A DNA stretch of 64,000 bases from Candidatus Caenarcanales bacterium (GCA_030065015.1 JASJDU010000002.1:85051-149050), one strand, 5' to 3'. Shown: positions 1 to 64,000, numbered from the stretch's first letter. Notes: generated from the letters alone by a model not told the origin. A program made the numbers and translations.

Positions 1-556
1 GTTAATTACAATTTCCAGAAGTGATCTGCATCTCTGCATCGGCTAAGCTTTTGAGCAAAAGAATTGTACTATTTAAAGTGTCAGGTTGACGGATGATTAG
101 TTTTATCTAATTGACTTGTTCATGGGTTCGAGTATAGTTTTTTTCAACATACATTACTTCATTTGCATCAAATTGAAGATAGATTCAAGAGGAGAAGCTT
201 GTTCCCTAGCTCAATTAGTCCAACAATACGAGTAGAAGGGTTTGATTTATCTGGGATATTTACCTCGCTAATAAATAAGTGCACTATTCATTTAATTTGT
301 TTAGAGAAAAGAAGTAAAAACTAGAACAGAAGAAAGTAAGTAGAAAGCACAGAATTTAAGCGCTAACAAAAGATCAATATCTCTATGAAAAAGTAATCTT
401 TATCAGTCTTTTATACAAATTTTATAATCGTTCAGAAGGCTGGGCAGTAATTGACGATTTTCGAACTTCTATTGAGAGAATTTCTTATGTTTTAGGGAAA
501 TCGCTAATACAGTATGCATAAGTGTTTTACTGTAATATCTCAATTGAATTAAGGCT

Positions 557-643
557 CCAGTTACATGCCAGTTACATGGAAAAAACCAGCAAAAACAGGA
601 CTTTCAAGTAAAAAATTGCCTTTCAGTTACATGCCAGTTACAT
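557..643. repeat. Two copies of CAGTTACATGCCAGTTACAT (tandem 11-bp units)
   Basis: Identical 20-mers at 558-577 and 624-643. Confidence 0.9.
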
Positions 644-659
644 ATAAGATTAAACTAAT

Positions 660-2060
660 TTAAGCCCAGGTTGGTACATACCTTCTATCTCTGTTTGATC
701 TATTGCTTGGATCTTTGATTTTAATGAGACCTGCTTCGATAGTGTCTTTAATGATTCTTGAGACCATTGGATAGTTAGTGTCAGGTATTTTTAGTCTTTC
801 TCGCAATGTCATATTGCTCATAAAATCATTTTCAATCCATTTTAAACAACAGTGTTGAAAGCAAGCTCTAATTCTATCCTCTTTTGATAAAGCGGCTAAT
901 GGCCTGTGAGAAAAGATAATTACTTTTGTTGAAGATTCTTCATTTGAGAACTCTGGTGCTGGCAGATTGTACTTCTCGCACTCAGAAACAACCCTGTCAA
1001 TTCCAACACCCCTTTCTTCACAAAGATTAATTCTCCTCATAAAGCTTGTTAATTCTTCATTCCTAGAACGGGGACTATGATCGATAAATCTTAGAGTCTC
1101 TATTATAGGTTTTCCAGGATTACTGATCTCAATGCGATCTTCATAAACTTCAATCAAGACTCTCATTCCAGAGATTGTAAAATCTTGATGAATAAGAGCA
1201 TTAGCAATAAGCTCTCGAAGCATCAATAAAGAGTATGTTTCTTCAATTTCCCTCTTAACTTCAGTTTTTTCTTTTGAAGGTAGTTGATTTCTTACAAATT
1301 GAATTAGATCTTCAAATGCTACTGCATAACCTTTTATACCTTGAATGTCCTTACTTGCATTGAGCTTATTCTTCCCTTCATAGATTATTACCCTTGGAGA
1401 CTTGTTTTTAAGTCTGTCAAATTTTGTAATGTCTCTTGCAAAGAGAATTGCACCAAGATGAGTAACGCTGTATTTCCCTCTTGACTTTACAATAAGTTTG
1501 TCTTGTTGGAGTTTTTCAATAATAGATTCTTTCTCTTGAGTAATAGATTGAGAAGTTAATTCTAAATATTTTGTATAGTCCAAAAGTTCCAACACTTCGT
1601 CAGTGCTTAAACTTGCTTTGGCAATGGACATTTCAAAATCCGTTCTTTTTGTCCAGATTTGTCTTTCTTTCTCTGGATAATCTTTCAAATTATGTGTTGT
1701 TTGACCTACCCTTATAAATTCTTTTCCATCGAACTGAACAGGCTTATCTGTAGCAGCAGGTATTTCAACAATAACAATTTTCTTTTGTTCAATTTCAAGA
1801 TGATAGAAGGCAAAGTTCTTTGGTCTAATCTTTTGAGTTAACCAAGCTTCTAAATGTTGATTTCCAACTTTCTGGGTATTAGGTGAAAAACTAGTTCCAA
1901 GTGGTTCAAAGGTTCTGTTATTAATCCCAAAAATCAAATACCCAAAGGTTCTATCATTTAATAGAGCACTGTTGGCAAGGGCTGAGATATATTCACCGAT
2001 TTTGACTGGATCGGAATTACTGTCTTTAAACTCAAGCCATTCAAGCTCCGATTTAGCAAC
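660..2060 (-). pseudogene. Schlafen/AlbA_2 + HATPase_c_4 (RecG C-terminal-like) ATP-binding protein, 5'-truncated
   Basis: Frame stays open upstream of the TTG at 1937 (VAKSELEWLEFK..GEYISALAN..GYLIFGI) up to a stop at 2061-2063 with no start codon; motifs RELIANALIHQD, ISNPG, EERGVGI. Confidence 0.75.
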
Positions 2061-2061
2061 T

Positions 2062-2603
2062 TATTACTCCATTTCTTAAACTCTTTAACTAAGCTACTTC
2101 CTTCATAGAAAAAAGCTTTTGCAACATCTTGGGCATCAAATATATAGAACTCTTTAAAGTTAGTAATTATTAGATGCTTGAGTTCATTGTTCTTACATTC
2201 AACTTTCTCAAACAAAAAATAAAAAATTGCTTCATGCAAAGCTTTTTTGTTCAAATCATCACAAGAAAACCATTTCTGTTTTATTGTCTGGTTTCTTTGC
2301 TTCAATTAGAACCTCAACTGGTGAATCGTTCTTGTTTTCTTGATAAATAACTAAATCAGCCTGTATTTGTCCCTTGTATGATTTTGTTTCTATTGCTTTG
2401 TTTGTATAAAAAGCATCTTTCAAAAAATGTTCTAAATGGCTTTTTAAGTTTTCTTCTGTTTGGTTTGCTTGAATTGAGGAATTTACCTTTTCAATGAAAA
2501 CTTTTAATTGACTGCAAAAATTATTAAATGACTCTTCATCAGGAGCAAATTTAATTAACCCCTTGGAAATATATTCTGTGTACTTTTGTCTCTTAGGCTG
2601 CAC
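2062..2603 (-). pseudogene. N-terminal fragment of a type IIG (Eco57I-like) restriction-modification enzyme, frameshifted
   Basis: ADLVI..VLIEAKKP nuclease motif, then LNKKALHEAIFYFL..LIITNFKEFYIFDA in another frame; frameshift at the T-run near 2266-2269; truncated where it meets the AlbA gene. Confidence 0.65.
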
Positions 2604-2644
2604 ATACTAATATTAATAAAATGTAAGACTTTATTGTTGCAACG

Positions 2645-2926
2645 TCAAAACCTGCTTTTTTGCATCCTCTGGAATTTCTGAAACTGCTTAAATTGCTCAA
2701 ACTGGTCTAAATCCATATTCTCGCTTTTCTCAAAATCAATCCCTCTTATAGTTTCAGCTAACTGAGAGTTGTTCAAGCTTCCATAAGTCATCATGGTTGT
2801 ACTAATATTCTCATGTCCTAAGTTCTGGCTAACCGCTTTAATCTTAAAACCATCCTTGCATTTTTTTGTAACCAAGTTAACCGCTAAATGCCTAAATGTA
2901 TGAGGCTGAAAATATTCAATTTCCAT
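2645..2926 (-). pseudogene. Tyrosine recombinase/integrase, C-terminal fragment
   Basis: HTFRH...SQNLGHENISTTMMTY (H-x-x-R...H...Y catalytic motifs); N-terminal two-thirds missing. Confidence 0.8.
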
Positions 2927-2967
2927 TGCTTAATTAAGTAAACTAAGAATGACCTCAGAAGAATAAG

Positions 2968-3060
2968 ATGAAAAAGCTTTACCCAAAGATATTAACTATT
3001 TCAGAAGCTATTGATTTAATTAAAAAACAAAAATGGGCAGTACTGGATTCGAACCAGTGA
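2968..3060 (+). CDS. 30-aa ORF spanning the att core (MKKLYPKILTISEAIDLIKKQKWAVLDSNQ)
   Basis: ATG at 2968; reads antisense into the tRNA 3' end; translated by hand. Confidence 0.4.
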   Translation: MKKLYPKILTISEAIDLIKKQKWAVLDSNQ

Positions 3061-3106
3061 CCTCCTCCATGTCACGGAGATGCGCTACCAACTGCGCCAA
3101 CTGCCC
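3034..3106 (-). tRNA. tRNA-Val(GAC)
   Basis: Cloverleaf GGGCAGT..GCGC/GCGC..TCTCC-GTGACAT-GGAGG..GGTTCGAATCC..ACTGCCCA; CCA not encoded. Confidence 0.95.
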
Positions 3107-3309
3107 TGAAAAGCTAAAGCTGCAACTTTTATCTTAAAATGTAAATAGCAACTAGCAATTAAAGATTATCAAAAAATGGGAATTTATAATATTACTACTG
3201 ATAAACATTGATAACATCTTGCTTTATCTCAATTGAATAAGATTATTTAAAAATCAATTCTAATAAATTCAATCGAATACAAATTACACATTCTTATAAA
3301 TTTTGAACC

Positions 3310-3828
3310 ATGGGTCGAGCAAAGAAGCAGATAGAAAAAAAGCAAAAAAAAGCTGCAACAAAAAAAGACACCCCTACGTTACTAAATAGAAAAGCGCACC
3401 ATGAGTTTGAGGTTTTAGAGACACTTCAAGCAGGCCTTTTACTCACGGGTACTGAAGTGAAGTCCTTAAGATTGGGGAGAGGTCAATTGGGTGAAGGTTT
3501 CATAAAAATAAATAAACAGTGTGAAGCTTTTTTATATGGAACAACTATCCCAAAGTATGAATACGGAAACAGATACAATCATGAACCTGACAGAATCCGA
3601 AAGCTTTTACTTACGAGAAAAGAATTGCAAAAGTGGAAAGCTAGAGTCGATCGTGAGAAGTTAACCATTATTCCCTTAAAACTCTATTTCAAAGGTTCTT
3701 GGGTGAAAGTCTTAATTGGCCTCGCAAAACGGAAGCTTCAACATGATAAGAGAAAAGAATTGAAAGAAAAAGCAGTTAATAGAGATATAAATAGAGAAGT
3801 TAAATCGAAAGGCTTTTCAATCAAATAA
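3310..3828 (+). CDS. smpB: SsrA-binding protein SmpB
   Basis: NRKAHHEF, GLLLTGTEVKSLR, RKLLL, DKR motifs. Confidence 0.97.
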   Translation: MGRAKKQIEKKQKKAATKKDTPTLLNRKAHHEFEVLETLQAGLLLTGTEVKSLRLGRGQLGEGFIKINKQCEAFLYGTTIPKYEYGNRYNHEPDRIRKLLLTRKELQKWKARVDREKLTIIPLKLYFKGSWVKVLIGLAKRKLQHDKRKELKEKAVNRDINREVKSKGFSIK

Positions 3829-3876
3829 AAATTAAATAAGATAGAACAATTGGGGCCTTTATTTTTTTCTTAATTT

Positions 3877-4347
3877 TTGATCGAGTTGAATCCTAAACTT
3901 ATGAATAAAGTAGACTCTAAATTGTCAAGCCTACCAAAAGCATATCCCAACTATAAGTCATTTCAAAGAAAGAGACCTCAAGTTGATGAGCTATCTTATG
4001 AATACTCCCGATTTTTATCAACGCCGATTGTAGAACCATTTGTTCCGATTTCATCAAAGGTCATGTTTCGCCTTAGCCGTGAAATTTTGTGCATTGATTT
4101 AAATTGTTTAATAAGTTCTCTAGAAGTAATTGCTGAAAAATTACAGTTTAATGAAGGTCATACTTCTAAGTTGAAGGAATTCTTCCTGAATCAACCTTCT
4201 TTGAGTGGGTTTAATGGGTTCTTGACAAGATTGAGTGAAATACCAACTGTTAAGGATGTTATTCAATTTCTTGATGAACAACAAGGAAAGCAAGAAGAAA
4301 CTCTCTGGCAATTTTCTGAAGAGCTTGGAATGGATCTTTATAATTAG
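3877..4347 (+). CDS. Hypothetical protein
   Basis: 156-aa ORF co-oriented with neighbours; start may be the ATG at 3901. Confidence 0.7.
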   Translation: MIELNPKLMNKVDSKLSSLPKAYPNYKSFQRKRPQVDELSYEYSRFLSTPIVEPFVPISSKVMFRLSREILCIDLNCLISSLEVIAEKLQFNEGHTSKLKEFFLNQPSLSGFNGFLTRLSEIPTVKDVIQFLDEQQGKQEETLWQFSEELGMDLYN

Positions 4348-4402
4348 GATAATTTCCTAGTTGGTAAAATACCTAGCTGTTAAGGAGCTAAACAACATCT
4401 TC

Positions 4403-5389
4403 ATGAAAAATTTAATTGCCACAATTGCTTTTTGCATACTTCTTACTTCATGTTCAAGTAAACTAAATACTATAGAAGTTAGTGAGAAAGATTTTCTAAC
4501 TAACTTTGATTTGGCAAAAGGTGAATTGCCAGAGGGTTTAGTAATTAAGGACGGAATAATTTATACCGGTATGGCCCCGACCGGAAAAGTTTATAAGTTA
4601 ATGCCAGATGGTAGTAAAGAAGAATATGGTAAGTGGCCATCTTTTAAGAAAGACAAAGGTTATATTGCTGGACTCACTTTTGATGAAGACAAGAATCTTT
4701 ATGGTGCAGTGGTTTCATTTGATAAAGAAATAAAGCCTGGGGTTTATGTACTTGAAAATGGGCAAGAAGAAGCAAAACTATACAGTACCCATAAAGATTT
4801 AAAATTTCCTAATGATATAAAAATCACCACAAAGGGAGAAATTTTTCTTTCCGACTCAGTTGGAGGAAAAATATACAAAGTGCTTCCGGATAAATCCATG
4901 GAAGTGTGGAGCAATTCAAAACTTCTATCAGGAGATCAAAAAGCTTGCCCTCCATCAGGTTTTCCTCTTCCCTTGGGAATTAATGGTTTTGTAATAGATG
5001 AAATAAACAATAAGCTTTTTGCTGCAAATACCGATCGAGGAAGTATTGTTGAGATCTCAATTAAACCTGATGGTTCTGCAGGCCAAGAAAGAATCTTGTC
5101 TGGGCCAAGCTGTAAAGACCTTGTAGGGGCTGATGGATTGTTCCTCGAAAAGAATGGAAGTATTTTGGCTGTTTTAAATAAAGCCTCAAAGATTGTAAGA
5201 ATTGAGAAAAATGGTGCCGTTGAAGTCCTGAAAGAAGGCGGATTGTTAGATAATCCAGCGAGTATTGAGGTAGGTGAAATTAACGGAAAAGAAACCTCTG
5301 TAGTTACCAACTTTGGAGTTTTGAAGGCATTAAAAGGTGAAAAACCTAATGTTGGTATTCTTTGGTTCGATTATAGTGAGTTAAAGTGA
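4403..5389 (+). CDS. SMP-30/gluconolactonase-family beta-propeller lipoprotein
   Basis: Lipobox LLTSC; PEGL, FPNDI, GINGF, GADGL blade motifs. Confidence 0.8.
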   Translation: MKNLIATIAFCILLTSCSSKLNTIEVSEKDFLTNFDLAKGELPEGLVIKDGIIYTGMAPTGKVYKLMPDGSKEEYGKWPSFKKDKGYIAGLTFDEDKNLYGAVVSFDKEIKPGVYVLENGQEEAKLYSTHKDLKFPNDIKITTKGEIFLSDSVGGKIYKVLPDKSMEVWSNSKLLSGDQKACPPSGFPLPLGINGFVIDEINNKLFAANTDRGSIVEISIKPDGSAGQERILSGPSCKDLVGADGLFLEKNGSILAVLNKASKIVRIEKNGAVEVLKEGGLLDNPASIEVGEINGKETSVVTNFGVLKALKGEKPNVGILWFDYSELK

Positions 5390-5407
5390 GATCTAAGTAA
5401 GTTCATA

Positions 5408-6253
5408 ATGAGAAAGTTATTCATAATAGTAGTTGTCTTAATTGGAAGTTCAGCCTGTTTCGCAAATAATGTTCTTGTTATTCTGAGTAGCGAAGAAGAA
5501 CTTCAATTGGCAAATAATAAAACCTATTACACCGGTTTCTTTTTAAATGAGATGGCCGTTCCAACAAAAGCTTTGTCCGACAAAGGTTTCTCGATAATCT
5601 ATGCAACTCCCAAGGGCAATGCACCAGTTATGGAAAAAGCCTCGGACCATGAAAAGTTCTTTGAGAATGAAAAAGAATATTTAGAACATAGAAACTTTGT
5701 TGAAAAAACTGGATTCTTAGATCGGAATAATGAAAAGGTTAAAAGCTTTGATCTTCTTCTGAAAGAGGGGTTGGATGAATATGTAGCAATATTCACCCCG
5801 GGTGGACATGCTCCGATGATAGATTTAGTAAGAGATGAAAAGCTTGGTAGGATCTTGAAACATTTTCACGATAATAAAAAGCCAACTGCAATGGTTTGTC
5901 ATGGACCAGTGAGTCTTATTTCCACGATGGATGATCCTCAAGCCTTTATAAACGCAGTTATAAATAGAGATTTCAAAAAAGCTCAAAGTCTTTCTAGGAA
6001 CTGGCCTTACAAAGGTTACTCAATGACTGTCTATAGTACTCTAGAAGAGATTTTCTCAGAGAAGTATAAGTTGAAGGGGCCGATTGAATTTTATCCTCAG
6101 CTTGGACTGGATTTTGCTGGTGGGAATTTAATTGTTAAGAAAAAATTCCAAAGTAATTTTGTACAAGATAGAGAGTTATTAACAGGGCAAAATCCATATT
6201 CGGATAAAGAGTTCACTCAGGCTTTATTGAAAATGCTTGAAAGTAATTATTAA
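5408..6253 (+). CDS. DJ-1/PfpI family (type 1 glutamine amidotransferase-like) protein with signal peptide
   Basis: TGFFLNE, PGGHAPM, VCHGP nucleophile, TGQNP. Confidence 0.9.
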   Translation: MRKLFIIVVVLIGSSACFANNVLVILSSEEELQLANNKTYYTGFFLNEMAVPTKALSDKGFSIIYATPKGNAPVMEKASDHEKFFENEKEYLEHRNFVEKTGFLDRNNEKVKSFDLLLKEGLDEYVAIFTPGGHAPMIDLVRDEKLGRILKHFHDNKKPTAMVCHGPVSLISTMDDPQAFINAVINRDFKKAQSLSRNWPYKGYSMTVYSTLEEIFSEKYKLKGPIEFYPQLGLDFAGGNLIVKKKFQSNFVQDRELLTGQNPYSDKEFTQALLKMLESNY

Positions 6254-6281
6254 TAAAATAATTCATAAAAAGGAAAACAGG

Positions 6282-7039
6282 ATGGGATTGAAGAGCACAA
6301 ATCTAGAAGGAAATAGGGTTTTAGTCATAGGGGGGAGTAGTGGAATTGGCAAAGCCACGGTTCAATTATTATTAGAATCTAAAGCAAAAGTGACAGCAAT
6401 TGGGAGAAAGCTAGAACCTTTAGAAAACTTAAAAAAGGAAATTAATAATAATTCTTTAAGCTTTGAGAGCTTAGATATGACCGATGAAGATAAGGTGAAA
6501 GACTATTTCCTGAAGTTCCAAAAAGATTCGATTGATCATGTGATTATAACTGCTTCCACTTCTGTTCATGGACCTTTTTTAAATACTGATATAAACCAGA
6601 TAAAAGGTATGTTTAACTCAAAATTTTTTGGGCCTTACACAATTGCACTATATGCAACCCCCAAAATTAAGAAAAATGGTTCTATTACTTTCTTTTCGGG
6701 TGTACTTAGTAGGAGACCGGGTAAAATACTACTGGCCTGGGTGCTGTTAACTCTGCGATTGAAGGATTAACCTATGGTTTAGCCTTGGAATTGGGACCGG
6801 ATATCAGAGTTAATTGCATTTCACCTGGAATGGTTAGAACGGAAGTATATTCTCACATGGAAGACTCCTTGAGAGAAAAAATGTACAAAGCAACTGGAGA
6901 GTCGCTACCAATTAAGAGAGTAGGTCTGCCCAAAGAAATTGCTGAGTCAATTATTTTTACAATTACCAATGGCTATATGACCGGAAAAGTTATCGATATT
7001 GATGGAGGCCATATGATTAGACAATATGCAACGCATTAG
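6282..7039 (+). pseudogene. SDR oxidoreductase split by a 1-nt frameshift
   Basis: GGSSGIG N-terminal half and RVNCISPG..IDGG C-terminal half join if one A is added at 6723-6726. Confidence 0.8.
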
Positions 7040-7128
7040 AATTAAAGAATTATTTAAAACTTATATAATCCAAAAAGGAAAAGAGAAAGTTTTACAATTA
7101 ATCTTTGGTACTTGAGCAAATAAATAGC

Positions 7129-7650
7129 ATGACAAAAACAGTTCCAGAAATAACTTTTAAGACCAGGGTTAGAGACGAAAGTGTTGAAGGTCCCAACCCT
7201 TTTCGGTGGCAAGATGTAACATCATCAGAAATCTTTAAAGGCAAGAAAGTAGTATTATTCGCATTGCCTGGGGCCTTTACTCCCACGTGCTCTAGTACTC
7301 ATTTGCCCGGTTATGAGAAACATTATGATGATTTCAAAAAGCTTGGAGTAGACGAAGTTTACTGTTTGAGTGTCAATGATGCATTCACAATGTTCCAATG
7401 GAGCAAGCATTTACAAATAGAAAAAGTGAAAATGTTGCCTGATGGGAACGGAGAGTTCACACGCTTGATGGGAATGCTTGTGAACAAAGAAAATTTAGGC
7501 TTTGGGTATCGTTCATGGAGATATTCAATGTTTGTCGATGATGGTGTAATTCAGGCCATTTTTGAAGAAGCAGGCAAAAGTGATAATTATCCAGAGGATC
7601 CCTTTGAGACTAGCGACTCTGAAACAATGCTAGATTACTTAAAAGGTTAA
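7129..7650 (+). CDS. Peroxiredoxin (Prx5/type II)
   Basis: PGAFTPTCS, SVNDAF, RSWRYSM. Confidence 0.93.
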   Translation: MTKTVPEITFKTRVRDESVEGPNPFRWQDVTSSEIFKGKKVVLFALPGAFTPTCSSTHLPGYEKHYDDFKKLGVDEVYCLSVNDAFTMFQWSKHLQIEKVKMLPDGNGEFTRLMGMLVNKENLGFGYRSWRYSMFVDDGVIQAIFEEAGKSDNYPEDPFETSDSETMLDYLKG

Positions 7651-7709
7651 TCGGGGATTAAGCACTTCTTTTATTAAGATTAAGTTTCTAAAGAAAAACC
7701 CGAATCTTA

Positions 7710-7759
7710 TCGTTTCGATTGTTGCGAATGTTGCATTTGTTTCGATTGTGGAGTATAAT
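7710..7759 (+). promoter_or_regulatory. Four to five 9-bp direct repeats overlapping a TATAAT promoter
   Basis: TCGTTTCGA/TTGTTGCGA/ATGTTGCAT/TTGTTTCGA/TTGTGGAGT, with TATAAT at 7754-7759. Confidence 0.6.
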
Positions 7760-7776
7760 TAAAATGTTAAACTAAG

Positions 7777-8256
7777 ATGGTTCTTATGGTTACTTCTACG
7801 CCAATTCCCCCAAATGAAGAAGAGACTGCTCAGGCTAAAAAGATAGAAGAGCAACTTAATTTAAAAGATTTTGTAGACAATCCAAGCTGTTCAGATCAAG
7901 AGGAAGCACAGCAGAATTTTCAACTGCAGTTGAATGGTAAAGCTTTTCCTATTCCAGCAACAATGAGAAAATTATTGATATCTCTCATTAGAAATATGGC
8001 AGAGGGAAAAGCGGTCACTCTCATTCCATTGGATAGCGAACTTACAACTCAACAAGCTGCTGATTACCTTAACGTTTCTAGACCATATTTAATTGGTTTA
8101 CTTAATGAAGGAAAAATCGATTATCGAAAAGTAGGGAAACATAGAAGAGTTTTATTCAAGGATTTAGTAATTTATAAAGAAGAAAGCTACAAAAGAAGTA
8201 TGGAAGCTCTTGATGAAATTACCAAAACATCTCAAGAACTTGGTTTATACAAATAA
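7777..8256 (+). CDS. Excisionase-like (HTH_17) DNA-binding protein, putative antitoxin
   Basis: ELTTQQAADYLNVSRPYL..VGKHRRV. Confidence 0.88.
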   Translation: MVLMVTSTPIPPNEEETAQAKKIEEQLNLKDFVDNPSCSDQEEAQQNFQLQLNGKAFPIPATMRKLLISLIRNMAEGKAVTLIPLDSELTTQQAADYLNVSRPYLIGLLNEGKIDYRKVGKHRRVLFKDLVIYKEESYKRSMEALDEITKTSQELGLYK

Positions 8257-8855
8257 TGTTCTCAAGTAACTTTACTGTTATTTATGACGCAAACGTTTTA
8301 TATGATTCGGTATTAAGAGATTTGCTTGTACAATTAGCAACCGAAGAATTATTCAAAGCAAGATGGACGTTGCAAATTCAACAAGAATGGTCATCAAAAT
8401 TATTAAAAGAATTACGAAGAAAAGATAAAAAAGATTTTTCAATAAAAAAGAACAAAATCAATAGAACAATTGAATTGATGAATGAGGCAGTAGAGGACTG
8501 TCTGGTAAGAGATTATGACCACTATATTGATATTCTAGAACTACCGGACTTAAGGGATAAGCATGTCTTGGCAGCAGGAATTAAGTGTGGTGCTCAAGTT
8601 ATAGTCACCGACAATTCAAAACATTTTCCTCAAAAAGAACTAGAAAAATACGATATTGAAGCTCAAAACCCAGCCATTTTTACAAAAAACGTAATTGGTT
8701 TAACAGAATTCAAGGTTATTAGTTCTGTTAAAAGCATTTTAAATCGTCTCATTAATCCACCTCTATCTATTGAAGAATTAATTGAAATGTACAGAAATCG
8801 TGGGCTGGAGAGTTTATGTAGCTTTTTAGAAAAGAATATGCATGAATTCAATTAA
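8256..8855 (+). CDS. PIN-domain protein, putative toxin
   Basis: VIYDANVLY, LPD.RDKHVLAAGI, IVTDN..HFP; overlaps the upstream stop codon. Confidence 0.88.
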   Translation: MFSSNFTVIYDANVLYDSVLRDLLVQLATEELFKARWTLQIQQEWSSKLLKELRRKDKKDFSIKKNKINRTIELMNEAVEDCLVRDYDHYIDILELPDLRDKHVLAAGIKCGAQVIVTDNSKHFPQKELEKYDIEAQNPAIFTKNVIGLTEFKVISSVKSILNRLINPPLSIEELIEMYRNRGLESLCSFLEKNMHEFN

Positions 8856-8910
8856 AAAATAGCAAGCTATAATCCTGTATATTCAAAAACTTGAATTGTT
8901 TTTTATTAAA

Positions 8911-10773
8911 ATGCGTTCATATGATGTAATTATCGTTGGTTCTGGACATGCGGGCTGTGAGGCTGCAGCGGCATCTGCGAATCTAGGAGCAAAAACCTTG
9001 ATGATAGGAATGAACTTGGATGGAATTGCTTGGATGCCTTGCAATCCAGCGGTGGGTGGACCTGCAAAATCTCATCTTGTTAAGGAAATAGATGCTTTGG
9101 GTGGCTTGATGGGACTTGCAACTGATGCAACTTATATACAGATGAAAACTCTCAATTCGTCTAGAGGAGCAGCGGTTCATTCTTTAAGAGCACAATCGGA
9201 TAAATATGAATACTCAGCCTGGATGAGAAATACTCTTCAACAGATTCCAAACTTAACCATGTATCAGTCTATGGTTACAAAAATACTTGTTGAAAATAAT
9301 AAAGTAATTGGAGTTGAGACATCCATCGGAGAACAAATAGGAGCCAAGGCGGTAGTTATAACTAGTGGAACTTTTTTGCAGGGTAAAGTATTCACCGGAA
9401 AGAAATCAAAAGAAGCTGGAAGAGCCTCAGAGCCTTCAGCAATTGGACTAACTCGAAGTTTAAAGGAACTTGGATTTGATTTTGGACGACTGAAAACAGG
9501 AACTCCGGCGAGAATTGACTCAAGAACGGTAGATTTCTCCAAGCTGGAAGAATATCCTGGAGATAATGAACTTAAGCATTTTTCATTTTTACCGAACCGA
9601 CCTATCCTGAAGCAACTTCCTTGCCATGCCACAAGAACGACTGAAAAGACAATTCAAGTAATTAAAGATAATCTTCAAGAGTCTCCAATGTACTCCGGTT
9701 TGATTGAAGGTGTCGGTCCGAGATATTGTCCGTCTATTGAAGACAAGATAGTTCGTTTTGTAGATAAAAAATCTCATTTACTCTTCTTAGAACCGGAAGG
9801 AAGAAAAACAAATGAGATTTATCTTCAAGGCTGTTCAACTAGTTTACCGATTGATGTTCAATGGCTAATTGTTCAATCTCTTCCTGGATTAGAAAAGGCA
9901 GAAATTGTTCGTCCCGCTTATGCCGTTGAATATGACTTTTTGAGACCAATACAGTTTCAACATTCTCTTCAATCAAAAACATTACCTGGTTTCTTTGCCG
10001 CTGGACAATTGCTTGGAACCAGTGGTTATGAAGAAGCTGCTGCCCAAGGTTTGGTAGCTGGAATCAATGCTGCAAAATACGCCTTATGTTTGGAAGCAGT
10101 AGTATTCTCTCGTTCGGAAAGCTATATTGGAACTCTAATTGACGATTTGGTCATTAAAGAAATCTCTGAGCCATATCGAATGATGACTTCTCGCTCGGAA
10201 CATAGACTGTATTTAAGACAAGATAATGCTGATCGAAGAATGACACCCTTTGGACGGGAGATTGGATTAGTAGATGATTATCGCTGGAATCATTTTCAAG
10301 AGAAGCTAGATAAGTTTAATAATTGTATTTCTAAGCTAAAAAAAATCAAAATTAAATCTTCAGATGAGGCAAATCAAGTACTTGAAAAATACAATCAAGC
10401 GCCAATCAAAGATAAAAATGTCCTAAGTATCTATGAACTTTTAGCCAGGCCAAAAATGTCGTTCCAGCTAATTCAAGAAATAAGCCCAGAAATAAACTTG
10501 GATGATTTCAGTGAACTGGAATTTGAGTTGGACACAGAGATTAAATATTCTGGTTATGTGAAAAAACAAGAATCACAAGTTGATAATTTTTCTGTTTTAG
10601 AAAACAGAAAAATACCAGAGTGGTTTGATTATCAGAAGCTTCAACATATTTCTAGTGAAGCAAGAGAGAAGTTAAGCAAAATTAAGCCTCAAACGGTTGG
10701 CCAAGCTGCAAGAATTGATGGCGTAAGACAAGGTGATATTAATGTTTTGCTGATTGGTCTAGCCGCGAGATAA
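8911..10773 (+). CDS. mnmG: tRNA uridine 5-carboxymethylaminomethyl modification enzyme MnmG (GidA)
   Basis: GSGHAGCEAA, MPCNPAVGG, RLKTGTPAR, GPRYCPSIEDK, GYEEAAAQG. Confidence 0.98.
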   Translation: MRSYDVIIVGSGHAGCEAAAASANLGAKTLMIGMNLDGIAWMPCNPAVGGPAKSHLVKEIDALGGLMGLATDATYIQMKTLNSSRGAAVHSLRAQSDKYEYSAWMRNTLQQIPNLTMYQSMVTKILVENNKVIGVETSIGEQIGAKAVVITSGTFLQGKVFTGKKSKEAGRASEPSAIGLTRSLKELGFDFGRLKTGTPARIDSRTVDFSKLEEYPGDNELKHFSFLPNRPILKQLPCHATRTTEKTIQVIKDNLQESPMYSGLIEGVGPRYCPSIEDKIVRFVDKKSHLLFLEPEGRKTNEIYLQGCSTSLPIDVQWLIVQSLPGLEKAEIVRPAYAVEYDFLRPIQFQHSLQSKTLPGFFAAGQLLGTSGYEEAAAQGLVAGINAAKYALCLEAVVFSRSESYIGTLIDDLVIKEISEPYRMMTSRSEHRLYLRQDNADRRMTPFGREIGLVDDYRWNHFQEKLDKFNNCISKLKKIKIKSSDEANQVLEKYNQAPIKDKNVLSIYELLARPKMSFQLIQEISPEINLDDFSELEFELDTEIKYSGYVKKQESQVDNFSVLENRKIPEWFDYQKLQHISSEAREKLSKIKPQTVGQAARIDGVRQGDINVLLIGLAAR

Positions 10774-10828
10774 ATAAGAGCTAAAATATAGAATTCAATA
10801 CTAATCATGATTTATGAGCATAAGTTAT

Positions 10829-12040
10829 ATGAGTAAATTTAAGAAAGTTGTTTTAGCTTATTCCGGTGGTTTAGACACATCTATATCGATACAGTGGCTT
10901 CTGGAAAATAGAGCTGAAGAAGTTATTGCCGTAGCGGTTGATCTTGGGCAAAAAGAAGATCTAGAAGCTGTAAGGCAAAAAGCTCTAAAAGTAGGAGCCT
11001 CACAAGCATTTGTAATTGATGCTCGAAAGGAATTCGTAGAAAACTTTGTTTGGCCAAGCCTAAAAGCAAATGCAACTTATGAATTCAATTACCCTCTAGC
11101 AACAGCTATAGGGCGACCACTCATAGCTAAAGTACTAAATGATATTGCTTTAAAGACTAACGCAGATTGTATTGCACACGGTTGTACGGCAAAAGGTAAC
11201 GATCAGGTGCGTTTTGAAGTTTCATGGCAGGCGTTAAATCCAAATTTAACGGTTATCGCTCCTCCAAGAGAGTGGGGAGAATTATGCGATCGAGGGAAAG
11301 CAATTGATTATGCAGATAAACATGGTATTCCGATAAGTTCAACAAAAAAATCTCCTTACAGTATCGATCTGAATCTTTGGGGACGTTCAGTTGAATGTGG
11401 TGTTTTGGAAGACCCTTGGGTTGAACCACCTGAAGATGCTTATGCGCTTACCAACCCAGTTGAAACTACTCCTAATGAAGCGAAATACATTGAAATTGAA
11501 TTTCGAGAGGGAGTACCAATAAAGCTCGATGGCGTAGAATATAATGCAATAGAATTGATTGAAGAACTCAACTCTATTTCTGGACTTCATGGTATAGGGA
11601 GAATAGATCAAATAGAAAACCGTTTAGTGGGAATAAAAAGTCGAGAAGTTTATGAAGCACCGGCAGCGACTGTTTTATTAAAAGCTCACAAGGAGATTGA
11701 GTACTTGGTTAATACCAAAGATACAGTTCACTTCAAACAAACAATTGACCAAAAATATTCAGAATTGATATACAACGGACTGTGGTTTTCTCCTTTAAGA
11801 GAAGCTTTGGATGGTTTTATTGAAAAAACACAAAGAAGGGTTAATGGAACTATAAAACTGAAGCTTTTTAAAGGTAATTGTGTTGTAGTTGGACGCAAAT
11901 CAGAGAATGCACTTTATAATCTTGAATTGGCAACATATGATGAAGGGGATGAATTTGATCATTCAGCAGCACCCGGTTTTATTAAAATCTTTGGTTTGGG
12001 AGTGAAAACTTTTTACCAAAGCCAATCTATTTCACAATAA
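10829..12040 (+). CDS. argG: Argininosuccinate synthase
   Basis: LAYSGGLDTS, HGCTAKGNDQVRFE, KSREVYEAP; alternative start at 10814. Confidence 0.98.
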   Translation: MSKFKKVVLAYSGGLDTSISIQWLLENRAEEVIAVAVDLGQKEDLEAVRQKALKVGASQAFVIDARKEFVENFVWPSLKANATYEFNYPLATAIGRPLIAKVLNDIALKTNADCIAHGCTAKGNDQVRFEVSWQALNPNLTVIAPPREWGELCDRGKAIDYADKHGIPISSTKKSPYSIDLNLWGRSVECGVLEDPWVEPPEDAYALTNPVETTPNEAKYIEIEFREGVPIKLDGVEYNAIELIEELNSISGLHGIGRIDQIENRLVGIKSREVYEAPAATVLLKAHKEIEYLVNTKDTVHFKQTIDQKYSELIYNGLWFSPLREALDGFIEKTQRRVNGTIKLKLFKGNCVVVGRKSENALYNLELATYDEGDEFDHSAAPGFIKIFGLGVKTFYQSQSISQ

Positions 12041-12133
12041 TTTGGTTTAGGCAAATAAAAAAGTTACGCAAACACTTTGATAATCTACAATGTAAATTCT
12101 CTAACTAATGGCTAGTTTTCTCAAATAAATACA

Positions 12134-13339
12134 ATGAGTACATCTTTCTCTCCATCTGGTTCAAGAGACCTTCTACCAACCGACCTGATCAAACAGGAAA
12201 AGCTTAGGCATATTCTTATGAGTGTCTTCAAATCTTGGGGATATCAACCTGTTTTACCTCCTACTTTAGAAAGTCTTGAAGCTCTGGAAAAAGGCAGACC
12301 GCAATTCCTAAAGGAATCGTTCAAGGTCATAGATCGCGATGCCCAACTTTCTGCTCTAAGACCGGATTTGACACTTCCGATTGCAAGGCTGGCAGCATCA
12401 AGATTGAGCTCAGTTGAAAGGCCTCTTCGCTTATGTTATATTGCAAAAGTTTTTAGACAAGACCTCCATCTAGCCGATGAGAGAAGAGAGATATATCAAG
12501 CTGGTATTGAGCTGATTGGAAGTAGCAAGTCGGATAAAATGTTCTCTCCAGAATATATAAATAAAGCAAATCTCGAGTGTTTGAGCATTCTTTTGGAAGT
12601 TTTGGGTAAATCAAATATTAAAAATTACAAAATAGTCCTTAGTCATACGGATTTATGGAAATACGCTGGTGAGATATTTCATCGGGTTGAAGAACAACTG
12701 GATATGGACTTATCCATAGAATTTGATAATTTAATGCAGAAAGGAAATTTCGTTGAATATACCAAGGCTGTTAAACATGCAGAGGAGAGATGCATAAAAT
12801 CGCTCAGCCAGTCTGATGAGCCTAGCGAGTTGAAAGCCTGTTTTGAAAGCAGTACAAAGGAGAGTCCTTTAAATTATTTGAAGAAAGCTTGTTTTGAACT
12901 CACCGGTAAGCCTGTAGATATATTGAATTATTTAGATGATGATTCAGAGCTATATCAAGAATTAGAAGCAATAACCCAGCTAGAAAAGATCTTTGGTAAA
13001 GATAAGTTCATAATTGACTTTACAATGAGGCCAGATTCCCACTATTACACTGGTTTATACTTTGAAGTGGTTATTCCAAATTCAGGGAAAGCAATTGGTA
13101 AAGGTGGAAGATACGATAATCTTATATCCTGTTTTGGTCATCCAGAAACTGCAATTGGATTTTCGTTACAGATTGATTCACTTCTAAAATATTCAACTGA
13201 TGAAGAAGAAATCGAATCTCAGGATTCAGAAAGTAAAATAGTTGTTCCCACCCATAATTTATCGGTTAGCTCAATTATTGAAGCAATAGATCAATCAATT
13301 AACCTGAGAAAGAAGCATCCGGTAGTGACGATAGACTAA
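12134..13339 (+). CDS. hisZ: ATP phosphoribosyltransferase regulatory subunit
   Basis: HisRS-like LRPDLT, QAGIELIG, YYTG, GGRYD; adjacent to a short hisG. Confidence 0.92.
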   Translation: MSTSFSPSGSRDLLPTDLIKQEKLRHILMSVFKSWGYQPVLPPTLESLEALEKGRPQFLKESFKVIDRDAQLSALRPDLTLPIARLAASRLSSVERPLRLCYIAKVFRQDLHLADERREIYQAGIELIGSSKSDKMFSPEYINKANLECLSILLEVLGKSNIKNYKIVLSHTDLWKYAGEIFHRVEEQLDMDLSIEFDNLMQKGNFVEYTKAVKHAEERCIKSLSQSDEPSELKACFESSTKESPLNYLKKACFELTGKPVDILNYLDDDSELYQELEAITQLEKIFGKDKFIIDFTMRPDSHYYTGLYFEVVIPNSGKAIGKGGRYDNLISCFGHPETAIGFSLQIDSLLKYSTDEEEIESQDSESKIVVPTHNLSVSSIIEAIDQSINLRKKHPVVTID

Positions 13340-13343
13340 ATTC

Positions 13344-13994
13344 ATGTTACAGAAAAAAAATAAATATAGAATAGCAATTCCTAAAGGAGCCCTTCTAGAT
13401 GACTCCAGAAAGCTATTGACTAAAGCTAATATAAGCTTTGAAATGCAGGACAGAAAGCTCATTTTTGAAACGAGCCAAAAAGATGTAGAGATTTTATTGG
13501 TGAAACCAATCGATGTACCAGTTTATGTTGAAAATGGTGCGGCAGACGTTGGCATTGTTGGAAGTGATGTACTAGGAGAAGAGGAACCAAAAATTTTAAC
13601 TCTGTTACCATTTTCTTTTGGGTATTGCGAGTTGGTTGTTGCGGTACCAAAAGATGGAAATATTAAAAAACTTTCTCAAATTCCGGATTATTGTAGAGTA
13701 GCCACTAAATTCCCACATTTGGCTAGAAGATTCTTTAGACAAGAGGGAGTACCGGTTGAAATAATTGAGTTGAATGGTTCAATTGAAATTGCTCCTTTGA
13801 CTGGACTTTCGGAAGTGATTGTAGACTTGGTAGCAACCGGCAGGACTCTCAAAGATAATGGTCTAGTCAGTTTAGAAACAATATCAAAACATTCCGCAAG
13901 ATTAATTGCTAACAGGGTCAGTTGGCAATTGAATCACCAGTGGATAATTGAATTCATGAGCTTACTAACAAGTAAAGAAATAAATAAGGAATGA
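13344..13994 (+). CDS. hisG: ATP phosphoribosyltransferase, short form
   Basis: IAIPKG, ATKFP, GSIEIAP..IVDLVATGRTL. Confidence 0.96.
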   Translation: MLQKKNKYRIAIPKGALLDDSRKLLTKANISFEMQDRKLIFETSQKDVEILLVKPIDVPVYVENGAADVGIVGSDVLGEEEPKILTLLPFSFGYCELVVAVPKDGNIKKLSQIPDYCRVATKFPHLARRFFRQEGVPVEIIELNGSIEIAPLTGLSEVIVDLVATGRTLKDNGLVSLETISKHSARLIANRVSWQLNHQWIIEFMSLLTSKEINKE

Positions 13995-14012
13995 CCCACT
14001 AATTTTTATAAA

Positions 14013-14041
14013 AAATAGCCTCTGTTCACAGAAGGCTATTT
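14013..14041. terminator. Hairpin between convergent hisG and the Cys-rich ORF
   Basis: AAATAGCC..GGCTATTT inverted repeat. Confidence 0.6.
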
Positions 14042-14087
14042 CAAACATTTTGAATTTAATATTATTTGCTCTATAGCTTTGGAAAGC

Positions 14088-14306
14088 TTAAAGCTTCCAC
14101 CATTTGTGGGTTTCCACTAGCCCATCTGGACATGCGCTACACTTATCTTTTGGAACACATTGCGCTTTTGGAGAGCACTTGTCTGGTTTAGGCGCGCATT
14201 TATCCTTTGGTGGGCAGCACATTACTTTTGCATTAACCTCTTGAGCGGAAAATCCAAAAACAGAAGCTAATAGTATTGCAAATGAGAAAATTAGCTTTAA
14301 TTTCAT
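14088..14306 (-). CDS. Small secreted Cys/Pro/Lys-rich protein
   Basis: GGAG RBS; signal peptide ending VNA; 7 Cys in PKDKC-like repeats. Confidence 0.8.
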   Translation of the reverse strand: MKLKLIFSFAILLASVFGFSAQEVNAKVMCCPPKDKCAPKPDKCSPKAQCVPKDKCSACPDGLVETHKWWKL

Positions 14307-14551
14307 AAAAAACTCCAATAATTCAATTTAAACTACAACACTAAATGTAATTGATTTAAGTTCTTTAGAAGTAAGTAATTTATTAACTTTTTGTTTTAAA
14401 CGCTTAAACTAAATTAATCGAAGGCGTGTTTAATGAAACCTCTTTAGATAAGAGGCTAAGAAACTTTTCTATAGTTCATAAGTCTATATGGGGAGCTGAA
14501 TTCTCTTGCTTCTCTTAATGTAACTTAAATAAATGTGTTTTTTAGCAAATA

Positions 14552-15685
14552 ATGAAATCACTTTATAAAAAAACAGTCTTCTTCCCGCTGGATTATAGAT
14601 TGTGGGTCTATAAACTAATAAGAATCAAACTTTGGTTTCAATTCAAAGTCTTGTTTCCTTTGAAACTGTTGTTCTTAGAAATGAATTGTCAGTTTAAAAA
14701 TATAAATATTGAAAGACTTATAAGTAAGGAGTTTGTGAGTAGGGAATTTGGGAAAAAATTGGTCCTTTTTGCGTACACAAAAGCCGAAAATATAGAAGGG
14801 TTTGTAAAAAGCTTTCTTGATAAAAATCCTAAATTTTCAACTCTCATTCTGTTTTTAATCTTATTAGGAGTTGCTCCACTTTTTTCTCAATGCATAACAA
14901 GAACAAATACTTATCTTGAAAGCCTTACAAGCAAAAAAATAAAAACTATTCTCAAAGATGGAAGAAGGATGAATGAAGCGGGAAAAATAAAAGGAGCTTT
15001 ACTGCAATATCAAAAGGCTTTTTTTTTGAGACCTACAGAGTTTGCTTCCAATTTAGAATTGTCGCTATTTTACTTAAAGCATAATAACTTTTCACTTTTA
15101 CAAAAACACATTGAGTTTTTAAAACTTTTATATCCTGATAAGATACGTGTTCAAGCATTAACAGCAATAGATAATCTGTATCAGGGAAGTTATGCTAATG
15201 CCGAAGAGGGTTTGAAACTGGTTAAAAGCCTTGGGCTGAATGATGATTGGGTAATAGAAGCATATGCAATTTCATTAATTGCAAACAAGAAAACTCAAAG
15301 TGCATCTAAGTTAGCCGGCTGGCCAAATGATTGTGAAGCTAATTCTGTTTCTCATAGTTTATGTATGAAAAGAATTGCAAATTGGCATTCGGAGGTTAAA
15401 GAAATTAAAAATAGAATGCAGAAATGTCCAATTGGCTCAAAAAATGAATTGCATTATCATAAAGAAAGAGAACTAATTTATCTCGGAGAATCTTTAAGAA
15501 GTTTGAGAAGGGCTATTGAAAGTGAAACTGATGGTTTTTATAAGCTTTATCTAATAAAAGATTACTTTTATACAAAAGATAATCTAAAAAAAATACATTC
15601 ACGGTTTTCGAGGGATAAATACCTTGATGAGAATAATGCTGCTCATACTCAATTAACTCAGAAGGAAAGGAGTTTCAAAATTTAG
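14552..15685 (+). CDS. Hypothetical membrane-anchored TPR-like protein
   Basis: TM segment followed by TPR-like helices (GALLQYQKAFFLRP). Confidence 0.6.
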   Translation: MKSLYKKTVFFPLDYRLWVYKLIRIKLWFQFKVLFPLKLLFLEMNCQFKNINIERLISKEFVSREFGKKLVLFAYTKAENIEGFVKSFLDKNPKFSTLILFLILLGVAPLFSQCITRTNTYLESLTSKKIKTILKDGRRMNEAGKIKGALLQYQKAFFLRPTEFASNLELSLFYLKHNNFSLLQKHIEFLKLLYPDKIRVQALTAIDNLYQGSYANAEEGLKLVKSLGLNDDWVIEAYAISLIANKKTQSASKLAGWPNDCEANSVSHSLCMKRIANWHSEVKEIKNRMQKCPIGSKNELHYHKERELIYLGESLRSLRRAIESETDGFYKLYLIKDYFYTKDNLKKIHSRFSRDKYLDENNAAHTQLTQKERSFKI

Positions 15686-16073
15686 AATTCTCCAATAAGT
15701 CCCATAAGTTTACGTTTTCAATATGATCTACTATGCTTTCACCGGACAATTTGTCTTCACAGACTACAACAACATCAAAGCGATTTTTGGGGCTGTAAAT
15801 TCTTTTTTTCTCCAGGTGATCTAGATAAGTTCGCATACAAAACATTAATTTCTTCGCTTTCCAGGGAGTTATTGAATTCAAGGCATCTTCATAGGCATGG
15901 TTTGAAGAACGCCCCTTCACCTCAATGAAGATATAATTTTTATCTTTTTTACATACTAAATCGAGCTCACCGTGATTACCCGCATGCCAGTTGCGTTCTA
16001 CAATTGAATACCCTTTAGAATGCAGATATCTTTCTGCAAGATGTTCGTATTTTTGTCCTTTTTCCCAGTTCAT
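15675..16073 (-). CDS. YraN (UPF0102) family protein
   Basis: G..YE..A..YL, GELDLV, FIEVK, RFDVV. Confidence 0.92.
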   Translation of the reverse strand: MNWEKGQKYEHLAERYLHSKGYSIVERNWHAGNHGELDLVCKKDKNYIFIEVKGRSSNHAYEDALNSITPWKAKKLMFCMRTYLDHLEKKRIYSPKNRFDVVVVCEDKLSGESIVDHIENVNLWDLLENSKF

Positions 16074-16087
16074 TCGATAATTAAATC

Positions 16088-16588
16088 ATGAAACAGCAAG
16101 ATTACAAAATCATAAAGCCTGTTGCTGGTGATGTTGATGAAGTTTGGGGGCTCATTAACTACTTTGCAGAAACAAGTCAAGAACTATTACCAAGAAACAG
16201 AAACCAAATTTTAGAACAACTCCTAAGTTTTTGGATTGCGAAAAAAGTGAACTCAAAAGGCTCTCAAAAAGAAGAAGTTATAGGATGCTCTTCTCTACAT
16301 ATATGGACAAATAATCTTTCGGAGATAAAAAGTCTTGCGGTCAAGCAGGAATGCCAAGGAAAAGGAATTGGAAAAAAGTTAATTGATAAATGCATAGAAG
16401 ATGCAAAGAATCTTGGACAGAGAGAAATTTTTGCTTTGACTTTTAGACCTGCATTTTTCTATAAACAAGGCTTTAGAGAAACTAGCAAAGATAATTTGCC
16501 GCATAAAGTTTGGAACGAATGTATCCATTGCCCCAAACTTCTCACTTGTGGAGAAGTACCGGTAATATTTAGTCTAAATGATGTTTAA
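16088..16588 (+). CDS. GNAT N-acetyltransferase, short N-acetylglutamate synthase (ArgA)-like
   Basis: LLPR, EIKSLAV, QGKGIG, FALT, LPHKVWNECIHCPK. Confidence 0.8.
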   Translation: MKQQDYKIIKPVAGDVDEVWGLINYFAETSQELLPRNRNQILEQLLSFWIAKKVNSKGSQKEEVIGCSSLHIWTNNLSEIKSLAVKQECQGKGIGKKLIDKCIEDAKNLGQREIFALTFRPAFFYKQGFRETSKDNLPHKVWNECIHCPKLLTCGEVPVIFSLNDV

Positions 16589-16812
16589 GCTTGGAAGCAA
16601 TTAACAATATTTTGCATTCAAAACCAAGCCCTTTTTCCGCAACATCTTTCCTCTAAAGAAGAAAATAATCTTTTGAAACCAAAGGTATAAGTTCTGTGAG
16701 TTTTATGAAATTGTGTGAATTTTATATAGCGTTTTGAATAGCATATAGACTTATTAAAAACAACTATATGTTATATTAGATCACTGTCATTTTTATTATT
16801 TTGACCTTCTTC

Positions 16813-17031
16813 ATGTCCAATAAATCAAAGCCATCTATAGTTAAGTTAATAAACTATTTAAAGGATGTTCAAAGAGAAAGTAAGCAAATTTCTTGGCCAC
16901 CTTTTAATTTGGCTTCGTTTCAATTTATAGTGGTAATTGTGTTATCGGCGTTGATTACCATTTTATTGTATTTCATTGATATTGGATTTAAAGTTGGTAT
17001 TGGAGCATTAAAAGAAACGATTATTAAATGA
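16813..17031 (+). CDS. secE: Preprotein translocase subunit SecE
   Basis: E.KQISWP plus one TM segment; directly upstream of nusG. Confidence 0.9.
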   Translation: MSNKSKPSIVKLINYLKDVQRESKQISWPPFNLASFQFIVVIVLSALITILLYFIDIGFKVGIGALKETIIK

Positions 17032-17618
17032 GCGACATAGAACAACAAGAAATAAAATCTGCCAAGAAAAATTTAACTAAAGATGGAGCCGGATGGTATG
17101 TGGTTTACACAATGGGCCACGAAGATAAGGTTCGTCAACAAATCTTAAAAAGAGCCGAGAATATGGGAGTTAAGGATGAAATCCTTGAAGTCTATGTCCC
17201 GAAGAAATCGGTTACCAAAATAAAAAGTGGCAAGAGAGTTGAGCAAAATCAACCTCGCTATCAAAGATATATATTTGTCAATATGATTCTTGACGATACT
17301 ACCTATAGAGTAGTACGTCATACGCCTGGTGTTCTAGACATAATCGATAAACCTCTATCCAATGTAGAAGTTGCTAGGTTGTTTGGACGAATTTCAAAAA
17401 GAAAAGCTGATGATGAGTCTACTGTAACTGAATTCAAAGTTGATTTCCAAGAAGGAGATGAAGTTAGAGTGGAAGGTGGTGCTTTTGATGGATTTACAGG
17501 TAAAGCAGAATCTATTGATTTAGACCACGGCAAAGTAACTGTTATGGTGAGCGTTTTTGGAAGATTTACCCCTGTTGATTTAACAATTGATCAAGTACAT
17601 CCTGTTGTTCAATATTAA
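17028..17618 (+). CDS. nusG: Transcription termination/antitermination factor NusG
   Basis: WYVVYT, TPGV, KOW motif, VSVFGR.TPV. Confidence 0.95.
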   Translation: MSDIEQQEIKSAKKNLTKDGAGWYVVYTMGHEDKVRQQILKRAENMGVKDEILEVYVPKKSVTKIKSGKRVEQNQPRYQRYIFVNMILDDTTYRVVRHTPGVLDIIDKPLSNVEVARLFGRISKRKADDESTVTEFKVDFQEGDEVRVEGGAFDGFTGKAESIDLDHGKVTVMVSVFGRFTPVDLTIDQVHPVVQY

Positions 17619-17817
17619 ATTAATTCTTCATGCAAACAAAGCAGTGAAAATAAAACGAGAAGTTTCTTAGATTGCAGTTTTTTGTCAGATTAACTGGTCA
17701 TAGCAAGTTTAATTTTTTTTAAGATTTGCTAGAAACAAAAATTCTAGTGGAATAAAAAAAATGTCCAATTAGGTGTTTCCCGATTTTGGACAGAGAAAAC
17801 ACTAGGGGGTACTTACT

Positions 17818-18600
17818 TTGTATCAAGACGCAAAAATTATCAAATCTATACTATGGGGCCAACGTTTTAGTGGCTTGCCCACAGAGCAGTTAATTCCAGT
17901 TAATCTTGGCGCTAGAATTCATTCAATTAGGGCAATTTCGCGTGAAATTTTAATTGAACAGACCTTCTGCATAAGGCCAGACTTATTAATATTTGAGACA
18001 GAGACACCCGGTGAAAAATCTTGGTCACAGCTAATAAACTTTTTAAAGTCAAAATCTTTGGAAACGGGTCTAATTGCAATTGTCAATGAAGCTGATTCAG
18101 AAGTCATAAAGGATTTAGCTGCCGCAAGAGTGGATAGCATAATTAAGCAAGATCGTATTCACCTTGAATTGCCTTATGCAATAAGAGCATTTCAAAAAGA
18201 TGAAACCTTTTTAAACCCTCAAGTAGCTAAAATTCTCTGTTCATTCATTCAAAATCAAACATCAACTCAACCTCAAAAAGACAGAGGTTTGCTCACAACT
18301 CTTACCAATCGGGAGCTAGAAGTTCTTGCCTGCCTAACACAAGGTTTGAATTATAAGTCAATTGCCAAAAGACTTTTTGTAAGTGATTCAACGGTAAAAA
18401 CTCACGTAAATAACATATTCACAAAGCTAAATGTAAATGACCGAACTCAGGCGGTACTTTATGGATTGAGACATGGAATTGATCAGATGGCAGCCGATAT
18501 TTTCCAAAGAATTGAAGCTAGTCACGCTAATCCTGATAGTTTTTCTAGTCCACAATCTGCTTCATACTCACAACAATCCTTTCAACCAAGATTTATATAG
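17818..18600 (+). CDS. NarL/LuxR-family regulator with a degenerate receiver domain
   Basis: LTNRELEVL..IAKRLFVSDSTVKTHV..IFTKL HTH; receiver motif PDLLIFE. Confidence 0.88.
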   Translation: MYQDAKIIKSILWGQRFSGLPTEQLIPVNLGARIHSIRAISREILIEQTFCIRPDLLIFETETPGEKSWSQLINFLKSKSLETGLIAIVNEADSEVIKDLAAARVDSIIKQDRIHLELPYAIRAFQKDETFLNPQVAKILCSFIQNQTSTQPQKDRGLLTTLTNRELEVLACLTQGLNYKSIAKRLFVSDSTVKTHVNNIFTKLNVNDRTQAVLYGLRHGIDQMAADIFQRIEASHANPDSFSSPQSASYSQQSFQPRFI

Positions 18601-18614
18601 AGTTAATGAGAATA

Positions 18615-18645
18615 CTTGGAAATAGCTTCTAAAACTATTTCCAAG
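18615..18645. terminator. Hairpin between convergent genes
   Basis: CTTGGAAATAG / CTATTTCCAAG perfect 11-bp stem. Confidence 0.65.
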
Positions 18646-18684
18646 GAGAGTGAGCCGTAAAGTAAGAGAAGATAGTGTAATAAT

Positions 18685-20253
18685 TTACTGACTCATTTTT
18701 TCTAAATGTCTTATAAAACCTAAAACCCCAAAACCAGCAGGATTGTTCTTTGGAGTATAGTTGGTATCTTTTCTTTCAGGCCAGCAGACTCCAGCTATGT
18801 CCAAGTGAACCCAAGGAGTATCACCAACAAACTGTTTAATGAACATTGCTCCATTTTGTGAACCAGCTTGTCCTCCAGATCCAGCATTTAACATATCGGC
18901 TATTGTTCCTTTTAGAACTGCATCTTCATAGTCTTCATAGAGAGGTAACTGCCAAAGCTTCTCGCCAGAATCTGAAAAGGCTTGTTTAATCTGATCACCA
19001 AATGGTTGGTTATTGGTCATTAGTCCAGCCGCAGCTTCACCCAATGCTACGACAACCGCACCGGTTAAAGTTGCAATGTCAATTACTTGATCTGGTTTTT
19101 GTTTACAAGCGTAAAACACAGAATCTGCTAAAGTAACGCGGCCCTCGGCATCAGTGTTGTTGATTTCAATAGTTTTTCCACTCATAGAAGTGATTACATC
19201 TCCGGGTCTATAAGCAGAACCTCCAGGCATATTTTCACAAGCGGCAACCACGGCAGTAACTTCTACATTGGGTTGAATTTTAGAGATAACGCTCATTAAA
19301 CCAATAACGGATGCTGAGCCGGCCATATCATATTTCATTTTTTCCATTGCTTTGGATGGCTTGAGTGATAAGCCTCCAGAATCAAAAGTTACTCCTTTCC
19401 CAACTATTGCGATGTGTTTTTTTGCTTTACCTTTTGGTTTGTAGTGATAATGGATTAACTTTGGCTCACAGCAAGATCCACAGCCAACGGCCAAGAAAGC
19501 ACCCATCTTGAGTTTTTCACATTGAGCTTTCCCGAGTATCTTGACTGTTAAACCATTGTATTTTTGAGCTTTAACGGTTTTTTGTGCAACTTGTGCTAGA
19601 TAGGATGGATTAACAACGTTTGGTGGTTCAGCAATCAGTTCTCTTGCCGTGAGAACTCCTTCTGCACCAGCAATCCCTTTATTAACTTGCTCTTTTATTA
19701 AATTGAGTTTTTTTGCATCAATCTTTTTGTCTTTTGGAAGAATGAGGCTTATTTTTTGGATTCCTTTGAACTCATTTTTATCAGAACCATTTTTCGCGAA
19801 ATATTTATCAAACTTATATGGAGCAAGCAAGCAAACTTCTGTTATCGCTCTCGTAACATTGGCTGCATCTAATTTTGTATCCAAACCGAAGCTTAATATA
19901 CCTACGGTATCTGCTTTTAAAGCATCCGCTGATCTAATCGCATTAGCGGTAGCCTTTCTAATTTGCTCAATATCCTTTAAATCTGCGCGCTTTCCAAGAC
20001 CAATTATTAGAATCTTTCTTGCATTAGTTTTACCTAAAGTTCGAATAACTAGTTTACTGCCAAGCTTGGCGATGAATTTCTCTTCTTTGGCATATTCGGT
20101 TAATTCTTTGTTCAGTGCTTTATCTAAGTTTGCAAGGGTACCGTTTAACTTTACAGTTTTCCCTTTGCTGAATTCATCCTCGTAAGCACCAATGATTATT
20201 AAATTTACTTTTTCATTCTCTATGTTGGTTTGCTTAACTTCTAGTTTAGTCAT
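18685..20253 (-). CDS. pepA: Leucyl aminopeptidase (M17)
   Basis: GKGVTFDSGG, MKYDMAG, NTDAEGR, HLDIAG. Confidence 0.96.
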   Translation of the reverse strand: MTKLEVKQTNIENEKVNLIIIGAYEDEFSKGKTVKLNGTLANLDKALNKELTEYAKEEKFIAKLGSKLVIRTLGKTNARKILIIGLGKRADLKDIEQIRKATANAIRSADALKADTVGILSFGLDTKLDAANVTRAITEVCLLAPYKFDKYFAKNGSDKNEFKGIQKISLILPKDKKIDAKKLNLIKEQVNKGIAGAEGVLTARELIAEPPNVVNPSYLAQVAQKTVKAQKYNGLTVKILGKAQCEKLKMGAFLAVGCGSCCEPKLIHYHYKPKGKAKKHIAIVGKGVTFDSGGLSLKPSKAMEKMKYDMAGSASVIGLMSVISKIQPNVEVTAVVAACENMPGGSAYRPGDVITSMSGKTIEINNTDAEGRVTLADSVFYACKQKPDQVIDIATLTGAVVVALGEAAAGLMTNNQPFGDQIKQAFSDSGEKLWQLPLYEDYEDAVLKGTIADMLNAGSGGQAGSQNGAMFIKQFVGDTPWVHLDIAGVCWPERKDTNYTPKNNPAGFGVLGFIRHLEKMSQ

Positions 20254-20348
20254 TTATAGTTTTTCTCAACACGTTCTATTAATCGCCAATTATAAGTAGT
20301 GCCATCGAGAAAAGCTAGCTGTATAGCTAAACTTTATATTATTAAACG

Positions 20349-21158
20349 CTAGGATTTCATATCAAATACAATTATTTCCGCCTCTTTAGCATCTTGGAAA
20401 TTGAGCTTCTCAATGTTCTCAATAGCGAGTCCATCTCCAGCTTTCATTTGAATGCTATTTACAGTAACTTTCCCCTTTGCAAGGTGTATCCAGGCTTTTC
20501 TATCTTGTTTTAAGTTGTAACTTTGCTGTTGTCCATTATCTAAAATAGCCACGGACATATCCATATCTTGGTTTAAGGAAATTGAGCCATTTCTACCTTC
20601 CTCGGAAGCAACTAATTTGAACTTCCCTTTCTTCTCTTCAGTCGAAAAGTTCCTCTGTTCATACCCTGGCTTTAATCCAATTTGATTTGGCAAAAACCAA
20701 ATTTGTAAAAAATGAACATCTTCTTTTTCTGAAGGATTGAATTCACTGTGAGTCACTCCGGTTCCAGCACTCATTCTTTGGACATCTCCCGGTCTAATAA
20801 TTGAACCATTACCCATTGAGTCTTTGTGTTCCAATGCTCCTTCAAGAACATAGGAGATAATTTCCATATCCTTGTGAGGGTGAGTGCCAAATCCCTTGCC
20901 TGGCTTCACTTTATCTTCATTAATGACCCTTAAAGTCCCGAAGCCCATATGTTCTGGATCGTAATAATGCCCAAAAGAAAATGTATGCATACTCTGTAAC
21001 CACCCAAAATCCGATGGACCTCGTTCTTCTGCTTTTCTTAGTTTTAACATCGGCATGCTCCCTGAATTTTGAGTGTTAAAGGTTTTTGCTGATAAAGATT
21101 TTGCCACTGACAGTCCGAGCAAAGTTCCTAAGAACTTCAAAAAGCTTCTTTTTGTCAT
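20349..21158 (-). CDS. Pirin family protein with a Tat-like leader
   Basis: HTFSFG, HPHKDMEI, MSAGTGVTHSE, LQIW; N-terminal KRSFLK. Confidence 0.92.
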   Translation of the reverse strand: MTKRSFLKFLGTLLGLSVAKSLSAKTFNTQNSGSMPMLKLRKAEERGPSDFGWLQSMHTFSFGHYYDPEHMGFGTLRVINEDKVKPGKGFGTHPHKDMEIISYVLEGALEHKDSMGNGSIIRPGDVQRMSAGTGVTHSEFNPSEKEDVHFLQIWFLPNQIGLKPGYEQRNFSTEEKKGKFKLVASEEGRNGSISLNQDMDMSVAILDNGQQQSYNLKQDRKAWIHLAKGKVTVNSIQMKAGDGLAIENIEKLNFQDAKEAEIIVFDMKS

Positions 21159-21288
21159 AAATATTTCTTACCTTCATCAAAATATACATTTATTAAGGAT
21201 AGGCAAATTTTAATGAAATGCTTTGAGATTAACTATTCAAAATGGTAGATAAGCTTCGACAATTTGAGAATTCAAGAAGTTGTTTTTG

Positions 21289-21380
21289 TGTAATTAAAAG
21301 TTTCGTTAATTATATTTTGGCTGCTCATATGTAATTAAGATTATTTATAATTACGTTTGGTGCTTCAATTTGTAATTAAG
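21289..21380. repeat. 41-bp-period degenerate repeat with internal dyad
   Basis: TGTAATTAA at 21289, 21330 and 21371; first two units contain an inverted TAATTA half-site. Confidence 0.7.
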
Positions 21381-21742
21381 AGAAGAACATTCTTTCGAGT
21401 TTTGAAGAAGTACAAGAATTTACAATTCAAAATTTTAAAGAATTCAAAGCAAAGAACTCAGGAAATGAAAAAACATTTCAAACCTTGGGATTGTACTAAT
21501 TCGAACATTTGGCATATTCTATATAATCTAAGAATTGAGGCTCTTGTTTGGTTTAAACAATGTTTGGTTTTTTAGTTGCTTGACCGCTAGATCTAATATA
21601 TTGAGAAGCTTTTTTTAATTGAAAACCATGATGGAGATATAAGATTTTAAAGTGAGACATTATTTAAACCAAGATTCATACAAATGTTTTTCTCCTTCAA
21701 TAAAGGAGATGGAGCAGCGAAGTTGCGGAAGAGTATCCAAAA

Positions 21743-21819
21743 TGGTGGGCGATCCTGGACTCGAACCAGGGACCTCAGCTTTATCAGAGCTGCGCTCTAG
21801 CCACCTGAGCTAATCGCCC
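21743..21819 (-). tRNA. tRNA-Ile(GAT)
   Basis: GGGCGATTAGCTCAG..CAGCT-CTGATAA-AGCTG..GGTTCGAGTCC..TCGCCCACCA. Confidence 0.96.
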
Positions 21820-21938
21820 TTAACTTTAGTAAGAGGGCTAAATTATAACATTCAGAAATTTAAGCTTCCAGTTTTTTGAATAAATTCGTTAAAATTCTGT
21901 GGTTACCTTTTATTTAATGTCTCATTAAGGAGTTATAG

Positions 21939-22166
21939 ATGTCAGATTCTTCCGTTGCTTTAGGTGCTGGTTTAGCGGCTTTAGGAGTTCTTGGTCCTGC
22001 ACTCGGAGTAGGTTTAGCAGCTTTTAAGTCATTAGAAGGAATGGCTCGTCAGCCAGAAATTGCAAATAAACTTTTTATTAATGGATTGATTTTCGCTGCT
22101 CTTTGCGAAGGGTTAGGTCTTTTTGCTTGGATTATCAGTCTTCTTTTAACCTTTAAGGTTGCTTAA
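21939..22166 (+). CDS. atpE: ATP synthase F0 subunit c
   Basis: ARQPE loop, conserved Glu (LCEGL), AGGAG RBS. Confidence 0.95.
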   Translation: MSDSSVALGAGLAALGVLGPALGVGLAAFKSLEGMARQPEIANKLFINGLIFAALCEGLGLFAWIISLLLTFKVA

Positions 22167-22198
22167 TTTTAATAAACTCAGATTAATTTCATTGAATA

Positions 22199-22648
22199 AT
22201 GCTTGAGCTTAACTTTACCTGTGTAATTTTTATAATTAGTTTTTTGGTCTTCGTTTATTTCTTGGATCAGACCCTTTGGAAGCCGATCCGCAAAATAAAG
22301 GAAGAAAGAGACTCGGACTTAATTGGCGAAAAAGAAAAAGCTAAAGAAGCCGAAGAGAAAACCAAATCGATTATTGAGAAGGTCAATTCTGAAATAGAAG
22401 CAATTAAAAAGTCAGAACGAGAGCTAATTGATAGTCTTTTTAAAAGCTTTAACGATGAGAAAGAGCAAGAAGAGTTAAAAATCAAGCAAGAACTTGAAAT
22501 AAAGAAACAAAAAGCTTTTGAGGAAATTGAAGTTGAAAGAGAGGGGCTTTTAAAATCGATCAATCAAGAGTCTGCTGACCTTGCGAATGTGATAGTTGGC
22601 AAATTAGCTCCAGAAGTTAATCTCTCGGGTGGGGTGAGTGCGAAATGA
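22199..22648 (+). CDS. ATP synthase F0 subunit b'
   Basis: N-terminal TM, LWKPI..I.EER, coiled coil; lies between c and b. Confidence 0.85.
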   Translation: MLELNFTCVIFIISFLVFVYFLDQTLWKPIRKIKEERDSDLIGEKEKAKEAEEKTKSIIEKVNSEIEAIKKSERELIDSLFKSFNDEKEQEELKIKQELEIKKQKAFEEIEVEREGLLKSINQESADLANVIVGKLAPEVNLSGGVSAK

Positions 22649-23169
22649 GTGAGCATCATAATCCTTCTTTTTGGCAAATTTTGCTTGAATCCAATTTTTT
22701 GAACTTTGCAGTTTTTGCGGGTTTTATTTATTGGTTTTTTACGGCTAAGCTTCCAATAATTGTTAAGCAAAAGAATAATGATATAGAATCCGAGCTTAGG
22801 CAATCCATTGAACGTTGTAGGCTTGCAGAGGAACAGCTGGCTTTTGCAGAAAAAGAACTTTCTGTTTTTAGATCAAATGCTGAAAAGATGAAACAAGATA
22901 GTCAAAGCCGTATTCAATCTTTGAAGCAAGAGCTTGAAAATGACAAACAAGAAGCCGTAAAAAAACTTCAAAATAGATATGAGAAGGAAATTATTGACTT
23001 GAAAGCAACTATGAAAAAACAGTTTGAGCAACAAATAAGCTTGAAGTCAATGGAGATAGCTGAGAAAATTCTTAAAGAACAATCAGACTATACGCAATTG
23101 AATAAAGCAGCTTTAGAAGAGACAATTGATACTATTGAAAAGAATCCGAATCTTTTGAAGGTTAACTAA
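22645..23169 (+). CDS. atpF: ATP synthase F0 subunit b
   Basis: LESNFLNFA TM plus coiled coil; operon position. Confidence 0.85.
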   Translation: MSEHHNPSFWQILLESNFLNFAVFAGFIYWFFTAKLPIIVKQKNNDIESELRQSIERCRLAEEQLAFAEKELSVFRSNAEKMKQDSQSRIQSLKQELENDKQEAVKKLQNRYEKEIIDLKATMKKQFEQQISLKSMEIAEKILKEQSDYTQLNKAALEETIDTIEKNPNLLKVN

Positions 23170-23171
23170 AA

Positions 23172-23723
23172 ATGTCCAGAGATTATCCGATGATTCAAGC
23201 ATATGCGAAGGCTTGTTACGAGCTCCTTAAGCAGCAAACCTCTGACTTCCAAGAGTTTGTCGGAATATTTAAACAAATTTATGAGATTGGACAAACTGAT
23301 TCGCAGGTGAAAAGGCTTTTAAAAGAACCTTTTGTGTCTGCTGCCTTTAAAATTGACTTGGTTTATAAGCTTTGTCCAAGATTATCTGAAAATGAAGTTC
23401 TTCGCAAATTAGTTTGTTTGCTTGCCGATAAAAAGAAGCTTTTTTTAATTCTTGAACTGGGCCCAACTTTTGAAAAGATTATTAACCAGGAATCCAACTT
23501 AGTTGATATTGAACTAATTGCAACTACGAAGTTACCTGTTGAACAAGTTGAGAAAGTAAAATCCTCTTTGGAGAAAAGCTTGAATCAATCTGTGAAAATA
23601 AGAGAATCAATCGATCAAAACTTAATAGCAGGATTGGTTATTAAAACCAATGAGTATGTATTAGATAATTCTTTAAAAGGCCGCCTCAATAAAATGAAGC
23701 AAATCTTGATTAATAATAATTGA
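23172..23723 (+). CDS. atpH: ATP synthase F1 subunit delta
   Basis: YAKA, IDQNLIAGLVI..LDNSLKGRL. Confidence 0.9.
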   Translation: MSRDYPMIQAYAKACYELLKQQTSDFQEFVGIFKQIYEIGQTDSQVKRLLKEPFVSAAFKIDLVYKLCPRLSENEVLRKLVCLLADKKKLFLILELGPTFEKIINQESNLVDIELIATTKLPVEQVEKVKSSLEKSLNQSVKIRESIDQNLIAGLVIKTNEYVLDNSLKGRLNKMKQILINNN

Positions 23724-23771
23724 TAACATTTTGCAATTAGTCATACTTTCTATTGTCTGGATATTAAGCTA

Positions 23772-24278
23772 GTGTCTATAGAGCAAGGCCTTTTGAGTTT
23801 ACTCATATTTTGTTTATTCTTCGCTATCGTAAAATATTTTTTACTCAAATCGAAAATTGAAAGTAAAGCCAAAGATTCTTTTGATAAATGGCGTGATTTG
23901 GAGTTGACAAGGCTGAAGAACGAATTGAAAGAGCAGATGCTTAAAGAAGCAGCGATTATTTCTCAAACTTGGCAAAAAGAAAAAGAGGCTGAAATTAGAA
24001 AGGATGCTGTTTCGAGAAGTAAAGATGTTATTAAAGGCCAGGTCACAGAACACTTATTGCCTTATTTTGAAAAATTTCCTTATAATCCCAGAGATGTACG
24101 TTTTTTCGGTTCTCCAATAGATTTGGTAGTTTTTGATGGCTTGAGTGAAGGGTTATTAAAACAAATTATTTTTATAGAAATTAAAGCCGGGAAGTTTGCA
24201 AATTTAACCGATCGAGAAAAACAAGTGCAAACGTGTATTGATTTAAAACGGTTAAAATATGAGATTATTCGAGTTTAG
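23772..24278 (+). CDS. Membrane-anchored Holliday-junction-resolvase-like endonuclease (Endonuc_Holl)
   Basis: N-terminal TM; RKDAV.RS..V.KGQVTEHL.P, RFFGSPIDLVVFDG, FIEIK. Confidence 0.85.
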   Translation: MSIEQGLLSLLIFCLFFAIVKYFLLKSKIESKAKDSFDKWRDLELTRLKNELKEQMLKEAAIISQTWQKEKEAEIRKDAVSRSKDVIKGQVTEHLLPYFEKFPYNPRDVRFFGSPIDLVVFDGLSEGLLKQIIFIEIKAGKFANLTDREKQVQTCIDLKRLKYEIIRV

Positions 24279-24345
24279 AAAATACTTTTATGAAGATTGG
24301 AAATTTGATATTTCCACAAAGGTTCCATTTGAAGATTAATAAAAA

Positions 24346-25719
24346 ATGAATGCAAAAGAACAAATTTTTCAGGAGATTAAAACTTTAAGAGTTGAAAAGA
24401 ATGTTTATGGAGGATATGGGCTCTCTCACCTGAGAATTAGTAAAGGAGGACAAGAAATTGTAAGACCGGTTTTTGTTCCCAATGTTATTGAAAATGAACT
24501 GGTTGAGGTTCAAATTAAAGGGAAGAAGAAAAAAGTTCTTTGGGCTGAATTGCTTGACGTAATTGAGGAGGATCAATCTCAGAGGATAAAAGCAAAGTGC
24601 CAACATTCCTTAGCTTGTGGTGGTTGCTCGTATCAACATATAAGTTATGAGAATCAGTTGAAAATTAAAGAGGATATTCTTCGGGAGATTTATCAAGGTG
24701 AGTTAGAGCTAGGTTCAACTATTTCGTCTCCAAATAGATTCAATTATCGTAATAAGTGTGAATTTTCTTTTGGTCAAGAAGAAAGTGGGGAATTGCAATT
24801 GGGGCTTCACCCGCCCGGTAAGTTCTTTGAAGTGATGGATTTGCAGGAGTGCTTTTTATTACCTCAAAAAATGTGGAATGTTCTTCAGAAAATTAAAAAA
24901 TTAGCCAATAATAGTGGATTGGGAGCTTTCAAAGATCTGAAAAAAATTGGTTTTTGGTCAACCATTACAGTTCGCTATAGTAGCTCCAATGATGGAATGC
25001 TCTTAATCTTTAAGGTTGCCAACCCAGAGGAATTAAAGCTTAAAGAAATAAGTACTCAATTGGTTAGAGAGTTCCCCCAGGTTCTAGGAGTTCTAGCCTT
25101 GCCAGCGCCAAGAGGTGAATTGGTTCAGATTGCCGGAATTAATACTATTAGTCAGCGTATAAATAATGTTGAGCTCGTTTATCAAGCGGAAAATTTTTTT
25201 CAAATTAATACTTTTATTTTGCCTCTTTTGATGGAAAGGGTTGTGCATTTTGTTAGACAAGCCAATATAGATATTGTTTATGACTTGTTTGGAGGAGTAG
25301 GGACTTTGGGTATTTATATTGCAAAGCAATTGCCTCATATTCAGAAAGTTATTGGTGCAGAATCGGATGAAAAAGCCTGTAAAATGGCTAGTTTTAATGC
25401 TGAATTGAATTCTCTTGATAACTATGAAAGTAATTTTCTCAATTTGTATAAGCGTGGTTGGGGTAAAGCTTTAAAGCAAGAAAAGAAAAAAGCCTGTGCG
25501 ATCATTGATCCACCGAGAGCTGGAATGAGCCAGAAATCAATTAAGGATATTGGTGAACTTAATCCTCAGTCGATTGTGTATGTTAGTTGTAACCCGGTTA
25601 CTCAAAAACGTGATATTGATTTACTTTCTGATTTTGGATATAGAATTCAAAGTTTACAGTTGATCGATATGTTTCCTCAAACCTATCACTTAGAGTCCAT
25701 TGCTTTTCTTGAAAAATAA
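24346..25719 (+). CDS. rlmD: 23S rRNA (uracil-1939-C5)-methyltransferase RlmD/TrmA family
   Basis: TRAM domain, C..CGGC, YRNK, FFQIN, IDPPRAG, YVSCNP, DMFPQT.HLE. Confidence 0.92.
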   Translation: MNAKEQIFQEIKTLRVEKNVYGGYGLSHLRISKGGQEIVRPVFVPNVIENELVEVQIKGKKKKVLWAELLDVIEEDQSQRIKAKCQHSLACGGCSYQHISYENQLKIKEDILREIYQGELELGSTISSPNRFNYRNKCEFSFGQEESGELQLGLHPPGKFFEVMDLQECFLLPQKMWNVLQKIKKLANNSGLGAFKDLKKIGFWSTITVRYSSSNDGMLLIFKVANPEELKLKEISTQLVREFPQVLGVLALPAPRGELVQIAGINTISQRINNVELVYQAENFFQINTFILPLLMERVVHFVRQANIDIVYDLFGGVGTLGIYIAKQLPHIQKVIGAESDEKACKMASFNAELNSLDNYESNFLNLYKRGWGKALKQEKKKACAIIDPPRAGMSQKSIKDIGELNPQSIVYVSCNPVTQKRDIDLLSDFGYRIQSLQLIDMFPQTYHLESIAFLEK

Positions 25720-26358
25720 TTAGTAGGAAACCGTTCCTTCTTTCTTATTTCCAGGTTTTGATGTTGATAGCACAACATGAGCTCCGTTTTTGCATTGGAA
25801 CTCCATGCCTGAATGTCCCGACAATGCATCTTTGCTGAAATCTACCTTTTTTACCATTGAGTCTGGATTTTGAAAGTTGATTGTTTCCTCTTGACCTCTT
25901 AAAAGAAATATATCTTTTTGATTGCGATTTTCTTTGATTTGAGCGATGAATTGATCGTCTTTGGTTGCTGAACAGATCTCATTTTCTTTAGGCGTAAAGA
26001 TCGATCTTAGTAGCCTATAATATTTTTTTCCTTCAACTTCTTTTGTCTGAACTGGAGAATCAACATTGGCTATTCTCCCATAATCACCTTCTTCTAGGCC
26101 TGACGCATAGAAGTATTTATTTGTACAATGTGCGACTGTCAACCCATCTTCATTTGTTGAGCAACCCCTCCCGGATTTATTGCTTTCGTACCAAACACCT
26201 TCTAAAGGTGTCCAACCTCTGGGTGGTGGAGTGTTGTTAAGAATATTCAGCAGCTTTGGGTTTATAACTGTATCACCATGATGTGGGTTCTTAAATATTG
26301 AACGACTTCCGTATCTTAGGAGATTTATTAAGGTTTTTTGTTCGATTGAAGGAGGCAT
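25720..26358 (-). CDS. Divergent trypsin-like serine protease (paralog 1)
   Basis: LTVAHC (H77), GDYGRI (D92), GHSG (S183). Confidence 0.6.
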   Translation of the reverse strand: MPPSIEQKTLINLLRYGSRSIFKNPHHGDTVINPKLLNILNNTPPPRGWTPLEGVWYESNKSGRGCSTNEDGLTVAHCTNKYFYASGLEEGDYGRIANVDSPVQTKEVEGKKYYRLLRSIFTPKENEICSATKDDQFIAQIKENRNQKDIFLLRGQEETINFQNPDSMVKKVDFSKDALSGHSGMEFQCKNGAHVVLSTSKPGNKKEGTVSY

Positions 26359-26377
26359 ATTAAATAAAAATTAACAG

Positions 26378-27025
26378 TTAGTAGGAAACGGTTCCATACT
26401 TTTTGTTATTAACATTAGAAGTTGACACTACAACTCTCGCTCCAGAGTGGCACTTGAATTCGGTTCCTGATGTTCCATTGTGTACTTTTCGGTTATAGTC
26501 TCCTACTCTTACCATTGAATCTGGACTTGCGGTGTTTATAGTGAGCATTTGATTTCCAGTGTCAGAAGAGAATGTGTCTCTTTGTAAATCTTCTAGCCTA
26601 AGTTGAGTCCGTAAACCACTTCCATTAGTGGCACGGCAGATTTCACCATGCTTGGGAACTACTTTGGAGGTTAAAAGCCTATAGTAATGCTTATTTCCTA
26701 TCTTTCTTATTTGTACAGGACTATCAACATTGTGTACTCTTTTGTAATCATTATTTTCAACTCCAGAAATGAAAAAACTTCTTTTTGCACAATGAGCAAC
26801 TGTTACGCCATCTTTTGTTACTTGACATCCAGAACCTGATTTATTGGCACTATACCATTTACTGTTCTCTAATAATTTCCATCCTTGGGGGACTGGGGTT
26901 GAATTGAGTTTACTTAAAATATTTTGGTCATTAATGGGTTCACCATGGCTTGGATTCCCAAATATTTGTCGATTACCAACTATTCCTATATTTTGATTGA
27001 GTCTCTCTTGAACCGATGGAGGCAT
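26378..27025 (-). CDS. Divergent trypsin-like serine protease (paralog 2)
   Basis: VTVAHC (H78), NDYKRV (D93), GTSG (S186); colinear with paralog 1. Confidence 0.6.
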   Translation of the reverse strand: MPPSVQERLNQNIGIVGNRQIFGNPSHGEPINDQNILSKLNSTPVPQGWKLLENSKWYSANKSGSGCQVTKDGVTVAHCAKRSFFISGVENNDYKRVHNVDSPVQIRKIGNKHYYRLLTSKVVPKHGEICRATNGSGLRTQLRLEDLQRDTFSSDTGNQMLTINTASPDSMVRVGDYNRKVHNGTSGTEFKCHSGARVVVSTSNVNNKKYGTVSY

Positions 27026-27258
27026 ATCCCGCGTGAAAGTTGATTGTATTGTTAATTTTATTTTAGGCCCGTATTGTTAATAAATTGTTGTGCAAACTAT
27101 GTAAAAGTTGGGATTTAACTCTTTATTAATTCGAGCGTGCTAGATAAAGAATTTCTTTTCTGAACCTGCTCATTAAATTATTGTTTTTAATTAGAAGCTT
27201 ATTTCTGTTGGCATAGTAAACTTAAAAAGCTAAATAAATATATCCCTGAGAAAGACTT

Positions 27259-27693
27259 ATGAAAGCCTTAAATACTCAAAAAACTGTACAAATACTAAAT
27301 TCAATTCTTGAATATGAGCTTGCTGGTGTGGTTCGTTACACTCACTATTCCTTGATGGTTGTGGGGCCAAACCGTATTCCTATCGTTGAGTTTTTGCGTG
27401 GCCAAGCTACTGAATCGTTAACTCATGCACAACAAGTTGGTGAGATACTTACCGGCTTGGAAGGACATCCGAGTTTAAAAATAAGCCCCCTTGAAGAGAC
27501 ACATAACCACTCAATTAAACATATTCTTACTGAGAGCTTAGCTCACGAAGAAAAAGCCTTAGTTTACTACAAAAAGCTTTTGGATGAAGTGGAGGGAGCA
27601 AGTGTGTATTTAGAAGAATTCTCTCGCTCAATGATTTCTCAAGAGGAGGCGGGGAGTATTGAAATAAAGAAGATGTTGAGAGATTTTGGTTGA
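27259..27693 (+). CDS. Bacterioferritin/ferritin-like protein
   Basis: LN.ILEYELAGVVRY.HY, ESLTHA, QEE di-iron motifs. Confidence 0.88.
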   Translation: MKALNTQKTVQILNSILEYELAGVVRYTHYSLMVVGPNRIPIVEFLRGQATESLTHAQQVGEILTGLEGHPSLKISPLEETHNHSIKHILTESLAHEEKALVYYKKLLDEVEGASVYLEEFSRSMISQEEAGSIEIKKMLRDFG

Positions 27694-27700
27694 GATTCTA

Positions 27701-29812
27701 TTAACCTGCACCCGAAGTTAGCATATTTGAAGAACTACCTTCAATATCTCCAATATCGATTGTATTAAGAATTTCAACCTTGAAGTCGGTTGACAACTCA
27801 ACGTAAGACATAACCACAATTTGTGTATCAAAGTTCTGTATTAATCTTGCTAGCGGGAGTCTGATGCCGGGATTACAAACAATAACCGGTCTTCTTTCTA
27901 ATTGGCCGTATACTTCCGTTACTGAGTCTACAATTTTTCCTATGACTCTTCTTGCTTGTTCGGGATCTAGAGTTAAAACGAACTTGTCTTCTATCCTTTG
28001 CAAGGATTCCTCCATTTGCTGCTCAATCTCTGGACTTAAAGCTATGGCAAGGATGGTTTTATCAGCAGCGTGTTGAGCACATATTTGGCGTGCTAAACAC
28101 ATGCGGACTTTCTCGGATAATAAATCTGCATCTCTGATTGTTTGACCGAAATCTTCCAGTCTTTCGAGAATATAATGAATGTCTCTAATGCTTACTTTTT
28201 CTTTAAGCAAGTTGATGAGTATCTTGCGTAAATCGGTTATTTGAAGAATATTAGGGGTGACATTATCCACTAGAGGAGGATCAACTTGCCTAACTTGGTC
28301 AATTATTTTTCTTACATCAACCTTCGTGAACAATTCTTCAATATGTAAAATCACGGTTTCGGAAACGTGATAAGTGATAGCTTGTACTGGTGTTAAGTAT
28401 GGTCTATTCCATTTACGGTCCTTGATTAACTCTTCTAAATAATCCGGCTGTACCCAATAGGCAGCTTCTTTTAAATTGGGTTCCCAGGCGTTTAATGCAT
28501 TCGGTGGAGGAGTGTTAAATAATTTATCCCAGTGAGATTTGAGAATCAAGTATCTTTGAGGATAAACCTCAGAGCTGGATACCGTATTTCCTCGCACAAT
28601 TATGCGGTATTCGTATGGACCAATTAGCCTTGCGTCACAGATTCGTACCGGGGGCAAAATGTACCCAAATGTTAAGGTCATATGTTGCCGAAGAGAGCCA
28701 ATATCTTCGATTAACCGCCCTCCGCTTGCTGGATCTGCAAGCTCAATTAAATTACTCCCAACATGAACTGAAAGAGCATCAACTCCCAAAAGACTATACA
28801 TTTGTTCTGGAGTTGTGGGTGGTTTGGTTTGCTCTTGTATTTGAGTTTCAACCTGCTCAGTTTGTTGAACTTGAGTTGCTTTGAGAGCATTTAATCCTAT
28901 AAAAGAGATTAATCCACCTAAAGGAACAAAGAAGAACCAGGGCATGCCAGGAAGAAAGCCAATCATTCCAACCAATGCACCTGCAATAATAAGAGCCATT
29001 GGAGTTTGAAGAAATTGAGCAATCACATCCGTACTTAGACTTTCTCCAGAAGAGGTGGATCGAGTAACGATAATTCCAGTTGCAACTGCGGTTATGAGTG
29101 CTGGTACTTGTGCTCCGAGAGCGTCTCCAATTGTTAAAATGACGTATTTGCCGGCTGCGTATCCTGGATCGTAACCCTTTTGCAGTATTCCTATTCCTAG
29201 TCCTCCAAGAAGGTTCACAACGGTCATGATAATTCCGGCGATCGCATCTCCTTTTACAAATTTACTTGCACCGTCCATTGCTCCGTAAAGAGAACTCTCT
29301 CTCTCTAAGTCTCTTCTTCTTGTTTGAGCGACTTCCGGGGGAATTAATCCAGCATTAAGTTCTCCATCGATTGCCATTTGTTTACCTGGCATTGCATCCA
29401 ATGCGAATCTCGCTGATACTTCTGCAATACGTTCTGCGCCTTTTGTGATAACCATGAATTGCACGATCGTTATCACGACGAATAAAATAACCCCTACCGC
29501 CGGATTACCTGCTGCTACAATTCGACCGAAGGTTTCAATGACTTTTCCCGCATACCCTTCTGAGAGGATTAACCTTGTTGAAGCTATGTTTAAGCCCAAT
29601 CGGAATAAGGTAGCCGTTAATATTGCGGTTGGTAATATAGCAAGATCAATTGGGCGATTTAAGAATAGAGAGGTGCCCAAGAGAATCACAGCAATAGCAA
29701 TATTCAAGGATATAAACATATCCAGAATAAATGGTGGCAAGGGAACAACGATAATTGCCATGATGGCAAAGATCCCTAGTGCCAGAATTATGTCGCTAAT
29801 GCCGCCTTTCAT
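27701..29812 (-). CDS. flhA: FHIPEP-family type III export gate protein (FlhA/SctV)
   Basis: GAERIAEVSARFALDAMPGKQMAID, GAMDGASKFVKGDA, LLKEKVSIRD. Confidence 0.93.
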   Translation of the reverse strand: MKGGISDIILALGIFAIMAIIVVPLPPFILDMFISLNIAIAVILLGTSLFLNRPIDLAILPTAILTATLFRLGLNIASTRLILSEGYAGKVIETFGRIVAAGNPAVGVILFVVITIVQFMVITKGAERIAEVSARFALDAMPGKQMAIDGELNAGLIPPEVAQTRRRDLERESSLYGAMDGASKFVKGDAIAGIIMTVVNLLGGLGIGILQKGYDPGYAAGKYVILTIGDALGAQVPALITAVATGIIVTRSTSSGESLSTDVIAQFLQTPMALIIAGALVGMIGFLPGMPWFFFVPLGGLISFIGLNALKATQVQQTEQVETQIQEQTKPPTTPEQMYSLLGVDALSVHVGSNLIELADPASGGRLIEDIGSLRQHMTLTFGYILPPVRICDARLIGPYEYRIIVRGNTVSSSEVYPQRYLILKSHWDKLFNTPPPNALNAWEPNLKEAAYWVQPDYLEELIKDRKWNRPYLTPVQAITYHVSETVILHIEELFTKVDVRKIIDQVRQVDPPLVDNVTPNILQITDLRKILINLLKEKVSIRDIHYILERLEDFGQTIRDADLLSEKVRMCLARQICAQHAADKTILAIALSPEIEQQMEESLQRIEDKFVLTLDPEQARRVIGKIVDSVTEVYGQLERRPVIVCNPGIRLPLARLIQNFDTQIVVMSYVELSTDFKVEILNTIDIGDIEGSSSNMLTSGAG

Positions 29813-29970
29813 TAAGCTTAATTTTGTTGTCTAGACTTTAAGGCTTAAGAGAATAAGAAATGATGTTATTCCTATATACTATTATGCCTATTTATAGATC
29901 TTTAAAACTAAGAACAAGTTAAATAAGCTATTGTTAAATCGATTTGTTTCTCAATTGAAGGCAATTAGCT

Positions 29971-30627
29971 ATGCAAATTAATTCTTTAAGCAATAAATTT
30001 GTTTATTCAAAGAATAAAGATTCAGATAAATTGATGATTGTTCTTCATGGTTTGGGTGATAGTTCTAATGGATATAAATGGTTGCCAAAGACTTTAAATT
30101 TACCTGAACTCAATTATCTATTTCTTGATGCCCCTGATCAATATTATGAAGGTTATTCGTGGTACAAAATCCCAGAGGGTAAAATTAAGAATAGATTATC
30201 AGATCTGGAAATACAATCTGTAAAAAGAAGTAGAGATCTTTTGTGGGAGACTCTTGAAGAAATACAAGAACAGGGAACGAGTATAAATGATGTTTTTCTT
30301 TTTGGGTTTTCTCAAGGTTGTGTCATGAGTTTGGAGCTTTGCTTAAGATATCCCAAGGTTTTTGCTGGTATTTGTGGTATCAGTGGGTATTTGTTTAATC
30401 CGCTAGCAATTGAAGAGGATTTGAGTGCAAAAGCTAAATTGCAAAATATATTAATTACTCATGGTCAATATGATGATCTAATTCCAATTAAACGTGTAAA
30501 CCAAGGAGTTGATTTCTTAAGACAGCTTGGATTGAAAGTGAGGTTTGAGAAATATCCCAAAGCACATACGATCGATCCTTATGAGGAATTAAGCTTAATT
30601 AGAGAATGGATAGTCAAGAGTATTTAG
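29971..30627 (+). CDS. Phospholipase/carboxylesterase (alpha/beta hydrolase)
   Basis: LHGLGD, GFSQG, HG.YDD, AH triad. Confidence 0.9.
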   Translation: MQINSLSNKFVYSKNKDSDKLMIVLHGLGDSSNGYKWLPKTLNLPELNYLFLDAPDQYYEGYSWYKIPEGKIKNRLSDLEIQSVKRSRDLLWETLEEIQEQGTSINDVFLFGFSQGCVMSLELCLRYPKVFAGICGISGYLFNPLAIEEDLSAKAKLQNILITHGQYDDLIPIKRVNQGVDFLRQLGLKVRFEKYPKAHTIDPYEELSLIREWIVKSI

Positions 30628-30634
30628 TTTTTGC

Positions 30635-31246
30635 TTAAGCTTCTAATGGTTCTTCGGGTGCAAAATAATCTCTAACTGCATCTTGTGAAGACCTTGGTTG
30701 GGCAATTGGAGTGTTGAAGACTGCTCTGAGGCCTTGTGTAATTCCCACAACCCCACTTATTGCCCCGAGGACAGGACCAACGGAGTATGCATATCTAGCA
30801 AAGTCACTGCTAGTACCAAATAAACCAGCTATTCCTTGAGACATAGTACTTAGAGAATCAAGGAAAGACATCCCAGAAGATAACCCACCGAAAACAGAAC
30901 TTGAATATAAAGATTCTGGAGGCAAATCAAGTGGTGATATTTTGTTCAGTAAAGCGCTCGTTGCTGAACTGGATGCTTCTGTTGCTATTGAAATTGCGTT
31001 TGGGTTTGTTCCTGCAGGGCCGAAGTTGTTAAATAGACCTGGTCCAAACGTTCCACTTGAATTTAGCGAGCTTAACAGAGAGTCAAAATTACCATCAGTA
31101 TTTCCCCCTGTTGCGCCAAATCCTCCCAGAGGATATGCCCCAAGACCGTTAAAATAACCAGAGTTAGCCAATCCAATGGTACCAAATTGGTTTGGATTGT
31201 ATTGAGGAATTGTATTGTTGAGATTGTTTGCTGTTCCTGATGACAT
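30635..31246 (-). CDS. Hypothetical Gly/Ser/Asn-rich protein with a C-terminal hydrophobic segment
   Basis: 12 bp downstream of the flgG-like gene on the same strand. Confidence 0.75.
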   Translation of the reverse strand: MSSGTANNLNNTIPQYNPNQFGTIGLANSGYFNGLGAYPLGGFGATGGNTDGNFDSLLSSLNSSGTFGPGLFNNFGPAGTNPNAISIATEASSSATSALLNKISPLDLPPESLYSSSVFGGLSSGMSFLDSLSTMSQGIAGLFGTSSDFARYAYSVGPVLGAISGVVGITQGLRAVFNTPIAQPRSSQDAVRDYFAPEEPLEA

Positions 31247-31258
31247 TTTCTAAACCCC

Positions 31259-31993
31259 TTATCCTAGTGCGCCAGTTAGTGTTCTTACGTACTCTCTTTG
31301 ACTTGTATTTAGCAGTTGAGTTATCCTCGCGTACGTCGATATCTTTTGATTCATCTGTCTGAAAATTGCAAACTCCTTAGGTCCATTTACATTAGAACCT
31401 TCTAAAGCCCCTTGTCTTACTCTGGTTTGGGAAGTTGGCCCCAAACAGACATGTAGTGATTTACCCGCTTCGTCGGTTGGTTTGTAAACAGAGCCATCAA
31501 AGTCTAATTTGTCTGCTGCAGGATAATTAACAACTTGTAAATCCGTTATTTTTATTTGGCTTCCATCCGGTCTTTTTCCCAAAACAGAACCATCAACGGC
31601 TATCTCCAAATCCGAGAATCCTTCAGGTACTTTTACTTTTGGAAAAACTAAATTTTCTCCCGATTTTAAATAACCATCTTTATCGGTTCCTAAGTTGAGA
31701 TTTCTTGTTAAAACAGTTTCATCGTTATTATCTAAAAGAACAAAAAAACCTTTTCCCTCCAATGAAACATCGTTTGGTCTATTGGTTATGCTTAATTTCC
31801 CAGCTTCCATATTCCTCTGAGTTCTCGAATCGTCTATTATGTCATCAAAAGAAATTGGCCTTTCAGCTTTATATCCTGGTGTTGTAGCGTTGGTGATATT
31901 TTTGGTGACAACTTCAAGTTCAGAAAAAGCTTTTCCTGATTTGACTTGAAGATCGTTTATTAAGGCGCCGAATTGCATAGAAAAATTTCCCAA
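31259..31993 (-). CDS. flgG: Flagellar rod FlgG-like protein (divergent)
   Basis: NITNATTPGYK, DVSLEGKGFF, VRQGALEGSNVN. Confidence 0.75.
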   Translation of the reverse strand: MGNFSMQFGALINDLQVKSGKAFSELEVVTKNITNATTPGYKAERPISFDDIIDDSRTQRNMEAGKLSITNRPNDVSLEGKGFFVLLDNNDETVLTRNLNLGTDKDGYLKSGENLVFPKVKVPEGFSDLEIAVDGSVLGKRPDGSQIKITDLQVVNYPAADKLDFDGSVYKPTDEAGKSLHVCLGPTSQTRVRQGALEGSNVNGPKEFAIFRQMNQKISTYARITQLLNTSQREYVRTLTGALG

Positions 31994-32090
31994 ACCTAAG
32001 ATATTTAATCCTCATTTGGAGAAAGTGAAAATCCGTTACTTGCTTTATATTTAGTCTGTTATATAAGGAATTGAAGGGTTTTCCCTAGCT

Positions 32091-32927
32091 TTATAGATTT
32101 CTTAGTAGTATTTGTACCGCTTCATTATTCAATCTAATACCCGTTGTGAATAAGTTGTTGGTTAATGTTAGTAAGTTGTTCTTTTGAGATAAACCCATAA
32201 ACTCAATTGGAAGATTCACGTTTGATTGTTCTACATAGTGTTGCATTACTTTGCCTTTGGGTTTTAGGTTAACTTCTAAGTAACCGAGCTCCTTGCCATT
32301 GAGTTTGTCTGTAACTTTACCGTTGAAGTCTATATTCAGTTCTTTCATACTCCAATCAACGGGGGCCCCATCTTTGTAACAAACTTCCAGTGGAATTTCT
32401 TTGTCTACAGTTACCATCCTTCCTTTATTATCAAACTTAAATCTTCCATCACGAGTATATTGTCCATTTGCTAACTTAAAACCTTTTCCATCACCGGCAA
32501 TTGCAAGGTCTAAATGCCAATCGGTTTTTTCAAGCTTGCCCGGTGTTTCGTCAATAATTGGATTTCCATTGCTGTCTAGATAAGGCAATATTCTTCTATA
32601 ACCTGGAGTATCCGCGTTTGTTATATTCTGAATTGTAGATTTGATTGCCTTTTGAATATTCTCTCGACTTTCTTTTACCGCTTTATCGGAATTGCAGTTG
32701 AAAGGTTTAACCGGGTGACAACCTGCTGAAGGTTTTTGTGAAGTTGAGTTTTCGTCAAGAGATGTATTTGGTTGAGCTTGTAAAAACTTTTTTAAAGTAT
32801 TCTGGAAAGAATTAGGTCCTTCTTTTAAAATTTGGCTCGTTTGCAGCTCTTTTGAAGAGCCAATTGCTGGAGAACCCACTAGGTTATCCAGGGGTGAAAT
32901 ATATGAATTGTAAAAAGGATCCACCAC
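32091..32927 (-). CDS. flgF: Flagellar rod FlgF-like protein with a long N-terminal extension
   Basis: NITNADTPGYR, DLAIAGDG, YTRDGRF, VEQSNVN; upstream of the flgG-like gene. Confidence 0.65.
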   Translation of the reverse strand: MVDPFYNSYISPLDNLVGSPAIGSSKELQTSQILKEGPNSFQNTLKKFLQAQPNTSLDENSTSQKPSAGCHPVKPFNCNSDKAVKESRENIQKAIKSTIQNITNADTPGYRRILPYLDSNGNPIIDETPGKLEKTDWHLDLAIAGDGKGFKLANGQYTRDGRFKFDNKGRMVTVDKEIPLEVCYKDGAPVDWSMKELNIDFNGKVTDKLNGKELGYLEVNLKPKGKVMQHYVEQSNVNLPIEFMGLSQKNNLLTLTNNLFTTGIRLNNEAVQILLRNL

Positions 32928-33001
32928 AGATATCTTTTGCCACGGAATAAAGAAGCCGTTAATTAATTAATGATTTTAGGGGATTCCCGTGGAAATTTAT
33001 C

Positions 33002-33643
33002 TCAAACTGCTTGAGTTGTAGGTGTGAAAGTTGTTATGTTCTCGATTCGAGCAATAAACTGTTCCATTTTGCTTAAAAAACCTAGAGTGTTTCTTTCAGC
33101 TTTTTTTCTCCAATCTTCATCTTTTTTCTTTTGTTTTAATTCCCATTCAGCATTTGCAACTTCCGCTTCTACAAGATGATTTGTCACTTCTTTGGCTTTT
33201 GGAGGTGGTGAATTGAATGGAAGTAGATTCTTAGGATTCTTTATTTTTATTGCTTTTTGAGAAGCTTGGTTGTAATTTGCAATTTTTAATTCTTTTAGTT
33301 TGTTTACTAGTTCTTTTGGAGGGGGAGGATTGCTAACAATTCTAAATTCTGTATGCAAAACAGGATCTCTTTCTGTTGGACCTCCGAAGCCTAGTCGGAA
33401 TGAACTATCACTTGGTTTATTTACATAAGAGCTATCTGCCCTATTAAAAAATGCAGTTTCTTTGCCTTGAGAAGACTTTGTGGCCTGGTCAGCACCTGAT
33501 GTTGAATCCGAGGCCACTGCCCCTTGTTCGTTTTCTGCGAATTGACGATTAGAATTACCAGCAGCCGAAGCAGCGGATAGTTGGTGGGTCCAATATGCTG
33601 CAGCTGCTGGATTGTTTATGTTGTTGTAATTAGGACCAGTCAT
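33002..33643 (-). CDS. Hypothetical protein, first gene of the flg-like cluster
   Basis: 213-aa ORF with a low-complexity N-terminus. Confidence 0.75.
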   Translation of the reverse strand: MTGPNYNNINNPAAAAYWTHQLSAASAAGNSNRQFAENEQGAVASDSTSGADQATKSSQGKETAFFNRADSSYVNKPSDSSFRLGFGGPTERDPVLHTEFRIVSNPPPPKELVNKLKELKIANYNQASQKAIKIKNPKNLLPFNSPPPKAKEVTNHLVEAEVANAEWELKQKKKDEDWRKKAERNTLGFLSKMEQFIARIENITTFTPTTQAV

Positions 33644-33730
33644 AATTGGCTACCTAACGCTTAAAGTATCAATGAGTTTTATATGGTTTTAAAATAGGAG
33701 TAAATTATTATCCTGAAACTTAAACGTCTT

Positions 33731-33757
33731 AAATCGGCTGAATTTCACATCTCGTTA
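33731..33757 (-). promoter_or_regulatory. Possible sigma-28 (FliA)-like promoter
   Basis: TAAC-N15-GCCGATTT on the minus strand versus consensus TAAA-N15-GCCGATAA. Confidence 0.3.
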
Positions 33758-33793
33758 AAAATAGTTAAGAAATTATTTTAAAAGGCAATTATC

Positions 33794-34696
33794 TTGAAAA
33801 TAAAAATTGGAAGTAGAAAATCTCGTTTGGCGCTGACCCAGAGTGAATGGGTGAAAAGTAAATTAGTTAATTTGGATTGTGAAATTGTTCATATTGACAC
33901 CAAAGGAGATCAAGTTTTAGATAGAGCTCTTCACAAAGTTGGAGATAAAGGTTTATTCACTGCTGAGCTTGAAGAGGCTTTGCTTAAAGGAGAGATTGAT
34001 CTTGCGGTGCATTCTTTGAAAGACTTACCAACCAAAATCAATCCTCAACTTCCAATAAAAGCAATTACTAAAAGAGAAGATCCTTGGGATTGTGTGGTGT
34101 TTAACGAACGAGTATCTTCAACAAAATCAATTTTAAAATTACCAATGAACAGTGTTATTGGAACAAGCAGTTTAAGAAGGATTTCTCAGTTAAGGCATTT
34201 GAGACCTGATTTTCAGTTCTTTCCTTTGAGAGGGAATGTGGAGACGAGAATTAGGAAAATAAAAGATGGAGTAAATAATCTGTCTGCCGGTGTTTTAGCT
34301 TTTGCGGGGCTTAAGAGATTGGGTTTGCAAGAACTGGTGGATGAAGTTCTCAGTTGTGAAGTCTGTATCCCCTCACCCGGACAAGGAGCCCTTGCTGTAC
34401 AAGTTTGTCAAAACAGTATTGATAATAAGCCAGAGTTATTGGAAGCATTAGAAGAAATAAATCACAAAGAAACTAAAATTTTAGTTGGTGCTGAAAGAGC
34501 CGCCTTGGAATTCATTGACGGAGGGTGTCAAACCCCTTTTGCTGCTTATGCAGAGTCAATTAATTCTAAAGAACTAAAGCTAATTGCTGCTTTAGGCGAT
34601 CAAAGTTCAGATATGCTTATTATTGATGAGATTATTGGTTCTAAAGATGAATATGGATTATTAGGAGAGGAGCTTGGGCGGAGGCTGAAATCATAA
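33794..34696 (+). CDS. hemC: Hydroxymethylbilane synthase
   Basis: GSRKSRLA, KGLFT, AVHSLKD, GTSSLRR, GGCQ.P. Confidence 0.97.
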   Translation: MKIKIGSRKSRLALTQSEWVKSKLVNLDCEIVHIDTKGDQVLDRALHKVGDKGLFTAELEEALLKGEIDLAVHSLKDLPTKINPQLPIKAITKREDPWDCVVFNERVSSTKSILKLPMNSVIGTSSLRRISQLRHLRPDFQFFPLRGNVETRIRKIKDGVNNLSAGVLAFAGLKRLGLQELVDEVLSCEVCIPSPGQGALAVQVCQNSIDNKPELLEALEEINHKETKILVGAERAALEFIDGGCQTPFAAYAESINSKELKLIAALGDQSSDMLIIDEIIGSKDEYGLLGEELGRRLKS

Positions 34697-34786
34697 AAAC
34701 ACTTCTAAAAACCATTAACAATCTTTAATTGATTGATTTTCTAGATTTGTGATAGTTATGCTCTACTGTATTCATTCTAATTTCCT

Positions 34787-35419
34787 ATGAAAATTCCAAT
34801 TGTTAAAGCTACTTTGCTTGCGAGCTTTCTTGCAATAGAATCAGGAAGTGCAGCTCTTGCCAATCGTGTTAACTTTCCTCCACGATTTAAGCCAAACCAT
34901 CAAACTTTAAATAAGCAACAAACAAAAGGAATCGCAAAAGATTTGCGATTCCCCCAAAAAGGTTATGTGGATGTACCGGTCTATGAGAATATATGTAAAA
35001 AAGGTTCCCCCTCTTACCCAACAATCAAGAAATATAATTACGAGGGTATAACTTTTAGAGCAGCCTATGATTGCAAAAACAGATTCCCCGTTATAGAGAT
35101 GTATTGGGGGAATGCTGGTAAAGAGCCCGAAGGCGCAAGGTGCCCACTCGAAGTGAAATATGCTAAGAAACCTTTCTGGAACCTTAAACTTGCTCAGTTT
35201 AGCCAAAACCCGGCTGACGTAAATTCAACTAGTAGATCATGGCGGCTGCAAGGTACAAGAGTTTTTCAAAATACCGTTTTTTGGTATGTTGATCCTGCTT
35301 CGTCAAACAGTTCTTCTTTGACTATAGGTGTTCCGAAAATGCCACAGCACGATAATGTTAAGAAAATAATGATACCGCTAAGATTTTCCTTAACATGTTC
35401 AATGAAGCCTAAAGACTAA
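34787..35419 (+). CDS. Hypothetical secreted protein (4-Cys family)
   Basis: Signal peptide ending ALA; 4 Cys. Confidence 0.75.
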   Translation: MKIPIVKATLLASFLAIESGSAALANRVNFPPRFKPNHQTLNKQQTKGIAKDLRFPQKGYVDVPVYENICKKGSPSYPTIKKYNYEGITFRAAYDCKNRFPVIEMYWGNAGKEPEGARCPLEVKYAKKPFWNLKLAQFSQNPADVNSTSRSWRLQGTRVFQNTVFWYVDPASSNSSSLTIGVPKMPQHDNVKKIMIPLRFSLTCSMKPKD

Positions 35420-35585
35420 ATTGTACAACTTTGCAAGAACTTGGCAAAAGATTAAAAACAAATTTTAGATAAGAAAACTTAGCTTTTGCACCTGAAAATA
35501 ATTAAAGAATTTTCACAAACCAGTTCGTCTGATTAATTGAATTTATTTGTAGATTTGATAGTATCTTAGCTGAGCAAATTGAATT

Positions 35586-36260
35586 ATGAGACCTATCTTT
35601 CGAAATACCTGTGCAACCTTGTCTGCGGCTGTCTTTACTTTGTCTGGATTTCATAATCAAGCCTTCGCTAAGGAATTTAAGCCTGTTTCTCAATCTTACT
35701 CTCCTTCACCAGTCACTCATGTCCAAGAGAAGCAAGCTAAAGGAACATCTCAAAGAGAAATAAAACCAAAAACAATTACTTTTCCCCTTGTAAATGCTCC
35801 CGATAAGTCAGACTGTACAGGAGGCAAAACTCAGTCCTGGATTAAGCCAATAAGGAAGAATAATGTAAGTTTGCAAGTAGTATTAATTTGCAGTGATCTG
35901 TTTCATAAAATTGTAGTTTCTTCGAGTGAAAAATTAATTGGAGGATGTTCTGTAAATGCTTCTTCTTACAAGTTAGTCGGGTCTAATACTCAAAAAGCAT
36001 TTTATACAATTGGCAGGAGTCTAGGTCTAATATCTCCTGTCCAAGGATTTGAACTTGTCTCTACAGAGGGCGGTTTTAATGCTGTACATAGAACAAACTC
36101 CATTTATTTTAGAGCTACTCAATTAAATAACTTTGCCAATACCCACATTTTTACAGTGCCTCAGAAAAGATCTTTAATGCCTGAAAGGACTGTTCTCCCT
36201 GGCCAAGTTAAAGCTGTTTATCTTCCACAAAAACTTCAAGTAGATTGCAAAGTGAAATAA
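35586..36260 (+). CDS. Hypothetical secreted protein (4-Cys family)
   Basis: Signal peptide ending AFA; 4 mature Cys with similar spacing to the upstream gene. Confidence 0.75.
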   Translation: MRPIFRNTCATLSAAVFTLSGFHNQAFAKEFKPVSQSYSPSPVTHVQEKQAKGTSQREIKPKTITFPLVNAPDKSDCTGGKTQSWIKPIRKNNVSLQVVLICSDLFHKIVVSSSEKLIGGCSVNASSYKLVGSNTQKAFYTIGRSLGLISPVQGFELVSTEGGFNAVHRTNSIYFRATQLNNFANTHIFTVPQKRSLMPERTVLPGQVKAVYLPQKLQVDCKVK

Positions 36261-36409
36261 TTTAGTGAGCTAAAGAAAAGGTGGTGTTGCTTTCAAGCTT
36301 ATAAATTCTCAGAATCTCACTAAATTCGTTAACAGCAAAATCAATTTCTTCTTTTGCAATCGTAAAGGGAGGTGAAATTGTCTTGAAAACGAGAGACAAT
36401 TAATTGGCA

Positions 36410-36667
36410 ATGGGAAAGAAGAAAAAAATATTACTTTCAATTCTTCAAGGTTCTAAGAATGTAAGCTTTGCTGATTTATCTAATTTGGCAGAGGCTTTTG
36501 GTTTTGAACTTTGTAGAATCAATGGTAGTCATCATATTTTCCAACACAAAGATATTAAAGAGCTATTAAATCTTCAAAACTACAAAGGAAAGGCCAAACC
36601 TTATCAGGTCAAACAACTGTTGAATTTAATAAATCGTTACAATTTAAGTATGGAAGAGGAAAAATGA
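36410..36667 (+). CDS. hicA: HicA family toxin
   Basis: GF...RINGSHHIF.H, KAKPYQVKQ. Confidence 0.9.
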   Translation: MGKKKKILLSILQGSKNVSFADLSNLAEAFGFELCRINGSHHIFQHKDIKELLNLQNYKGKAKPYQVKQLLNLINRYNLSMEEEK

Positions 36668-36888
36668 AGAAAGACTATCATATAAATATATTTTATAGCG
36701 AAGAAGATCAAGGATATATAGCTGATATACCCGATCTGGAGTTTTGCTCCGCCTTTGGAGAAACACCTATAAAAGCATTGGAAGAAGCTTTGAAGGCGAA
36801 AGAAGCCTGGTTGTCTACTGCATTAGATCAAAAAAAGCCAATTCCTGAACCAAAGTATGGATCCATCTTTTATAGATTATCTTCCTGA
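36664..36888 (+). CDS. hicB: HicB family antitoxin (short, no DNA-binding domain)
   Basis: YSEEDQGYIADIPDL..CSAFGET..A, PIPEP. Confidence 0.9.
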   Translation: MKKDYHINIFYSEEDQGYIADIPDLEFCSAFGETPIKALEEALKAKEAWLSTALDQKKPIPEPKYGSIFYRLSS

Positions 36889-38216
36889 TTCTGCTGAATA
36901 AATGTTTTCAGAATCTCACTAAATTCGTTAACAGCAAAATCAATTTCTTCTTTTGTAATCGTAAATGGAGGTGAAAAAGATAACGTATGGCCCTGACTTC
37001 CGCAGGTTAAAACTATTAAGCCTTTCTTCAAGGATTCAACCATTAAGTGTTCTGCCAGTTGAGGAAAGGGCTCTTTATTATGTTTGTCTTTAACTAATTC
37101 CATTCCGAGCATTAAACCCTTTCCTCTAACTTCTCCTATAAATTCGCAGTTTAATTCCGTTAGTTTGTTTTTTAAATACTCTCCTAGTTCTTTATTCTTT
37201 TGATGCCAATTATTTTTTTGCAAATCTTCAATTACGGCTAATCCTGCTGCACAAACTAACGGATTACCTAAAAAAGTACTAGTATGAATTGCTTCACCGT
37301 TCGATTTGTCCCAAGAATTCATTATTTCTGAACTAGTTATACAGGCAGAAAGAGGTAATCCACCGCCAATAGTTTTTCCAACACAGATAATGTCAGGTAA
37401 AACATCTTCTTCCTCAAAGGCAAACATCTTTCCGGTACGGCAGAATCCGGTGTAAATTTCATCAAATATTAAAAGTAAGTTATTCTCTTCGCAAAACTCT
37501 TTTAAGTCTTTCAAAAATCCTGTTGGGGGAACTATTACTCCTCCTCTTCCTTGAATCGGTTCTATGATTACAGAGCCAATCAGTTCTTTATTTTTGTGAA
37601 AGACTTCTTTTATAAAATTCAATGATTGTTCACCAGCACTTGAGCCATTTCTGTATGAGTTTGGATAGGGAACGTGAAAGGTATATTCGGTTAATCGTTC
37701 GGTGAATTTGCTTCTAAAATGAGGCTTGTGTGTTAAATCCAAAGCTCCGTAACCCAGCCCATGATAACCGTATTCAAAGGCAATTACTCCCGGCTTTTTG
37801 GTGTAAACTTGTGCTGTTTTTAAGGCGGATTCACAAGCATCAGATCCATTGCAAGACAATATTGCTTGATCCAATTGAGGAGGAAATAAATCTAAAAGCT
37901 TTTCCATGAATTCAACTTTTATTTTGGGTGGGTGAACGTCTCCCATTCCGTGTATTAATTCCTTGGCTTGAATGGTAATAGCTTCGATTACCGAGTCATT
38001 ACAGTGCCCAATTCCTGAAACCCCAAAAGCCGAATTTAAATCTAAAAAACAGTTCCCATCAACATCCCAAATGTTTGTTTCGGAAGATTTTTCCCAGAAG
38101 ATAGGGAAATCAGCAGAGAGGTAAGTTAGACCAGGGGATTCAACTCTTTGAAGACGTTGCGCTAACTGTTTAGAATTTGGACCGGGGATTTCAGAAGAAA
38201 CTATTGATGGAAGCAT
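36870..38216 (-). CDS. Class III PLP-dependent aminotransferase (GabT-like)
   Basis: WDVDGN.FLD, IEPIQGRGG, FDEIYTGFCRTG, GKTIGGG, RGKGLMLG. Confidence 0.9.
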   Translation of the reverse strand: MLPSIVSSEIPGPNSKQLAQRLQRVESPGLTYLSADFPIFWEKSSETNIWDVDGNCFLDLNSAFGVSGIGHCNDSVIEAITIQAKELIHGMGDVHPPKIKVEFMEKLLDLFPPQLDQAILSCNGSDACESALKTAQVYTKKPGVIAFEYGYHGLGYGALDLTHKPHFRSKFTERLTEYTFHVPYPNSYRNGSSAGEQSLNFIKEVFHKNKELIGSVIIEPIQGRGGVIVPPTGFLKDLKEFCEENNLLLIFDEIYTGFCRTGKMFAFEEEDVLPDIICVGKTIGGGLPLSACITSSEIMNSWDKSNGEAIHTSTFLGNPLVCAAGLAVIEDLQKNNWHQKNKELGEYLKNKLTELNCEFIGEVRGKGLMLGMELVKDKHNKEPFPQLAEHLMVESLKKGLIVLTCGSQGHTLSFSPPFTITKEEIDFAVNEFSEILKTFIQQNQEDNL

Positions 38217-38344
38217 TGAATTTACTCAGCTAACAGATAACTGATTTTTGTTTTTAGGGATATCCGAATTTGTCAATTCTCTTAATCAAAAGAATACAAA
38301 TAAAACATATTGTATTAGGAATCAAGTCCAAATTTGTAATAACA

Positions 38345-38827
38345 ATGAATCTAAAATTTCAGGGTATTCTAGATAAAAACAACAAAATTGAGATTTCTTT
38401 GCAAGAGCTAGAACTCTTAATCTTAAATTCTTTGGGTCTTACAAAATTCAATTGGACCAATGTTGAAGATCTGAAAAGAAAATATTCCATTGAACTCTCT
38501 TTGATGAAAGTAAGAGGATTTTTAGAGAATTCTCTTGAATTGAGAGAAAATGTTAAACAATTGAATAGAGAATATTTGAGAATTCAGTTATCGGCAAAAA
38601 ATTTAGAATCTTTCGCTTTTGAAATTGAAGAAAGATCCAAAGAGTTAAAAGAGCAACTTCTTGAAGGCGGCTTATTAGATTCTTTATCAGACTCAAAAGC
38701 TCTCAAATTATTACCTTCTAAAACTTTTTCTTTAGATATCGAGAAAAAGGAAGAGCAGGAAAACCCTGTAAAAAATCCTGAAACTATGGGTTCTTTTACT
38801 AAAAAAGCGAAAAAAAAGATGGCTTAA
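38345..38827 (+). CDS. Hypothetical coiled-coil protein
   Basis: ORF with ATG at 38345. Confidence 0.65.
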   Translation: MNLKFQGILDKNNKIEISLQELELLILNSLGLTKFNWTNVEDLKRKYSIELSLMKVRGFLENSLELRENVKQLNREYLRIQLSAKNLESFAFEIEERSKELKEQLLEGGLLDSLSDSKALKLLPSKTFSLDIEKKEEQENPVKNPETMGSFTKKAKKKMA

Positions 38828-38938
38828 CAATTAACAAAATATATTGAGTCATTTTTAATCTATTTGGTGGGCTTTAAATATATAAATAACCATCCCAGGG
38901 CATTTAATAATTAGTGCATATATCTTTGGTTTCAAAAT

Positions 38939-40588
38939 ATGAAATCTTTAAATAGTTTTAAGAGCTTATTCACATTATTTCTTGCCAGCCAATTTATTTT
39001 TCAATATATTCCTATAAACTTTGTTGAATTTACTTTATCTTCTCATTCGCAAGCTCAACCTTCCCGGAATCCAACTGTAGGAAATGAGTTTGAGCGTTCC
39101 TTCTCTGAACCGGATGGAGGACGTGGTAATGAGTATGGAACTGGGCTTGTACCAATTCGAATACCTTCACCACCCAATGGACAACCGTTTGGAAGTGATC
39201 CTTCGCAGCTAACTATTGATGATTCAACACGGTTTAAGCCTTTAACTCAAGATCAAATTGAAGCCTTTGAAAGAGCTGCTTCAATTGGTTCTGCTGAAAC
39301 TATATTTCCAAGATTTGTATCAGACGAAGATATCTTGAATCATGTCTATAGTGGTGGACCTGATATTAGAGATGATCAGTTGAATTTTATTGAACAAAGA
39401 AATCAGGATAGAGTTTTTCCTACAACAACTCCCAGTGGACAACCGTTTGGAAGTGATCCTTCGCAGCTAACTATTGATGATTCAACACGGTTTAAGCCTT
39501 TAACTCAAGAACAAATTAATGAAATGAATAGGGCTGCATCTGAAATAGATAGAGCTGCAATTGTGGGTGCTGCAGAAACAGTTGTTCCAACAACTGATGT
39601 TCCTGAAAGATTTGGAACAGTAGGAAACGTTTTCAATCCAACTGATGGGGGATATGAAATTAATGACAGTTTTAGGATTGATACAACTGGACGATTTTCT
39701 ACTAATACTTCAGCGGGGCAGCTTTCAGCAGACGATCAATTATTTAATAGAGGAGTGGATAGAATCGCCTCAGGACAATACAATCAAAGAACGGCTTTTC
39801 GCCCGGGTTCTGCAGAAGAGATACGATTCCAAGAACAATTACAAGAGCGAGGATTGACTTATCAGGATCTTTACGACGGTAATTATGGAGTCCCTCCCAG
39901 CGGCCGCCCAGGCAGTGGATCTTCACGAGCCAGAGATGGAGTAGCTCAGTCAGGTGGATACTCAGGAGAAGATCCCGTTGGTCCATATAGCTCAGATGAA
40001 GGAGTAGAAGGTGGAAGCTACGGTGATGAATACGGATACCCTGAAGATGATTACAATGGATCGTCTACTGGTGAAGAGTACCATCATGAAGAGTATCACC
40101 ATCAAGAGATTTCTTCGCACCATGGAGGTTATTGGGGAGGTCAGCAAGTCTATATTCCAGGCTACCCTTATCCTAGAGGTGGATATGGCTCAATACTCAA
40201 TGGCTATGGCCTTGGATACCTTGGTAACAGTGGAATTGTAGGAGCTGTTGTTGGTGAGATTATATCTGATAGAGACCTGAAACCTTATGATTTAGGGAAT
40301 GTTATAGGTTCTGCTGTTGGAGATAATTTAGGTGAAAGGATTTTAGCTGGAGCCGTTACAGGGGCTTTAACAAATGCTATTGATGGAAAAGATGTAGGTA
40401 GAGGAGCTGTGAATGGTGCAATAGGTGGTGCGGCCGCACACGTGGATAATGAATTGCTTGGTGATGTTCATAGACCCTATTCTTATATTTCTGATACAGC
40501 ATTTCCTGTTGCGAGTGGTCAAATTTCAGAAACTAGAGAATATTACTCAGAGAGTTTCAGTGAAGAAGTTTTTGAAGAATATATATGA
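38939..40588 (+). CDS. Secreted low-complexity protein with a C-terminal glycine zipper
   Basis: Signal-like N-terminus, internal repeat, acidic/His/Tyr tract, GxxxG repeats. Confidence 0.8.
   Translation: MKSLNSFKSLFTLFLASQFIFQYIPINFVEFTLSSHSQAQPSRNPTVGNEFERSFSEPDGGRGNEYGTGLVPIRIPSPPNGQPFGSDPSQLTIDDSTRFKPLTQDQIEAFERAASIGSAETIFPRFVSDEDILNHVYSGGPDIRDDQLNFIEQRNQDRVFPTTTPSGQPFGSDPSQLTIDDSTRFKPLTQEQINEMNRAASEIDRAAIVGAAETVVPTTDVPERFGTVGNVFNPTDGGYEINDSFRIDTTGRFSTNTSAGQLSADDQLFNRGVDRIASGQYNQRTAFRPGSAEEIRFQEQLQERGLTYQDLYDGNYGVPPSGRPGSGSSRARDGVAQSGGYSGEDPVGPYSSDEGVEGGSYGDEYGYPEDDYNGSSTGEEYHHEEYHHQEISSHHGGYWGGQQVYIPGYPYPRGGYGSILNGYGLGYLGNSGIVGAVVGEIISDRDLKPYDLGNVIGSAVGDNLGERILAGAVTGALTNAIDGKDVGRGAVNGAIGGAAAHVDNELLGDVHRPYSYISDTAFPVASGQISETREYYSESFSEEVFEEYI
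39178..39510 (+). repeat. Exact 75-bp intragenic direct repeat
   Basis: 39178-39252 = 39436-39510 (GQPFGSDPSQLTIDDSTRFKPLTQ). Confidence 0.93.
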
Positions 40589-40648
40589 AAAATTCGCTCT
40601 TACTTTAGTCAATCGAGGATAATTTAGCAAAATAATTTTTCTATGAAG

Positions 40649-40951
40649 TTATTGCAAATAAATTGGTATTGCAAGCAGTTTGAGGCCACTATTTGTAGTT
40701 AACCATACTTGTGCAACTATTTTTGTATCACCAGCGCTTGAAGGAAAAAAAACATCAACTTGCTCTGCTGTTTCTTTACTATCTTCGAGAAAGGAAGGGA
40801 AATTAATTCTGTAGTTTTGGTTATTAGGGAGATGTTTTTTTATTGAATATCCAATTTCTTCACTGATTACATCAACTACTTTATTATTGGCAAGCAGTGG
40901 ATTGTTAGTAAAGATTAATAAAAAACAGTAACTAATGACTAATTTCTTCAT
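40649..40951 (-). CDS. Hypothetical small exported protein
   Basis: MKK plus hydrophobic signal peptide. Confidence 0.6.
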   Translation of the reverse strand: MKKLVISYCFLLIFTNNPLLANNKVVDVISEEIGYSIKKHLPNNQNYRINFPSFLEDSKETAEQVDVFFPSSAGDTKIVAQVWLTTNSGLKLLAIPIYLQ

Positions 40952-41162
40952 CGTACAAACACTTTAACTTGCTAACTTCCTTTTTTCTATAGATACTTTG
41001 GCTAGTTTTAGACTAACTTAGTCCTTAATGAGCTTATGATTTAATATTGATAGTTCCCGAATTTGAGTTGAAATTCATGGGGTAAGTATTACTTCCTTAT
41101 TAGATGCACCATCAGTATTGTATTAACGACTGATTGATGCGGATATTGCGATAGGCTTTTTC

Positions 41163-42833
41163 ATGTTATTACAAAAGAAAATCAAAGAAGAAATTCAAAT
41201 AATTTTAAAGTCAGAGTTTCCTGAATTAACTGAAGAAAACTTAAAAGCAATACAAGTTGATGCCTCCAAAAGTTCATCATACGGAGATTTTTCAACAACT
41301 TGCTCCTTGGCATTTGCCAAGGTTTTGAAGAAAGCACCTATTCTAATAGCCAATCAAATTAAAAATAATTTAGAAGAAAAATTGTCTGATATATACTCGA
41401 TCGAGGTTGCTCCACCAGGATTCGTTAATTTTACCCTTACCAATAAAGGTTTTAACGAGTTAGTTAAGTCTTTGAATAAAGATGAACTAATTGAGAAAAA
41501 CACAGATAAAGCACCTATCTTAATTGAGTACGTTTCAGCAAATCCTACCGGTGATTTACATATGGGTCATGGTAGGGGAGCCGTTGTTGGGAGCGCTTTG
41601 GCATCAATTGTAAAAGCAACCGGTAGGCAAGTTGGAACTGAATTCTATATCAATGATGCTGGAGAACAAATACAAAAACTAGGTCAAACCGCTTGGAGTT
41701 TATATTCAAAAGAACCATCTCAAAGTGACCAGTATCCTCCTGAATTGGTTGAGCCATACACAAAAGATTTGAAGGAAGGACTCAGTTTTGATGAACTCAC
41801 AGAGCTCGTAAAGAATAAAATTCTAGAAAAACAAAAGAAAGTTCTATCTTCGTTAAAAGTGAATTTTGATCGATGGATTAGTGAAAAAAATGATTTACAT
41901 AACAATGGTAAATTAACCGGTGCTTTGAATAAGCTTAAAGAAGCAAATTTAACTTACTCCAAGGATGAAGCTTTATGGTTTAAGTCAACTGATTTAGGCG
42001 ATGAAAGAGATCGTGTATTAGTTAAATCCGATGGAAGAGCCACCTATCTTGCTGGAGATATTGCCTACCACCTTAACAAATTTGAAAGATATGAAGAAGC
42101 ATTGAATCTGTGGGGAGCCGATCATCAGGGACAAGAAGTGAGCATGCAAGTTGCTCTTAAGGCACTTGGTAATAATCCAGATAAATTTCAAATTCTTTTC
42201 ATTCAATTTGTTAGCTTGGTTGAAAATGGACAGGAGCTGAAGATGTCCAAAAGGCAGGGCACATTAATAACTATTGAAGAAGTTCTAGAAAAAGTTGGTC
42301 CGGACGCCTTTCGCTTCTTCCTTTTGTTAAGTCATGTGAATAATCGTTTGGCTTTTGACTTGGATTTAGCTCTGAGAACTGATGATCAAAATCCGGTATT
42401 TTACGTGCAATATGCACATGCTAGAGCTTGTAGTATCTTACGCAATGCAACTACTTCACAGGTCGATGGAGAGGAGGCAATTTGCTCTATTGACGAAATA
42501 GATAATGCAGTGGAAAGTGAAGAGATTTTTAATAAGTGCTTTGATGAAAAACTTTCGGAACAAGAGATTCAAGCAACTAAAAACTTAATTTTGAAACTGA
42601 GTTTCTTTAATGATGAAATTCAGCGTTCGGCCGATAATTTAAACCCTAGTGGTGTCGCCCATTATTTAATTGATTTGGCTAACTTATTTCATAGCTTTTA
42701 CTCTCATTGTAGGGTTTTAGATTATGAGAATAAGACTTTGACTTTGGCTCGTTTATCTTTAATTAGAGCTTTTCAAAGGATTCTGAAGACCGGTCTTGAA
42801 ACTCTTTTGATTACTGCTCCGGAAAGAATGTAG
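41163..42833 (+). CDS. argS: Arginine--tRNA ligase
   Basis: EYVSANPTGDLHMGHGR, WGADH, MSKR, YVQYAHAR, C-terminal ERM. Confidence 0.97.
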   Translation: MLLQKKIKEEIQIILKSEFPELTEENLKAIQVDASKSSSYGDFSTTCSLAFAKVLKKAPILIANQIKNNLEEKLSDIYSIEVAPPGFVNFTLTNKGFNELVKSLNKDELIEKNTDKAPILIEYVSANPTGDLHMGHGRGAVVGSALASIVKATGRQVGTEFYINDAGEQIQKLGQTAWSLYSKEPSQSDQYPPELVEPYTKDLKEGLSFDELTELVKNKILEKQKKVLSSLKVNFDRWISEKNDLHNNGKLTGALNKLKEANLTYSKDEALWFKSTDLGDERDRVLVKSDGRATYLAGDIAYHLNKFERYEEALNLWGADHQGQEVSMQVALKALGNNPDKFQILFIQFVSLVENGQELKMSKRQGTLITIEEVLEKVGPDAFRFFLLLSHVNNRLAFDLDLALRTDDQNPVFYVQYAHARACSILRNATTSQVDGEEAICSIDEIDNAVESEEIFNKCFDEKLSEQEIQATKNLILKLSFFNDEIQRSADNLNPSGVAHYLIDLANLFHSFYSHCRVLDYENKTLTLARLSLIRAFQRILKTGLETLLITAPERM

Positions 42834-42851
42834 GGATTGCTTTGAAATGTT

Positions 42852-43649
42852 TCAGTTGCCTTTCCCAAAAATCTTGGGGATTGCTTCTGAAAGGAGTTTA
42901 GATGAAGAGAAGGCTAAGTAAATTTTTTCAATAATATCTGCAAAAGCATTTTCTTCTGGAATGAAGAGCAATAAAGTCTCTAAACTGCACAAAACATCTA
43001 TCAAAGCAGAGCTTAAGAATCCACTCCTTTGTTGGGGATCGATCATGTTTTGGGAAAGGGTAGATTTCTTTAAAGCGAGCAATAATGAACTTGCTCCAAA
43101 ACCAACTTTGGCAATATTCAATAATTTATTGACTGGAAGTCCTAAACCTTTGGCGATTTTTTGAGCGACAGTTTTGCTTTTTGAGGAAAGCTTATTTATA
43201 AAATCAATGTTTTTCAGTATTCTTTGTGAGCCCTTGAACTTCATTATTAATTCTGCAACTATAAGTCCCGCAATTGAGGTTTGAACTAGCGCCATTAACT
43301 TATCTATGTGAAGGTTGAAGTTTAGGCCGATCCTTCTGAAAAAACTGTCTATAGATAATAATGAAGCTCCTAAAAATTCAACGGCACTATTCAATACGAA
43401 AACCATTGAAATACCGGTATTTTCTGCGAAACCTAAAAATATTTCCCCGAGGGCTTGTAAAGTACTGAATAAAGAAGTGGATAATGCTTCGGATTGAACT
43501 CGTTTTGGATTTACGTATAAAGTTCTAACTCCCAATTTGTTTCCAGAACTCGTAAACTGAAGAGAGGAGGCTTGCTTTACTTTTGAAGTCTGAGTAGATT
43601 GAGGAAAATTAACAATGCTAGCTAATGTGGGATTTATAACTTGAAACAC
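42852..43649 (-). CDS. Hypothetical membrane-associated protein
   Basis: Ser/Thr/Gln-rich N-terminus and several hydrophobic helices. Confidence 0.7.
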   Translation of the reverse strand: MFQVINPTLASIVNFPQSTQTSKVKQASSLQFTSSGNKLGVRTLYVNPKRVQSEALSTSLFSTLQALGEIFLGFAENTGISMVFVLNSAVEFLGASLLSIDSFFRRIGLNFNLHIDKLMALVQTSIAGLIVAELIMKFKGSQRILKNIDFINKLSSKSKTVAQKIAKGLGLPVNKLLNIAKVGFGASSLLLALKKSTLSQNMIDPQQRSGFLSSALIDVLCSLETLLLFIPEENAFADIIEKIYLAFSSSKLLSEAIPKIFGKGN

Positions 43650-43658
43650 TAGTTGTCA

Positions 43659-43720
43659 ATTGAGAATATTTCGCAATAAAGAAGATAATAATTCTGCACT
43701 AATTGAGAATTATTTGCAAT
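43659..43720. promoter_or_regulatory. Two Fur-box-like 19-bp dyads
   Basis: ATTGAGAATATTTCGCAAT (43659-43677) and ATTGAGAATTATTTGCAAT (43702-43720). Confidence 0.6.
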
Positions 43721-43923
43721 AAGAAGATCCCAAAACTTACAAATTCTGTAAAGCTTTATTCGTGTAATAGGTTATTTCTCTAGTGAATAATGGATATTGA
43801 GATGTTCTATAAATTAATTTAATGATTGGATTTATAACAACGAACGAGTTTTGAGCTTAATGATAATGATTTAAATGTCCTAAAATAGTTGAATATACAT
43901 GAATTTAATAAGGCTTACTAGAA

Positions 43924-44973
43924 ATGGCAACAGTATCTTTAAAATCTGAACTTCCCAAATTAGCAATATTTGGAGCCGGTGGCTTGGGAATTGAAATGGT
44001 TAAGCTTTTGAAGAAAAGGCAAGCTGCAAATTTAGTTGCGATGGTTGACCAATCCGGATATGTTTTTGATGAAAATGGTTTGAATGATGAGCAGTTGATA
44101 GTAAATTCTCTAAGAGCTAAAAGTATTGCTGCAATAGAGAATTCTGTTCAATCAAGTAAATCCATTTCCGAATTTCTGGAAAGAAATTCGACTAAAATCG
44201 ATGCAATTTTTTATGCATTACCCAATCTGCCAAATGAGTTTATTCCTAATATTACAAAGGAAATAATTAATCAATCAGAATTCAATGGAGTCATTGTTGA
44301 TGCTTTAAAAAGAACAAAAGCTGTAAAGATGCTTTCTGAATTTAATAGTCAATTGCAGGAAAAAAACATACTGTATCTCACAGGTTGTGGTGCAACTCCA
44401 GGAATGTTGACCTCCGCCGCTGCTGTTGCTGCTCAATCATTTGTGGAAATTGAATCTGTGAAAATAACTTTTGGAGTGGGTATCTCCAACTGGAAAGCAT
44501 ATAGAGCAACTATAAGAGAAGATATAGCGCACCTGAAGAACTTTAATGTGGAGAAAGTTTCCCAAATGACAGAGGAACAAATTGATAAGGAACTTGAGGA
44601 TAGAAATGGAATATTGGAGCTTGTTGATATGGAGCACGCTGACGATATCATGTTGGAAATGGCTGGAATCTGTGATGCAGATAAAGTTACTGTTGGAGGA
44701 ATTGTGGACACCAGAAATCCTCAAAAACCAGTTTCAACAAACGTTAAAATAACTGGTTTTACATACGAAGGAAAGAAATCTACTCATACTTTCACTTTGG
44801 GAGATGAAACTACAATGGCAGCGAATGTTAATGGAACAGTTTTAGGTTTTTTGAATGCTGGTGTGAACCTTCATAAGAATTATGGAATTTCAGGATTAAG
44901 AACTGCCGCTGAAGTAATGCCGAGGTTTAACCCAGTAAAAATCCACAAAAAATCTTTAGCAGAAATCATTTAA
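43924..44973 (+). CDS. bioU: (S)-8-amino-7-oxononanoate synthase BioU
   Basis: ALPNLPN, VDALKRT, TGCGATPG.LT, YRATIREDIAH, MEHADD, LGDET.MAANV. Confidence 0.88.
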   Translation: MATVSLKSELPKLAIFGAGGLGIEMVKLLKKRQAANLVAMVDQSGYVFDENGLNDEQLIVNSLRAKSIAAIENSVQSSKSISEFLERNSTKIDAIFYALPNLPNEFIPNITKEIINQSEFNGVIVDALKRTKAVKMLSEFNSQLQEKNILYLTGCGATPGMLTSAAAVAAQSFVEIESVKITFGVGISNWKAYRATIREDIAHLKNFNVEKVSQMTEEQIDKELEDRNGILELVDMEHADDIMLEMAGICDADKVTVGGIVDTRNPQKPVSTNVKITGFTYEGKKSTHTFTLGDETTMAANVNGTVLGFLNAGVNLHKNYGISGLRTAAEVMPRFNPVKIHKKSLAEII

Positions 44974-45117
44974 CTGAAATTTAGGGCTCAATCATTTGTT
45001 AGATAAATAAGTAATAAGTAAATATTGTGATAAGTTGGGGAACCCGGATGAATGATTGCCGTCCTATTTTTTACCTCATCTCTATATATTTTCAAAAAAG
45101 ATACTTTAAAAATTTAT

Positions 45118-45411
45118 ATGAAGCACCGTCTGGAAATAATTAAACACATTGGAGTTTTTTTATTAGTTTTTGGAGTTGCTCTCCAGACTTGGCGGGGGTT
45201 TTTTCTGAATGGTTGTAATATTACAAAAAGCCTTATTCAGTTGAGTGATATGAAGCAAACTTATTCTTCTTTACATGCACAAAACAAAATTATGTTTGAA
45301 GAAGTTAAGCAAATTAAGGCTGGAAATGATAAGAAAAGACAGTTAGCAAATACAGAATTAAATATGGTGAGTGATCCAGCTGCAGAAGTTGTTATTCAGT
45401 TTCTCAACTGA
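45118..45411 (+). CDS. FtsL/DivIC-like small bitopic protein
   Basis: Single TM, short coiled coil, A..ELNMV tail. Confidence 0.5.
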   Translation: MKHRLEIIKHIGVFLLVFGVALQTWRGFFLNGCNITKSLIQLSDMKQTYSSLHAQNKIMFEEVKQIKAGNDKKRQLANTELNMVSDPAAEVVIQFLN

Positions 45412-45438
45412 GATTTGCTGGTGAACTGATTTTGGAAT

Positions 45439-46503
45439 ATGTCTGAGACTATAGATTTATTAAGTGAAAATTTAAAAAATTCAATCACTAGCCTAAAAAA
45501 AGCTAAACCTAAAATAGCAGTGTTAGGTGATGTGATTTTGGATGAATATGTGATTGGCTATCCAGAGAGAATCTCTAGAGAGGCTCCAGTATTAATACTT
45601 GAATACAAAGATAATTACTATCGACTTGGTGGAGCTGCAAATGCTGCTATTAATGCTGCTCATCTTGGTGCCGAAGTGTGTTTGATTGGTACGGTTGGTG
45701 AAGACGATGCTGCTTCTGTGATGACGGACATTTGTAAGAAAAATAATATTGAACCAGAACTCTTAACTTTAAGTAATAAACCAACTACTTTAAAAACAAG
45801 GATTCTATCTACAAATCAAGGGAGTAACCTGAGTCATGCGGGTACCTCGTCAACTCAACAGGTTTTGCGAATAGATAAATTGAGTAGAAAAACTGTGTCC
45901 AAAGAGGAAGGGCTCTCTTTATTGGATAGGATAAGGGCTGTTTCTGAGGATGTGGATGTTATTCTTCTTTCTGACTATACTCTCGGGGTTTTGTCTGAAG
46001 AAGTAATCAGAGAGGTAATTAATTTAAATATAAAAGTGGTGGTGGATCCTTCTACAGCTTTTGACAGATTCAATGGGGCTTTTTTGATTACTCCCAATCA
46101 GCCTGATACAGAAAAGTTTTTAGAAAAAGAGGTTGGGTTTGATAGTCAAAATGATTTAATACAGGTCAGGAAAGATCTTAAAGAAAAGTTGCCGAATGTG
46201 GATAGCTTTTTGGTTACGCGTGGTGCTAATGGTATGGCCTTGTTTGAGTCTTCTTCTACACAATTGGTACCAGCTTTCAATAAAGCCGAGGTCTTTGACG
46301 TTACCGGTGCTGGAGATACCGTTTCTGCTTGTGTTTCAGTTTCCCTTGCTGCTGGTTTGGATTTGCCAATGTGTGCTGCACTGGGTAATTTAGCGGCTAG
46401 TATTGTTGTTCGTAAACTGGGAACAGAAACAACTAATACTGATGAAATGATAGTGGCAGCAAATGCTTTAGAGGAGCTGAAAGCCGAAAGATTTATTCTC
46501 TAA
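45439..46503 (+). CDS. rfaE1: D-glycero-beta-D-manno-heptose-7-phosphate kinase (RfaE domain I, PfkB family)
   Basis: GDVILD.Y..G..ERISREAPV, LGGAANAA, DVTGAGDT. Confidence 0.9.
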   Translation: MSETIDLLSENLKNSITSLKKAKPKIAVLGDVILDEYVIGYPERISREAPVLILEYKDNYYRLGGAANAAINAAHLGAEVCLIGTVGEDDAASVMTDICKKNNIEPELLTLSNKPTTLKTRILSTNQGSNLSHAGTSSTQQVLRIDKLSRKTVSKEEGLSLLDRIRAVSEDVDVILLSDYTLGVLSEEVIREVINLNIKVVVDPSTAFDRFNGAFLITPNQPDTEKFLEKEVGFDSQNDLIQVRKDLKEKLPNVDSFLVTRGANGMALFESSSTQLVPAFNKAEVFDVTGAGDTVSACVSVSLAAGLDLPMCAALGNLAASIVVRKLGTETTNTDEMIVAANALEELKAERFIL

Positions 46504-46544
46504 AATATTTAATATTGTGGATTGTTTGCAGTTTCAAATGAGAG

Positions 46545-47504
46545 ATGAAATATAAAACAAAAGATAAAGCGGTTATTTTGTGTAACCTGGGTGGCCCAAG
46601 AAATTTAGATGAAGTGGAAACTTTCTTGCTTGATTTATTGGGAGATCCCAATGTTATTCAGTTGCCATGGTTTTTAAAATGGTTTCAGAAAGTACTTGCC
46701 AAAATAATTGTAAAAAAAAGATTACCTTTTTCTAAAAAGCTTTATCAAGATATTGGTGGTAAGTCACCGTTGGTCGAGATTACTCAGATACAAGCAGAAT
46801 TGCTTGAACAAAAAATTGGCCTTAAAACTTTCATTTTTATGAATTGTGGAAAACCCAATGCTGAGGATCTTAAATTGCGAATTAATGAGTTTAATCCAAA
46901 TTTGGATTCTGTGGCTGTAGTTCCGCTATTCCCTCAATATTCGACTACCACTAGTAAAACTAGTATTGAGAAGATTGAATGCTTTGTCAATGAATTTTTC
47001 CCTGATACAAAATTGAATATTGTTGAGAGTTTTGCTACTCATCCGTTGTTCATTCAGGCTTGGCAGCAAAGAATTAAGGCGAAAATCAAACATATTAATG
47101 AGCCTTTCCAACTTTTCTTTAGCGCTCACGGAATACCACAAAGTTACGTTGATAAAGGAGATCCTTACTCCTCTGAAGTTACAGCTTCAGTAGACGGTAT
47201 TATGAAGGCTTTTCCAGGCCAAAAGTATACAATCTGTTTTCAGAGCCGTTTTGGTAAGGGGCAGTGGCTAGAACCTTATACCGATAAATTGATTGAGGAA
47301 GCCTCTCCCGGTACTAAGATTGTGGTTGTGCCAATAAGCTTTGTTAGCGATCATGTGGAAACTATTCACGAGATTGGAATTGAATTTAAGGAGTTAGCTG
47401 AGGAGAGGAATGTAGATTTGTTAAGAGTCCCAGGCTTGAATAATTCCAATATCTTTATTGATTGTTTAGCTGCATTAGTTGAAGAAAAACTAAAAACGTT
47501 ATAG
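46545..47504 (+). CDS. hemH: Ferrochelatase (no CAB extension)
   Basis: NLGGP, PLFPQYS, FSAHGIP, FQSRFG, FVSDHVET. Confidence 0.95.
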   Translation: MKYKTKDKAVILCNLGGPRNLDEVETFLLDLLGDPNVIQLPWFLKWFQKVLAKIIVKKRLPFSKKLYQDIGGKSPLVEITQIQAELLEQKIGLKTFIFMNCGKPNAEDLKLRINEFNPNLDSVAVVPLFPQYSTTTSKTSIEKIECFVNEFFPDTKLNIVESFATHPLFIQAWQQRIKAKIKHINEPFQLFFSAHGIPQSYVDKGDPYSSEVTASVDGIMKAFPGQKYTICFQSRFGKGQWLEPYTDKLIEEASPGTKIVVVPISFVSDHVETIHEIGIEFKELAEERNVDLLRVPGLNNSNIFIDCLAALVEEKLKTL

Positions 47505-47573
47505 AGACGTACTAAAAAAGCTATAAAAGTTTAAAATTGTATTTCTCTCAATTACTCAATGAGCAAATAAAAA

Positions 47574-48062
47574 ATGTCCGATATTAAAGAGCAAATTGGT
47601 TTATCCCTTGGGCGCATTCCGAGTGGACTTTTTATAGTAACCTTTCATAATAATGAACTGAATGAGCCTGACGGCATGTTAATGTCATGGATTCAACAAT
47701 GTTCTTTTGATCCTCCAATGATTAGCGTTGCTATAAAGAAAGACCGAAAAGGGTTAGAGTTAATCAAAGAGTCTAAATACTTTGTTGTTAACGTAATGGG
47801 TAAAGAAAACGCAAAGATGATTGGCTCATTTTATAAAGGCGTAGGAAAAGCTAAGTTTGAAGGAATAGATACTTCTGAAACAGAAAATAAGATTCAATAT
47901 TTGAGTGAAGCGGTGTCTTATCTCGAGTGTGAATTTCAATCATCTGCCGATACAACCGGTGACCATGTGCAAATTTTTGGAAAAGTTCTCGGTGGTAATT
48001 TATTGAATTCAGCACAAAATGAGCCATCAATCCATTTGAGGAAAAATGGTTATGACTATTGA
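47574..48062 (+). CDS. Flavin reductase-like protein
   Basis: LGRIPSGLFIVT, SWIQQCSFDPP, GDH, H.RKNG..Y. Confidence 0.88.
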   Translation: MSDIKEQIGLSLGRIPSGLFIVTFHNNELNEPDGMLMSWIQQCSFDPPMISVAIKKDRKGLELIKESKYFVVNVMGKENAKMIGSFYKGVGKAKFEGIDTSETENKIQYLSEAVSYLECEFQSSADTTGDHVQIFGKVLGGNLLNSAQNEPSIHLRKNGYDY

Positions 48063-48139
48063 TTTTTGAGTTTGTTTTTCGTGAAACACAGTGAAACGTT
48101 TGAATAGATAATTGACTATAGGCTTAAATTGATTTAACA

Positions 48140-49126
48140 ATGGGAGAGTCTAAAAAAATCTCTATCTTGGGTGCTGGTAGTTGGGGGACAGTTCTCTCTC
48201 ATCTGCTTGCTCTAAGTGGTCATTCAATTAATTTGTGGTCTCGATCGGATGATTTCGTTCAACATACAAAAAGAATTGGAAGATTTACTAAACCTGTGGA
48301 GTTGAATTTACCAGAAGCTGTTAATTTAACTAGCTCACTTCAAGAGTCTTTAATAGATATTGATTTGTTGATTTGTGCTGTTCCATCGGAAGCCGTAAAA
48401 ACTTTGTCTCAAAGTATAAAGGTTATAGAATCCAAAATCCCTCTTTTCCTTTCAGTAACTAAAGGGTTGTCAGTAGGTTCTGTTAAAAGGATGTCTGAGA
48501 TTTGGAGTGAGACTATTGATTGTGATATTGCCGCTCTTTCTGGGCCAAATCTTTCGGCAGAAGCTGCACTAGCCAAGCCAATGAAAACTGTTATTGCTTC
48601 GAAAAATATGGAATCCGCTCAGACCATCGCTGATTGTTTTCATGTTCCGAATTTTAAAACTGAAATAACCGACGATATAGTTGGGGTTGAGATTGCAGGA
48701 GCTGCAAAAAATGTTATTGCCTTAATCGCGGGTGCTTGGGATGGTCTAAGCCTTGGGACAAGCGGAAAAGGAGCAATGTTGACTAGAGCGGTTTCGGAAT
48801 TGTCTCATTTGGTTGACTTGATGGGTGGTAAAAGGGAAACTGTCTTTTCAGTTGCAGGGCTAGGGGATTTGTATATTACCTGCAGTAGCCCCTTGAGTAG
48901 AAACTATAGAGCTGGATATAGTCTAGCTAAGGGGAAAACTCTTGATGAAGTCCATTCTGAGCTTGGTGGGCAAGTCTCAGAGGGAGTTTACACTGCACCA
49001 TTGATTAAACAATTGAGCAATAAGTATGAAGCTGATCTCCGGGTCTGTGATGCTGCAAATAAATTAATTGCACACGACAAGCTTAGTTTGTACCAAATTG
49101 AAGAAATGCTAGTTGACCTGGTATGA
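48140..49126 (+). CDS. gpsA: NAD(P)H-dependent glycerol-3-phosphate dehydrogenase
   Basis: GAGSWGT, LSGPN, KNVIA, GLGDL..TC...SRN. Confidence 0.95.
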   Translation: MGESKKISILGAGSWGTVLSHLLALSGHSINLWSRSDDFVQHTKRIGRFTKPVELNLPEAVNLTSSLQESLIDIDLLICAVPSEAVKTLSQSIKVIESKIPLFLSVTKGLSVGSVKRMSEIWSETIDCDIAALSGPNLSAEAALAKPMKTVIASKNMESAQTIADCFHVPNFKTEITDDIVGVEIAGAAKNVIALIAGAWDGLSLGTSGKGAMLTRAVSELSHLVDLMGGKRETVFSVAGLGDLYITCSSPLSRNYRAGYSLAKGKTLDEVHSELGGQVSEGVYTAPLIKQLSNKYEADLRVCDAANKLIAHDKLSLYQIEEMLVDLV

Positions 49127-49229
49127 ACCACAAGCCCTCTGATGAGTTTAAGGAAAAGGATGGGGTGTAAAAGTTATTTTCAATATATAACTACTGATAG
49201 AATATTCGCTACAAAAACATTAGATTGCC

Positions 49230-51164
49230 ATGTCCGAAATATCAGTTCGACTTCCCGATAATTCTATTAAAAAGTTAAATGAAGGTTCCACTGGGCAAGA
49301 TTTAGCAAAGTCTATTGGGGAAAGATTATTCAAAGATTCAGTTGGGTTGAATGTTAATGATGAGTACGTAGACTTAAAGACTGAATTGAAAGATGGCGAC
49401 AAAGTAAAAATAATAACTAAAAAAGATTCTGACAGCTTAGAGTTCTTGCGACACAGCACTGCCCATATTCTTGCAGCTGCCGTTCAAAATTTGTATCCAC
49501 AGGCGAAGATTGCAATTGGCCCGACCATTCAAGATGGGTTTTATTATGATTTCTACATCCCTGGGATTAACCTGTCCGCTGATGATTTAACCAAGATTGA
49601 ATTGGAAATGCAGAAATTGATTGATTCTTCTGTCGATTTTGTAAGGCTTAAAGTAGAAACGCCCGATATTCAGATAAATGATTTTTTAAAACAAGGAGAG
49701 AAATTTAAAGCTGAACTTCTTGAAAAATATAAAAATGAGAGTCCAACACAGTATGGACTTTTTGATGGTGAGAATACGATGATTTGGAGCGATCTTTGTA
49801 GGGGGCCGCACATTCCTAATAGTAAATTTATTAAGGCATTTAAATTACTTTCCGTGTCTAGTGCATACTGGCAAGCGGATGAAACAAAAGAGTCTCTTCA
49901 GCGAGTTTATGGGACTGCGTGGTGGAGTAAGAAAGATTTAGATGAATACCTTCATAAAATTGAAGAAGCAGAAAAGCGAGATCACAGAAAATTATCTCGT
50001 CAGCACGAGCTCTTTTCAACTCACGAGGATGCAGGTCCCGGACTTATTTTTTGGCATCCAAAACTTTCTTTTTTACGTGCTCGAATTGAAGAATTCTGGA
50101 AGGATCTTCATGAATTCAATGGCTATGAATTGATTTATACTCCGCATATTGCTCGACGTGAACTTTGGGATACTTCTGGACATACTGAGTTCTATGAAGA
50201 AAATATGTTTCAGATGAAGCCCATTGATGAGCAGGAATATATTCTGAAGCCGATGAATTGTCCTTTTCATGTCTTGATTTTCAATTCGCGTCGTCATAGT
50301 TATCGAGAATTACCCATTCGGTATGCCGAAATGGGTACTGTTTATCGCTTTGAGAGATCCGGTGCTTTGCATGGTCTCGCTCGAGTGAGAGGCTTTACTC
50401 AAGATGATGCACATGTCTTTTGTGCCCCAGTTCAACTAGTTGATGAAGTTTGTTCGATAATCGACTTGATCGATCAAACTTATTCTAAGTTTGACTTGGA
50501 GTACTCTGCTGAACTTTCCACCCGGCCGAGTGAGCGTATTGGAGATGATTCTATCTGGGATATGGCAGAAGATTCTCTTAAAAAGGCTCTGGATGAAAAG
50601 CAACTTAACTACGAATTGAATGAAGGTGATGGTGCTTTTTACGGACCTAAAATCGATTTTAAACTTAAAGATGCTTTGGGTCGTTCTTGGCAAGGGGCAA
50701 CAATTCAAGTTGATTTCAACTTGCCAAACCGTTTCGATCTTAAATATACAACTCATGAAGGGACAACCGAAAAGCCGGTTATGCTTCATAGAGCAATTTT
50801 CGGTAGTTTAGAGCGTTTTACAGCTTTATTAATAGAGCATTATTCAGGGGCTTTTCCTTTTTGGTTATGTCAAACACAAGTTGCTATGTTGCCGATTGCC
50901 GATCGTCATAATGAATATTGCCATAAAATTTCTCAAACGCTCAGAGAGTTCAAGATTAGAGCTAAGGTCGATGAACGTGCTGAAAAAGTAAATGCAAAAA
51001 TCAGAGACGCTCAATTGGAACAAGTGCCCTATATGATTATTATTGGTGACAAAGAGTTAGAAACCGAACAAGTTTCGGTTCGAGAGAGGAGAAAAGGAGA
51101 CTTGGGTACTATGTCTATTTCTGATTTACTTAAGAAGATAGAGACTGAGAAATTCTCAAGATGA
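49230..51164 (+). CDS. thrS: Threonine--tRNA ligase
   Basis: HSTAH, DLCRGPH, KPMNCP, RGFTQDDAH, FYGPKID, HRAIFGS.ERF. Confidence 0.98.
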   Translation: MSEISVRLPDNSIKKLNEGSTGQDLAKSIGERLFKDSVGLNVNDEYVDLKTELKDGDKVKIITKKDSDSLEFLRHSTAHILAAAVQNLYPQAKIAIGPTIQDGFYYDFYIPGINLSADDLTKIELEMQKLIDSSVDFVRLKVETPDIQINDFLKQGEKFKAELLEKYKNESPTQYGLFDGENTMIWSDLCRGPHIPNSKFIKAFKLLSVSSAYWQADETKESLQRVYGTAWWSKKDLDEYLHKIEEAEKRDHRKLSRQHELFSTHEDAGPGLIFWHPKLSFLRARIEEFWKDLHEFNGYELIYTPHIARRELWDTSGHTEFYEENMFQMKPIDEQEYILKPMNCPFHVLIFNSRRHSYRELPIRYAEMGTVYRFERSGALHGLARVRGFTQDDAHVFCAPVQLVDEVCSIIDLIDQTYSKFDLEYSAELSTRPSERIGDDSIWDMAEDSLKKALDEKQLNYELNEGDGAFYGPKIDFKLKDALGRSWQGATIQVDFNLPNRFDLKYTTHEGTTEKPVMLHRAIFGSLERFTALLIEHYSGAFPFWLCQTQVAMLPIADRHNEYCHKISQTLREFKIRAKVDERAEKVNAKIRDAQLEQVPYMIIIGDKELETEQVSVRERRKGDLGTMSISDLLKKIETEKFSR

Positions 51165-51401
51165 ATATTTGTTTAGGTATTTTACTTTCACTAAACTAAG
51201 TCTCGTTGAATTTGAAATTGAGTTTGACTCATCGAGTTTGACTCAAGGTCTTTCCTTCTTTTGAAAATGGCTTATAGCCTTAGTTTTAAATTAACCTCAG
51301 ACAAATAATCCCGAGATTACCCGCTTTATATTTTTGTGAAGAGAATGTTAGGGAATTTAACATTTGGGACTGAAATTTTATGAATAATGGAGTGATTTTT
51401 C

Positions 51402-51668
51402 ATGAACATTGAGCAAAAGAAAAAGCAGGAAACCTCTTCAGACTCATGGAATCTTTTCAAAAATCCTTTCTCGTATTTATTCAATGCTTTGACAAAGAAA
51501 ACTGATTCCGCGGAAAAAGATAATTCTTTGGAAAAATATGATGGTGAAAACAATCTCGGAAAAGATAAAAAAGAACCAAAGTTATTTGTGCAACAAAGAA
51601 CTAATCAACCAGTGAACCCACCGGTAATGGATCTCTTGGTTCAGAAGGAGCAAAATTTGGATCTCTAA
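51402..51668 (+). CDS. Hypothetical small hydrophilic protein
   Basis: GGAG RBS; 88-aa ORF. Confidence 0.55.
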   Translation: MNIEQKKKQETSSDSWNLFKNPFSYLFNALTKKTDSAEKDNSLEKYDGENNLGKDKKEPKLFVQQRTNQPVNPPVMDLLVQKEQNLDL

Positions 51669-51749
51669 TTAAACTCCAAAGCTAGGATCTTATAAATTTA
51701 ATTAGTAAACTAATCTCAGTATTACAGTATATGTTGGAGCTTTATTCTT

Positions 51750-52505
51750 TTGATTGAATTTGTTAAAACCAAAGATGGTTCTCCAACAATATATGACCCT
51801 GAAACAGGAGAACATCATCATAGTTTAATTGGTTCCTACACGGAGGCACGTTATAAATTTGCAGAGGTTGCAAGGTCAATAATTCAAAAGAAAAGCCGAA
51901 TAAATCTTTTAGATTTACCATTTGGATTGGGTTATAACTTAATAGCGACTTTGGATGTGCTGAGAGAAGTAGAAAACACTTCTAAAAAAGATAATGGGAA
52001 TTCAGTAAAGCAGAAGTTCTTAGAATGTGTAGCGGTTGAAAAAGATAGAAAAGTAATAGAAGCGATTGGCTATTATCCTTGGCAAGAGCCTTTAAAAGGT
52101 AAATTTGTACAACTCAAAAATGTTTTGAATGAAGGAAATCAAATCGAAGCTAAAGATTTTTCTCTGAACTTGATCATTGACGATTTGCTTTTAGTTTTGC
52201 CTAAAATTCATCAGAGTTTTGATCTTATTTTTTACGATCCTTTTAGTCCTAAAACATCTCCTGATCTATGGTCTAGGGAGAAAGTCCTGAAATTTTTCTA
52301 TGAGCTTTTGGCTCCTGGTGGTTTGTTAATAACATATACCGCCTCTAATAAAGTGAGGAAAGGACTTCAGGAAGTTGGCTTTTATATTGCTCCGAGTGTT
52401 GCTGTTGGTCGCAAAATGCCTGGAACAATAGCTTCTAAGGAGCCTTTGGAGGCTAGTTTCTCAGAAGAAACTTTTGAAAAAATACAAAAAGCTTCTAGCT
52501 ATTAG
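51750..52505 (+). CDS. Stand-alone MnmC-type (MnmD-like) tRNA methyltransferase
   Basis: TKDGS.T, E.HHS..G...EA..KF, FGLGYN, DPFSP..SPDLW, TY. Confidence 0.82.
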   Translation: MIEFVKTKDGSPTIYDPETGEHHHSLIGSYTEARYKFAEVARSIIQKKSRINLLDLPFGLGYNLIATLDVLREVENTSKKDNGNSVKQKFLECVAVEKDRKVIEAIGYYPWQEPLKGKFVQLKNVLNEGNQIEAKDFSLNLIIDDLLLVLPKIHQSFDLIFYDPFSPKTSPDLWSREKVLKFFYELLAPGGLLITYTASNKVRKGLQEVGFYIAPSVAVGRKMPGTIASKEPLEASFSEETFEKIQKASSY

Positions 52506-52551
52506 TTAAATCGTGGTAAGTTGGATCTTATGTAAATAGAAGTCGATCGGT

Positions 52552-54393
52552 TTGACAGAAGAGTATTACTTAATTGGCTTGAGCTGTGTTTTTGTTATTG
52601 GTATAGCAGCTCAATGGATAGCTTGGAGGTTGAGAACACCTTCAATTTTGTTGCTTTTATTTTTTGGTTTTGTTGCTGGACCTCTAACCGGTTTCATTGA
52701 GCCGGATAAACTTCTTGGTGATCAGTTGTTGCCTATAGTGTCGATCTCAGTTGCAATAATACTCTTTGAAGGTGGATTGAGTCTGAGACTTGCAGAATTA
52801 AGGCAAGTCGGCAGAGTGATTTTTTCATTAATTAGTATTGGGCTTTTGATTACTTGGGTTGTGAGCAGTTTTGCTGCCTATTATTTCTTAAAAGTTGATC
52901 CTCCCATTGCAACTCTGTTGGGTGCTGTTTTGTCGGTTTCGGGACCAACCGTTATAATGCCTCTTCTACGTCATATACGTCCAGTTGGTAGAGTCGGTTC
53001 AATTCTCAAATGGGAAGGCATAATGGTAGATCCCATTGGTGCAATTCTTGCTGTATTGGTATTTGAAATTATTATTGGTGGTGGATTTTACCAATCGACT
53101 TTTTTATCGATATTTGAAATTATTATTAAAACGGCTGCTACCGGAAGTCTCTTGGGATTTTTAGCGGCAGGTGTTTTTGTTCTTCTTCTCAAACGTTTCT
53201 GGATTCCAGACTTTCTTCAAAATCCAGTCTCTTTAATGATAGTTATTGGAGCTTTTACGTTCTCTAATATTATTCAACCAGAATCGGGTCTTTTTACCGT
53301 TACTGTTATGGGTATAGTTTTGGCTAATCAAAGAATAGTCTCGATTAAACAAATTACCGATTTTAAAGAGACTCTTAGTGTAATTCTCATCTCCATATTA
53401 TTCATGTTGCTTGCGTCTCGCCTCAAATTGAGCAATTTTGTCAACTTGGATATTACAAATAGCTTTCTTTTCCTTTCCATATTGATTTTTGTTATTAGGC
53501 CGATAACAGTTTTACTTTCAACTCTAAACACAACTTTGACCTGGAAAGAGAAATTATTTATTTCATCTTTGTATCCTCGAGGGATAGTTGCGGCTGCAGT
53601 TTCTTCTCTTTTTGCACTTAGGTTAACTGAGGTTGGCTATGTAGGTGCTGATTTAATGGTTTCTTATACTTTCTTGATTATTGTTGGAACCGTTGTTGTT
53701 TATGGTTTGCTTGCACCTTTTTTAGCTAGAAGTTTTGGCTTGGCTAAAGCTAACCCTCAAGGTGTCATGATAATTGGTGCTCATGGGGTGTCTCGCATGA
53801 TTGCTAAATCAATTAAAAATGAAGGCTTTAAAGTTTTGCTCGTTGATACTAATCGAGAAAATATAACTGAAGCTAAAATGGAGGAGTTGCCCGCTTTTTA
53901 CGCCAATATTCTTTCAGAGCACTTGTTGGACCAAGTTGATGTTTCTGATATAGGAAGAGTTTTAGCTCTAACTTCTAACGATGAAATGAACTCCCTATCT
54001 TGCATTAATCTGTCAGAGACTTTTGGTCGTTCTCAAACCTTTCAATTATCTCCTCAAGATAAGGGCAGTAATTTAAAAGAAACTGTTCCTCAGCATTTGA
54101 GAGGAAGACCTTTGTTCAATCGTCGTGTTAATTATAATTTTCTTCAAGAGCATTTTGAGAAGGGAGCAACTATTAAAAAAACCACTTTAAGCAAAGAGTT
54201 TACCTATAATGATTTTCAAACTTTGAATGGAGAGTCTGCAATCCCCTTATTTTTAATAACAAAACCTGGAGAATTGCAAGTCTTTAATGGAGATGACCCA
54301 CTGTATCCTAAGGCTGGACAAACAGTAATTAGTTTGGTTCTCCAGGTTCCAACGAATCCAGCAATCTCTGAAATGAAAATAAGTAGTTTCTAG
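52552..54393 (+). CDS. Cation:proton antiporter (NhaP/CPA1) with a C-terminal TrkA-N-like domain
   Basis: ILFEGG, GPTVI.PLLR, WEGI..DP, PRGIVAAAV. Confidence 0.9.
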   Translation: MTEEYYLIGLSCVFVIGIAAQWIAWRLRTPSILLLLFFGFVAGPLTGFIEPDKLLGDQLLPIVSISVAIILFEGGLSLRLAELRQVGRVIFSLISIGLLITWVVSSFAAYYFLKVDPPIATLLGAVLSVSGPTVIMPLLRHIRPVGRVGSILKWEGIMVDPIGAILAVLVFEIIIGGGFYQSTFLSIFEIIIKTAATGSLLGFLAAGVFVLLLKRFWIPDFLQNPVSLMIVIGAFTFSNIIQPESGLFTVTVMGIVLANQRIVSIKQITDFKETLSVILISILFMLLASRLKLSNFVNLDITNSFLFLSILIFVIRPITVLLSTLNTTLTWKEKLFISSLYPRGIVAAAVSSLFALRLTEVGYVGADLMVSYTFLIIVGTVVVYGLLAPFLARSFGLAKANPQGVMIIGAHGVSRMIAKSIKNEGFKVLLVDTNRENITEAKMEELPAFYANILSEHLLDQVDVSDIGRVLALTSNDEMNSLSCINLSETFGRSQTFQLSPQDKGSNLKETVPQHLRGRPLFNRRVNYNFLQEHFEKGATIKKTTLSKEFTYNDFQTLNGESAIPLFLITKPGELQVFNGDDPLYPKAGQTVISLVLQVPTNPAISEMKISSF

Positions 54394-54614
54394 GATTTTT
54401 ATTGAAAAAAGAGTTTAATAAGCAAAACTCATTCACGTGTTTATTTAGCTTTGAATCCGTTTTTAATTTTTTGATATCTGTATAAACCATTCTAATGTTG
54501 GTATTTCCCATAGATATTCGAGAAAATGGCGAATTTCAGTGAGGTAAATTAGTAGGTTTCACATATAATTTATACATGCTAATACTTAGATATATATAAA
54601 ATAAAGGTATTGTT

Positions 54615-55988
54615 ATGGATTATCCTGCCTGGATTGTTGGTGGAGTTGGGCCCGGATGGGTTATTGGATTAATTGCTACTTTTCACGTTTTAATTTCTCA
54701 TTTTGCAGTTGGTGGGGGTATATTTCTCCCGGTTACAGAGGCATGGGCAAGAAAAAATAATAGAGATGATGTAATCGATTTTCTAAAGAAATTTTCGAAG
54801 TTCTTTCTAATTCTTACCAATGTTTTTGGTGCAATTTCAGGAGTTGGTATTTGGTGGGCAATTGGTCTAATTAGTCCTCAAGCAACCGCATCTTTAATCC
54901 GCTTATTTACCTTTGTTTGGGCCGCGGAATGGGCAGTATTTCTTGTCGAGATAATTTCTTTGATTTTCTATTACTACGGATGGGAAAGAATGAAACCCGC
55001 TACGCATCAAGCTGTTGGGTGGATATATGCAGTAACTGCTTGGCTTAGCCTTTTTACTATAAACGGAATTTTGACCTTCATGCTTACTCCTGGTGGATGG
55101 GCTGAAAGCGGGAGTTTCTTTCAAGGATACTTCAATCCAGGTTTTTGGCCTTCTTTAATAGTAAGAACTTTGGTCTGTATTGCTTGTGCTGGAATATATG
55201 CAACATTCGTAATTAGTAAAATGGATGAAAAAAGTAAGTTTCGAAAAGAATTACTTGCTTATACTAGCTCTTGGTTAGTACCAGTTTATGTACTATTAGG
55301 CTTGTCCTTACTGTGGTACTTTAGCGTTCTGCCTGGTCCTATAATGGAAAGCCTACTTTCTGGTATCTCAGGTGGAGTAGGAGCTGCAGCCCAAGGAAAT
55401 ATGATGGTTGTGAGTAGAATTGCTTTACTATGTTTAGTTGCAACTGTAACAACGGGTTTAGCCTTTTTTGTAAGCGCTTATTTAAATCCTAGAGAATTCA
55501 CAATTAGGAAATCTGCAATTCTTTTGGCAAGTATTGCTATTTTTGTTACTTCTTTCGAGTACACAAGAGAAATGCTCAGAAAACCTTATGTGATAAGAGA
55601 TTTTATGTTTTCAAATGGAGTTCCTTTGAAGGCAACGATGGAGCAGCCTTTAGAAAGAAGTTTTACTAAAGAGATGAGATTTAAACCGAAGGATTCTTCC
55701 CTAGGAGAACAAATGTTTGTTGGTCAATGTATGAGTTGTCATACTATGGATGGCTATAGATCTTTAAGCAAACGTTTATCAGGTAGAGATTCTGAGTCAA
55801 TCTATCAATTACTTTTGGTAATGCAGAAATCACCTGAGGAAAACCCTTATCACAAAGTAATGCCGCCGCTTATTGGAACAGAAGAAGAGCTAAGAGCTTT
55901 GTCTGATTATCTTTACGAATCAATAAAATCGATAGAAAAAGAAAAGGGATATACTGGGTCTAACGCTGCTCACGCTGCTTCGCACTAA
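54615..55988 (+). CDS. Cytochrome bd subunit I (CydA)-like protein fused to a cytochrome c domain
   Basis: FHVLISHFAVG, GAISGVGIW, EW..F..E, FMLTPG, REMLRKPY; C-terminal CMSCH and MPP. Confidence 0.85.
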   Translation: MDYPAWIVGGVGPGWVIGLIATFHVLISHFAVGGGIFLPVTEAWARKNNRDDVIDFLKKFSKFFLILTNVFGAISGVGIWWAIGLISPQATASLIRLFTFVWAAEWAVFLVEIISLIFYYYGWERMKPATHQAVGWIYAVTAWLSLFTINGILTFMLTPGGWAESGSFFQGYFNPGFWPSLIVRTLVCIACAGIYATFVISKMDEKSKFRKELLAYTSSWLVPVYVLLGLSLLWYFSVLPGPIMESLLSGISGGVGAAAQGNMMVVSRIALLCLVATVTTGLAFFVSAYLNPREFTIRKSAILLASIAIFVTSFEYTREMLRKPYVIRDFMFSNGVPLKATMEQPLERSFTKEMRFKPKDSSLGEQMFVGQCMSCHTMDGYRSLSKRLSGRDSESIYQLLLVMQKSPEENPYHKVMPPLIGTEEELRALSDYLYESIKSIEKEKGYTGSNAAHAASH

Positions 55989-56148
55989 GACTATTTAATT
56001 GTTTTATTTGAATTTTTTGATTTACTTCTGTAGTTTCATCATCTTCATCGTTTACTAAGTCGGATTTCCTTACAAGAACGTCCAATAAAGATATTATGGA
56101 GTCTAGCTTTGCATTCATAAGCTTTATTGAGTCAAATATTTCATTCAT
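55960..56148 (-). CDS. Possible small hypothetical protein
   Basis: 62-aa ORF, coiled-coil-like, 3' overlap with the cydA-like gene. Confidence 0.35.
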   Translation of the reverse strand: MNEIFDSIKLMNAKLDSIISLLDVLVRKSDLVNDEDDETTEVNQKIQIKQLNSLSAKQREQR

Positions 56149-56355
56149 GACGATGATGTTAAAAACAGTTATTTGTACCTAATTAATAGACTAAAGTTTT
56201 TACTACAGTTTTTTTGTTTTTCTTGCTTTTGTAATACTTTTATAATGTTTTCAGGAGTTGATTTCTCTGTGACTTTTATAGAATGTCGAGACTCAGAATA
56301 TTTAATGCCCTTTTATTTTAATTTTGATAGTTTTGAAAATTTTTAAAAATATCTG

Positions 56356-56384
56356 TTGACTTTTATTGTGATTTTCAATATCAT
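56356..56384 (+). promoter_or_regulatory. Sigma-70 promoter of the 23S rRNA gene
   Basis: TTGACT-17 bp-TATCAT with an AT-rich upstream element. Confidence 0.7.
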
Positions 56385-56454
56385 CTTCAGAGCTGAAATA
56401 ACAAACTCAATATAAATGGTGTTTTAACTATTAGTTGTTTTGTTTTCAGATCTG

Positions 56455-59572
<3,118 letters not shown>

Positions 59573-59699
59573 TTTTCATATTCGCTAATCAAATATTAAT
59601 TATTTGTTACTACTTAATCATCATTCATCTAAAATAAATTATCTTTAACTAGCGTTAAGCTTTAAACCATAATATTAATTTTTACTTAATTATGGTTTT

Positions 59700-61982
59700 T
59701 TGAGCATTGTGTTGAGATCAGTTGAATTATCTACTTCAAGACAAGTTGAATTACCGACTCTAAGACAAAAAGCGCTGAAGAAGATAATTCCATCATTCCA
59801 GCGGGATCGTTTACCGCCTAAGGTTATAGAAAAGATCGAAGCAGCAACCTTTTTTGATGTGGATCCTTATGAAGGCTTAATAAAACTAGTGAGGAATTTG
59901 AAAGAAGAATCCTTGGGAGTAATTCAAAAACTTGAAAATTTTAATCTTTCTCAATTCGCTTCAGAAATTAACAGGGAAAAAAAGTCTTTTGAAGTTGATC
60001 AACCTAATTTTTTTGAAGATGATATTAAAGAGATTAGACGTTTAATAAACATGGCAAAAGGTAGATTGGTCTGCTCAATAGGTTCTAAAGAGAATCCTCA
60101 TGATTTTGATAGTAAAGTTGCTAATTACTCTCAATCAATTTTAATGGGACAAGGGTTATTTAATGACAAAATTGAAATACTTAGTACTATTTATGATAAT
60201 AAGTGTGAAGAAAAGAAATTTTATCAAGATCAATTAAGTTCTTTAAGGACCGTACTTGCGATAGTAAACAGTGGCTTCTCACAATGTAAAACCTCAAACA
60301 GTGGAGTAATTTCTCTAGATTCAAATTATCTTTTCACAAATGTAGTAGAGCAATACAATTGGGGAGAATCCTTTTGTGATTTACGCAGGATAAGCTCCAA
60401 AGAACTTTTTGCTATTCAAGGTTTAATTAATGAAAAAATAATCTATCTTTCAGATTTTTTGACGAAAAATGAAGAAATCCTAATTTCGTATCAAAATTAT
60501 ATCAATGCTCTTAGTAGTGAATTTGCTGAAGTTTGGAATAAAACTTTATTCCACCAAGACAAACATGTATTATGTTCTGCAATTGAAAAGTTGAGAAATA
60601 ATTTAAGTGCTGAAATTTCTGATAACCAAATAGAAATTAATGCTTATTGGGGGGATTATAATGATTCTGATTATGAATCTTTTATTTCTTTTTGGGAAGA
60701 TTATCAGCTGAAAAAAGATATAGAGGGGATTCAATGCTTAAATGAATATTGGGAAAAAACTTTAGAGCCTTTCTACTCGAGGTTAACTGATTATGAAAAA
60801 ACTTTTTTTCATAATACTTCTCAAGAAGAATTAGAGGAGTTAAACCTTGAATTGAGCAGTCAGTACAATTCTCAAATGGAAAAGTTTCGAAAAGAATTCG
60901 AAGATATAATAAAAATTTTGCCAGAAGAACTTGGAATAAAACTTGATTTTGATGAATCAACTGCTAATGATATTACTACTTATCGAGAAATTATTAGTAC
61001 TTGGGTAGATGACTTTAAGAAACTTGCTCGAGCTTCAGAGGCAGGTACTAGAGATCCCCAAGAGTTGAAGTTGAAGTATACGGAAGTTTGTGCATTACTT
61101 ACTTCTTTAGATAGCGGTGTTTATGATAAATTTTACTTTCTTCTGAAGTCACAAGAGACATTGAAAAAGTTAAGTGACTCTATGAAGTTATGCAATCTTG
61201 AAAAAGAAAAGTTTGTTACTGCGAAAAATGAAATTGTCTTCTGGAAAAAGATGGCTATTTCATTTAATCAGTTTAATGGAAATATCCTGGAAGATAATCA
61301 AGAAGTTAGTGCGAAGGTACTTTCTGAAATTGCTAAACATAAAAATCTCCCAAGTAACAAGAACTTAACGACAACAGAGGGAGATAATATGTCCGAGATT
61401 CTTAATAGTATATATGTGAAAAAAACTGCAGAGTATGAATCTCAAAAAGACTTATATAATCGGCAAGTAGCTATTTATGAAAAATTGCTGAAAATTTCAC
61501 GGGAGAATGACTTTATAAGACTAAATTTAGAAAATTCAATCCTCCGTTCTAAGCTTCATATCTATAATGAAATTCTAGATATTTTAAATCCTGAAGAAGA
61601 CAAAAAAGTTCATCTACTTCAACAAAAGCTGCAAAATCTGGAACAGGTTGTTGATAAATTAGAGAGAGAATTAACTTCTCTTAGGCGTTTGAGTGGTGAA
61701 TTGGTAAAAAATAACTCTGAAAACTCAAAAGTTAAATCAGTTGCAAGTTCTATAAATACTGGGTTTCAGAATCAACTAAATACTTTAAAAGCTCAATTGG
61801 CACAAATTATGAAAGCGCAACCATTTTTTATTGCTAGCCTGGGTTCTGGGTTATTCATTGCGTTGGGGGTAATGATTTCTAATTTGGTTAAAATGTTTTC
61901 TCCTTCTTCAGTTAACAATACGTCTTCTATCAGTGGATTAACAACTATGCCTCCTAGCTTCAACCAAAGTCAGAACCATTGA
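59700..61982 (+). CDS. Large coiled-coil hypothetical protein with a C-terminal TM segment
   Basis: 760 aa, E/K/L-rich; FFIASLGSGLFIALGVMI near the C-terminus. Confidence 0.8.
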   Translation: MSIVLRSVELSTSRQVELPTLRQKALKKIIPSFQRDRLPPKVIEKIEAATFFDVDPYEGLIKLVRNLKEESLGVIQKLENFNLSQFASEINREKKSFEVDQPNFFEDDIKEIRRLINMAKGRLVCSIGSKENPHDFDSKVANYSQSILMGQGLFNDKIEILSTIYDNKCEEKKFYQDQLSSLRTVLAIVNSGFSQCKTSNSGVISLDSNYLFTNVVEQYNWGESFCDLRRISSKELFAIQGLINEKIIYLSDFLTKNEEILISYQNYINALSSEFAEVWNKTLFHQDKHVLCSAIEKLRNNLSAEISDNQIEINAYWGDYNDSDYESFISFWEDYQLKKDIEGIQCLNEYWEKTLEPFYSRLTDYEKTFFHNTSQEELEELNLELSSQYNSQMEKFRKEFEDIIKILPEELGIKLDFDESTANDITTYREIISTWVDDFKKLARASEAGTRDPQELKLKYTEVCALLTSLDSGVYDKFYFLLKSQETLKKLSDSMKLCNLEKEKFVTAKNEIVFWKKMAISFNQFNGNILEDNQEVSAKVLSEIAKHKNLPSNKNLTTTEGDNMSEILNSIYVKKTAEYESQKDLYNRQVAIYEKLLKISRENDFIRLNLENSILRSKLHIYNEILDILNPEEDKKVHLLQQKLQNLEQVVDKLERELTSLRRLSGELVKNNSENSKVKSVASSINTGFQNQLNTLKAQLAQIMKAQPFFIASLGSGLFIALGVMISNLVKMFSPSSVNNTSSISGLTTMPPSFNQSQNH

Positions 61983-62141
61983 ATAGATTGAGAACTTTAA
62001 TAATCAATTTTTGGCAAAATAATCTTTAAAACGACTTGACGGATTATCTGCGTATAGTTATTATTTTTATTAAGAAAAGAATAAATTTCGTTTTTATAAG
62101 AGTTAGTTGTTAATTATTAATTTTATAAGTTAAGGAGATAT

Positions 62142-64000
62142 ATGGGAATTCGTGAAGTAGCAGGAAACAGTGTTAAGCAATTTGTAAAGAGCCATTCAAA
62201 AACAATTCAAGTACAAAAAAAAGGATTGAATGTTTCTGATGTTCCTGATGATAGGGATTCTACAAAATACTTTATTGATTCTGGTTCAAAGATTACAACA
62301 TTACAGAAGGAAATTGCTCCTCTTAACTCTAAGAGGCAGCAATTAAAAGCAGAAAAACGCTCTTTGGAAGATAAATTAGAAAAGTCTGCAGATGATAATG
62401 AAATTGCTTCACTAAAAGAAGCTATTTCAGAGATGCAAAATGAAATAGCTTCTAATCAATCTGAAATTGACAAAGTTTTTGGAAAAGAAGAATATCTTGA
62501 ATACTTTAATGGGCAGTATTGCCTTGTTCCTGCTGTTGACAGATTCACTTCATTGAAGGATCCAAAACTTTCTGAGGCATTAGGTGATAAGTATGAGCAG
62601 GAAGTAAATAAAGTTAGTAAATTTAGCAGTACTGTAACTGGATACGCTGTAGTTAATGGATATTTGTATGCTTATAAAGACGAAAGAGAGAGTGGAAGTG
62701 GAAAAGAAATTCAGTATCTAGGGAAAGAAACAGGCCCTAACAATTTTAGTAGTAATGAATTGATGTACCAATTACGGAAACAGACTGTCTTATATAGAAT
62801 GCCAGAAGGGGGGAATCAGTCAGTTCCTCTTAAATACAATGCTGAAGGAGAAAAAGTAGGAGGAGGTGGCCTTTATGCTGCTAGAGAAGGACAGGAACCT
62901 TTATCTGAAATTGCCAAGGCTCATGTGGATTTGCAAAATACAACACCTCTTTTGTTAAAACAGATTGAAGATCAGATTGACATACTGAACAAATCAATTA
63001 ATAAATATGGTTTGGAAGAACAAAATGCCGATGAGCAGATAAAAAGCTTGGAAAAACAGAAAGAAAAGCTAAAGAATTTTAAAGATGAAGTTTTTGCTTT
63101 TCTAGAAAAATATAATTTTGAAACTAAAGATATAACTATTAATCTTATTAATGACAATTTGGGTAAATTAGAAGCTCATCAAATAGCGATTTTCGTAGAC
63201 AATCCAATTGTTAGTGAGTATAAACAGCTTTTGAAGCAATTTAATGAAGTTTTCAAAGTAGGTAAAAGTAGTCTTAATGGTTTATTGGTAGAGAATACTA
63301 AACCTGACGCTAAGTTTCAATCTGAATTCCAGAAAATTTGTAGAGGTGTTGAGGCCCTAGATAGTCTAGAAAGTCTTAAAAAAGTACAACAAAATCTTAT
63401 GGATTATATATCGACAAATGGAGAGGGTATTGACAAAAAATTGAAAGCATCATTTGACTTTTTATCTGTGCAATTGAATACTTCTATAGATCTATACAAT
63501 CAATTGAGAGATTCTTCTGCAGGTGGAACTGCTGGAAAATATAAAGAATTCGAAAATGATTGGAATTCTATTCGGAACTATTTAAGAGAAGGTAACCAGA
63601 ATTATGTCTTAGTGAATGATCTTAAGTTAGATACTTTAAAGCATGATTTCCTCACAGAGAAGAATTTTGATGATTGTCATGCTGTTCAATATATTGATAT
63701 CCAACTCAAAGATGCTGGGAGTTCTAAAGAAAATGCTTCTATGAAAAGAATTGATTCTGAAGATAAATTAGCAGGATCCATTGAACGGAGGGGTCAATTG
63801 CAAGCACAACTGATTGAAGATGCTAGAGAATTAGATTTAATTAATGAAGAGGAATATATAAAATATAATGCTTATGTCGATGTTCACAATGGAAACGATG
63901 ACTTTGCAAATGCTCCAGTATTTCAGCTTTTAGAGGAGCAAGTAAATAACTTGGAATCTTCTATCAACGAAATTAAAAGAGAATTCAGCCAAATTAGCAA
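62142..64000 (+). CDS. Large hypothetical coiled-coil protein, runs off the window (about 619+ aa)
   Basis: AAGGAGA RBS, ATG at 62142 (MGIREVAGNSVKQF...); first ~140 codons translated by hand; absence from the ORF track is consistent with no stop inside the window. Confidence 0.8.
   Translation, partial: MGIREVAGNSVKQFVKSHSKTIQVQKKGLNVSDVPDDRDSTKYFIDSGSKITTLQKEIAPLNSKRQQLKAEKRSLEDKLEKSADDNEIASLKEAISEMQNEIASNQSEIDKVFGKEEYLEYFNGQYCLVPAVDRFTSLKDPKLSEALGDKYEQEVNKVSKFSSTVTGYAVVNGYLYAYKDERESGSGKEIQYLGKETGPNNFSSNELMYQLRKQTVLYRMPEGGNQSVPLKYNAEGEKVGGGGLYAAREGQEPLSEIAKAHVDLQNTTPLLLKQIEDQIDILNKSINKYGLEEQNADEQIKSLEKQKEKLKNFKDEVFAFLEKYNFETKDITINLINDNLGKLEAHQIAIFVDNPIVSEYKQLLKQFNEVFKVGKSSLNGLLVENTKPDAKFQSEFQKICRGVEALDSLESLKKVQQNLMDYISTNGEGIDKKLKASFDFLSVQLNTSIDLYNQLRDSSAGGTAGKYKEFENDWNSIRNYLREGNQNYVLVNDLKLDTLKHDFLTEKNFDDCHAVQYIDIQLKDAGSSKENASMKRIDSEDKLAGSIERRGQLQAQLIEDARELDLINEEEYIKYNAYVDVHNGNDDFANAPVFQLLEEQVNNLESSINEIKREFSQIS

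What the first reader, a model, noticed from the sequence alone, without database searches (positions are those of the whole stretch)
27701..33757. Minimal, divergent flagellum-derived type III export cluster with orphan partners
Seen on the minus strand: orphan (33002), FlgF-like with a ~90-aa Ser/Asn/Gln-rich N-terminal extension, FlgG-like, orphan (30635), then FlhA/SctV after an inserted opposite-strand esterase. No flhB, fliPQR, flgA/H/I, hook, motor or chemotaxis genes occur in the 64 kb. The rod proteins have eroded terminal motifs, while the FHIPEP core is well conserved and starts almost directly at TM1. The window also has many signal-less orphans with polar low-complexity N-termini (25720, 26378, 30635, 33002, 42852, 59700). 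Known: injectisomes evolved from flagella, and some endosymbionts use reduced basal bodies for export. Inference: an independent repurposing of the flagellar basal body as a protein secretion apparatus in a host-associated or predatory non-photosynthetic cyanobacterium. This is my best candidate for an undescribed system here.
Basis: partly seen in the sequence, partly recalled or inferred. Interest (0 to 1): 0.8.

Follow-up and report, generated by a model that had tools for sequence, protein, structure and literature searches.

The report
Second, filament-less flagellar-type export system
This non-photosynthetic relative of cyanobacteria keeps a complete-looking but scattered set of flagellum-like export and rod genes with no filament or motor, and the set proves to be an old second copy of the flagellar machinery rather than the remains of a lost flagellum.

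Summary
The window carries FlhA (27701-29812, -) and an operon of FlgF-like, FlgG-like and an unknown protein (32927-30635, -), split by an opposite-strand esterase.

The 2.05-Mb genome (91% complete) holds the rest, scattered over at least 11 further contigs: FlhB, FliOPQ, FliR, FliI, FliH, FliJ, FliF, a FliN/SctQ-like protein, FliE, FlgC, a third FlgE/F/G-like protein and a transglycosylase. Searches found no flagellin, FlgK, FliD, FlgI, FliG C-domain or MotA.

It is not a decayed flagellum. Among 40 relatives of the same class, the 14 with flagellin all have two FliP and two FlhB, and 13 have two FlhA. The 20 without flagellin, in three families, keep only the window's type.

In FlhA, FliP and FlhB trees this "B" set forms its own well-supported clade. 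It lies apart from the class's true flagellar copies, from other phyla's FlhA and from five SctV.

B-type FlhA keeps the export-engine residues in 26 of 26 sequences but has mostly lost residues tied to filament-substrate docking.

ORF 30635 is conserved and syntenic within the family. ORF 33002 is not conserved.

Most likely this is a working, non-motile export or basal-body apparatus. Secretion is inferred, not shown. The partial gene set is in print; its paralogous nature was not found there.

The parts
27701..29812 (-). B-type FlhA (FHIPEP export-gate protein), a separate transcription unit
   Evidence: PF00771 at 704.9 bits. Falls in clade B of the FlhA/SctV trees with SH-aLRT 100. Identity is 65-86% to the family's FlhA, 43-52% to other B copies and 34-39% to the class's flagellar copy A. 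R94, R147, R154, D158, K203, D208, D249 and R391 (E. coli numbering) are kept.
32091..32927 (-). FlgF-like proximal-rod protein with a conserved N-terminal extension of about 90 aa; first gene of a three-gene operon
   Evidence: TIGR02490 at 61.9 bits and PF22692 at 25.6 bits, both under their cut-offs. Best match to the FlgF-like gene of the G009 B operon. The extension aligns with the G007 orthologue; identity is 51% overall.
31259..31993 (-). FlgG-like distal-rod protein, second gene of the operon
   Evidence: TIGR03506 at 99.9 bits (cut-off 70.25) and PF22692 at 35.9 bits. Orthologues found in 7 of 7 family loci examined.
30635..31246 (-). Family-restricted Gly/Ser-rich acidic protein without Cys or Trp; third gene of the operon, starting 12 bases after FlgG-like. 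Candidate substrate or rod accessory.
   Evidence: Found in 7 of 8 family genomes at 40-63% identity. Lies directly downstream of FlgG-like in 7 of 7. Only 14 clusters in 1.84 billion proteins reach E <= 0.001. No family match and no confident fold. Composition.
33002..33643 (-). Unconserved ORF upstream of FlgF-like; membership doubtful and it may not be a gene
   Evidence: No match in 40 of 40 relatives, the closest (G007) included. No Pfam or NCBIfam match.
29971..30627 (+). Abhydrolase_2 esterase on the opposite strand. Not part of the system; it splits FlhA from the rod operon.
   Evidence: PF02230 at 111.4 bits. Among the fetched FlhA loci it is kept next to FlhA only in G007, L119.

Best explanation
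The window holds two pieces of a dispersed second flagellar-type type III system, here called 'B'. The pieces are FlhA and a FlgF-like / FlgG-like / unknown-protein operon.

B is paralogous to the canonical flagellum. It is inherited vertically in this class of non-photosynthetic cyanobacterial relatives (Vampirovibrionia, also called Melainabacteria).

In this genome B is the only such system. It comprises:
- an export gate: FlhA, FlhB, FliP, FliR, FliO as assembly factor, and FliQ with a long C-terminal tail;
- an ATPase complex: FliH, FliI, FliJ;
- an MS-ring protein, FliF;
- a FliN/SctQ-like protein;
- FliE;
- four or five rod-type axial proteins;
- a lytic transglycosylase.

Searches found no filament, junction, cap, P ring, stator or FliG torque domain.

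The most likely working (inferred): the gate, driven by proton-motive force and ATP, exports its own axial proteins. These build a non-rotating rod through the peptidoglycan. The gate then exports other, non-flagellin proteins into or across the envelope. The family-specific protein at 30635 is a candidate substrate or rod accessory.

Shown here: gene content, paralogy, conservation and residue patterns. Inferred: assembly, lack of rotation and secretion.
For: 1. Parts list in the own genome. All are open frames set among housekeeping genes.

2. Not found in the own genome (91% complete):
- flagellin;
- FliG_C;
- FlgK;
- FliD;
- FlgI;
- MotA. The single MotA_ExbB hit is followed by ExbD.

3. 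Pattern in 40 relatives:
- The 14 genomes with flagellin have FliG_C in 14 of 14, FlgI in 14 of 14, two FliP in 14 of 14, two FlhB in 14 of 14 and two FlhA in 13 of 14.
- The 20 genomes of families f1, f6 and f7 have no flagellin, no FliG_C over the cut-off and no FlgI. They keep one FlhA (20 of 20), one FlhB (20 of 20) and one FliP (18 of 20).
- Six genomes (f3, f8) have none of these.

4. Trees:
- B forms one clade for FlhA (26 rows, then 30; SH-aLRT 100), FliP (16 rows; 100) and FlhB (15 rows; 99).
- All three trees show the same inner split.
- The flagellar A copies sit with other phyla's proteins.

5. Function kept:
- FlhA residues R94, D208 and D249, critical in Salmonella (PMC3139655, passages), are invariant in 26 of 26 B copies, as are R147, R154, D158, K203 and R391.
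- FliI has a Walker A motif, and FlhB keeps the Asn-Pro of the cleavage site.
- Against the nearest genus, synonymous sites are saturated while dN is 0.12-0.39.

6. Late-substrate features lost in B-type FlhA:
- Tyr of the GYXLI motif: 0 of 26 B copies against 33 of 36 canonical copies.
- F/Y459 of the chaperone-docking dimple: 7 of 26 against 36 of 36.
- T490: 6 of 26 against 36 of 36.
- The roles of F459 and GYXLI come from PMC9431611 (passages). The role of T490 is recalled, not read.

7. In G009 the B genes form one operon: FlgF-like, FlgG-like, a 117-aa ORF, FlgC, SLT, FliE, FliF, an unknown protein in the fliG position, FliH, FlhA, FliI, FliJ, a 256-aa unknown and a 276-aa FlgE/F/G-like protein.
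Against: - No expression or protein data.
- No substrate has been identified.
- No outer-membrane component has been identified, so export beyond the periplasm has no stated route.
- Divergent filament, hook or stator proteins could escape Pfam and NCBIfam models.
- The genome is a 74-contig assembly at 91% completeness, so each absence in this one genome is weak. The absences rest on their repeat across 20 relatives.
- The trees are quick IQ-TREE runs (LG+G4, SH-aLRT only). B sits on a long stem, so its deep position could be inflated by fast evolution.
- The FlhB of this family has Lys in place of the His of the NPTH motif (5 of 5). The effect on autocleavage is unknown.
- The protein in the fliG position could not be shown to be FliG.
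Confidence: 0.55

Rival explanations
1. Decaying relic. The genes are what is left of the lineage's flagellum after motility was lost, on their way to deletion. This is the reading of Di Rienzi 2013 for MEL.A1 and of Soo 2014.
For: - The genome is small (2.05 Mb) and the genes are scattered singly.
- The rod proteins are divergent.
- An IS1-type transposase fragment lies beside fliF.
- The literature reads partial sets as genome reduction (PMC3787301 and PMC4040986, passages).
Against: - The retained genes are not the flagellar (A) copies. They are a separate clade that coexists with A in the flagellated genomes.
- All B genes found are open frames.
- FlhA engine residues are invariant in 26 of 26.
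- One FlhA and one FlhB are kept in 20 of 20 flagellin-less relatives across three families. A B-type FlhA match is present in 73 of 73 sampled f6 genomes.
- dS is saturated while dN stays low.
Confidence: 0.07
2. A true second flagellum. B builds a motile organelle whose filament, hook, junction and stator proteins are too divergent to be recognised. In flagellated species it might share A's late parts.
For: - Four or five axial proteins are kept, one of them FlgE/F/G-like (311 aa here, 276 aa in G009).
- Unknown conserved ORFs sit in B operons (336 aa and 256 aa in G009; 30635 here).
- Second flagellar systems are known in other bacteria (recalled).
- An ExbB/ExbD pair exists.
Against: - No flagellin, FlgI or FliG_C in 0 of 21 B-only genomes, the own genome included.
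- No FlgK, FliD or MotA in the own genome.
- FlhA has lost the residues conserved for docking filament-type substrates.
- The 30635 protein is predicted to be largely disordered (pLDDT 44.5) and lacks the axial-protein terminal motifs in Pfam.
Confidence: 0.12
3. A non-secretory structural device. The apparatus exports only its own rod parts and serves as an envelope-spanning anchor, a polarity mark, or a nanotube or other membrane structure, not as a secretion route for other proteins.
For: - No effector or chaperone genes were recognised beside any B locus.
- fT3SS-related structures of unknown function, and a role of fT3SS core proteins in membrane nanotubes, are reported (preprint 10.1101/2021.09.03.458937, abstract and opening text).
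- No outer-membrane channel was identified.
Against: - Keeping the full ATPase complex FliH/I/J and an intact export engine in reduced genomes suggests continuing export.
- In Lysobacter enzymogenes OH11 the flagellin-less fT3SS was reported to promote secretion of non-flagellar proteins (PMC7688988, abstract). That is an analogue only.
Confidence: 0.2

Closest known systems
Canonical bacterial flagellum (fT3SS plus basal body), including the class's own flagellar set 'A'
   Same: Same protein families: export gate (FlhA/B, FliOPQR), ATPase complex (FliHIJ), MS ring (FliF), FliE and rod (FlgC/F/G-like). In G009 the gene order is the canonical flgB-flgC-fliE-fliF-(fliG)-fliH-fliI-fliJ.
   Different: - B forms a separate clade in the FlhA, FliP and FlhB trees.
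- Flagellin, FlgK, FliD, FlgI, FliG_C and MotA were not found.
- FlhA lacks the GYXLI tyrosine and most dimple residues.
- FliQ carries a C-terminal tail of 47-289 aa in 15 of 15 B copies, against 6-14 aa in 6 of 6 A copies.
- flhA sits between fliH and fliI in the operon.
Retained fT3SS of non-flagellated bacteria: Lysobacter enzymogenes OH11 (PMC7688988, abstract) and the flagellin-less basal bodies of Buchnera (recalled)
   Same: Flagellin is absent and the export apparatus is kept. A role in exporting non-flagellar proteins is proposed, and was tested in Lysobacter.
   Different: Those systems are the organism's own flagellum after loss of parts. Here the retained set is an old paralogue that coexists with a complete flagellum in sister families. 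The motility set is the one that was lost.
Injectisome (non-flagellar T3SS; SctV family)
   Same: A flagellum-related export machine without motility. Its FlhA homologue likewise lacks the GYXLI tyrosine and T490 (5 SctV sequences).
   Different: - FlhA is not in the SctV clade.
- The ring protein is FliF-type (TIGR00206, 127.5 bits) rather than SctJ-type (68.8 bits).
- Flagellar-type rod proteins are kept.
- No needle, translocon or T3SS secretin was identified; these were not searched for specifically.
Partial flagellar gene sets reported in Melainabacteria and Gastranaerophilales (PMC3787301, PMC4040986, preprint 10.64898/2026.04.24.720558; passages only)
   Same: Very probably the same genes. 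The 13 'MEL-COG' flagellar genes listed for ACD20 include a contig with flgG, flgG, flgC, fliF, fliH, flhA, fliI and flgE, plus a second flhA. That matches the B operon.
   Different: In the passages read, the papers treat the set as an incomplete flagellum (genome reduction or loss), or postulate secretion. I saw no statement that it is a distinct paralogous system present beside the complete flagellum. Their supplements and figures could not be read.

Membership tests
FHIPEP (FlhA/SctV) family | Full-length match to PF00771 with the conserved charged residues of the transmembrane region | tested here: met
   704.9 bits over residues 17-676. R94, R147, R154, D158, K203, D208 and D249 are present.
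Canonical flagellar FlhA (orthologue of the motility system) | Groups with flagellar FlhA of the same class and of other phyla | tested here: not met
   Falls in clade B (SH-aLRT 100). It is separated from the clade holding 11 class A copies and 24 other-phyla FlhA (97). Below the TIGR01398 cut-off (670.7 against 772.1).
Bacterial flagellum (motility organelle) | Filament protein (flagellin) | tested here: not met
   PF00669 found nothing in the own genome or in the 20 B-only relatives. It is present in 14 of 14 flagellated relatives and in the control genomes.
Bacterial flagellum (motility organelle) | Hook-filament junction (FlgK) and filament cap (FliD) | tested here: not met
   TIGR02492 gave only 13-15-bit hits, on the two rod genes. 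PF07195 gave none. Own genome only, 91% complete.
Bacterial flagellum (motility organelle) | Rotor-stator pair: FliG C-terminal domain and MotA/MotB | tested here: not met
   PF01706 found nothing in the own genome and nothing over the cut-off in 0 of 20 B-only relatives. The only MotA_ExbB hit is paired with ExbD.
Bacterial flagellum (motility organelle) | FliG (any domain) encoded between fliF and fliH | tested here: inconclusive
   - A conserved unknown protein sits in that position.
- FliG_M at E 6.3e-5 in 1 of 13 members.
- The best PDB profile hit is FliG 3hjl_A, at E 0.03 only.
- The AF2 model is confident (pLDDT 82.5), but no FliG match appeared in Foldseek or VIA-align.
- The own-genome candidate C11:12279-12992 scores E 0.0024 and lies next to fliH.
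Bacterial flagellum (motility organelle) | Hook protein FlgE | tested here: inconclusive
   There is a 311-aa FlgE/F/G-like protein (C1:100074-101009) with TIGR03506 at 38.6 bits, under the cut-off. It is the orthologue of the 276-aa last gene of the G009 operon. Too divergent to call hook or rod.
Bacterial flagellum (motility organelle) | P ring (FlgI) of diderm flagella | tested here: not met
   PF02119 is present in 14 of 14 flagellated relatives and in 0 of 21 B-only genomes, the own genome included. FlgH was not searched.
Bacterial flagellum (motility organelle) | Export gate, ATPase complex, MS ring and rod | tested here: met
   FlhA, FlhB, FliO/P/Q/R, FliI, FliH, FliJ, FliF, FliE, FlgC and FlgF/G-like proteins.
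Injectisome (non-flagellar T3SS) | SctV-clade gate protein | tested here: not met
   The five SctV sequences form their own clade (SH-aLRT 100), apart from B.
Injectisome (non-flagellar T3SS) | SctJ lipoprotein ring, SctD, SctC secretin, SctF needle and translocators | not tested
   Only indirect evidence: the ring protein scores as FliF (127.5 bits) above SctJ (68.8 bits). No dedicated searches for SctC, SctD or SctF were made.
Reduced flagellar export apparatus of non-flagellated bacteria (Buchnera or Lysobacter type) | Derived by loss of parts from the organism's own motility flagellum | tested here: not met
   The retained set is paralogous to the flagellar set A and coexists with it in the flagellated relatives.
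Reduced flagellar export apparatus of non-flagellated bacteria (Buchnera or Lysobacter type) | Exports non-flagellar proteins | not testable with these tools
   Needs a secretome with and without the ATPase or the gate.

The most novel reading that the evidence does not exclude
System B is a third ancient branch of the type III family, beside the flagellum and the injectisome. It would be a non-rotating, filament-less rod machine with its own hallmarks: FlhA without the late-substrate docking residues, FliQ with a long cytoplasmic tail, and no recognisable FliG torque domain. It would be inherited vertically since the ancestor of Vampirovibrionia. It may go back to the ancestor of all non-photosynthetic cyanobacterial classes, if it is the same as the divergent FlgB-FlgC-FliE-FliF-FlhA system ('C') of the sister classes; an AU test does not reject B and C as one clade (p 0.137). 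It would be used to export proteins other than flagellar parts.
Probability: 0.35. Interest if true: 0.85.

Novelty: new variant of a known kind. Interest (0 to 1): 0.68.

Why it matters
The injectisome is the textbook case of a flagellum turned into a secretion machine. A second, independent and old offshoot would give a natural comparison for two questions: which parts of the flagellar core must change when rotation and the filament are given up, and how new type III functions arise.

The offshoot keeps flagellar-type rod, MS ring and ATPase parts but has shed the filament, P ring, stator and late-substrate docking.

It also changes how genomes of this group are read. These bacteria are common in animal and human guts. 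Their 'partial flagellar gene sets', taken as signs of decay or of motility, would be a separate apparatus that about three quarters of Gastranaerophilales rely on. That share comes from the 2026 preprint, which counts about 25% with complete flagella.

Because flagellated and B-only families both exist, the function can be tested by comparison.

Tried and rejected
- **ORF 30635.** The Atlas look-up gave no hit at 0.9 or more, and the Atlas's own model is poor. AlphaFold2 on 8 orthologues gave pLDDT 44.5, so no fold search was made.
- **Protein in the fliG position.** Foldseek against the PDB gave no match at E <= 0.001. VIA-align gave only generic helical matches, best Z 11.3 to a cytomegalovirus IE1 chain, within the range the tool calls common for helical models. 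FliG is neither shown nor excluded.
- **dN/dS of the cluster against G007.** Synonymous sites are saturated, so no ratio could be given.
- **The 119-aa ORF before flgC (C41:5359-5718) as FlgB.** No family match and no alignment with the 117-aa ORF in the same position in G009. Left open.
- **RNA evidence.** No RNA holder was listed for 27701-33643.
- **Earlier notes of this scan.** Nothing to show.
- **Synteny of FlhA with the rod operon.** Kept only in G007 among the fetched FlhA loci, so adjacency in the window is not a conserved feature.
- **Phmmer with genes around four A-type FlhA loci.** Hits in the own genome were the B-type gate proteins and apparently unrelated genes. These loci hold few flagellar genes, so this adds little.
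- **Literature searches for a described second or paralogous system in Melainabacteria**. None was found in the library searched. Supplements were not readable.
- **A recent duplication of A within the class.** Considered and rejected: B is no closer to A (34-39% identity) than to FlhA of other phyla (35-40%), and it does not group with A in three gene trees.

Full report
**1. What is in the window**

On the minus strand lie four ORFs:
- ORF 33002-33643 (213 aa);
- a FlgF-like gene, 32091-32927 (278 aa);
- a FlgG-like gene, 31259-31993 (244 aa);
- ORF 30635-31246 (203 aa, starting 12 bases after the FlgG-like stop).

An Abhydrolase_2 esterase follows on the plus strand (29971-30627). Then comes a 703-aa FHIPEP protein on the minus strand (27701-29812).

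Family scores:
- Pfam gives FHIPEP 704.9 bits over residues 17-676.
- The FlgE/F/G D1 domain scores 35.9 bits for the FlgG-like protein and 25.6 bits for the FlgF-like one. The second is under the cut-off.
- The two flanking ORFs have no match.
- NCBIfam puts the gate protein nearer FlhA (670.7 bits) than SctV (551.5 bits), below both curated cut-offs.
- The FlgG-like protein is over the FlgEFG subfamily cut-off at 99.9 bits.

The N-terminal extension of the FlgF-like protein aligns with the orthologue of the nearest genus, so it is coding.

Forty other ORFs of the window are housekeeping or unknown, with no further flagellar family.

**2. The rest of the genome**

The window is C2:85051-149050 of a 2,054,334-base, 74-contig assembly. 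It is 91.04% complete and 0.05% contaminated.

Family searches and neighbourhood scans found these parts:
- FliO-FliP-FliQ (C43:42974-44999), with FliR 3 kb away beyond a helicase;
- FlhB alone on C49;
- a 716-aa FliF alone on C74;
- FliI on C17 (581.9 bits, cut-off 379.5);
- a 372-aa protein with two FliMN_C (SpoA) stretches on C15, which scores for both FliN and SctQ;
- FlgC on C41 and a 311-aa FlgE/F/G-like protein on C1.

Using the B operon of a relative as query (phmmer) and profiles built from several B loci (hmmsearch), I also found:
- FliH (C11:11443-12165);
- a weak match to the protein of the fliG position, directly upstream of FliH (C11:12279-12992, E 0.0024);
- FliJ (C48);
- FliE (C41:73383-73712, E 2.3e-8);
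- a lytic transglycosylase (C19).

All are open frames. Their scanned neighbours are ordinary metabolic and informational genes.

Not found:
- flagellin;
- FliG_C;
- FlgK;
- FliD;
- FlgI;
- a MotA stator. The one MotA_ExbB hit is followed by ExbD.

Each of these searches found its family in the flagellated control genomes. One 91%-complete assembly cannot prove absence. The weight comes from the relatives.

**3. Who the organism is**

- The nearest FlhA in named records carries titles such as Candidatus Gastranaerophilales, uncultured Vampirovibrio and Candidatus Melainabacteria, at 43-45% identity. These fall inside the same FlhA clade as the window's protein.
- No photosynthetic reaction-centre family was found in the own genome or in 8 relatives. 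The control, Synechococcus, rang.
- In a sample of 200 genomes of the phylum, the large-genome families typical of photosynthetic cyanobacteria had no FlhA at all.

'Non-photosynthetic cyanobacterial relative' is therefore supported. Host association or predation was not tested.

**4. The key result: two systems, not one**

I searched 40 relatives of the same class (families coded f1-f10).

| Group | Genomes | Flagellin | FliG_C | FlgI | FliP | FlhB | FlhA |
|---|---|---|---|---|---|---|---|
| f2, f4, f5, f9, f10 | 14 | 14/14 | 14/14 | 14/14 | two in 14/14 | two in 14/14 | two in 13/14 |
| f1 (own), f6, f7 | 20 | 0 | 0 over cut-off | 0 | one in 18/20 | one in 20/20 | one in 20/20 |
| f3, f8 | 6 | 0 | 0 | 0 | 0 | 0 | 0 |

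Sources.

Notes on the table:
- The 14th flagellated genome for FlhA is a 650-contig assembly. It shows one full copy plus a C-terminal piece.
- G002 has one sub-threshold FliG_C hit.
- In G030 the FlhA gene is split over two contig ends.
- FliP was missed in two fragmented f1 assemblies.

The window's FlhA has these identities:
- 65-86% to the single copies of its family;
- 49-52% to the single copy of f7 and to one of the two copies of f4 and f10;
- 43-45% to f6 and to one copy of f2, f5 and f9;
- only 34-39% to the other copy of the flagellated genomes;
- about 35-40% to FlhA of other phyla.

**5. Trees**

All trees are IQ-TREE quick searches with LG+G4 and SH-aLRT support only.

*FlhA, 66 rows.* The rows were:
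- the window's protein;
- 14 single copies (7 of f1, 3 of f6, 4 of f7);
- 11 'B' and 11 'A' copies of flagellated relatives;
- 24 of the 70 other-phyla loci, taking every third;
- 5 SctV from plasmid records.

Not every copy was fetched. G017's B copy is cut by a contig end and was left out.

B (26 rows) is one clade with support 100 on a stem of 0.47. All A copies sit with the 24 other-phyla FlhA (97). SctV is apart (100).

*FlhA, 87 rows.* I added 4 named Melainabacteria-type records and 17 copies fetched after the phylum-wide search: 16 from sister classes and one extra copy from an f6 genome.
- B (now 30 rows) keeps support 100.
- The A copies are sister to one copy of the sister classes (97). 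The true flagellum therefore looks vertically inherited in the phylum's non-photosynthetic part.

*FliP, 49 rows.* B has 16 rows (100). The 6 A copies sit with 27 other-phyla rows. Every second outgroup was dropped.

*FlhB, 50 rows.* B has 15 rows (99).

All three B clades show the same inner split: f2, f5, f6, f9 against f1, f4, f7, f10.

The simplest reading:
- Both systems were present in the common ancestor of these eight families.
- A was lost repeatedly, in f1, f7 and most of f6. One f6 genome, G230, still has an A-type FlhA.
- B was kept wherever any type III gene remains.

Caveats:
- Rooting on SctV is a convention.
- B has a long stem.
- No mixture model or bootstrap was run.
- The outgroups were those most similar to the query.

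**6. What B looks like where it is tidy**

In G009 (f2) the B genes form one operon, in this order:
1. a 336-aa unknown;
2. FlgF-like;
3. FlgG-like;
4. a 117-aa ORF;
5. FlgC;
6. an SLT transglycosylase;
7. FliE;
8. FliF;
9. a 317-aa protein in the fliG position;
10. FliH;
11. FlhA;
12. FliI;
13. FliJ;
14. a 256-aa unknown;
15. a 276-aa FlgE/F/G-like protein.

The core FliE-FliF-(fliG position)-FliH-FlhA recurs in f6, f9 and the named Gastranaerophilales-type records. In f5 FliF, FliH and FlhA matched, with an unmatched ORF in the fliG position.

This is the canonical flgB...fliJ order with flhA set between fliH and fliI. It matches the list of 13 shared flagellar genes that Di Rienzi et al. 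give for genome ACD20. That list has flgG, flgG, flgC, fliF, fliH, flhA, fliI and flgE on one contig, plus a second flhA (PMC3787301, passages).

**7. Hallmarks of B**

(a) *FlhA export engine.* In E. coli numbering, R94, R147, R154, D158, K203, D208, D249 and R391 are invariant in 26 of 26 B copies. R94, D208 and D249 are critical for export in Salmonella (PMC3139655, passages).

(b) *FlhA late-substrate features*:

| Position | B copies | A copies plus other phyla | SctV |
|---|---|---|---|
| Tyr of GYXLI | 0/26 | 33/36 | 0/5 |
| F/Y459 | 7/26 | 36/36 | 1/5 |
| T490 | 6/26 | 36/36 | 0/5 |

F459 lies in the conserved dimple that recognises substrates, and F459A weakens FlgN-FlgK docking (PMC9431611, passages). 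The link of T490 to that dimple is recalled, not read.

(c) *FliQ tail.* FliQ has a C-terminal tail of 47-289 aa in 15 of 15 B copies, against 6-14 aa in 6 of 6 A copies. In the own genome the FliQ domain is residues 8-75 of a 335-aa frame.

(d) *FlhB cleavage motif.* It is NPTH in the A copies of f2, f5 and f9 and in most outgroups. In B it is NP[VI]H, NPTH or NP[ED]H. In the window's family it is NP[STF]K in 5 of 5.

(e) *The fliG-position protein.* It gives a confident model (pLDDT 82.5). It has only weak sequence links to FliG and no structural match to it. No FliG_C domain was seen.

**8. The 'orphan partners'**

*ORF 30635.*
- It has homologues in 7 of 8 family genomes at 40-63% identity. 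The only hit outside the family is one weak, probably spurious one.
- In 7 of 7 it lies directly after the FlgG-like gene.
- In 1.84 billion representative proteins only 14 clusters reach E <= 0.001.
- The protein is 11-18% Gly and 13-17% Ser, has no Cys or Trp in 8 of 8 orthologues, and is acidic.
- It has no N-terminal hydrophobic stretch and one moderately hydrophobic segment near residue 140-160.
- It is predicted to be mostly disordered.

It is a real, family-restricted member of the rod operon. Substrate, cap or scaffold are guesses.

*ORF 33002.* It has no homologue in any of 40 relatives and should not be counted as a partner.

**9. How it most likely works**

Shown:
- a complete-looking gate, ATPase complex, MS ring and rod gene set of its own lineage;
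- retention in every sampled genome of the class that has any type III gene;
- key export-engine residues intact;
- no match for the filament-stage parts, or for the P ring, stator and FliG torque domain, and FlhA docking residues mostly lost.

Inferred:
- The gate assembles in a FliF ring.
- It exports FliE and the rod proteins, with a dedicated transglycosylase opening the wall.
- This yields a non-rotating rod.
- The machine then exports other proteins.

No route across the outer membrane was identified. My odds:

| Reading | Probability |
|---|---|
| Working non-motile export apparatus | 0.55 |
| Structural or other non-secretory device | 0.20 |
| Divergent true flagellum | 0.12 |
| Relic | 0.07 |

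**10. What is known, and what seems new**

- The partial set is in print. [quoted passage not shown] - A flagellin-less fT3SS that promotes secretion of non-flagellar proteins is described in Lysobacter (PMC7688988, abstract).

I did not find in the passages read, or in six full-text searches, that the retained genes are a separate paralogous system which also sits beside the complete flagellum. The library lacks most subscription papers, and the supplements of these papers were closed. They may hold gene tables that show the duplication.

**11. A wider lead**

Sister classes of the phylum also carry a second, divergent FlhA, here called clade C (7 rows, support 100). It sits in FlgB-FlgC-FliE-FliF-FlhA operons.

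In the tree C branches next to B but not with it. An AU test does not reject B and C as one clade (p 0.137). A single origin at the base of the non-photosynthetic lineages is open.

**Verdict**

The system is a new variant of a known kind: a flagellum-derived type III apparatus without motility parts. The unexpected twist is that it is an old paralogue, not a remnant.

Noticed in passing
window 25720-26358 (-) and 26378-27025 (-): Two adjacent ORFs of 212 and 215 aa look alike by eye. Both start MPPS, hold 'TVAHC' and a Ser-Gly motif ('SGHSGMEF' / 'NGTSGTEF'), and end 'GTVSY'. This recalls the His and Ser motifs of chymotrypsin-like proteases. Neither has a Pfam or NCBIfam match.
   Followed up: no
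relatives, e.g. G013:C6:10760-11788, G034:C3:317649-318671, G009:C7:59407-60495: ORFs of about 490-560 aa match only the cytoplasmic half of FHIPEP (profile positions about 308-656). They occur in 6 of 6 f6 genomes and a few others. In the phylum sample 73 of 73 f6 genomes had two or more FlhA matches. The own genome has none. This may be a stand-alone FlhA C-domain paralogue.
   Followed up: no
L206, L208, L210, L214, L216, L217, L219 (sister classes of the phylum): A further divergent FlhA clade ('C') sits in FlgB-FlgC-FliE-FliF-FlhA operons, beside a copy that is sister to the class's flagellar copy A. One clade with B is not rejected (AU p 0.137).
   Followed up: partly
G000:C49:25790-26872 (FlhB) and family orthologues L200-L203: The autocleavage motif NPTH reads NP[STF]K in 5 of 5 genomes of the window's family, so His is replaced by Lys. 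Other B copies keep the His.
   Followed up: partly
G000:C43:42974-43981 (FliQ) and 15 B-type FliQ of relatives: Long, polar, poorly conserved C-terminal tails follow the FliQ hairpin in every B copy (47-289 aa). The A copies have none (6-14 aa).
   Followed up: partly
G000:C74:18035-18702 (L015:12036-12703): IS1-family transposase fragments (DDE_Tnp_IS1 plus an InsA-like HTH) lie directly after fliF at the contig end.
   Followed up: no
window 7777-8855 (+): Adjacent HTH_17 and PIN_3 domain ORFs, with the look of a toxin-antitoxin-type pair.
   Followed up: no
L023 (record CAYGPN010000002.1) = G037:C2: The record title says 'uncultured Gammaproteobacteria bacterium'. The contig has the same length and gives identical matches as a contig of a genome placed in the window's class. 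The title's taxon label is probably wrong. Other clade-B-like hits titled Acinetobacter or Muribaculaceae may be mislabelled too.
   Followed up: partly
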